Part shown: positions 1-32,000 of the stretch, piece by piece
How positions within the stretch are numbered: the stretch's first letter is position 1
Layout: every line of letters starts with the position of its first letter
Source: Candidatus Heimdallarchaeota archaeon B3_Heim
Lineage (GTDB): Archaea > Asgardarchaeota > Heimdallarchaeia > Hodarchaeales > Hodarchaeaceae
Reading direction: 5' to 3'
NCBI GenBank assembly: GCA_003144275.1
Contig: NJBF01000019.1
Location: forward strand, 1 to 32,000
DNA length: 32,000 nucleotides
Notes under the pieces: model-generated
Told to the model about the DNA's origin: nothing
Database searches by the model: none
Seen by the model: the letters and a program-made list of their open reading frames with translations, nothing else
Program-made: the position numbers and the translations under genes

Positions 1-49
1 CCAACAATGCCAATCAGGAGGGGACTCATTGTCTTCTGTCAAATCTTTC

Positions 50-433
50 TTATAAAAAATACATTATAATATAAATTAGAGCTCCCCCGAGTGTAACCAA
101 TCCACCTAGGGTTCCCCCAAGGATAGCTAAAAGAAAAGCAATAATTATCCAATTCATAGTTTCTTTTGCATGAATATCATGCCTTATAGTAATGATAATT
201 AACAAAACTCCTACAATTATTGATATAATGCTCCACAAAAATTGAATATTCACATCTAGAGTTATATAAGATGCTAAAAAGAATGGATTGTGAATACTTT
301 GATCAATAAATGAAGTAACACCATATAGTAACATTAGTAATCCACCTAAAGCTACTAGAATTACCCCTAGTACTGTACAATAACGATGCCATTTTGATTT
401 GTATCTACGCTTTGTCATTTTGGCTTTCCTCAT
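50..433 (-). CDS. Small hypothetical membrane protein (basic N-terminus, 3-4 TM helices)
   Basis: 127-aa ORF. Basic N-terminus (KRRYKSKWHR) is followed by hydrophobic stretches such as VLGVILVALGGLLMLLYGV, FLWSIISIIVGVLLIIITI and WIIIAFLLAILGGTLGGLVTLGGALIYIIMYFL. An alternative ATG lies at 418. Confidence 0.75.
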   Translation of the reverse strand: MRKAKMTKRRYKSKWHRYCTVLGVILVALGGLLMLLYGVTSFIDQSIHNPFFLASYITLDVNIQFLWSIISIIVGVLLIIITIRHDIHAKETMNWIIIAFLLAILGGTLGGLVTLGGALIYIIMYFL

Positions 434-599
434 AAAAATGATTGAACTTGATTATTCTAGTCAGTGTTTCGATTGTTACGATTCTTTTTTCAGAAGTTTC
501 TTGGGTTTTCTTTAGATAAATACCCCTAATTTAAGATTTTAGTATTTATCTATTCTCCAATAATTTCAAATAGAACAGCTTGAATATCGAAGAATTAGT

Positions 600-1055
600 A
601 TGGCCCCAACTCAACGATCATCTTGGAAACTTTACTTTATGAAAATAGCTTCACAAGTCGGTACACGCTCAACGTGTGATCGTAATCATATTGGAGCTGT
701 GATTGTCCGCGATAAAACAATTTTATCAACTGGTTATAATGGATCAATTCGTGGGCTGGCCCATTGTGATGAAGAAGGGCATTTGATGGAGAATGGAGAT
801 CATTGTGTAAGAACAGTTCATGCAGAAGCTAATGCTATAGCGCAAGCTGCAAAAAATGGTGTAAATGTGAATGGAGCGGAGATTTTCATCACAGCTTCAC
901 CGTGTTGGACATGTTTTAAGCTACTCGCGAATTCTGGAATAATTAAAATTACTTATGGGGAATTCTACAAGGATGATAAGATATTTGATGCTGCTGCTAA
1001 GGCTGGTATTAAGCTTGAACATCTTTCTTTGGATTTAATTACTAGTAGTGTCTAG
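600..1055 (+). CDS. dCMP deaminase / cytidine-deoxycytidylate deaminase family (ComEB-like)
   Basis: Zn-binding motifs HAEANAI and SPCWTC, N-terminal RSTCDR, and GYNG, all typical of dCMP deaminases. Confidence 0.92.
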   Translation: MAPTQRSSWKLYFMKIASQVGTRSTCDRNHIGAVIVRDKTILSTGYNGSIRGLAHCDEEGHLMENGDHCVRTVHAEANAIAQAAKNGVNVNGAEIFITASPCWTCFKLLANSGIIKITYGEFYKDDKIFDAAAKAGIKLEHLSLDLITSSV

Positions 1056-1080
1056 TATTTTGAAAATGGAAGAAATAGAA

Positions 1081-1111
1081 GAAGCTGATTTTCCCAGCTT
1101 CAGAAAAAAAA
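1081..1111 (-). terminator. Possible terminator: oligo-T tract plus 7-bp hairpin between convergent genes
   Basis: GAAGCTG(1081-1087)/CAGCTTC(1095-1101) stem. A8 at 1104-1111 reads as T8 on the minus strand, about 50 nt downstream of the stop at 1161. Confidence 0.35.
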
Positions 1112-1160
1112 GAGAAGAAGGAGATTTCTCAAGTCCCTCTCATTCGTAATAAAGGACCAT

Positions 1161-1547
1161 TCATATTTTGAATCTGTGAAAATATTGAGCTCGCGCTCTT
1201 TTCTTGACTCTTGTGCTGCTATTACGATTTTTTTTCATAACAGCTCGTTTTCTAATGTTTTTTGGTTTTGTAGATGAACTTAAATCTTTTTTAGTGTGAG
1301 TGTTCCGATTTTGAACTTTATTTCTAATCGGTATTTTTCGAGTATCTTTCTTCTTCTCAATGTGACGAGGCTTTGAAGGAGATTTAGAGACTTTGGCTCC
1401 TTTCGTTGTACTTGGTGTAGTTTTTTGTTTCTTACGTTGCAGGAGCTGTTTTGTTTTTTCTTTTTCTTCTTCAAAGTATTGTGTTGCGATATCTATTTCA
1501 GTGCGATTACGTCTGTTTTTTCTTGTATGTGCAGTCAATGGAATCAC
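1161..1547 (-). CDS. Highly basic, low-complexity Lys/Arg-rich hypothetical protein
   Basis: 128-aa ORF with 26 K + 16 R versus 9 D/E (hand count). The archaeal SD AGGTGA (1549-1544) sits 5 nt before an in-frame TTG at 1538, the probable true start. Confidence 0.6.
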   Translation of the reverse strand: MIPLTAHTRKNRRNRTEIDIATQYFEEEKEKTKQLLQRKKQKTTPSTTKGAKVSKSPSKPRHIEKKKDTRKIPIRNKVQNRNTHTKKDLSSSTKPKNIRKRAVMKKNRNSSTRVKKRARAQYFHRFKI

Positions 1548-1984
1548 CTGTCTTCATATTCGAGTGTCATCATTTGATTACTCGAATTGGCTGTCGTTGA
1601 ATGTCTCCTTCTGGCTTAGGACGAGTCTTAAGCCTTGACTGGAAATTCTAACTGGGCTTTATTATTGAAGTTTAACCTCAATGAGCGAATCGCATTATTT
1701 TACTCTTTACCCTATTGAAATAACTTCAACAATATGATTATAATCTATTGTGACGGGTAGAACATTCTTAGTAGCATTTTTTAAGTCTAGCCGTCTGATA
1801 TTGTGCACAAGACAACTTTAATGAAGAATATTACCTATCACTTAAGATGTCTCTAAGTAGTATCATATCCCAGATTTTTTAAGCTTATCGATTCAAATCT
1901 GCAGATAACATTATCTCTTGGTGAAAAAAGCAAGGATACCAAGCAGAATATCTTTGATCTTTTAACAATAAAGGAAGCGAATGT

Positions 1985-2713
1985 ATGCCCCAATTTAAGG
2001 TTATTTTTTTTAATATAGGTGGAACCCTCCTCCAGTTAAAGAATACAACTATTCCTCAACTCTATTCAAAGCATTTATCTAGTCTTTTAGAACGAAAGAT
2101 CGATCCAAAACAAGTTTTTTCAGCTTTCCGGAAAGCAGAAAATTGGGCTTTGTCGAGAAGAAACTTTTATTATTTGTTCTCCGATTTAGATCAGAGAAAG
2201 TACCAAAACGCGTTTTATAATGAATTAGGAGTTAAGGGTCGGTCACAAATCAACAAGATTGAGATGGCTCTAGCTGAACTTGTTAATTTGGATTTCCGGC
2301 TAGAAGATGGGGTTAAGATTCTCCTTCGCAAACTGAAAAAAGATTACTCACTAGGCTTGATTACAAATTGGGATATTGATCTTTATGAAATTCTTGATTC
2401 ATTTGAAATTCGTAAGTTTTTTGATTCAATCACAATTTCTGGAGAGTTTGGAATCAGTAAACCAAGTTTAGAGATTTTTAAATCGGGTTTAGCAGATTTC
2501 CCAGAGATAAAAGCTAAGAATACGGTTTATGTTGGAGACGACTATGATCTGGATATTGAGCCAGCTCAAAAACTGAGGATGTTCACAATTTTATATGATA
2601 AAGGGCCATCAGGCATGCATGGATGGCCAAAAAGACCAAAAGTAAAATGTCCTCGTGTTGAACGTCTTCAAGAGATTCCAATGGTATTAAAGAAGTTTGA
2701 AAAGCTAAAATAG
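1985..2713 (+). CDS. HAD-superfamily hydrolase (HDHD3/REG-2-like), motif I nucleophile Asp replaced by Asn
   Basis: Motif I reads FFNIGGTL (D to N). Motif II ITNWD, motif III SKP and motif IV VGDDYDLDI are intact. Confidence 0.85.
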   Translation: MPQFKVIFFNIGGTLLQLKNTTIPQLYSKHLSSLLERKIDPKQVFSAFRKAENWALSRRNFYYLFSDLDQRKYQNAFYNELGVKGRSQINKIEMALAELVNLDFRLEDGVKILLRKLKKDYSLGLITNWDIDLYEILDSFEIRKFFDSITISGEFGISKPSLEIFKSGLADFPEIKAKNTVYVGDDYDLDIEPAQKLRMFTILYDKGPSGMHGWPKRPKVKCPRVERLQEIPMVLKKFEKLK

Positions 2714-2742
2714 ATTATTATCGTTAATATTCCAATTGCTTG

Positions 2743-4263
2743 CTATCTCTCATACAGAGTAGTCAATTTAAAAATTTCTTTTCCCCTTCTTTCCATTTCT
2801 TGATTCCATGAATAGCGCCATTCCCAATTATTCCCTGTCGTTCCAGGGGTATTCATTCTTGCTTCAATACCTAAGCGAAGAAGGTCTTGAAGTGGGATGA
2901 CAGCCATATTTGCTGCTGATCCCCAAGCAAGCTTGATAAGATCTCCCACGATATCTTTCTCAGAAGATTCCGTATACTCGAGTACCTGTTTACGGAGTTC
3001 AGCCGAAAGATTATTAAACCAAGCAAGCGTGGTTTGATTGTCATGAGTTCCTGTATAAACAATTGAGTTTTGTACCACATTATGAGGTAGGTATTTATTT
3101 TCTGTATATTTGTCGTTATCATCGCCAAAAGCGAATTGTACAACATTCATACCAGGAAAACCAGTTTCTTTTAGTAATTTTTCAACCTCTGGTGTAATGA
3201 CTCCCAAATCTTCAGCGATAATAGGAAGTTTTCCCAACTCCTTGTTTAATTCCTTAAAAAATTCAATTCCAGGTCCTTTAATCCACTTCCCCTCCACAGC
3301 TGTTTCTTCTTCAGCAGAAATCTGCCAAAAGGATTCAAAACCTCTGAAATGATCAATTCGAAGGATGTCTACTTGTTCCAAATTGTGTTCGATTCTTTTT
3401 ACCCACCACTCATAGCCATTCTTCTTCATTTCGTCCCATCGATATAATGGGTTCCCCCATCTTTGCCCTGTTTCGGAGAAGTAGTCAGGTGGAACTCCAG
3501 CAACAAATAGTAATTCCCCCTCATCATCCAGAAAATATAAATCAGGATTAGACCAGACATCTGCGGAATCATAAGCAACGAAAATAGGGATGTCCCCTAC
3601 AATTTTTACGTTTCTTTGTTTCGCATAATTTTTCGCCATCTCCCATTGTTTAAAGAATAGAAATTGGGAAAATTTAAACAGCTCAATATCATATGTGTTG
3701 TTTTCGATCCATTTCGCGATTGTATATGGTTCTCGTTTTTTAAAAGAAGTTTCCCATTCAATCCATGATTTCATATTGTTAGCTTTTTTTAATGACATGA
3801 ACAATGCAAATTCGTTTAGCCAATAACCGTGTGCATCAATAAAATTATTTAATTCAGCTTCTAAGGTAGGATCAGCCTTCTGAGTGTAATTTCTATAAGC
3901 AATTTCGATTATTTTTTGTTTATAAGCAATAACAGATTCATATTCAATTCGTGACTTGTTACTAAATTTAGGAGGAGTAGAATCATGTTTTGTTAATAAA
4001 TCCATTTGTATTAGTATTTGAGGACTTATCAGCAATGGATTGCCTGCAAAAGCAGAGAAGCATTGATAAGGAGAATTCCCATACCCTGTCGGTCCTAGAG
4101 GCAGAATTTGCCAAAGGGTTTGTCCATTTTTATGTAAGTAATCTATAAATCGGTATAATTCTGGACCAATATCTCCGATTCCATGGTTGCCTGGTAAGCT
4201 TGTCGGATGCAGAAGGATCCCACTTCGACGTTGTTGAATATCTTCGTTTTTCAATACTTCCAA
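2743..4263 (-). CDS. malQ: 4-alpha-glucanotransferase (amylomaltase, GH77)
   Basis: N-terminal SGILLHPTSLPG, SPYQCFSAFAGNPLLI, GVPPDYFSETGQRWGNP; catalytic RIDHFRGF, AEDLG and THDN; C-terminal RMNTPGT..NWEWR. TTG start. Confidence 0.97.
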   Translation of the reverse strand: MEVLKNEDIQQRRSGILLHPTSLPGNHGIGDIGPELYRFIDYLHKNGQTLWQILPLGPTGYGNSPYQCFSAFAGNPLLISPQILIQMDLLTKHDSTPPKFSNKSRIEYESVIAYKQKIIEIAYRNYTQKADPTLEAELNNFIDAHGYWLNEFALFMSLKKANNMKSWIEWETSFKKREPYTIAKWIENNTYDIELFKFSQFLFFKQWEMAKNYAKQRNVKIVGDIPIFVAYDSADVWSNPDLYFLDDEGELLFVAGVPPDYFSETGQRWGNPLYRWDEMKKNGYEWWVKRIEHNLEQVDILRIDHFRGFESFWQISAEEETAVEGKWIKGPGIEFFKELNKELGKLPIIAEDLGVITPEVEKLLKETGFPGMNVVQFAFGDDNDKYTENKYLPHNVVQNSIVYTGTHDNQTTLAWFNNLSAELRKQVLEYTESSEKDIVGDLIKLAWGSAANMAVIPLQDLLRLGIEARMNTPGTTGNNWEWRYSWNQEMERRGKEIFKLTTLYER

Positions 4264-4369
4264 ACCCGATTTTCATTATGGAATAGAGTATCTTTTAGAG
4301 AACCAATTTTTTTTGACATAGTTCTCTTATTTTCAACCCCGCAAATTTGTTATAACCAGTATATATGCC

Positions 4370-4406
4370 ATTTGTTCTATTGATACAAATATTTTATAGA
4401 ACAAAT
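4370..4406. promoter_or_regulatory. 11-bp perfect inverted repeat overlapping a TATA-like box in the malQ/WD40 divergent region
   Basis: ATTTGTTCTAT (4370-4380) and ATAGAACAAAT (4396-4406) with a 15-nt spacer. TTTTATA at 4392-4398. Confidence 0.5.
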
Positions 4407-4435
4407 ATCCAAAAGAAAAAAAAGATTACAGTCGT

Positions 4436-4442
4436 GAGGTGA
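4436..4442 (+). promoter_or_regulatory. Archaeal Shine-Dalgarno site
   Basis: GAGGTGA 5 nt upstream of ATG 4448 of the WD40 gene. Confidence 0.7.
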
Positions 4443-4447
4443 ATATC

Positions 4448-6547
4448 ATGAAGCCTAGACCTAAATTGTTATTCTCTGGTGTTGCTGGCCACAAATTTAG
4501 TGTGATGAGACTAGCTGCCTTTCATCACTCAAATCGATTTGCGTCGTGTTCATTTGATGGGACAGTGAGGATCTGGGATGAGATGAAACAGCAAAAGGTG
4601 TTATTCTTTTTCCCAGAAGCTATCGAAGGTTTAGAAGTGACACCTGATGACAAAAAACTCATCGTAGTTCTTGCTGATTCTTCAAAAGCATATTTACATG
4701 ATTTAAGAAAGAACTCAAAACGAGAAATAGGACAAGGTAAAGTCTTCCGAAGTCTTCTTGGAACTAGCCCAGATAGTTCAAAGACAGCTATAGTTACATT
4801 TGATGATGAGTTATATATCTACAATCATGACACTGATAGTATAGGTACTCGTGTTGTTGTGGATAATGTCTCTGGTGATTCATTAATATGGCTTGATAAC
4901 CATACTGTAGGTATTCCAAAGCGGAATGGGAGCGTTGCAGTAATAGATTGTGATGAACGAGAAATTATTCAGGAATACCAAATACACGATGGATTGATCA
5001 CTTCAATTAATAGAGATGGACAGGACATCATAACAGTATCCGAAGATGGAACAGGTAAAGTCCATGATCTTAATTTCAAGCCGAAATTTGGTTTCAAGCT
5101 TAAATTCACCCCTCAAAGTGTCATTTTTAGTTCCCAACACAAAATTATTATTGTCTCTGGTGACAAATACTTACTGTTCGTTGATATGCCGACAGGTCAG
5201 CTTGAATTAACTCCGCAAGAACTCTCGGGATGCAATCCAATAATTACTTTGCAAGGCAACATTCTCAGAGGATCAGGAGTAAATAGTATTTCTCAATTTT
5301 CTAAATCAGGACAGATTCTAGATACAGCAAAAGGCCGTTCGAAGACAGTAGAATCAGTAATGTTTTTTGATAATCATTCTCTAGTCTATGGATCAGGAGA
5401 TAATGCTGTTCATATATTGGATTTTAATTCAGGCAATGATGAAAGTCTCACTTCACATTCGGAAACAGTGTCTTCAGTGGCCTATATTTCAGGCACACAA
5501 ACAATCATTGCGGGGTCTTTCGATGATAGTATTTCTCTCTTCCAATTACCACAAAGAACGGAATTGAAACGAATCAAGGAAGTTCCTCTCGTAACAACAT
5601 TAGCATTATCTCCTTCAGAAACCTTCTTTGCTGCAGGTTGTAGTGGAGATAATAGTATTCATATTTTCAATACAGAGGGTAAAAAAATAACTAGCTGGAA
5701 GGCTCATGACGATTACATTAGTACGGTGTTCTTTCTAAATGATGAAGTGATCGTATCTGGATCTGATGATCAACTCGTACGTTTTTGGAATCCTTCAGGT
5801 AAGTTAATTAGCTCTTTAAAAGTTTCTGCACCAGTTAAATCCATATATACGACTCTTGAATTTGATTATAATATCATAGGTCTTGATAATGGGGAGATAT
5901 TATTGCTAGAAAAGACAACAAATCGTAAGATTGGATCTTACACCTCCTCTGCGTCGATCCAATGCATTAAAGTTGTAGATAACTCGCAATTGTTTTTTGC
6001 AGCAAAAAATGTTCTTTTCCAAATGGAGTTAGATGGTCCAAACATAATCACCGTAAAAGAAGTTTGTCGTCATACTGAACCCATTAAAGGATTATTATGG
6101 AAGGAAGGCGAAGGAACCATAATTTCCATCGATCATAGTATTGAAATTATCAGTACAGATTTTGTAAGTGACGAAAGGGAGTCAAAATCTTCCACAATCG
6201 TCTTTACACCAGGTGAAATGGTGGAGGAAGAATCACTTGAACTCCCCTCTGGTGAAGTAACTAAATCGTCCATTTCTCTTAATGGCGAAGAATTAGTGAA
6301 AATTATTGAATATTTAAAGACTATCTCAACTCAATTTAACGAATTGATTTTGCCAAAGCTAAAAGAAATAGGAGTGGAATCGAAATCTTTCCAAGAGGCA
6401 CTACAGATACTTGAGCAAAATATAAGCTTTAAATTAGCTCAAGTCGACTCTGAAAAACTAAGAAATTCTGTCCTCATTGATCAGAAAGATGATAATGAAT
6501 CTGATTCAAGTTGGAAAAGTTTTGATTGGGGAAAAAGAAGACATTAA
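4448..6547 (+). CDS. WD40-repeat beta-propeller protein (probably two propellers) with acidic linker and short helical C-terminal domain
   Basis: WD-type blade ends SCSFDGTVRIWD, TVSEDGTGKVHD, YGSGDNAVHILD, AGSFDDSISLFQ, AGCSGDNSIHIFN and SGSDDQLVRFWN. The ORF opens at GTG 4439, but the SD favours ATG 4448. Confidence 0.88.
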   Translation: MKPRPKLLFSGVAGHKFSVMRLAAFHHSNRFASCSFDGTVRIWDEMKQQKVLFFFPEAIEGLEVTPDDKKLIVVLADSSKAYLHDLRKNSKREIGQGKVFRSLLGTSPDSSKTAIVTFDDELYIYNHDTDSIGTRVVVDNVSGDSLIWLDNHTVGIPKRNGSVAVIDCDEREIIQEYQIHDGLITSINRDGQDIITVSEDGTGKVHDLNFKPKFGFKLKFTPQSVIFSSQHKIIIVSGDKYLLFVDMPTGQLELTPQELSGCNPIITLQGNILRGSGVNSISQFSKSGQILDTAKGRSKTVESVMFFDNHSLVYGSGDNAVHILDFNSGNDESLTSHSETVSSVAYISGTQTIIAGSFDDSISLFQLPQRTELKRIKEVPLVTTLALSPSETFFAAGCSGDNSIHIFNTEGKKITSWKAHDDYISTVFFLNDEVIVSGSDDQLVRFWNPSGKLISSLKVSAPVKSIYTTLEFDYNIIGLDNGEILLLEKTTNRKIGSYTSSASIQCIKVVDNSQLFFAAKNVLFQMELDGPNIITVKEVCRHTEPIKGLLWKEGEGTIISIDHSIEIISTDFVSDERESKSSTIVFTPGEMVEEESLELPSGEVTKSSISLNGEELVKIIEYLKTISTQFNELILPKLKEIGVESKSFQEALQILEQNISFKLAQVDSEKLRNSVLIDQKDDNESDSSWKSFDWGKRRH

Positions 6548-6615
6548 TAATCATGAATTCTGAAGAAGGTTAATTGGAAAATACAATCGTAAATTAATCG
6601 GAGAGCACTGTAAGA

Positions 6616-7827
6616 ATGTTTAATAAAGGAGATCTTGATCCAATGACTGACGAAATTAGTACACAAAAAGGTGAACTAACTAGACGAAATAAAATACGAA
6701 AACATATGATAACAACTTTGAAAGAGATGTTTAACGGGTTAAGACATCCAGAGTTCAAATTTGCACCTTCTGGGATAATAATATCAGTAGTGTTATCGAT
6801 TATTTCGCTGTTTTTCTTTCTTGGACCTTATCTTTTTACTACAGGAACGAATCGTGGTATTGAGCTTTTTTCGTTTACTATCTACCCGAATGTAATTGGA
6901 ATTCTGATTAGTTTTGGAATTGCCTTTTTAGAAATTTATCTTTGGTTTCTTGTGGGGATTGAAGTAACTCCTAAGGCAGCCCACTACCTTGTTGATAATA
7001 AAATTCTGAAGTTATTATTCACAAAAGGTCACGTTCATTATTTAGAATATGTGCCTGTAGAAAAACGAAAAATTGCTATGCCCCATATTTTGAACAAATA
7101 TATTGCCTTGATCATCGCCTGGGTCTCCCTCTCTGCATTTTTATTGCAACTGATAGCAGGGATCTTTTTAGGAGGAAATCCATCATCGATAATAAATCCT
7201 GGCAGTAAATGGTTGCTTTTCTTAATTAGAACACTTGTTATTTTTCTCTTGGTTCCTTTAGTGTTCACATTGGTATATCCCGTTGGTTGGATGCTAGTAG
7301 ATGCTAAATTAAAGGCTTACAATTCGTTCACAAGATTGAATTGGCTCGTAGGTAAAAAGGTGGTGAATTTAACTGCTGGAATAATTACTGTAGGTGCAAT
7401 CATTGGATTGGGAGCCACAGCTCTAGACGAATTTCTCCCTAAGATGCAATTAATCTTCGATCTAGTAATCTTCTGCGTTGTGAATGTTTCATTGATTGTG
7501 ACAATTATTGCCATTTTCTATAATATTTTCTTCCAAGGGACTTTTTACAGGCGAATTATTGATTCTATTGACGTCGGATTTGGGGTGACATCTGTTACAC
7601 TAGTCACAGCTAGCGGTGATCCAATTCCTAAAGAGATTCAAGATGAAGACCTAAAATCTGACACCAAATCGGAGATGCGAGAATTTACTCCTCTTTCTGA
7701 AACATCAGAGGAAGGTGAATCAGAACTACTGGAAAACAAATTGGAATTTGAGGAAAGTGAAACTGAAGAGGATAAAGAAACAGAAGGATATAATGAAAAC
7801 AACACGAATGATTTTGAGGAGGATTGA
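6616..7827 (+). CDS. Hypothetical polytopic membrane protein (about 6 TM) with very acidic C-terminal tail
   Basis: About six hydrophobic segments, then about 60 residues rich in E/D ending NNTNDFEED. An alternative ATG at 6643 follows GGAG. Confidence 0.8.
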   Translation: MFNKGDLDPMTDEISTQKGELTRRNKIRKHMITTLKEMFNGLRHPEFKFAPSGIIISVVLSIISLFFFLGPYLFTTGTNRGIELFSFTIYPNVIGILISFGIAFLEIYLWFLVGIEVTPKAAHYLVDNKILKLLFTKGHVHYLEYVPVEKRKIAMPHILNKYIALIIAWVSLSAFLLQLIAGIFLGGNPSSIINPGSKWLLFLIRTLVIFLLVPLVFTLVYPVGWMLVDAKLKAYNSFTRLNWLVGKKVVNLTAGIITVGAIIGLGATALDEFLPKMQLIFDLVIFCVVNVSLIVTIIAIFYNIFFQGTFYRRIIDSIDVGFGVTSVTLVTASGDPIPKEIQDEDLKSDTKSEMREFTPLSETSEEGESELLENKLEFEESETEEDKETEGYNENNTNDFEED

Positions 7828-7906
7828 GTAATTCGTCTCACGTTCCTTTTACGTTATCTATTTAAACCTCAATTTTGTAGAACAGTTAACAAAGGTTGTT
7901 ATTGAT

Positions 7907-9385
7907 ATGGATTTCACTTCATTGCTCAATACTTATTGCAAAAAAATTGGAATATGGTTTCTAAGTCTCATACCTATCGTTTTATCAATTTCACTGATGC
8001 TGTTGGCTTTTTCTCCGTCGACAGATACTGATTTGTACAGAGATTTACATTTATTAACATCAATATTGTATATAATGCTAATACTCATCGCCATTCCCTT
8101 CTCACTTAATGGATTCCTTATGGAAAGGGCTTTTAATGCTGAAATAAAACGTATAATCAGTACAGGGTTGCTCATACAAGGTGTAGAGGGATTTGATGAA
8201 GTTCAGAATAAAATTAAGCTGTTATATCGTGCTTCTTATTCAATCACGGTCAGTGTTATAATTTCTTATCTTGTTTTTACATCTGCGTCATTAATAACTA
8301 CAAGTGAAACTAATCCAAATCTAGCAATAATCGCAAGATTTTTCATCTTTGTAGCAAGCATTGGGCTATTAGCGATATCTAGCGGAGCATCAATATTATT
8401 ACGGTTACCTAATAAATCAGCAATACATCCTGGCGGATTGATGAAGTATTATTCCCCTCGCAGCTTAACATTAAAATTAGATAACGTCCTAACAGACTCT
8501 ATCATTCCTAGGTTAGATCCTATAACACGTATGCAGATGGATGAGTGGTCTAATTCTATAGCTGAGGCGATGGATCCAAATTTTGCAAATGAAAACAATG
8601 ATCAGTCTAGACTTGAACAAGCACGTGAGAAAATCTTCCTATTAGTATATCTCAAGGAATATCTTCCAGAACTCGTAACTGAGGAAATTTTTAATTCTGA
8701 GATGAAGGAAATTATTCGGGAAAAGTTCATACAAGAATTTTTCAGTGGAAAGAAATCGAAAATTTCGCTTAAAACACTTGTTACGATTATTCGTGATGTA
8801 AGGAGGGAAATCCCAGAAATATTTGAGCTTGTTCAAAGAATATTTGTCCTTGTAACTGAGAATATTCACCTTTTACGCGCAAAAGACAAATTTATATCTA
8901 TTGTTCATCCTAGCACACATATAGGAAACATAGACCCTTTCAGAGTAACGGTATTTATCCTCAACCTCAATGAAAACAAGAAAAAGGTTAAATTACTAGT
9001 TCAAACCTCAATGAGTAGTCTCGATCCAGATGATGCATCACAGACACTTTTATTAGATTCGAGCTCAATAAAACTTCCTGAAGTTGAACAATCATTAAAC
9101 ATCTCCTCATCAACTGAGTCAATGGATGTTTTAAGATTAGTAAGCAGCATTTTACAAGTAGGAGATGCAATGAATCTGCAATTTAGACCGAATCGTTTTG
9201 GAACTCATGTTTTGAATATTTCAGTTGAAGATGAAGAAGGAATAATTTCTGGACGATCTATTGTGGTTTCAGTCCAAAGAGATTTGATGTTTTACGTAAA
9301 GACGATGGGTGCAAAAGCTCTAGGCTACGCAGGGGCCGCGATCTCGTTTATTGGGATTGGTTTAGGCGCCCTTTTTAGTTTTTAA
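7907..9385 (+). CDS. Hypothetical membrane protein: 4 N-terminal TM, soluble helical region, predicted Ig-like beta-sandwich, C-terminal hydrophobic helix
   Basis: Four TM segments in residues ~14-165. Alternating beta-strand pattern in residues ~330-456 (FRVTVFILNL, KVKLLVQTS, LQFRPNRFGTHVLNISVED, RSIVVSV). C-terminal ALGYAGAAISFIGIGLGALFSF. Confidence 0.8.
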   Translation: MDFTSLLNTYCKKIGIWFLSLIPIVLSISLMLLAFSPSTDTDLYRDLHLLTSILYIMLILIAIPFSLNGFLMERAFNAEIKRIISTGLLIQGVEGFDEVQNKIKLLYRASYSITVSVIISYLVFTSASLITTSETNPNLAIIARFFIFVASIGLLAISSGASILLRLPNKSAIHPGGLMKYYSPRSLTLKLDNVLTDSIIPRLDPITRMQMDEWSNSIAEAMDPNFANENNDQSRLEQAREKIFLLVYLKEYLPELVTEEIFNSEMKEIIREKFIQEFFSGKKSKISLKTLVTIIRDVRREIPEIFELVQRIFVLVTENIHLLRAKDKFISIVHPSTHIGNIDPFRVTVFILNLNENKKKVKLLVQTSMSSLDPDDASQTLLLDSSSIKLPEVEQSLNISSSTESMDVLRLVSSILQVGDAMNLQFRPNRFGTHVLNISVEDEEGIISGRSIVVSVQRDLMFYVKTMGAKALGYAGAAISFIGIGLGALFSF

Positions 9386-9416
9386 AATCAGTTAATATTT
9401 ATTCAAGGTTCTGGGA

Positions 9417-10724
9417 ATGATTACTGATTTCATTAAACGGAATTCTCTTACTTCTTTGATTTTCTTATTTAGTCTTATTTTACTTAATGGCGTAGGTGTT
9501 ACATTACCTATACCAAATCTAGAAATTATAGGGCGTCAATATGATTTTCCTTTAATTGGAATTGTTGAAGCATTTTTCATAATTTTTTCAATGGTAGCTT
9601 TAGTCGTTTGGGGATATTTAGTAGATAAGTTTGACCGACGACAAATATTATTAATGGCAAATGTCATTTGGTTGATACCAGCCGCTATCATATTCTTCTT
9701 CCCTGATTCATTGCTAATTTATTTTATTGGCAGATTGATAATGGCAATTGGGTTAGCGGCTTTTTCTCCTCTTTCTTATTCAATTATTGCTGATTTTGCA
9801 CATTACGAAGATCGTGGAACTATTTCTGCAGGATTAAATCTTGCGTGGGTTGGTTCTAGTGCTGTAGGAATAATATTAGGTGCATCTTTCACCGCAAACT
9901 GGTACTATTCATTCGGAGTACTGGCCTTTCTGGGATTAATCTTATTTTGTTGGCAATTCTTAGTGAAAATTCCCATTCGGGGAGTGAAGGAGCCTGCATT
10001 TTCTGATATAGCAGATTATCAGTACCCTTGGCGCATAAACTTTAGAATAATTCCTAAAGCATTTCAAACAAGAAGTTTCTTTTGGTTATTGACGCAAGGA
10101 ATTTTCGCTTTAGTTCCAGGCACCGTTTTTACTTATTGGCTCGTCAGTTTTTTGGCATCTTCAGAAGGAATGGCAATTTCTATTGAACAGGCTAGTCTCA
10201 TCTCTATCATAGTCGCAAGCGGACGGGCTCCTGGATATTTGTTTTTTGGAAAACTCGGGGATATTTTGACTTCTAAATATGCTAATTCTGCCATAAGGGC
10301 GAAAATTGCAGGTTTGGGGATGGCCAGTCAGGCGATGTTCTTTTTTGGAGCTTTTTATATGCTTAATTCTTCTCTATATAATCAACTCGTTTTTGCTTGC
10401 TTATTTTGGATCGGAAGTTTTGTTGGAGCTGCATCTGGTCCAAATCGGACGTCTTTATTATTCAATATTTCGTTACCTGAATTTCGTGGTACTCTAGGTT
10501 CTTTGTATTCACTAACTGATCATTTAGGAGCTGCTCTTGGAGTATTTGTTTCTACATTCTTTCTACAATTCCTTAATTATTCCTCTGTATTTAGGATAAG
10601 TCTACTATTCTATTTGATTGCCGCATTATGCTGGTTTAGGAGTATAAAGCATATTTCAATAGATGAAGGAAAAATTAATGAAATTTTACATTCCAGAGCC
10701 AAGGAAATAATGCTTAAGAAATGA
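9417..10724 (+). CDS. Major facilitator superfamily transporter
   Basis: About 12 TM segments. MFS motif A (WGYLVDKFDRR) and its C-half repeat (FGKLGD), plus SIIAD...EDRG and EFRGT loops. Confidence 0.92.
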   Translation: MITDFIKRNSLTSLIFLFSLILLNGVGVTLPIPNLEIIGRQYDFPLIGIVEAFFIIFSMVALVVWGYLVDKFDRRQILLMANVIWLIPAAIIFFFPDSLLIYFIGRLIMAIGLAAFSPLSYSIIADFAHYEDRGTISAGLNLAWVGSSAVGIILGASFTANWYYSFGVLAFLGLILFCWQFLVKIPIRGVKEPAFSDIADYQYPWRINFRIIPKAFQTRSFFWLLTQGIFALVPGTVFTYWLVSFLASSEGMAISIEQASLISIIVASGRAPGYLFFGKLGDILTSKYANSAIRAKIAGLGMASQAMFFFGAFYMLNSSLYNQLVFACLFWIGSFVGAASGPNRTSLLFNISLPEFRGTLGSLYSLTDHLGAALGVFVSTFFLQFLNYSSVFRISLLFYLIAALCWFRSIKHISIDEGKINEILHSRAKEIMLKK

Positions 10725-10817
10725 AAAGAAATTCATGCGAAGTGTAAGAGCTGAGAGAGGAAGTGATTAGGTTTGGAAATCAATAATTTGTCCAAGTTTA
10801 GGCTAATTCTTCGATCC

Positions 10818-10828
10818 AAAAGTTTTTA
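10818..10828 (+). promoter_or_regulatory. Candidate BRE/TATA element upstream of the M48 protease gene
   Basis: AAAAGTTTTTA. The same AAAGTTTT core recurs upstream of other genes (minus strand 22377-22365; plus strand 30975-30988). Spacing favours ATG 10885 over TTG 10843 as the start. Confidence 0.4.
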
Positions 10829-10842
10829 CCATTTATGTAGCT

Positions 10843-12663
10843 TTGACATTCTTTAAGCAAAACAACGACACGTGGTTGAAAAAAATGCCAAAAAATTTGT
10901 ACATACGTTCTTTAGGAGTAATGACCGTTCTTTGGGGATTTGTATTCGTAGTAGGGATGGTTCTGATAGCAGTAATCTCATTAGCAGCACCTGATCTAAT
11001 ACCTCCGGGATCTGAATATTTAATAATTGTAATACCAGTTTTATTCGCATTTTTAATGGTAGGAATTCAATTCCTTATATCTCCATGGCTTATGGACTTT
11101 ATCATTGGCTGGGTTTATGATGCTACTAAATATCAAGTTGATGAGCTTCCTCCACACATTCAGAGCTTCCTCCATCAGCAAATGGAGTTACATAACTTTT
11201 CTCTAAAATGGGTGGCTATCATTCACGATAATAATCCGAATGCTTTCACATACGGACACACCAAAAAGCGTGCTCGTATGGCGATTACTGAAGGAATTCT
11301 TAATTACTTAACGGAAGACGAACAGTTAGCGGTAGTTGCACATGAATCTGGGCACATTGTACATCGTGATTTTATTTGGATGACTGTTGCCGCAGCTATT
11401 CCTTTAGTATTATACTCCTTCTATCAAGGATTATGGATTTACGCACGGGTTACTTCAAGAAGCGGTGGTAGAAGTGAGGGTGCGGAAAAAGTTGGAGCTG
11501 CAGCAATGGTAGCTGCTGTTGGGGCTTTTATAGCATATTGGATTTCTCAATATATAGTTCTGTTTCTATCCCGTGTTCGCGAATATTACGCTGATAGTTT
11601 TTCAGCAGAAGCTACTGGCCAACCAGGCGCTCTTTCGCGCGCTTTAGTGAAGATTGCATATGGTATGGTTAAAGAGGATTCAATTAACGCTGAAAAATTG
11701 AGTGATGAAAACGCCTCTCCAACTGTTCGGAGACAAGCATCAAAAAAGTCTGCCTTTACCACTGGTATGCGATCATTAGGAGTATTTGATGTGGCTAGTG
11801 CGAAAAATTTAGCACTATCCTCTTACGGTCGAGGACTAAGCCTTGACAATGAAAGCGTGGCTAAAGCAGCACAATGGGATCTTTCTAATCCATGGGGACG
11901 CTTTTTAGAACTTTCATCAACTCATCCTCTACCTGCAAAACGAATTCTTGCATTAAATACAATGCAAGAAGAACGTGGAATGGAGCCTGAATTTCCTCAA
12001 ATGGGAAAAGTAAAGCTCCCTGAAAGCTTATGGGATGAATTTCTTATTGACTTAGTTCTTTTGTACTTTGCTCCACTCTTGTTTATCATTTTACCCATAC
12101 TTTCTGCTATCTTCGCTACTTCCGTAGGTATCAATATCAACATTGGTATAGGAGCGGGTATTTTACTGGTTGCATTAATCTGGAAGCTACGTCGTAGAGA
12201 AAAATATCCGAAATTAAAACTCTCTGATCCTGTTGTTACTGTAACACATTGTTTAACTGATCATACGAAAAATAGTTACTATGAGGCATCTCCCCTTCGT
12301 GGTAAAGGTGCAGTTTTTGTAGGGAAAGTTGTTGGAAGAGGAGTACCTGGATATTTCTTAAGCGAGGATCTGGTTATTCAGGATGACACGGGAATAATTA
12401 CTTTAAATTATAGTCCTGTTTTGGGATTCATGTCTTTCTTCTTCGCTTTATTCCGTGCACCAAGTCTTCGTGGAATGAAAGTTAAAGCGTATGGATGGTA
12501 TCATCGCTCTCCTCAACCAGTCTTACAGGTGTGGAAAATAGTTACTGAAGAAGGAAAAACTTTCCACAATCGATGGTCTGGCGCAAATTGGGTTTTCATG
12601 TGGATAATGATTATTATCGGTATTGCATTGATTGCAACAGGGTTATCTACATTCACCGTCTGA
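10843..12663 (+). CDS. htpX: Long-form HtpX-like M48 zinc metalloprotease with C-terminal membrane/OB-like extension
   Basis: NPNAFTYG, ITEGILNYL..DEQLAVVAHESGH (HExxH), SRVREYYAD (third zinc ligand Glu) and ELSSTHPL. About 200 extra C-terminal residues. Alternative ATG at 10885. Confidence 0.9.
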   Translation: MTFFKQNNDTWLKKMPKNLYIRSLGVMTVLWGFVFVVGMVLIAVISLAAPDLIPPGSEYLIIVIPVLFAFLMVGIQFLISPWLMDFIIGWVYDATKYQVDELPPHIQSFLHQQMELHNFSLKWVAIIHDNNPNAFTYGHTKKRARMAITEGILNYLTEDEQLAVVAHESGHIVHRDFIWMTVAAAIPLVLYSFYQGLWIYARVTSRSGGRSEGAEKVGAAAMVAAVGAFIAYWISQYIVLFLSRVREYYADSFSAEATGQPGALSRALVKIAYGMVKEDSINAEKLSDENASPTVRRQASKKSAFTTGMRSLGVFDVASAKNLALSSYGRGLSLDNESVAKAAQWDLSNPWGRFLELSSTHPLPAKRILALNTMQEERGMEPEFPQMGKVKLPESLWDEFLIDLVLLYFAPLLFIILPILSAIFATSVGININIGIGAGILLVALIWKLRRREKYPKLKLSDPVVTVTHCLTDHTKNSYYEASPLRGKGAVFVGKVVGRGVPGYFLSEDLVIQDDTGIITLNYSPVLGFMSFFFALFRAPSLRGMKVKAYGWYHRSPQPVLQVWKIVTEEGKTFHNRWSGANWVFMWIMIIIGIALIATGLSTFTV

Positions 12664-12680
12664 ATATTTTCACCCTCTCT

Positions 12681-12691
12681 TTCTTTTTTTT
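12681..12691 (+). terminator. Oligo-T tract, probable archaeal terminator of the WD40-to-htpX run
   Basis: TTCTTTTTTTT about 20 nt after the htpX stop, in a convergent intergenic gap. Confidence 0.4.
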
Positions 12692-12710
12692 AATTTATTG
12701 AAGCGAAAAC

Positions 12711-13544
12711 TTAAGCTAATAGACCAGCTGTTTTTCGATATGCTCTTTGCGCCCTCAGTTGTAGCAAATTTATTGTTTTTGTAAGAATCCCTCGACCTCC
12801 TGAATCTATTTTCTTTAGCATATTCATACCAAGTGGTTCCTGATTGGTAAAATTCTGTGATGGATCTGCGATACAAGATGCGCCTGTACTCCAATATGGA
12901 TCTGAAAGAACGGATTTGGCCGTATCACTAACTACTACAGCCATTGCTCCTTCTTTTGCTCTTATGAAAGCTAAATTATGCCATATGTGCTGTCCATAAT
13001 TTGTTAACGATTCTTCAGGAACAACTGTTAAAGCGGGTACAAATAATAAATCGATTTCTTTTGATATTAGTTCTTGTACTAAGTTTAGGTTCCAAAGATC
13101 ATTGCAAATTCGAACTCCTGCTCGAAAATCTCCCATCTTCCATATGAAGAGAGATTTTCCAGGAGTGATTTCTTGTGTTAACTCATAACCGAAAAGCCGT
13201 TGTTTGTCATATTTTCCAACGATCTCTCCCCTTTGATCAATGATTAATGATCGATTATAGAATTGTTCTTTTTCTTCAATAATTTGGCTTCCTCCAACAA
13301 TCCAAGTAGAGTACGCTTGTGCAATGCTCTTTAAATATTGTACAGACTCTGAAAAGGTCGTTTCGGACGTACTATTCATCCGTAAACCGTTCCAGTACTC
13401 AGGGAAACATATAACGTCAATTTGGTTCATTAGATCTAATTTTTCTTGAAAAAATAAACGGTAATTATCGAGATTATCATCTAGATTATGGAGTGTTATT
13501 GTTGGTTGCAAAGCAACAATATTTAGCTCTTCTGAGAGGTTCAT
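12711..13544 (-). CDS. Carbon-nitrogen hydrolase (nitrilase/amidase superfamily)
   Basis: Catalytic triad motifs CFPEYW (Glu), YDKQRL (Lys) and RICNDLW (Cys); YNRSLIID..G. Confidence 0.9.
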   Translation of the reverse strand: MNLSEELNIVALQPTITLHNLDDNLDNYRLFFQEKLDLMNQIDVICFPEYWNGLRMNSTSETTFSESVQYLKSIAQAYSTWIVGGSQIIEEKEQFYNRSLIIDQRGEIVGKYDKQRLFGYELTQEITPGKSLFIWKMGDFRAGVRICNDLWNLNLVQELISKEIDLLFVPALTVVPEESLTNYGQHIWHNLAFIRAKEGAMAVVVSDTAKSVLSDPYWSTGASCIADPSQNFTNQEPLGMNMLKKIDSGGRGILTKTINLLQLRAQRAYRKTAGLLA

Positions 13545-14713
13545 GAATCTTTCGTCCGATTCAATACCAGTTCTGCGATATCAATGGATTTGATCTGAGA
13601 TGCTTCTATTCTTAAGTTTTCGTCGATATTTAAAAGGCAAGAAGGGCAAGCGTTAACGCAGAGATCAACATTTTGTTCTTCCATTTGAGAAATCAGCCGA
13701 ATAGCTATCTCATTTGCAATTACAGGATGATTTGTTTTTATTAATCCGCCAGACCCACAGCAAAGGGCTTTCTCTTTGTGACTAGCCATTTCACGATTGT
13801 CAACTCCAGGTAAATTTGCTAATAAGTCCCGAGCAACATCATATACCCCACAATGTCTTCCTAATTCGCACGGATCCTTGTAAGTAACTTTGACAGGAGA
13901 TTTGTTCTGAAAAATTAACTTTTTCTCCTTTATCAAAGTTACTAGGTATTCCATATGAGAAATAACTTTGAAAGGAAGCTCTTTTCCCAATAATTGAGGA
14001 TATTCTTCTGTAAATACTCTATAACATCCTGCACAGGAAATAATTAGCTTTTTTATTCCTAATCGTTTAATTTCTGATACATTATGATCCGCAAATTCCT
14101 CGGCTTTGTCTTTTTGACCCCCTAATAAGTAGGGGTTTCCGCAACAATATTCACTAGGAGAAAATATACTTATCTTCTCATTTGCCATCTTTGCTAGTTT
14201 TAAGATTGCAACTGGACCACGACCTGCTCTTCCAGAGTATGAATAGACACATCCAAGGAAAAAGCCAATTTCGTGATGAAGATTGACCCATTCATTATAC
14301 TGGTCTTCAATCTCAAAGCTCCAATTTTCTCTATCTTCTTGGTCTAGTCCATATATGTTATGTTCTTTATCCAAATCTTCAAACATTTTCCGTGTATTTC
14401 TGGGTAATCGGTCTTGAACAAGGGTTTTAAGTTCAGAATAGACCTTTGTCAGAGGAATATCTACAATACAATTTTCTTGACACGCACCACAAAAAGTACA
14501 TTGGAATAATCCATCTCTTAATGCATCAAACCCTTCCTCTGAGTCAATTAACCCTTCTGCGAGGTTCCGAGCGGTTATAATTTTCCCTCTACCTGTGACA
14601 ATTTCATGAAGTACTGAATGATAGGTCGGGCAAGAAGCTTCATTATTAACACAATATGCACAATACGCACATATATATAGTTCATCATAATATTGTAAGC
14701 TTTTTAGGTTCAC
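13541..14713 (-). CDS. (Fe-S)-binding protein with two CCG domains (HdrD/GlpC/GlcF-like oxidoreductase subunit)
   Basis: Ferredoxin-like CAYCAYC....SCP and CTFCGACQENC. CCG motifs GC..., YCCGNP, SCAGCY, DPCELGR, LCCGSGG and ACPSC. GTG start; ATGA overlap with the downstream gene. Confidence 0.9.
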   Translation of the reverse strand: MNLKSLQYYDELYICAYCAYCVNNEASCPTYHSVLHEIVTGRGKIITARNLAEGLIDSEEGFDALRDGLFQCTFCGACQENCIVDIPLTKVYSELKTLVQDRLPRNTRKMFEDLDKEHNIYGLDQEDRENWSFEIEDQYNEWVNLHHEIGFFLGCVYSYSGRAGRGPVAILKLAKMANEKISIFSPSEYCCGNPYLLGGQKDKAEEFADHNVSEIKRLGIKKLIISCAGCYRVFTEEYPQLLGKELPFKVISHMEYLVTLIKEKKLIFQNKSPVKVTYKDPCELGRHCGVYDVARDLLANLPGVDNREMASHKEKALCCGSGGLIKTNHPVIANEIAIRLISQMEEQNVDLCVNACPSCLLNIDENLRIEASQIKSIDIAELVLNRTKDS

Positions 14714-14767
14714 TTTCGTAGAATCCTAATCATAGGAAGTTTTCAAAAGTCTTTCAGATAATAATGA

Positions 14768-14797
14768 GTTAATTCAGAGTTTACAATCTGAATTCAC
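14768..14797. promoter_or_regulatory. Inverted repeat (10 of 11 bp) upstream of the Fe-S gene promoter
   Basis: GTTAATTCAGA (14768-14778) and TCTGAATTCAC (14787-14797) with an 8-nt spacer. Confidence 0.4.
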
Positions 14798-14978
14798 CTT
14801 TTTTAATGTGTCGCAAAGAGTCTCGTTTTTTTATTTGTAACGTGCGTAGCTCGTTCTCAAGGGTGTATCGATAAGTTGGAATTGTTTTAAATTTCTTCTG
14901 GTACACTTAGATTAAAGTGTTACTGAAAATAGCTCTAATCGAATACTAATCTATTAATTGATTGCAAATGTTCAAATA

Positions 14979-15866
14979 TTAGAATGGAACATGCCCGTAG
15001 CTCATTAGAAATTCCTGTTCTTCAGGTGAAAGTACCTGACCTCCATCCCTTTTTTCTATTAACCCTTGGATTCTTTCTTCTATCTTTCCAAATGTCTCTT
15101 GTTGCGATTCAATCTTCAATTTTTTCTTAACTTGCGATATCTTCGCTTTCAATGAATCCAGTTCTTCTTGCTTCGCTTGGACTACTTCTTTTAACTCTTC
15201 TACACGTTGAAGATGATCAACGAATTCTTGATGAGCTTTATCCTCTTCTTCTTTTAATGGACCAATCCTCGTATATAATTTCTGAATTTTTGTCTGAACG
15301 TCTTTCCGAAGATTTTCTTCTTCGGAGATTTTCTGTTCGATGCTTGAAATTTCTTCTTGAATTCTCTCTTTGGATTTAGGTATATCTCCTAAGTAATCTG
15401 CTACGATAGCTTCATTACGTTTTTCCAAAAGAACAACTCTTTCTTCAATTCGTCTTATTTCGTCAATGAGCAATCCTTCCTCCTCTCTGTCGAGAGAACT
15501 TGTTTGTTGTTTAAATTCAAGTTCATAAAGATGGAATTTAAGCTCAACAATTGTTAGCTTTTCAAGCTCGACGTTTGTAAGTAGTTTGAATGGAGCACCT
15601 TCTTTTCGTTGGGCTTGACGTCTGAGAAAATCTCGTCGTTTCTTTAATCCCTCTAACAGCTCTTTCTTAGAGTCTCTTCCCTCTACATCAGGTGTCGTTT
15701 TTTGTAGTAATGATTGTCGCTCTTCTTTATATCGATCACGTTGTTTCCTATAACGAGTCGTTAATTTTTGTTCCTGATCTAGCTCTTTTCTCATGGTCTT
15801 TATTTGATCAATTAACTTTCTCTGTTGTTCATAATATAATTTTAATTGATCATTTGAGTCTGTCAT
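14979..15866 (-). CDS. Archaeal coiled-coil protein (COG1340-type)
   Basis: Heptad-rich E/K/Q/R sequence with the family-like segments ELEFKQQTSSLDREEEGLLIDEI, EEDKAHQEFV and the C-terminal GQVLSPEE. Confidence 0.8.
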   Translation of the reverse strand: MTDSNDQLKLYYEQQRKLIDQIKTMRKELDQEQKLTTRYRKQRDRYKEERQSLLQKTTPDVEGRDSKKELLEGLKKRRDFLRRQAQRKEGAPFKLLTNVELEKLTIVELKFHLYELEFKQQTSSLDREEEGLLIDEIRRIEERVVLLEKRNEAIVADYLGDIPKSKERIQEEISSIEQKISEEENLRKDVQTKIQKLYTRIGPLKEEEDKAHQEFVDHLQRVEELKEVVQAKQEELDSLKAKISQVKKKLKIESQQETFGKIEERIQGLIEKRDGGQVLSPEEQEFLMSYGHVPF

Positions 15867-16122
15867 TTCATCATCGCCTGATAATTGTAATTAAACTGAG
15901 AAAAGAACATTCTTATTCTCTTATAATTAGGGAAACCATCTTTTAAGATGTTTCTTTCAATGTGATGTTTTATTTATATCAATCTGCACATACAAAGCAG
16001 TTTTTAATAGCTTATCTCTTGGATTAGAATTCAAGTCTTTTTCAATTTCTTTGCGATAAGTTAATGAATAGTCATGACTCTTAAAAATGAAAGAATGGTA
16101 AAAGGAGATAACCCCTTTCAAC

Positions 16123-16132
16123 TTTTTTATAA
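16123..16132 (+). promoter_or_regulatory. TATA-box candidate for a leaderless or short-leader nitroreductase transcript
   Basis: TTTTTTATAA ending 17 nt upstream of ATG 16150. Confidence 0.4.
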
Positions 16133-16149
16133 GTAACAGGGATGATTTT

Positions 16150-16668
16150 ATGGATTTTTTTGAAACCATTATTAAGAATAAGAGATATAACTCTTTCCAA
16201 TCAGAAGAATCTCTTAATCATGATCAATTAAAGCAACTACTAGCCTGTGCTCAATTAGCACCCTCTTTGAGTGATATTCAAAACTTCGCTTATATTATCA
16301 TCACTGATCCCAATCTGAAGGCAACTATCTCTGAAAAGATTGCTAATAAAGAAATTAATATAAAAAATGCAGCAGTAATATTTGCAGTAGTTGCTGTTCA
16401 GGATGAAAATGATGATAAGAATATCATTGATGCTATTATTGCTAGTAATCAATTGATACTTGCAGCTACAACAATGAATTTGGGAACTAATCTAATAGTA
16501 GACTTTGATAATTCTATTGAAGAAATATTAGGCTTGAATGAAGAGTTGACGGTTATTGGATTAATTCCTGTCGGTAAAACTGTAGATAAGGGTTATCTAG
16601 GTCTGAAACGGTCAATAAAAGATATGGCCTTTCATAATTCGATTCACTCCCGTTTTGAATTTGAGTGA
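16150..16668 (+). CDS. Nitroreductase family protein
   Basis: N-terminal IIKNKRYNSF, AQLAPSLSDIQNFAYIII, DAIIASNQLILAATTMNLGT and LIPVG segments match the nitroreductase fold. Confidence 0.85.
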   Translation: MDFFETIIKNKRYNSFQSEESLNHDQLKQLLACAQLAPSLSDIQNFAYIIITDPNLKATISEKIANKEINIKNAAVIFAVVAVQDENDDKNIIDAIIASNQLILAATTMNLGTNLIVDFDNSIEEILGLNEELTVIGLIPVGKTVDKGYLGLKRSIKDMAFHNSIHSRFEFE

Positions 16669-16725
16669 ATAAATCACTATTAGGTTGTATTAAATCTGCA
16701 AGCTCAAAGTAAGCGATTACTCATC

Positions 16726-17100
16726 GTGAAAATTGAAAATGAATACTTTTCAATAGAATCTGATGTTGTTGAATCGATAGAAGATTTTAATAATGTCATT
16801 TTCAATGAAGACATGAGTGAATGTCTTATAGGGGATTCAACTGACTGGAAGAAAGGTTTGATAGTTGTTAGGGGAAATAAAGGCCAAATTATTGATATTA
16901 GAGGGGATTGTGAACCAAAGTTAGTTCGTTTGATTATCTTAAAGGAGAGAAAGAGTAGAAATAAAGTTGCACTGGTAGTAAATTCAATCTTAGGAGTAGT
17001 TACGACCCCTGATGAGGGTATCACTTTGATTCGTCAGCTTTACAGGATTAGTAAAGCTAGATTGTCCGATTTTGATATTACAAATGTTTTTATTACATAA
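16726..17100 (+). CDS. cheW: CheW-like domain protein (divergent)
   Basis: Hand alignment to CheW: (RLLI)VKIENEYFSIESDVVESI ~ FTLGDEEYGIDILKVQEI; KGLIVVRGNKGQIIDIR ~ KGVTNLRGVIVPIVDLR; RLIILK...KVALVVNSILGV ~ VIVL...VGIVVDGVSDV. The frame is open back to 16684. Confidence 0.7.
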   Translation: MKIENEYFSIESDVVESIEDFNNVIFNEDMSECLIGDSTDWKKGLIVVRGNKGQIIDIRGDCEPKLVRLIILKERKSRNKVALVVNSILGVVTTPDEGITLIRQLYRISKARLSDFDITNVFIT

Positions 17101-17139
17101 TCTATTATTAAAAAATGTTTATAGAGGGGTCTTATCGTC

Positions 17140-18591
17140 TTGGAAATTAGACAGACGAAAGTATTTTGCCTCTTTCGTGATGTAAAGGGCCTAGAATCAT
17201 TCTTTCTAAGTGATCTTGCCCAATCTGATATTCTACGTTGTATAATCTCTATTAAGGAGGAGGGAAAAAAACCTATTGGTTTTCAAGCAGAAATTACGGA
17301 AAGATATGATGTAAAATTCATAGAAATCGCTTCAACGAAGCGAAAAAAGACATCTCTTACCTTTCTTAATAAAGAAATGAAAAGCTGCCTTTCAGAAGTC
17401 CCTAAATCAGCACTTGGAATCCATTTCTTTTTGGATTTCTCGAATATTAAATTCCCTACGAAGCAGATTCTACTAATTGTTGACGCATTTGAAAAACATC
17501 TCATTAAAAATAAATCCGAGTTTACTATTTTTGCCATATTTAATGAACAACACCTCTCTAAACAACAATCTCGACAGCTGGCCCTAAGATTTCCATATCT
17601 GTGTTTATCACCTTCTCAAATCTATCCAAATTTCTATTACGATGATGGCTCCAGCAGAAAGTTTCCAGAATCACTTAGAGAATTATATCAGCCCATAGAA
17701 ATCCTGATAAAGGAATTGAAAGCTGAAAAATTGGAGATAGAACGATTAGAAAAACAGCTATTTCAAATATCAACTCAGCGTAACATATTAGAGTCAACTT
17801 TATCTTTTTATTTAGCCCAAGAAGGGAAATCTCGAAGTTCTCATGAGATTCCTGCAGATTTGATCTCATTAATGGAATTTCATTCGTTGAAACAAAAATA
17901 CAATCAAAAAACACAAATCCTTTCAACGGTTATTCATGATTTAAAATCTCCCCTGGCATCAATCCAAGGTTATTCTGAAGTAATCCTACATGGGTTATCT
18001 GGACCGATTACCCCAGAAATGAAAAAACAGCTCGGTACAATTATTACTAATACTCATCGTCTCGCTCGTATGGTTGATAGTCTTCTTGAATTCGAGCAAT
18101 ATGATCGATCAACCTACATTGCGGAAAGGGAGACTTTCGATTTAATTTCAATTCTCGAAGATGCAAAAATGGGGGTTCTTCCTCAGATGATTCGTAGAGG
18201 TCAAAAAATATCATATTTTGTACCAGAATCATTAGAAATTGTAGCAAACAAAGAATTAATTGTAAGAGCCTTACAAAATCTATTAGATAATGCCATCAAA
18301 TATTCACCCCCCGAAAAGGGTCAGGTAGAGGTATATGTTGAGGAAAAAAAAGCAGGGCATCAAAATGTAGTTATAATCACAATACAAGACAATGGTTTTG
18401 GATTCCGAAAGGCTGATTTGAAGAAAATTTTTCAACCATTTTCTCGATTCGAGACGCATTCAAAATCAACTGGATTAGGCTTATCTATCACAAAGAAAAT
18501 TATCGAAGATATTCACGGGGGAAAAATCAGCCTAATCTCTCCCGGGAGGAATAAAGGGAGTACTGTAAAAGTAGTTTTACCTAAGACCTAG
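17140..18591 (+). CDS. Sensor histidine kinase: degenerate MEDS-like N-terminal domain, coiled coil, HisKA, HATPase_c
   Basis: H-box STVIHDLKSPL (His266), N-box LQNLLDNAIKYS, G1 DNGFG, F-box IFQPF, G2 GLGLSIT. The N-terminus ends FAIFNEQHLS...RFPYLCL...IYPNFYY, resembling the MEDS C-terminus. No TM segment. TTG start after GAGGGGT. Confidence 0.92.
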   Translation: MEIRQTKVFCLFRDVKGLESFFLSDLAQSDILRCIISIKEEGKKPIGFQAEITERYDVKFIEIASTKRKKTSLTFLNKEMKSCLSEVPKSALGIHFFLDFSNIKFPTKQILLIVDAFEKHLIKNKSEFTIFAIFNEQHLSKQQSRQLALRFPYLCLSPSQIYPNFYYDDGSSRKFPESLRELYQPIEILIKELKAEKLEIERLEKQLFQISTQRNILESTLSFYLAQEGKSRSSHEIPADLISLMEFHSLKQKYNQKTQILSTVIHDLKSPLASIQGYSEVILHGLSGPITPEMKKQLGTIITNTHRLARMVDSLLEFEQYDRSTYIAERETFDLISILEDAKMGVLPQMIRRGQKISYFVPESLEIVANKELIVRALQNLLDNAIKYSPPEKGQVEVYVEEKKAGHQNVVIITIQDNGFGFRKADLKKIFQPFSRFETHSKSTGLGLSITKKIIEDIHGGKISLISPGRNKGSTVKVVLPKT

Positions 18592-18676
18592 GCAATCTCT
18601 CGATACTTTTAAACTTAAGGGGGTATTAACCTAATCCTTAAAAAAGATCAAGATAATTCGTGAATGGGATAAAGAA

Positions 18677-19009
18677 TTGGCAGGAAATCCTTTAAAACAA
18701 CTCGAACAGGAGTACATTCTTCTTATACTTCAATATTTGCATTTGAATCCAAGAGGGAAAACATTTAGTCAAATCTGCGCATCAATCGAGCACCACGCAA
18801 ATCCTAAAAAAGTAACAGTAAGCCTTAAAACCCTTGCGACAATTGGGTTGGTTTATGAAATTAAAACAGAGAATAATACAGAAATCCTATATGTATTATC
18901 AAATCGGGGACGTTATGCGAGTGAAATCGTTTGGGACCTATTTCGTATCATTCTCAATCCACATGAGAGTAATGAAGACGACCCTGACCTATTAGATTTT
19001 TATCGTTAA
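18677..19009 (+). CDS. Winged helix-turn-helix protein (HxlR/MarR-like), probable transcription regulator
   Basis: ILLILQYL...KTFSQI...NPKKVTVSLKTLATIGLV...YVLSNRG matches the wHTH pattern. TTG start. Confidence 0.8.
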   Translation: MAGNPLKQLEQEYILLILQYLHLNPRGKTFSQICASIEHHANPKKVTVSLKTLATIGLVYEIKTENNTEILYVLSNRGRYASEIVWDLFRIILNPHESNEDDPDLLDFYR

Positions 19010-19122
19010 GAAATTAAATTTTATCTTAATCATATTTTTGAACCATTAATCTCTCCATCATCTTTAGACTTGATTGAAATCGTCCAAACACAGATATTAA
19101 CATTAGCTCTAGTGAGTACATT

Positions 19123-20118
19123 ATGTCTTTTGCGGATCCTAAAATGCAAGCACTGCTGAAAAAGCAAAAATATCAGATATCAGGGAAAAACACTGCTGTT
19201 AAAAAATGTGGATGGACACATAATTCGCTAAGAGAGGATAGGTACTGTTACAAGCACTTTTATGGTATTAAGTCCCATCAATGCATACAATTTTCACCAG
19301 TATTAATTTGTAACTTTCTGTGTAAATTTTGTTGGCGAATACATGAATCTGATATCGGGGTTGAAAACATGTTCAGGCAGTATGATCCGCAGGATCAGGA
19401 AAGATTGACCGAAATCTTTGACTCCCCTAAAGATGTTGTAGATGCGTTGTTTGTGAGTCAACAGAGAATTATTTGCGGTTATAAACCATATGTCTCAACT
19501 TTGAAGTACGATGAAGCAATGAAACCGAAACATGCGACTTTGAGTTTAACAGGAGAACCCTTTCTTTATCCGTGGATACCTGAATTAATTGATGAGTTAA
19601 AAAGTCGAAATTTGACCGTTTTTATCGTTACTAATGGGAGTGTGCCTAGTACTTTACGCTCCATTCTAGAAAAGCAAGCTTATCCAACACAATTGTACAT
19701 AACTCTACCCACTCCTGGAGTAAAAAATTTTCTAAGTGTACATAGACCCCTTGAAAAAGAAAAGGCTTTAGAAAATATTTATGAGAGCTTAAAAATTATC
19801 GGAGAAGGAGTACCTTTTCGGACTGTTGCTCGATTGACTGTAGCTGAAGGATTAAATCTTATCGATCCAGAAGGGTATGCAGAAATGATAACTGGTATAA
19901 TGAAACCGTCTTTTGTAGAAGTGAAAGGAGTAGTTCATGTAGGTGCAGCTGAAAAGCGATTACCACGTACAGCGATGCCATCACATTCTAGGATAATGGA
20001 ATTTGCAAAACAACTTGAAAATTTAACTGATTATAAAATCGTTGCAGAATCTGAAGTAAGTCGTTTGGTTATTTTATCTAATGAAACTGACCCTCTGCTG
20101 ATACCAGAATTGAGCTAG
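19123..20118 (+). CDS. tyw1: 4-demethylwyosine synthase Taw1/TYW1 (radical SAM tRNA-modifying enzyme)
   Basis: KKCGWT, CYKHFYGIKSHQC, radical SAM CNFLCKFCWR, SLTGEP, VTNG and FVEVKG. There is no flavodoxin domain, as in the archaeal type. Confidence 0.95.
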   Translation: MSFADPKMQALLKKQKYQISGKNTAVKKCGWTHNSLREDRYCYKHFYGIKSHQCIQFSPVLICNFLCKFCWRIHESDIGVENMFRQYDPQDQERLTEIFDSPKDVVDALFVSQQRIICGYKPYVSTLKYDEAMKPKHATLSLTGEPFLYPWIPELIDELKSRNLTVFIVTNGSVPSTLRSILEKQAYPTQLYITLPTPGVKNFLSVHRPLEKEKALENIYESLKIIGEGVPFRTVARLTVAEGLNLIDPEGYAEMITGIMKPSFVEVKGVVHVGAAEKRLPRTAMPSHSRIMEFAKQLENLTDYKIVAESEVSRLVILSNETDPLLIPELS

Positions 20119-20153
20119 AAATTAGGTTCAAGTTTAGGTATATCTACTGCTTC

Positions 20154-21353
20154 TCACGCAATCCTTTGTAAATAGCGTTTTAATCGTTTTTCGAGTCTAT
20201 CAGAGGTTGCACTTAGTATAGAATGAGGATAATTCGTCCCAATTGCTTTTAAAATTGCATTTAATGCTTTTTTCTGTTCTTCGAAACCTTTTATTATTAG
20301 TTCTTTGCTGAAATGATCTTTTGCGGAGGCCCACCATGTCTGACAACTGTATTGAGCCTTTGCCACTTCCTTTAATGCCTGACGTACTTCAAAATCACTT
20401 TCTTCCTTGTGTCTCAATAAAAAATCCAACGATTCGGAGAGAATATCAGAATGAAAATTCAGGATTTCATGAATTGAATTGCCAGGAAACGCCCAAAGAG
20501 GATAAGGAATGTTCCTATAGAGATCCTCTTCCGATGTGCTCCAACTACTTTCCTTAAATACTTCAATTTTCTCTCTGGGAAATGTTAAAATATCTTTAAC
20601 TGTATGGATAACAGATCTTTGCAAAATTTTTTTCAGAAATTTCTCATAACCTAGATGATGCTCTCCGAATGTTTCTAAATCAGTAGCAACAACTAGAACC
20701 GATTGTTGAGGTTGTTTAGCTTTTAAAAGATTCACATGCTCAATAAAGTTGTCAACACTTGGGTAATTTTTGAAGGATATGTTATTTGAGAGCTCACGAT
20801 TTCTGTAGATAAGCGCTAGATTTGGAGCAGAATGATGAACTGGGATTTTCTCAAATAGGGGTGATGGGTGGTTTTCATTGCTACTAACGGCAATTTCGGG
20901 TATAATAGTGTATTGATACCCTAAAGATTCTAACTGGCTTAATAAAATCGGCGATACTGCCAATTCTGGTGGCCAAAACCCAATTGGATGCCAAACTGAG
21001 CCAAAAATCCTCAAATTCATCTGGTGATTCAATGTTATTTGGTAACGGGATTCTTTTTCGGATAGTAAAGGTAAAATTGGGTGATAAGCCCCAGATTCAA
21101 GAAATTCTACTTGGTCATTTCTAGCTAGATTTGCGAACTTCTCAATTACATTTGAATATCCTGCTTCAAGCATTTCGCTAAGACTAGCATTGAAATTCAA
21201 GGTGAGCTTTATCTCAGGATTTTCCTCTAACATTTCAGCTACTGGGATGTAACAATTGTTGATAATACGATCTAAAACTTCTGGAGTTTGATTAGGGGGC
21301 TGATATGCATGACAAACGATGGCTATCTCGGGTTTAATATCATTATCTAACAT
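20154..21353 (-). CDS. Glycoside hydrolase family 57 protein
   Basis: GH57 conserved regions HAYQP, ESGAYHPILPL, GFWPPELA (nucleophile Glu) and ATDLETFGEH (acid/base Asp). Confidence 0.9.
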   Translation of the reverse strand: MLDNDIKPEIAIVCHAYQPPNQTPEVLDRIINNCYIPVAEMLEENPEIKLTLNFNASLSEMLEAGYSNVIEKFANLARNDQVEFLESGAYHPILPLLSEKESRYQITLNHQMNLRIFGSVWHPIGFWPPELAVSPILLSQLESLGYQYTIIPEIAVSSNENHPSPLFEKIPVHHSAPNLALIYRNRELSNNISFKNYPSVDNFIEHVNLLKAKQPQQSVLVVATDLETFGEHHLGYEKFLKKILQRSVIHTVKDILTFPREKIEVFKESSWSTSEEDLYRNIPYPLWAFPGNSIHEILNFHSDILSESLDFLLRHKEESDFEVRQALKEVAKAQYSCQTWWASAKDHFSKELIIKGFEEQKKALNAILKAIGTNYPHSILSATSDRLEKRLKRYLQRIA

Positions 21354-21401
21354 ATAAAATCACTGAAAACAAGTTGAAAAGAAGTAAATCAAACGATTAG
21401 T

Positions 21402-22346
21402 TTAAAAACCGCGTGTAAGTTCCCACAACCGCTTTTTCCTCGCTGCACGTTCCCGTTCGATATCTTTTTTTCGTTCTTCTTCATTTAAAAATGCTTTTTG
21501 TTCATCTGGTTCTGGTTCTTGATGATCGTGTTCGGCATGTGATTCAGTTTCTTCAGTTTCTAATTTTTCAGGTTTTATTTCTTGTTCAAATGAACCAGTA
21601 CTAAAATTACTTACAAAAGAAGTAGAATTTAAGTCATCTGGAGAAAAAGGAACCTTTGGTTCAGATTGAGGTTGAGTTTCTTCTGGTTCGGTAAACGAAT
21701 CTGTACTAGACAAAAGTGGATCTGATGGTATAACTTCTTTAGCAGGATCTTCATTTTCCTCTAACAATTGCTCAAGGGGAGATTTTTCTTCCACTTCCCC
21801 GAAAAATGATGCTGTATTTAATTTTTCTTTAAAAATCTCTGATGGTCTACCATTTTCTTCAGCAGATATACCTAGTACAGGTTCTTCTGCCACCTGCTGT
21901 GATATTGGTGGGGTAGTAGGTTTCTTATCACGTGCTTCATTTTCAGCAAATTTTTTCACGAAAGAAATTCTCTCTTCCTCAACATTACTCTCAGATTGTT
22001 TTAATACTTCTAAAATTTCCGCCGTATCGAGTTTAAGAATGGGTTTTGGTTTTACTACCTTTGTTTCGGGAATTGAAACTATTTCTTCTTTGGTTTTCTC
22101 AACATGTTTAACATGGGGTGATACTACGACAGGTTCAGGAATAGAGGCTGGTTTTGCAGAAATTATCTTTCCTAAGATACCTAAAAATTCTCTTGCTTCT
22201 TCATTCTCAAATTCTAAAATGAAGTCCTCACTGGTAATTTCGAGATGTTGAAGTTTATCATTTATTGCAACAGCTTTCAGACAAATCTTTGGACCAACAC
22301 GATCTAAGCACCAGGTAACTTCCTTTTTTTGATACTCAACATCCAT
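21402..22346 (-). CDS. Hypothetical protein: small N-terminal beta4-alpha domain, long acidic/Pro-rich disordered linker, charged C-terminal helix
   Basis: 314-aa ORF. Residues 1-62 have a beta/alpha pattern, the centre is E/P/S/K-rich, and it ends ERERAARKKRLWELTRGF. Confidence 0.8.
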   Translation of the reverse strand: MDVEYQKKEVTWCLDRVGPKICLKAVAINDKLQHLEITSEDFILEFENEEAREFLGILGKIISAKPASIPEPVVVSPHVKHVEKTKEEIVSIPETKVVKPKPILKLDTAEILEVLKQSESNVEEERISFVKKFAENEARDKKPTTPPISQQVAEEPVLGISAEENGRPSEIFKEKLNTASFFGEVEEKSPLEQLLEENEDPAKEVIPSDPLLSSTDSFTEPEETQPQSEPKVPFSPDDLNSTSFVSNFSTGSFEQEIKPEKLETEETESHAEHDHQEPEPDEQKAFLNEEERKKDIERERAARKKRLWELTRGF

Positions 22347-22364
22347 TATATATCAATCCTGCAA

Positions 22365-22377
22365 TTTAAAAACTTTC
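22365..22377 (-). promoter_or_regulatory. BRE/TATA candidate for the 314-aa gene
   Basis: The minus strand reads GAAAGTTTTTAAA, ending 18 nt before ATG 22346 and overlapping the upstream stop codon. Confidence 0.4.
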
Positions 22378-22569
22378 TAGGAACTTACTAAAGAGATCCA
22401 TGAAACTGGAGATGTCATCTTGGTCTAGGGAGAGAACTCCATCATCTGTTTTTATCATTAAGCTTTTTTCATCACTGTTCTGACTATGAATGACATGTAC
22501 TTCCACTATTGCGCCTGATTTCATTTTGAGTCCAGTCGTAGAATCGATGATTTTTTCAGTTAACTTCAT
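22366..22569 (-). CDS. Small hypothetical protein (67 aa), apparent paralog of the neighbouring N-terminal domain
   Basis: ATG preceded by AGGGG. Beta-rich then helical pattern that aligns by hand with residues 1-62 of the 314-aa protein. Confidence 0.72.
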   Translation of the reverse strand: MKLTEKIIDSTTGLKMKSGAIVEVHVIHSQNSDEKSLMIKTDDGVLSLDQDDISSFMDLFSKFLESF

Positions 22570-22637
22570 GAGTAATTCCCCTAATCATTCCATAGTTTGA
22601 ATTATTAAGCAACCTCCTAAAAAAGTATTCGTTTAGC

Positions 22638-24044
22638 ATGGATGGATTGAAAGTGACTTGGGAAGAATCAGCTATAGATCTTTTAAGAAGTTTAATACAC
22701 TATAATACTGTTAATAATCCTTCCGAAAATCAATTTCCTGATCTGAGTATTATTACAGATATTCAAAAAATTCTCCTTCGATGGAATCCTGAATATAAAT
22801 CTAAAGTTTTTGAAACTGGGAATTATTCTTCTCTTTATATATCAAGTGATCTTACTAAACCAAGTGATATTGTATTTCTAGGACATTTCGATGTCGTTCC
22901 AGTTACAACTGATTGGAATTCCAATCCCTTCGATCTAACAATAAGAGATGAGAAATTGGGTTTTGCTAGAGGATCAAAGGATTGCAAAGGATCTGTTGTG
23001 TCTGTACTCATGTTTTTAAAAAAAATTAATCTAAATCCAAAAACCAAATCTGTAGTCAACAGAATAGGTTTATTTCTTTCAACTGACGAAGAAAGTGGAG
23101 GGCAATATGGGGCAAAGGAATTTTTTAGTTATGCTAAAAAATCTAATATTCTACCAAAACGTGTGATTAATGTCGACGGAGGCCCAAAGGTAGTTTACAA
23201 AAGACGAGCAGGGTTTAACCTACGATTGACGGCCCCACCATTAGTTAAAAAAACAACAGCGTCAGTAAAAGAGAAAGTGTTTTCCACTCGTATTCTATAT
23301 GATAATAATCGACACAGTGCTTATTTTGTACCTGGAGTAGATTCTCATGCTCTATTATTGTTATCCAAGTATTTACACATCAAACCTCATGTAAAAATCA
23401 ATGCAATTTCCGGTGAGTGGGTAAAGGGGAATGTGATCCCAAATACGGTACATGCCACCGTTGTAGATCCTCAAACGGAATCTGACTTAACACAACAGGT
23501 TACATATGATGAAAATTTAACAAAAATCTTACGAATACTCCGAAGTTTAGCCTTAAGCAAAGTGAAGACAGAAAAGTCTAGTGAATTTGGGATAACTATG
23601 AATCCGAATATTTTATCATATTCTACTTCTGATGGTACATCGGTACAATTCGATATTCGTGCCTTTCTGTCACCTAATGAGAAAGGAAGAATAGTCGAGG
23701 CTGTCACCAGTCGTTTAGGATCATTTGAACAAGGAAAGCTTGAGTGTCGTGGTTCCTCGGGTTACTTCTATACTGATCCTTCTAATCCTTTAGTCACAAT
23801 TGCAACTGAGGTTATGAAAGCTTATAGGTTAATGGACGATGATGAACTTCCCAAAGAACAAGAAGGCGCATCAGATGCTCGTTATGCAACAATGTTTGGA
23901 GTACCTGCAATTGACATTGGCCCCAAGGGAGGAAATATTCATGGAGTCGATGAATATATTGATTTAGAATCGATGTTACAATTTTCTACAATTTACGAGG
24001 ATATTTCGCTCAAATTATTGGACGAAGTTCAAACAGAGCAATAG
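22638..24044 (+). CDS. M20/M25/M40 family metallo-hydrolase (ArgE/DapE-like)
   Basis: GHFDVVP, ARGSKDCKG, DEESGG, NVDGG, GASDARY and HGVDEYI metal-binding motifs. Confidence 0.9.
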   Translation: MDGLKVTWEESAIDLLRSLIHYNTVNNPSENQFPDLSIITDIQKILLRWNPEYKSKVFETGNYSSLYISSDLTKPSDIVFLGHFDVVPVTTDWNSNPFDLTIRDEKLGFARGSKDCKGSVVSVLMFLKKINLNPKTKSVVNRIGLFLSTDEESGGQYGAKEFFSYAKKSNILPKRVINVDGGPKVVYKRRAGFNLRLTAPPLVKKTTASVKEKVFSTRILYDNNRHSAYFVPGVDSHALLLLSKYLHIKPHVKINAISGEWVKGNVIPNTVHATVVDPQTESDLTQQVTYDENLTKILRILRSLALSKVKTEKSSEFGITMNPNILSYSTSDGTSVQFDIRAFLSPNEKGRIVEAVTSRLGSFEQGKLECRGSSGYFYTDPSNPLVTIATEVMKAYRLMDDDELPKEQEGASDARYATMFGVPAIDIGPKGGNIHGVDEYIDLESMLQFSTIYEDISLKLLDEVQTEQ

Positions 24045-24181
24045 TGTTACTGCTCTACCTCCAAAGTAACAAACCTCTCCTAAATCTTTCAATTCCGATT
24101 GGTAATTTGCCTGATAACTCATATCTAAAGAGATATCAATGACAACCCTTTAAGTGAAAAGCAGTGAGTAAATGATCGCCC

Positions 24182-24979
24182 ATGCCCCTAGAGAATAATC
24201 AAATCTATAATATGGATTGTATTGATGGCCTAGCTCAACTTGAGAAGAATTCAATTGATCTTTTACTAACCGACCCACCTTTCGGAATAGATTTTCATAA
24301 AGTTGGAACCCAATACAACAGAAAGCAGAAAGAGCTCGGTAAAATGTACCATGAGGTCTCTTCTGAGGAATATTATGATTTTACCTTAAATTGGTTGAAA
24401 CCCTGTTGGGAAGCTATGAAACCTAGTGCTAGCGGTTACATTTTTAGTGGATGGAACCATTTGGGGGATATTTTGAATGCACTTGCTCAAATAGGGTTTC
24501 GGATTATCAATCATATTGTATGGAAATATCAATTTGGAGTATTTACAAAAAAACGGTTTGTCACAAGCCATTACCATATACTATATTTCACTAAATTAGG
24601 GGTGAAGGAGGATAGATTACGGACGTTTAATAGGGTACCTGAATATAGCAGTTCCCCAGGGAAACTATATTTTGAGGATGTCTGGCGCATTAACAGAGAT
24701 TATCAGAAAGGGGGAGAAAAGACACCAACTCGACTTCCTTTAGCAATCACCGATAAATGTGTACGAATGGGAAGTAATGAGGGTGACACCATACTTGAAC
24801 CCTTTTTAGGGAGTGGGAGTGTGGTATTATCAGCAATAAAATACAATAGACAGTTCATCGGCTTTGAATTATCAGAGAAAATCTATCAAATTGCTGAAAG
24901 ACGGATAAAAGACCAAATAATCGATCTTGGCACTAAGGATACTAGCTTGGATTTCTGGTTAAGTGATACTGGGAAATGA
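24182..24979 (+). CDS. Site-specific DNA methyltransferase (N6-adenine/N4-cytosine, beta class), orphan
   Basis: DCIDGL, catalytic TDPPF before the SAM-binding ILEPFLGSGS (beta order), NHIVWKY and GFELSEKI. No restriction nuclease gene is adjacent. Confidence 0.92.
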   Translation: MPLENNQIYNMDCIDGLAQLEKNSIDLLLTDPPFGIDFHKVGTQYNRKQKELGKMYHEVSSEEYYDFTLNWLKPCWEAMKPSASGYIFSGWNHLGDILNALAQIGFRIINHIVWKYQFGVFTKKRFVTSHYHILYFTKLGVKEDRLRTFNRVPEYSSSPGKLYFEDVWRINRDYQKGGEKTPTRLPLAITDKCVRMGSNEGDTILEPFLGSGSVVLSAIKYNRQFIGFELSEKIYQIAERRIKDQIIDLGTKDTSLDFWLSDTGK

Positions 24980-25043
24980 TTCATGAATGTTTCAAACAAC
25001 TAATTAATTACAATAATTTAAGGAGCAAAACACGAATACATCC

Positions 25044-26075
25044 GTGGTAAGTATGGTTTTCTTAATTACTGGTGGTACTGGTCTAGTAGGGAGTTTTTTA
25101 CTAGAAAAATTTGCCGCTACACCTTCATTAAACGAGAGTGAATGTCGTGTCATTGTACGTAATTCCGAAAGTAGGCTGAAAGTTGAAAAACTCGGATTAA
25201 CTCCAATTGAAGCTGATTTAAATGACATTGCCAGTTTAAAGAAAGCAATTAAAGATGTTACTTCTGTTATTCATTTAGCCGCGAGAGCAGATGATTGGGC
25301 TACATGGAAAGACCTTTACAGGGTTAATGTTGAAGGACTAGAGAATTTAGTATCAGTTTGTCGCAATGCTAATACCGATCCATTCATTTCTCACGTGAGT
25401 TCTACAGGGGTTTACGGCCATTATATTCCTAGTACACGAGTAACTGAAACATATCGGTTTAATCCTACAAGTATATATCAAAAGAGTAAATATTACCAAG
25501 AAAAGCATTTATGGGAGCTGAAGGAGCATGAAGGATGGGAAAATTTCAGTCTTGTTAGATCACCTAGTATAATAGGACCACGAGACACTAAAACGATAGG
25601 TGAAATATTCAAAGCTGTCTATGAACATAAATTCCCAATTTTAAGAGGCGGAGATATGTATGCTACATTTATTCACCCTCTAGATCTTAGTACAGCACTC
25701 CTTCTGTTAGATTCTAACAAGTCCCGTTCGAAAGGACAAGCATACAATGTCCGATCCTTTGAAACTAAAATGACGATTTTCTTAGAGTATATTGTTAAAT
25801 TAGTTAATCCACCCAAGGCCCCCTCTCCAATTAATTACCGTCTTGTTTACACTGTAGCTGTATTATCCGAACTCTATTCAAAGATTTCAGGTCGAAAAAC
25901 GACATTGAATAGGTATCGTGTAACAAAATTTGCCAAGTCTCGCCGTTATGATGATACGAAAATAAAAACGGAACTCAACTTTAAACCAGAAAAGAACATG
26001 GAAATTACACTTGATGAGTCGTATGAATGGTTAACATTACACGGTATTTTTCCGCCGAAGCAAAATGTGGATTAG
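25044..26075 (+). CDS. NAD-dependent epimerase/dehydratase (extended SDR)
   Basis: TGGTGLVG, HLAA, VNVEG, SSTGVYG, YQKSK (YxxxK) and R...IIGPRD. Alternative ATG at 25053. Confidence 0.9.
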   Translation: MVSMVFLITGGTGLVGSFLLEKFAATPSLNESECRVIVRNSESRLKVEKLGLTPIEADLNDIASLKKAIKDVTSVIHLAARADDWATWKDLYRVNVEGLENLVSVCRNANTDPFISHVSSTGVYGHYIPSTRVTETYRFNPTSIYQKSKYYQEKHLWELKEHEGWENFSLVRSPSIIGPRDTKTIGEIFKAVYEHKFPILRGGDMYATFIHPLDLSTALLLLDSNKSRSKGQAYNVRSFETKMTIFLEYIVKLVNPPKAPSPINYRLVYTVAVLSELYSKISGRKTTLNRYRVTKFAKSRRYDDTKIKTELNFKPEKNMEITLDESYEWLTLHGIFPPKQNVD

Positions 26076-26218
26076 GGTTACTTTAGAGAGAATACCTAGT
26101 CCAGAAAAGGGAGGACTAAGAAAGAGAATATGTAAACATTTAGATATAAATAAAAAACATAAATTCTCTAACCTAATCAGAATCTAATCCGTAACGATTT
26201 CATCTTGAAGGTATCCAC

Positions 26219-27187
26219 ATGAGTGATGAGAATATTGATCCTATTATCAACGCGCGGGTACTTCTGGTTGAGGATTCGAAAGATCATCAACTACTGTTTG
26301 TGAAACGTCTAAATAACCTTGGCATCCACAATATCACGATAAGTGAAACAGGTGAACAAGCTGTTGAGAAGATTAAGGGAGAACCAGATTATGACCTAAT
26401 TCTGGTGGATTATAGTCTTCCAACAGGACTTTCTGGCATTGATGTGATACGTGAAATTAGAAATTTGAATCCAGAAATTCCAATCATTATGGTAACTGGT
26501 TTAGGATCTGAACAAATTGCCGTGCAGGCAATGAAGTTAGGTATTCAAGATTATATCACAAAAGATGATCTCCTACAAGCAGATCTTAGAGAAAATATTG
26601 TTCCCCTCTTGCTTGAACGAAAATTACAACAGGAAACTGTCCTAGCTAAACGCTTGGAGGATGATCCCACACAATTGTCAATTTCAGTATTCAAATTTGG
26701 CAAAGTAGGACCCGAGCCATATCTCACATCCCCTCTTCCTTTTGAAAATGCATTTGAATCTGAACAAGACAGAGAAAGCTTTCTTTTAAAATTAGGGACA
26801 CATTACATGTCTGCTACGGGGACAGGACATGATTATGCACAAGGATTATACGAACTACCTGTTCCTAGTCCTCATCCGTTTATAGCTCCCAATGACCACC
26901 AAGAAGAGACGACTCAACCTCCAAACTCCTTTAGTAAATATCATAGTTTAGTTTATGGGTTTAGAATGACTGAAAAAGACCATCTCGATGAACGGATAAA
27001 GCTCAATAATTCATTAAATTATGGTTTAGTAGTAGTAACGTTTCCAATCCTCTATAGATCAATTTTACCTAATAGAGCTGTAATAGAAAAACGGTTTAGT
27101 GAACTCTTGAGTGCATATCACGATATGAAGGAATTAAATATAGAATTCTTGAAGCGTGCTCAACAAATTTTTCTTCTCTCAAAGTGA
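26219..27187 (+). CDS. Response regulator: N-terminal receiver fused to a C-terminal longin/uDENN-like domain
   Basis: Receiver with LLVEDS, phospho-acceptor D64 (LVDYSLP), T93 (MVTG) and K115 (DYITK). The C-terminal ~170 aa start SISVFKFGKVGPEP. The receiver call is firm; the longin call is inferred. Confidence 0.88.
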   Translation: MSDENIDPIINARVLLVEDSKDHQLLFVKRLNNLGIHNITISETGEQAVEKIKGEPDYDLILVDYSLPTGLSGIDVIREIRNLNPEIPIIMVTGLGSEQIAVQAMKLGIQDYITKDDLLQADLRENIVPLLLERKLQQETVLAKRLEDDPTQLSISVFKFGKVGPEPYLTSPLPFENAFESEQDRESFLLKLGTHYMSATGTGHDYAQGLYELPVPSPHPFIAPNDHQEETTQPPNSFSKYHSLVYGFRMTEKDHLDERIKLNNSLNYGLVVVTFPILYRSILPNRAVIEKRFSELLSAYHDMKELNIEFLKRAQQIFLLSK

Positions 27188-27274
27188 GGAACATAAATCA
27201 ATAATTAATGTTGGACGTAAAATTAGACAAAGTCGTGAAGAAAAATGTCTAATTCTCTCATTCAAACTTAACGG

Positions 27275-28024
27275 GTGCAATTGTTGAAATATGATGTAGA
27301 ATTAAGAAATCTCAACAAGAAATTTGGTTCAATAAATGCTGTAGATAATTTGGATCTAAAAATAAAGCAAGGAGAAATCTTTTGTTTAGTTGGACCTAAT
27401 GCAGCGGGTAAAACGACGACAATCAAACTAATACTAGGAATTCTTAAACCAGAGAAAGGAGATTCAAGTATTCGTGTCAAGGGATATGATATTCCTGCGG
27501 AGAAGAATAAGTTAAGAAAACTTATGGGATATTTACCTCAGCGAAAAGCCCTCTATGATATGCTTACCGCACGAGAAAATATTGAATTCTTTGCAAAAGC
27601 GAAAGGCCTCTCAAATAGTGATGCTAAGATTAACACAAGTTCAATGATCAAAAGACTATCATTAACAGAACATCAACAGAAATTAGCAGTCCATCTTTCG
27701 GGTGGTACCCAGCAGCGGACCGCATTAGCCTCTGCTATGGTTAATAATCCTCAAATCGCGTTTCTCGATGAACCTACTGTTGGTTTAGATCCTGTTCTAA
27801 GAAGAGAATTCTGGGAATACTTCAAACAAATCGCAAGATCTCAAAATACAACTATACTTGTCACTACTCACTATTTAAATGAAGCTGAATGGGCTGATCG
27901 TGTGGGTGTTATGAGAGATGGAAAACTCATCGCCATAGAGACACCACAAAATCTCATGGAACAGACAAATCAGCACAATATGGAAAATATGTTTTTTGAA
28001 CTGATCAAGGGGGAAACACAATGA
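27275..28024 (+). CDS. ABC transporter ATP-binding protein (ABC-2/drug-exporter type)
   Basis: Walker A GPNAAGKTT, Q-loop YLPQ, signature LSGG, Walker B FLDEPT and H-loop TTHY. GTG or TTG start. Confidence 0.95.
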   Translation: MQLLKYDVELRNLNKKFGSINAVDNLDLKIKQGEIFCLVGPNAAGKTTTIKLILGILKPEKGDSSIRVKGYDIPAEKNKLRKLMGYLPQRKALYDMLTARENIEFFAKAKGLSNSDAKINTSSMIKRLSLTEHQQKLAVHLSGGTQQRTALASAMVNNPQIAFLDEPTVGLDPVLRREFWEYFKQIARSQNTTILVTTHYLNEAEWADRVGVMRDGKLIAIETPQNLMEQTNQHNMENMFFELIKGETQ

Positions 28025-29169
28025 GGTTAACATTTCTAATTATGAGGAGACTTTTCCGAACCTTGTCACGAGATCATAGAACTGTCGGTCTAGTTGTAGT
28101 AGGTCCACCGCTTTTTATGGTAATGTTTGGAATCGCCTTTGGGGGCGAGATTGAACATGTACCCATTGCCATAATCAATAATGATAGTGATGCTAGGGTC
28201 GTCATTCCATATGGCAACTTCACAGTTTTTAATGAAACTGTTTCATCATTAGGTGATTCAATTACTAACACACTTGATCTTGATGACCCTAGGGTTGATG
28301 TCACTCATCTTACAGATTATGAATCAGCCAAGAAAGATGTGGATAATAAAAAATATGCATGTGTTGTACTAATTCCTGTGAATTTCACATATAATCTTGT
28401 CAGCCCCCTTGGGTCAAATATATCTTTAGAGATATATTTTGATAACTCTAATCCTCAGGTAGGAGGAGTAGTGATTCAGGCTATCCAAGAGTCTTTTCAA
28501 CAAGCTACCGGGGAATTTCGAGCAAATCTTGGGTTTGATGTTACCTACGCTTATGGAGAAGGTATTTCAACACTAGATTTCTTTACACCAGGAATGATTG
28601 TCTATGGCGTCTTCTTCTTCTCTTTTATGCTTGTGATAATGACATTAATAGAAGAAAGAAGATCAGGAACATTATCATTACTTCTTCAATGTCCGTATGA
28701 TAAGATTGAAATAATTTTAGGATATCTAGCTGCATTTTCAATTGTTAGTACAATCCAAACTACGCTGATAATTCTTATAGCAGGACTTGTTTTCCAAGTA
28801 TCCCTAGGAGTAACAATTGCTAATTACATTTCACTCTATATAGCAGCAATAATAGTTGGTTGGACGGGTTTGGTACTTGCTATTTTCCTTTCAGCATTTG
28901 CTAGATCAGAATTTCAAGCAGTGCAATTCATTCCTATTACAATAATTCCAGTCTTATTACTTTCTGGTATTGTAATTCCACTTAGCCAAATTCCTGAAAT
29001 TATCAGATGGGTTAGTTATTTATTACCAACCACTTATTCTGTCAATTTATTACGACAAATCGCGATAGAAGGGTATGTTCTAGAGCCTTTAAATTTTGGC
29101 CTATTATTTCAAATTGGCTTTGTCTTAATGCTTGTGGTTGCTAGCAGGTTAACTCTAAAGGAAAATTAA
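28021..29169 (+). CDS. ABC-2 family transporter permease
   Basis: N-terminal TM, extracytoplasmic loop, then 5 TM with IEERRSGTL, ARSEFQA, LLSGIVIP and LPTTY. ATGA overlap with the ATPase gene. Confidence 0.93.
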   Translation: MRLTFLIMRRLFRTLSRDHRTVGLVVVGPPLFMVMFGIAFGGEIEHVPIAIINNDSDARVVIPYGNFTVFNETVSSLGDSITNTLDLDDPRVDVTHLTDYESAKKDVDNKKYACVVLIPVNFTYNLVSPLGSNISLEIYFDNSNPQVGGVVIQAIQESFQQATGEFRANLGFDVTYAYGEGISTLDFFTPGMIVYGVFFFSFMLVIMTLIEERRSGTLSLLLQCPYDKIEIILGYLAAFSIVSTIQTTLIILIAGLVFQVSLGVTIANYISLYIAAIIVGWTGLVLAIFLSAFARSEFQAVQFIPITIIPVLLLSGIVIPLSQIPEIIRWVSYLLPTTYSVNLLRQIAIEGYVLEPLNFGLLFQIGFVLMLVVASRLTLKEN

Positions 29170-29210
29170 TCTGTAGAAGAGGATGTTGTAGGTACTTTTC
29201 CTACTTCCTC

Positions 29211-29900
29211 TCACATCTTAGAAAGAACTTTAATAAGACCCTTTCCGACAGTAGGAATTATAGATATTGGTTCATATTCAACTTCTGTAATAGGAAAGTT
29301 ATCCCCAAAAACACCTGTTCGAACAAGTATGACTCGCATCTTTGCGTTTTTTGCTGCTAATAAATCAACTAAAGTATCCCCTATGAAGATCGCATCCTTT
29401 TTATTAATTTTTAACTTCGAACAAGCATAATACAGTGGAATAGGGGATGGCTTTGAAACTCCAATACTTTTAGATTCTATTAAAACATCAAAAAGGTCTA
29501 AATAGGCACCAAACCGTTTTTTTAACAGTCTAGGAGAACCGTTTGATACAATTCCGAGAAGATATCCTTGTGATTTGAGTCGGGTAAGAGTTTCGATGAC
29601 ACCAGGAATTATATGCGGAGTATTATCCCATTTCAGAAATAACCACAAAACACGCATTAAACCTTTACCTAATGTAAACCATGAGAGATTAAAGTCCGCT
29701 TTTAGAGTAAGGAAAAATTCTGGTTTAAACCAGGAATGTTTGTTGCCAGAATTATATATAACCCCTAATCTATGCAGGTAATTGCGTACACTCTTTGAGT
29801 TTGGATTGGACATGAATTCCTGTGCGATTAATTGAGGGAAAACGCGGAGAGTATTCACTAAAGTGCCATCTAAATCAAAAAGAAGAGCTTTTGGCTTCAT
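29211..29900 (-). CDS. HAD-superfamily hydrolase (phosphoglycolate phosphatase-like)
   Basis: Motif I FDLDGTL, motif II IVSNG, motif III SKPSP and motif IV FIGDTLVDLLAA. Confidence 0.9.
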   Translation of the reverse strand: MKPKALLFDLDGTLVNTLRVFPQLIAQEFMSNPNSKSVRNYLHRLGVIYNSGNKHSWFKPEFFLTLKADFNLSWFTLGKGLMRVLWLFLKWDNTPHIIPGVIETLTRLKSQGYLLGIVSNGSPRLLKKRFGAYLDLFDVLIESKSIGVSKPSPIPLYYACSKLKINKKDAIFIGDTLVDLLAAKNAKMRVILVRTGVFGDNFPITEVEYEPISIIPTVGKGLIKVLSKM

Positions 29901-29976
29901 AAATTATCCTCTTGGTGAAGAAGCGTTGAGAAGTATTCTTTAGAGTTTAGTATCTGGGGGATAAATTGTTCCCTAG

Positions 29977-30897
29977 GTGATTAAAGTATCTGTACTCGGT
30001 TTAAAAAATCCTTTGATTTTATCACCTCTTGCAGAAATTACTATCCCCCCCTTTCGTAGGATTTGTGCAGAGTTTGGAGCAGTAACTATAAGTGAGATGA
30101 CCTACGCAAAGGGCATATTGCATAAAAATCCAAAGTCATTAAGAAGGATCACTCGAGCAGAAACTGAAGAAAAGTACGGCATACAATTGCTAACCAATAA
30201 CCCAGACGACTTAGTGAACACAATTGAGCTCATTGAGTCAGAAAATCTTTCTGATTTTATAGAACTAAATCTAGGGTGTCCTAAACCTAAAATCACAAAT
30301 GCGGGACTCGGAGCATACCTTTTAATTGTACAAAATCATATTTTGCTGAAGGAATTGCTTGAAATCGGAAGTACGAGCTCAAAATTACCATTTGCAGTAA
30401 AGATCCGGGCTGGTTTTAATGAAATTACTTATCCTGAAGTAATAAAAATAGCAGAAAAAGCTGGTGTGTCTTTTATTACCTTTCACTCTCGTCTCGCAAC
30501 CGATAATTACCAAATTCCTGCGAAATGGGATTATTGGGAACAAGCAGTCAAATATTCGACCATCCCGATAATAGCGAATGGGGATATTCGATCTTATGAT
30601 CATGCGTGTCAAGTAATTAACCAATTCGGAGTAAAAGGTGTTGCAATTGGGAGATCAGCTCGTGGAAATCCTCAAATCTTTCAAAAAAAGCCACAAATAT
30701 CATCACAATATACATATGATCGTTTAATACAGTATATGGAGAATACAGAATATTTTAATCTTTTTAATTTACGAGTACAGTCTTCTGATTTCTTGAAACA
30801 TTTCCGCTATGCAGCAAACGCACGAAAAAATATTCTCTCAATGAATAAGCCAAGAGAAATCATTGAATATACTCGAGAAATGTTAGGGGAACATTAA
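29977..30897 (+). CDS. dus: tRNA-dihydrouridine synthase family protein
   Basis: LSPLAEIT..PFR, ELNLGCP (catalytic Cys), VKIRAG, FHSR, IANGDI and IGRSARGNP. GTG start. Confidence 0.92.
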   Translation: MIKVSVLGLKNPLILSPLAEITIPPFRRICAEFGAVTISEMTYAKGILHKNPKSLRRITRAETEEKYGIQLLTNNPDDLVNTIELIESENLSDFIELNLGCPKPKITNAGLGAYLLIVQNHILLKELLEIGSTSSKLPFAVKIRAGFNEITYPEVIKIAEKAGVSFITFHSRLATDNYQIPAKWDYWEQAVKYSTIPIIANGDIRSYDHACQVINQFGVKGVAIGRSARGNPQIFQKKPQISSQYTYDRLIQYMENTEYFNLFNLRVQSSDFLKHFRYAANARKNILSMNKPREIIEYTREMLGEH

Positions 30898-31012
30898 GGC
30901 GCTAGTAATATAAAGCATAAAATTCAAAGGAGACTAGAATCAATATCTAGTAGAACCTTTATCAGACGACTGACAAAAAGTTTTCTAATGATCCATGTAG
31001 GAATTAACCTCC

Positions 31013-32000
31013 GTGCCCATAAATCTCAATCATGAAGCTCAAGTTGAATGGGACAAATACTTAGAGGCCTCCTCTATAGAAGAACAAATCGCACATCTTG
31101 AACGATTTGTGGGGGTTGTCGTAAAGCATAAAGGGGTTGAAAACCATCTAAGGATGGCTAAACAGAAATTAAAACGCTTAAAAGCCACCCAAGAAAAAAT
31201 GCGTCAAGCAAAGAAAGGTTCAGGAGAAAGATGGTTAGTTCCTAAGGGTGAAGATGCACAAATTGCAATTATTGGAACTGTAAATGCAGGGAAATCATCT
31301 ATTTTGAATTCTCTGTCTCGTTCAGATTCTGCTGCAAAGGTTGGTGCTTATCCATTCACGACAGTTAAGCCTGAAGTGGGATCGACATCAGCCAGAGGAG
31401 CACGATTACAACTCGTTGAACTTCCTGCAATTGTTGAGGGAAGTGTCCGCGGAGAAATGTCTGGAAAATTAGTTTTAGCAGGAATTCGCAATTCAGATTG
31501 TGTAATATTAGCCATCGATTTAACCCATAATCCAGTTGAACAGCTGAAACTTATTTTAAAGGAGCTTTCTGTCGGAAAAATACGATTAAACACTGAAAAA
31601 CCATCAGTGAAAATTGAAAAAGTAGGATCAGGGAATATTCAGGTTTTCAATTCTCATCATTATGAAGGTAAAGGAAATGATGAAATTACTGAAATTATGA
31701 GAACAAAGGGTTACATGAATGTTATCGTGAGATTTCATGGACCCACAACTGTAGATCAATTTTTTGATGCTTTGGATTATACAATAAGTTACCTTCCTGC
31801 AATAATTTTTGCTACAAAGGGAGATGTGAAAGGATCGAAATTAAATTATTCAACACTGATGGAATATATTTCTACGAATAAATTACCATTAGAGATAATT
31901 CCCGTGTCTAGCTCTAATAATGAAGGATTTGATTCCATAGAAGAAACAATTTTCAATAAACTCAATAAAATTAGGGTATTTACTAGAAACAATGTTGGAG
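31013..32000 (+). CDS. DRG/OBG-family GTP-binding protein (archaeal DRG paralog), truncated at window end
   Basis: Not in the ORF track because there is no stop in the window. Hand translation from GTG 31013 gives MPINLNHEAQVEWDKYLEA...KHKGVENHL, G1 GTVNAGKS, G2 YPFTT, G3 QLVELPA, G4 TKGD and G5 VSS, open to 32000. Confidence 0.9.
   Translation, partial: MPINLNHEAQVEWDKYLEASSIEEQIAHLERFVGVVVKHKGVENHLRMAKQKLKRLKATQEKMRQAKKGSGERWLVPKGEDAQIAIIGTVNAGKSSILNSLSRSDSAAKVGAYPFTTVKPEVGSTSARGARLQLVELPAIVEGSVRGEMSGKLVLAGIRNSDCVILAIDLTHNPVEQLKLILKELSVGKIRLNTEKPSVKIEKVGSGNIQVFNSHHYEGKGNDEITEIMRTKGYMNVIVRFHGPTTVDQFFDALDYTISYLPAIIFATKGDVKGSKLNYSTLMEYISTNKLPLEIIPVSSSNNEGFDSIEETIFNKLNKIRVFTRNNVG

Follow-up and report, generated by a model that had tools for sequence, protein, structure and literature searches.

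What does a two-component receiver control when the domain behind it matches no family model? An open reading frame in a 32,000-nucleotide stretch of archaeal DNA, hereafter the window, raises this question; NCBIfam matches the receiver of its product and nothing else. The frame at 26219–27187, from a genome of the Asgard order Hodarchaeales (class Heimdallarchaeia), is a conserved gene and no chance open reading frame, because about 30 orthologues share its architecture, with C-terminal domains 53–94% identical, and an alignment of 25 orthologues holds 72 invariant columns, many of them in the C-terminal domain. The 322-residue frame called in the original prediction lies on the forward strand and is thereby borne out. 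Its start codon is right too, since the N-terminus is conserved among the orthologues and residues D7 and P8 are invariant. Orthologues with the same two-part architecture carry the source names Hodarchaeales, Kariarchaeaceae or Hodarchaeota. In the product, a linker helix of 25 residues joins a canonical receiver to a C-terminal longin domain (Table 1).

Table 1. Coordinates of the receiver-longin gene, its domains and motifs, and the upstream kinase gene
Feature	Residues	Positions in window	Strand	Basis or remark
Receiver-longin response regulator gene	322 aa + stop	26219..27187	+	ORF list, translation
Receiver (REC, CheY-like) domain	13–116	26255..26566	+	Pfam PF00072, family profile, AF2
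D64 codon, predicted phospho-acceptor aspartate	64	26408..26410	+	Translation
Linker helix, from receiver α5 to longin domain	124–148	26588..26662	+	AF2 full-length model
Longin domain	153–319	26675..27175	+	AF2, VIA-align, Foldseek
GP motif, G164-P165, β1-β2 turn	164–165	26708..26713	+	Orthologue alignment
Variable β3-β4 loop insert	217–237	26867..26929	+	Low confidence
D257-E258-R259, candidate arginine finger, β4-β5 connection	257–259	26987..26995	+	Alignment
Longin elements	β1 154–160; β2 165–170; α1 182–200; β3 209–214; β4 241–251; β5 266–276; α2 286–298; α3 ~308–319			AF2
Longin elements, A2-model numbering	E10–16; E21–26; H38–56; E65–70; E97–107; E122–132; H142–154; H164–175			
HisKA/HATPase_c histidine kinase, candidate phosphodonor		17140..18591	+	7.6 kb upstream, not adjacent

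Small shares of a sample of sequence words from the window occur in DNA runs from marine sediment and cold seeps, and no RNA run is listed. A scan of the window for sigma-70 promoters returned 7 sites against 5.7 expected, and one for intrinsic terminators found none; both scans are uninformative for an archaeal host.

The receiver is recognised with ease. Pfam Response_reg matches residues 14–116 (E 1.6e-21; score 77 bits, cut-off 30.2), and a full-length profile of the family, searched against PDB sequences, returns solved receivers only, for example NtrC1 (1zy2, E 9e-19), whose receiver-plus-linker match reaches profile position 154. The AF2 model of the full-length protein displays the (βα)5 pattern in this region. 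The active-site set is complete, with the acidic pair E18/D19, D64, T93, K115 and the switch residue Y112; three of these, D64, T93 and K115, had been named beforehand as marks of an intact receiver, and each is found where it was placed. D64 would be phosphorylated by a HisKA kinase.

Position 64 is an aspartate in 15 of the 25 aligned orthologues and a glutamate in 10, which belong to a nested clade. In this E64 clade, a 311-residue form with one record named Kariarchaeaceae, D19 is changed to G or E and some members are without T93 or K115 too; every longin motif is kept. In a tree of longin domains, the clade is nested inside D64 clades and is sister to the window protein's group, so the E64 state is derived, and its members carry pseudo-receivers, perhaps locked 'on'. 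With D64 replaced by E and D19 by G or E, phosphorylation is dispensable for function in the E64 clade, which counts against the reading developed below, that of a phospho-controlled GAP. Could the window protein's own receiver, too, go unphosphorylated in vivo, as a structural pseudo-receiver whose two-component link is vestigial and whose longin is constitutive? The 10 E64 orthologues, which do without the acidic-pair aspartate and retain their longin motifs, speak for it, as does the lack of an adjacent kinase in a genome with only 6–7 HisKA kinases. The window protein's own clade, however, keeps all five active-site positions intact and conserved, which suggests that phosphorylation is under selection; the E64 state is derived; and an orthologue of one HisKA kinase is found 7–19 kb away in four of five relatives. 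We consider an unphosphorylated receiver, a possibility that overlaps with the other readings, to be quite improbable.

Fold and neighbours of the C-terminal domain

The original prediction had placed a short helix after the receiver. The helix is present but, at 25 residues, it is not short. What follows it was modelled from a family alignment. When 1.84 billion representative proteins were searched with residues 145–322, 37 relatives emerged, and an alignment of 40 domain copies (A2), which includes PAS- and TPR-fused members, served as input for AF2. The model of the C-terminal domain has a mean pLDDT of 92.2 and a pTM of 0.88, and its elements follow the longin order, β1-β2-α1-β3-β4-β5-α2-α3. 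Each of the elements from β1 to α3 that had been proposed from the sequence is reproduced, and the domain begins at 26675, as had been estimated. Two helices end the domain and none precedes β1, so by the criterion of PMC10933270 its topology is that of a longin and not of a roadblock. The full-length model (pLDDT 78, pTM 0.68) presents the receiver, the helix of residues 124–148 and then the longin. The sole disordered stretch within the longin domain, residues 220–234, has a pLDDT below 50 and falls in the β3-β4 insert, which is missing in orthologues of 299–302 residues. The protein stops 3–4 residues past longin α3 and has no DENN or family-specific C-terminal lobe.

To which longins is the domain closest? 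An exhaustive VIA-align comparison of the model with 48,161 PDB representatives gave as best match the longin of a Lokiarchaeota Roadblock-Longin protein (8yqg_B; Z 12.6, 133 residues, rmsd 2.9 Å). The next longins were Lst4 (Z 10.3) and FLCN in the lysosomal folliculin complex (Z 9.9), followed by AP-3 sigma and C9orf72-SMCR8 (both Z 8.7), FNIP2 (Z 8.4), the Npr2/Npr3 chain of the SEA complex (Z 8.3) and the NPRL chain of GATOR1 (Z 8.1). Roadblock/MglB chains reached Z 6.9 at most, and PAS and GAF domains Z 5.9. Foldseek searches of the PDB likewise placed 8yqg first (E 1e-3), then GATOR1, SEA and FLCN chains, and among Swiss-Prot models they returned SMCR8, DENND6, C9orf72, NPRL2, AVL9 and DENND11. 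In the ESM Atlas, the neighbours of the database's own model comprise members of the NPR2, Folliculin and SMCR8 families, among others, and Asgard Arf/Ras/Roc GTPases that carry a similar domain as a fusion. AlphaFold and Foldseek had been proposed as the check on the longin claim, and the claim stands: longins rank first, and the domain does not take a GAF, PAS or DNA-binding fold. In fold, the C-terminal domain belongs to the longins and stands nearest to the FLCN/FNIP/NPRL/SMCR8/C9orf72 class.

A different view of the domain would make it a small-molecule sensor of the GAF, PAS or profilin-like kind, in a protein that integrates two inputs and has no output. GAF, PAS and IclR effector domains do appear among the weaker matches (Z 5.5–5.9, Foldseek E 0.1–0.4), and the protein is without any other recognisable effector. 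These matches fall far below those to longins (up to Z 12.6), however, and the β2-α-β3-α2 topology is that of a longin. Judging by that topology, the conserved residues would sit on loop edges and would not line a pocket, and the domain is usually found C-terminal to PAS/GAF sensors, in the place of outputs. We regard a sensor as very unlikely indeed. Among other kinds of output, DNA-binding, GGDEF and kinase domains were rejected, as Pfam detects no such domain and VIA-align no such fold.

Sequence comparison detects much less of this kinship. Pfam finds no match in residues 145–322, where NPR2 (PF06218) and Folliculin (PF11704) are absent at E values up to 10, and genome-wide scans with these two models do not match the gene. 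A faint Folliculin match (E 0.012) appears in only 2 of 40 family members. This weak or absent detection by the NPR2 and Folliculin models counts against the GAP reading. Against PDB sequences, the A2 profile made only a chance match, to plastocyanin (E 1.7). From a set of 5.8 billion proteins it drew only Asgard signalling or stand-alone proteins; none is annotated as NPR2 or Folliculin, so these matches offer no sequence-level bridge to the eukaryotic families. A co-fold of two longin copies scored 0.25 (mark 0.42), a result that bears neither way on dimerisation.

The GP turn, a candidate arginine finger and the place of the longin

A GP motif found just before β2 in FLCN, NPRL2, SMCR8 and C9orf72 adjoins the catalytic arginine finger, and motif and arginine together have been linked to GAP rather than GEF longins; the motif is absent from FNIP2, NPRL3, adaptins, TRAPP and DENND proteins (PMC12290439, Traffic 2025). 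According to the same paper, Heimdall-type Asgard longins have the motif and the arginine 'in the same structural arrangement'. The F-x-GP signature from which the original prediction argued is this published motif as far as FLCN, NPRL2, SMCR8 and C9orf72 are concerned; its extension to NPRL3 fails.

In the window protein, the GP motif is formed by G164 and P165, which are kept in all 24 aligned orthologues that cover the column (the 25th row, P0029, is gapped there). The pair falls within about one residue of G68-P69 in SMCR8 and G38-P39 in C9orf72, as reckoned from Foldseek start offsets on the assumption of no gaps. Across a superfamily alignment of 40 sequences, the glycine is at least 90% conserved and the proline varies, with A, S or T in some members. 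One receiver-longin clade of another family has GT in place of GP, which counts against the GAP reading. D257 and R259 are invariant in the 25 orthologues and at least 90% conserved in the superfamily alignment. From the topology of the 2-1-5-4-3 antiparallel sheet, the β1-β2 and β4-β5 turns would lie on the same edge, and we speculate that R259 is a putative arginine finger, like FLCN R164, NPRL2 R78 and SMCR8 R147.

The same longin domain closes proteins built from PAS repeats, GAF-PAS, REC-PAS or TPR arrays, as well as other receiver proteins; it can also stand before a PAS domain, or occur alone. The longin-ended multi-domain proteins are without any other output domain. Because of this and of its terminal place, the domain behaves as an output module of Asgard signalling proteins. 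The named relatives, found in Thor-, Odin-, Heimdall- and Hodarchaeales bins, bear no annotation beyond 'PAS domain S-box protein', 'response regulator' or 'TPR protein'. Taken together, the homologues bear the source names Hodarchaeales, Kariarchaeaceae, Heimdallarchaeota, Thorarchaeota and Odinarchaeota.

To gauge distribution, the A2 profile was run at E ≤ 1e-5 on 301 genomes sampled from the phylum. All 77 other Heimdallarchaeia genomes sampled are matched, with 1–12 copies each. Outside Heimdallarchaeia the domain is patchy. The two largest families there, for example, have it in 0 of 76 and 1 of 68 genomes, and a further family in 5 of 7. The survey of the architecture across Asgard genomes that had been suggested at the outset places receiver-longin proteins in at least five families of Heimdallarchaeia. 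In the longin-domain tree, they form at least four clades with good support, interleaved with PAS and TPR fusions. Receiver and longin have thus likely been fused repeatedly, to judge from a tree whose deep nodes are weak.

Genomic surroundings, possible partners and function

The gene stands alone, 143 nt from the epimerase gene upstream and 87 nt from the ABC transporter gene downstream. Three relatives keep the order DNA methylase, NAD-dependent epimerase, receiver-longin, down to 57–82% identity; the genes downstream of the receiver-longin vary. No GTPase, roadblock or kinase gene adjoins it, either here or in the three relatives examined, and in genome-wide scans no GTPase, roadblock or second longin gene was found on its contig. 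The partnerless contig and the methylase and epimerase neighbours count against the GAP reading.

Candidate partners are found further afield. The genome (3.95 Mb, 94% complete) encodes 6–7 HisKA kinases and 6–7 receiver domains, the latter as four stand-alone receivers, REC-4xPAS, REC-PPDK_N and the window protein. The kinase gene at 17140 (Pfam HisKA 5e-12, HATPase_c 4e-24) is the sole HisKA gene of the assembly to have a receiver gene on its contig. Its orthologues are 42–95% identical and, in four of five relatives, lie 7–19 kb from the receiver-longin gene and on its strand; in the fifth, a single-contig genome, the two lie 1.66 Mb apart. Because the whole region is syntenic, this proximity gives weak support. 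The kinase is a fair candidate for the phosphodonor, and its pairing with the receiver-longin has, in our estimate, roughly one chance in three.

On the GTPase side, the genome has around 51 Arf/Ras-type small-GTPase-like genes, including five strong Rag/Gtr1-type genes, whose products are possible clients. It also encodes six further longin paralogues, all with a GP or G-x turn and a D-P/x-R motif. One of these is part of a tightly packed co-directional cluster whose genes, separated by 10, 24 and 15 nt, encode in turn a Rag-like protein (334 aa), a divergent Rag-like protein (314 aa), the longin (271 aa) and another Rag-like protein (310 aa). This paralogue, and not the window gene, sits in the Rag operon; it constitutes the best evidence within the genome that the longin type works with Rag-like GTPases.

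In eukaryotes, FLCN/NPRL2-type longins switch off Rag and Arf GTPases. The window protein is best explained as a response regulator with an FLCN/NPRL2/SMCR8-type longin output instead of a DNA-binding domain. A HisKA kinase, that at 17140 being one of about six candidates, would phosphorylate D64 of the receiver. A conformational change would then travel via the 25-residue linker helix and affect how the longin is exposed or in what oligomeric state it exists, and the longin's face with the GP turn and R259 could engage a Rag- or Arf-like small GTPase of the genome. Hydrolysis by the engaged GTPase would most probably be accelerated, making the protein a phospho-controlled GAP and wiring a phosphorelay directly to small-GTPase regulation. 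We infer the phosphotransfer, the GTPase binding, the GAP activity and the identity of the partners in this scheme.

The GAP reading is supported by the canonical receiver, the longin fold, the GP motif with its arginine and the position of the domain as an output, and further by the paralogue's Rag cluster, the many GTPase genes and the GTPase fusions in the Atlas. Eukaryotic longin GAPs are heterodimers with DENN or C-terminal lobes, in large complexes, and in comparison a protein that ends after its longin counts against this reading. We put at slightly less than even the odds that the protein is a longin module under phosphorylation control, which would engage a Rag- or Arf-like GTPase and, through R259, probably act as its GAP. 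A bolder version, in which the longin is a simple, possibly homodimeric arginine-finger GAP for a Rag-like GTPase, switched by His-Asp signalling here and constitutive in the E64 sister clade, we think rather unlikely.

The longin might alternatively be a non-catalytic platform, that is, an adaptor or dimerisation module through which receiver phosphorylation controls the assembly or localisation of a complex. Such a platform could be a GTPase scaffold or a GEF, or could involve no GTPase, and would not itself act as a GAP; it would resemble SNARE longins, adaptor sigma subunits, TRAPP and the MglB/Ragulator platforms. Many neighbours at Z 6–9 are indeed not GAPs (AP-3, AP-2 and AP-5 sigma, TRAPP, VAMP7, Sec22, Mon1-Ccz1), the gene neighbourhood holds no GTPase, and longins are more often GEF platforms than GAPs (PMC13408092). 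The GP turn and arginine, on the other hand, are reported to be specific to GAP longins and missing in adaptins, TRAPP and DENND proteins. Among the structural neighbours, an Asgard longin and the FLCN/FNIP/NPRL/SMCR8 class score best, and a paralogue lies within a Rag operon. We treat a platform role as the chief alternative and a serious possibility, though distinctly a minority one.

Related systems and significance

Whether this fusion had already been described was a point on which the original prediction called for a check, and the type turns out to have been reported for Asgard archaea. Liu et al. (bioRxiv 10.1101/2020.10.19.343400, Fig. 5c; Nature 2021) presented Asgard NPRL2-like longins fused to two-component domains, and proposed that growth regulation is still centred on two-component systems with 'eukaryotic' regulators. 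The window protein shares with those fusions its Asgard origin, an NPRL2/FLCN-type longin and a two-component module, here a receiver, and the idea of prokaryotic His-Asp signalling feeding 'eukaryotic' GTPase regulators is the same. Their treatment of these fusions comprises one sentence and a figure panel, with no structure, motif analysis or experiment. The Asgard FLCN/SMCR8-type longins of PMC12290439 have in common with the window protein the GP motif at the β1-β2 turn, the conserved arginine and enrichment in Heimdallarchaeia. That paper covers a set of 15 Asgard proteins, never uses the terms 'response regulator', 'receiver', 'CheY' or 'PAS domain', and makes no mention of signalling fusions. 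Its 2025 description of the Asgard GP motif and arginine comes without experiments, as does the report of the fusions.

Compared with the eukaryotic proteins FLCN, NPRL2 and SMCR8, whose partners are FNIP, NPRL3 and C9orf72, the window protein has a like longin (Z 8–10 over 120–140 aligned residues), the GP motif and a conserved arginine in the loop before β5. It differs in that sequence identity is only 5–14%, in that the Pfam models of these families do not match, in having neither a DENN or C-terminal lobe nor a known heterodimer partner, and in that control would pass through a fused receiver, not through nutrient-sensing complexes. The best fold match, 8yqg from Lokiarchaeota, is likewise an Asgard longin, in an entry whose title calls it dimeric; it differs in being fused to a roadblock rather than to a receiver and in having 14–16% sequence identity. 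A literature search found no paper on this PDB entry. A similar logic is seen in the RomR/RomX-MglA-MglB system of Myxococcus, where the receiver protein RomR acts on a roadblock-regulated small GTPase. Unlike the window protein, the bacterial RomR has no longin or roadblock of its own, and MglB, a fold match at Z 6.0, is a separate roadblock protein.

The window protein is thus a well-supported member of an already reported type of Asgard receiver-longin fusion, to which our analysis adds a high-confidence fold, a class-wide distribution, a pseudo-receiver sister clade and a Rag-longin operon in the same genome. Its value is tempered by the earlier report of the architecture and by the lack of an adjacent partner gene in the window. 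As a small, soluble, single-chain protein that can be switched artificially by BeF3-, acetyl phosphate or D64 mutants, it nonetheless offers a convenient handle on the question of whether Asgard GP-motif longins are GAPs. If the function proposed here is true, two-component logic would be linked directly to eukaryote-type regulators of Rag and Arf GTPases, a link that would bear on the origin of GAPs of the GATOR1, folliculin and C9orf72 type. Should the reading as a homodimeric Rag-GAP also hold, the protein would be a living model of pre-eukaryotic GATOR1/folliculin nutrient signalling.

Neighbourhood and upstream region of the receiver-longin gene

An N6/N4 DNA methylase gene and, after it, an NAD-dependent epimerase gene precede the receiver-longin gene; this order is kept across Hodarchaeales relatives (the window and loci L008, L009 and L010), and the genes downstream of receiver-longin differ between them. 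Farther upstream of this block lie genes for M20 peptidase and for wyosine synthesis. Within the 143-nt gap between the epimerase and receiver-longin genes, an AT-rich TTTAGATATAAATAAAAAAC element was picked out, by eye only, approximately 60–80 nt 5′ of the receiver-longin start codon; this may be a TATA-type archaeal promoter belonging to the gene itself.

Coordinates of features (L, loci in the B3_Heim genome, G000, or in relatives; C, contigs of G000)
Feature	Locus or contig	Position (strand)	Length (aa)
Methylase-epimerase-receiver-longin block	window	24182-27187	
TTTAGATATAAATAAAAAAC element	window	26139-26158	
Glu-acceptor orthologue	L009	8001-8936	
Receiver/PPDK_N protein	L031, C68	210-3200 (-)	996
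Receiver-PAS protein	L030, C94	2660-5047 (+)	795
Weak Folliculin-model match(es)	C87	11839-16613	
Weak Folliculin-model match	C49	18958-19128	
Rag-like gene pair	C49	20924-22434	
Rag-longin cluster	L028	5511-9255 (C87, about 85010-88754)	
Gene 1, RagA/Gtr1-like GTPase	L028		334
Gene 2, divergent Rag-like protein	L028		314
Gene 3, GP/D-x-R longin paralogue with C-terminal extension	L028		271
Gene 4, RagA/Gtr1-like GTPase	L028		310

Receiver variants and other receiver proteins

In the alignment of 25 receiver-longin orthologues (A1), the phospho-acceptor aspartate is replaced by glutamate in a nested clade (rows P0012–P0021 and P0029). D19 is Gly or Glu in this clade, and T93 or K115 is also missing in some members, while every longin motif is retained. 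The Glu-acceptor clade is therefore likely a pseudo-receiver form, independent of phosphorylation.

Elsewhere in the genome, L031 encodes a protein with an unusual receiver architecture: its receiver match is weak (E 2.5e-7), and it also carries a pyruvate phosphate dikinase AMP/ATP-binding domain (PPDK_N, E 1.5e-37). In the L030 protein, about four PAS domains come after the receiver, and no output domain is recognisable.

Longin paralogues and Rag-like genes

Six more paralogues of the longin type found in the receiver-longin protein occur in the genome (L002–L007, on contigs C63, C87, C10, C76, C48 and C11), most with an N-terminal longin followed by an unannotated C-terminal extension of 100–200 aa. 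In L005, a large β-rich N-terminal region and a hydrophobic segment precede the longin, so this paralogue is possibly membrane-anchored. Proteins of ~296 aa from other Heimdallarchaeia genomes (L011, L012 and L017) join the same longin domain to a Cys-rich (CxxC-type) PAS-like N-terminal domain; in the longin tree they group in well-supported clades of their own.

Matches to the Folliculin model, weak and at chance level, fell within giant ORFs (8821, 1542 and 3079 aa); one such ORF is located directly upstream of the Rag-like gene pair on C49.

At L028, four co-directional genes are tightly clustered, with intergenic gaps of 10, 24 and 15 nt in gene order; a further Rag-like gene lies ~3.4 kb upstream on the opposite strand. 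The cluster is a candidate operon of archaeal Rag GTPases and a longin regulator.
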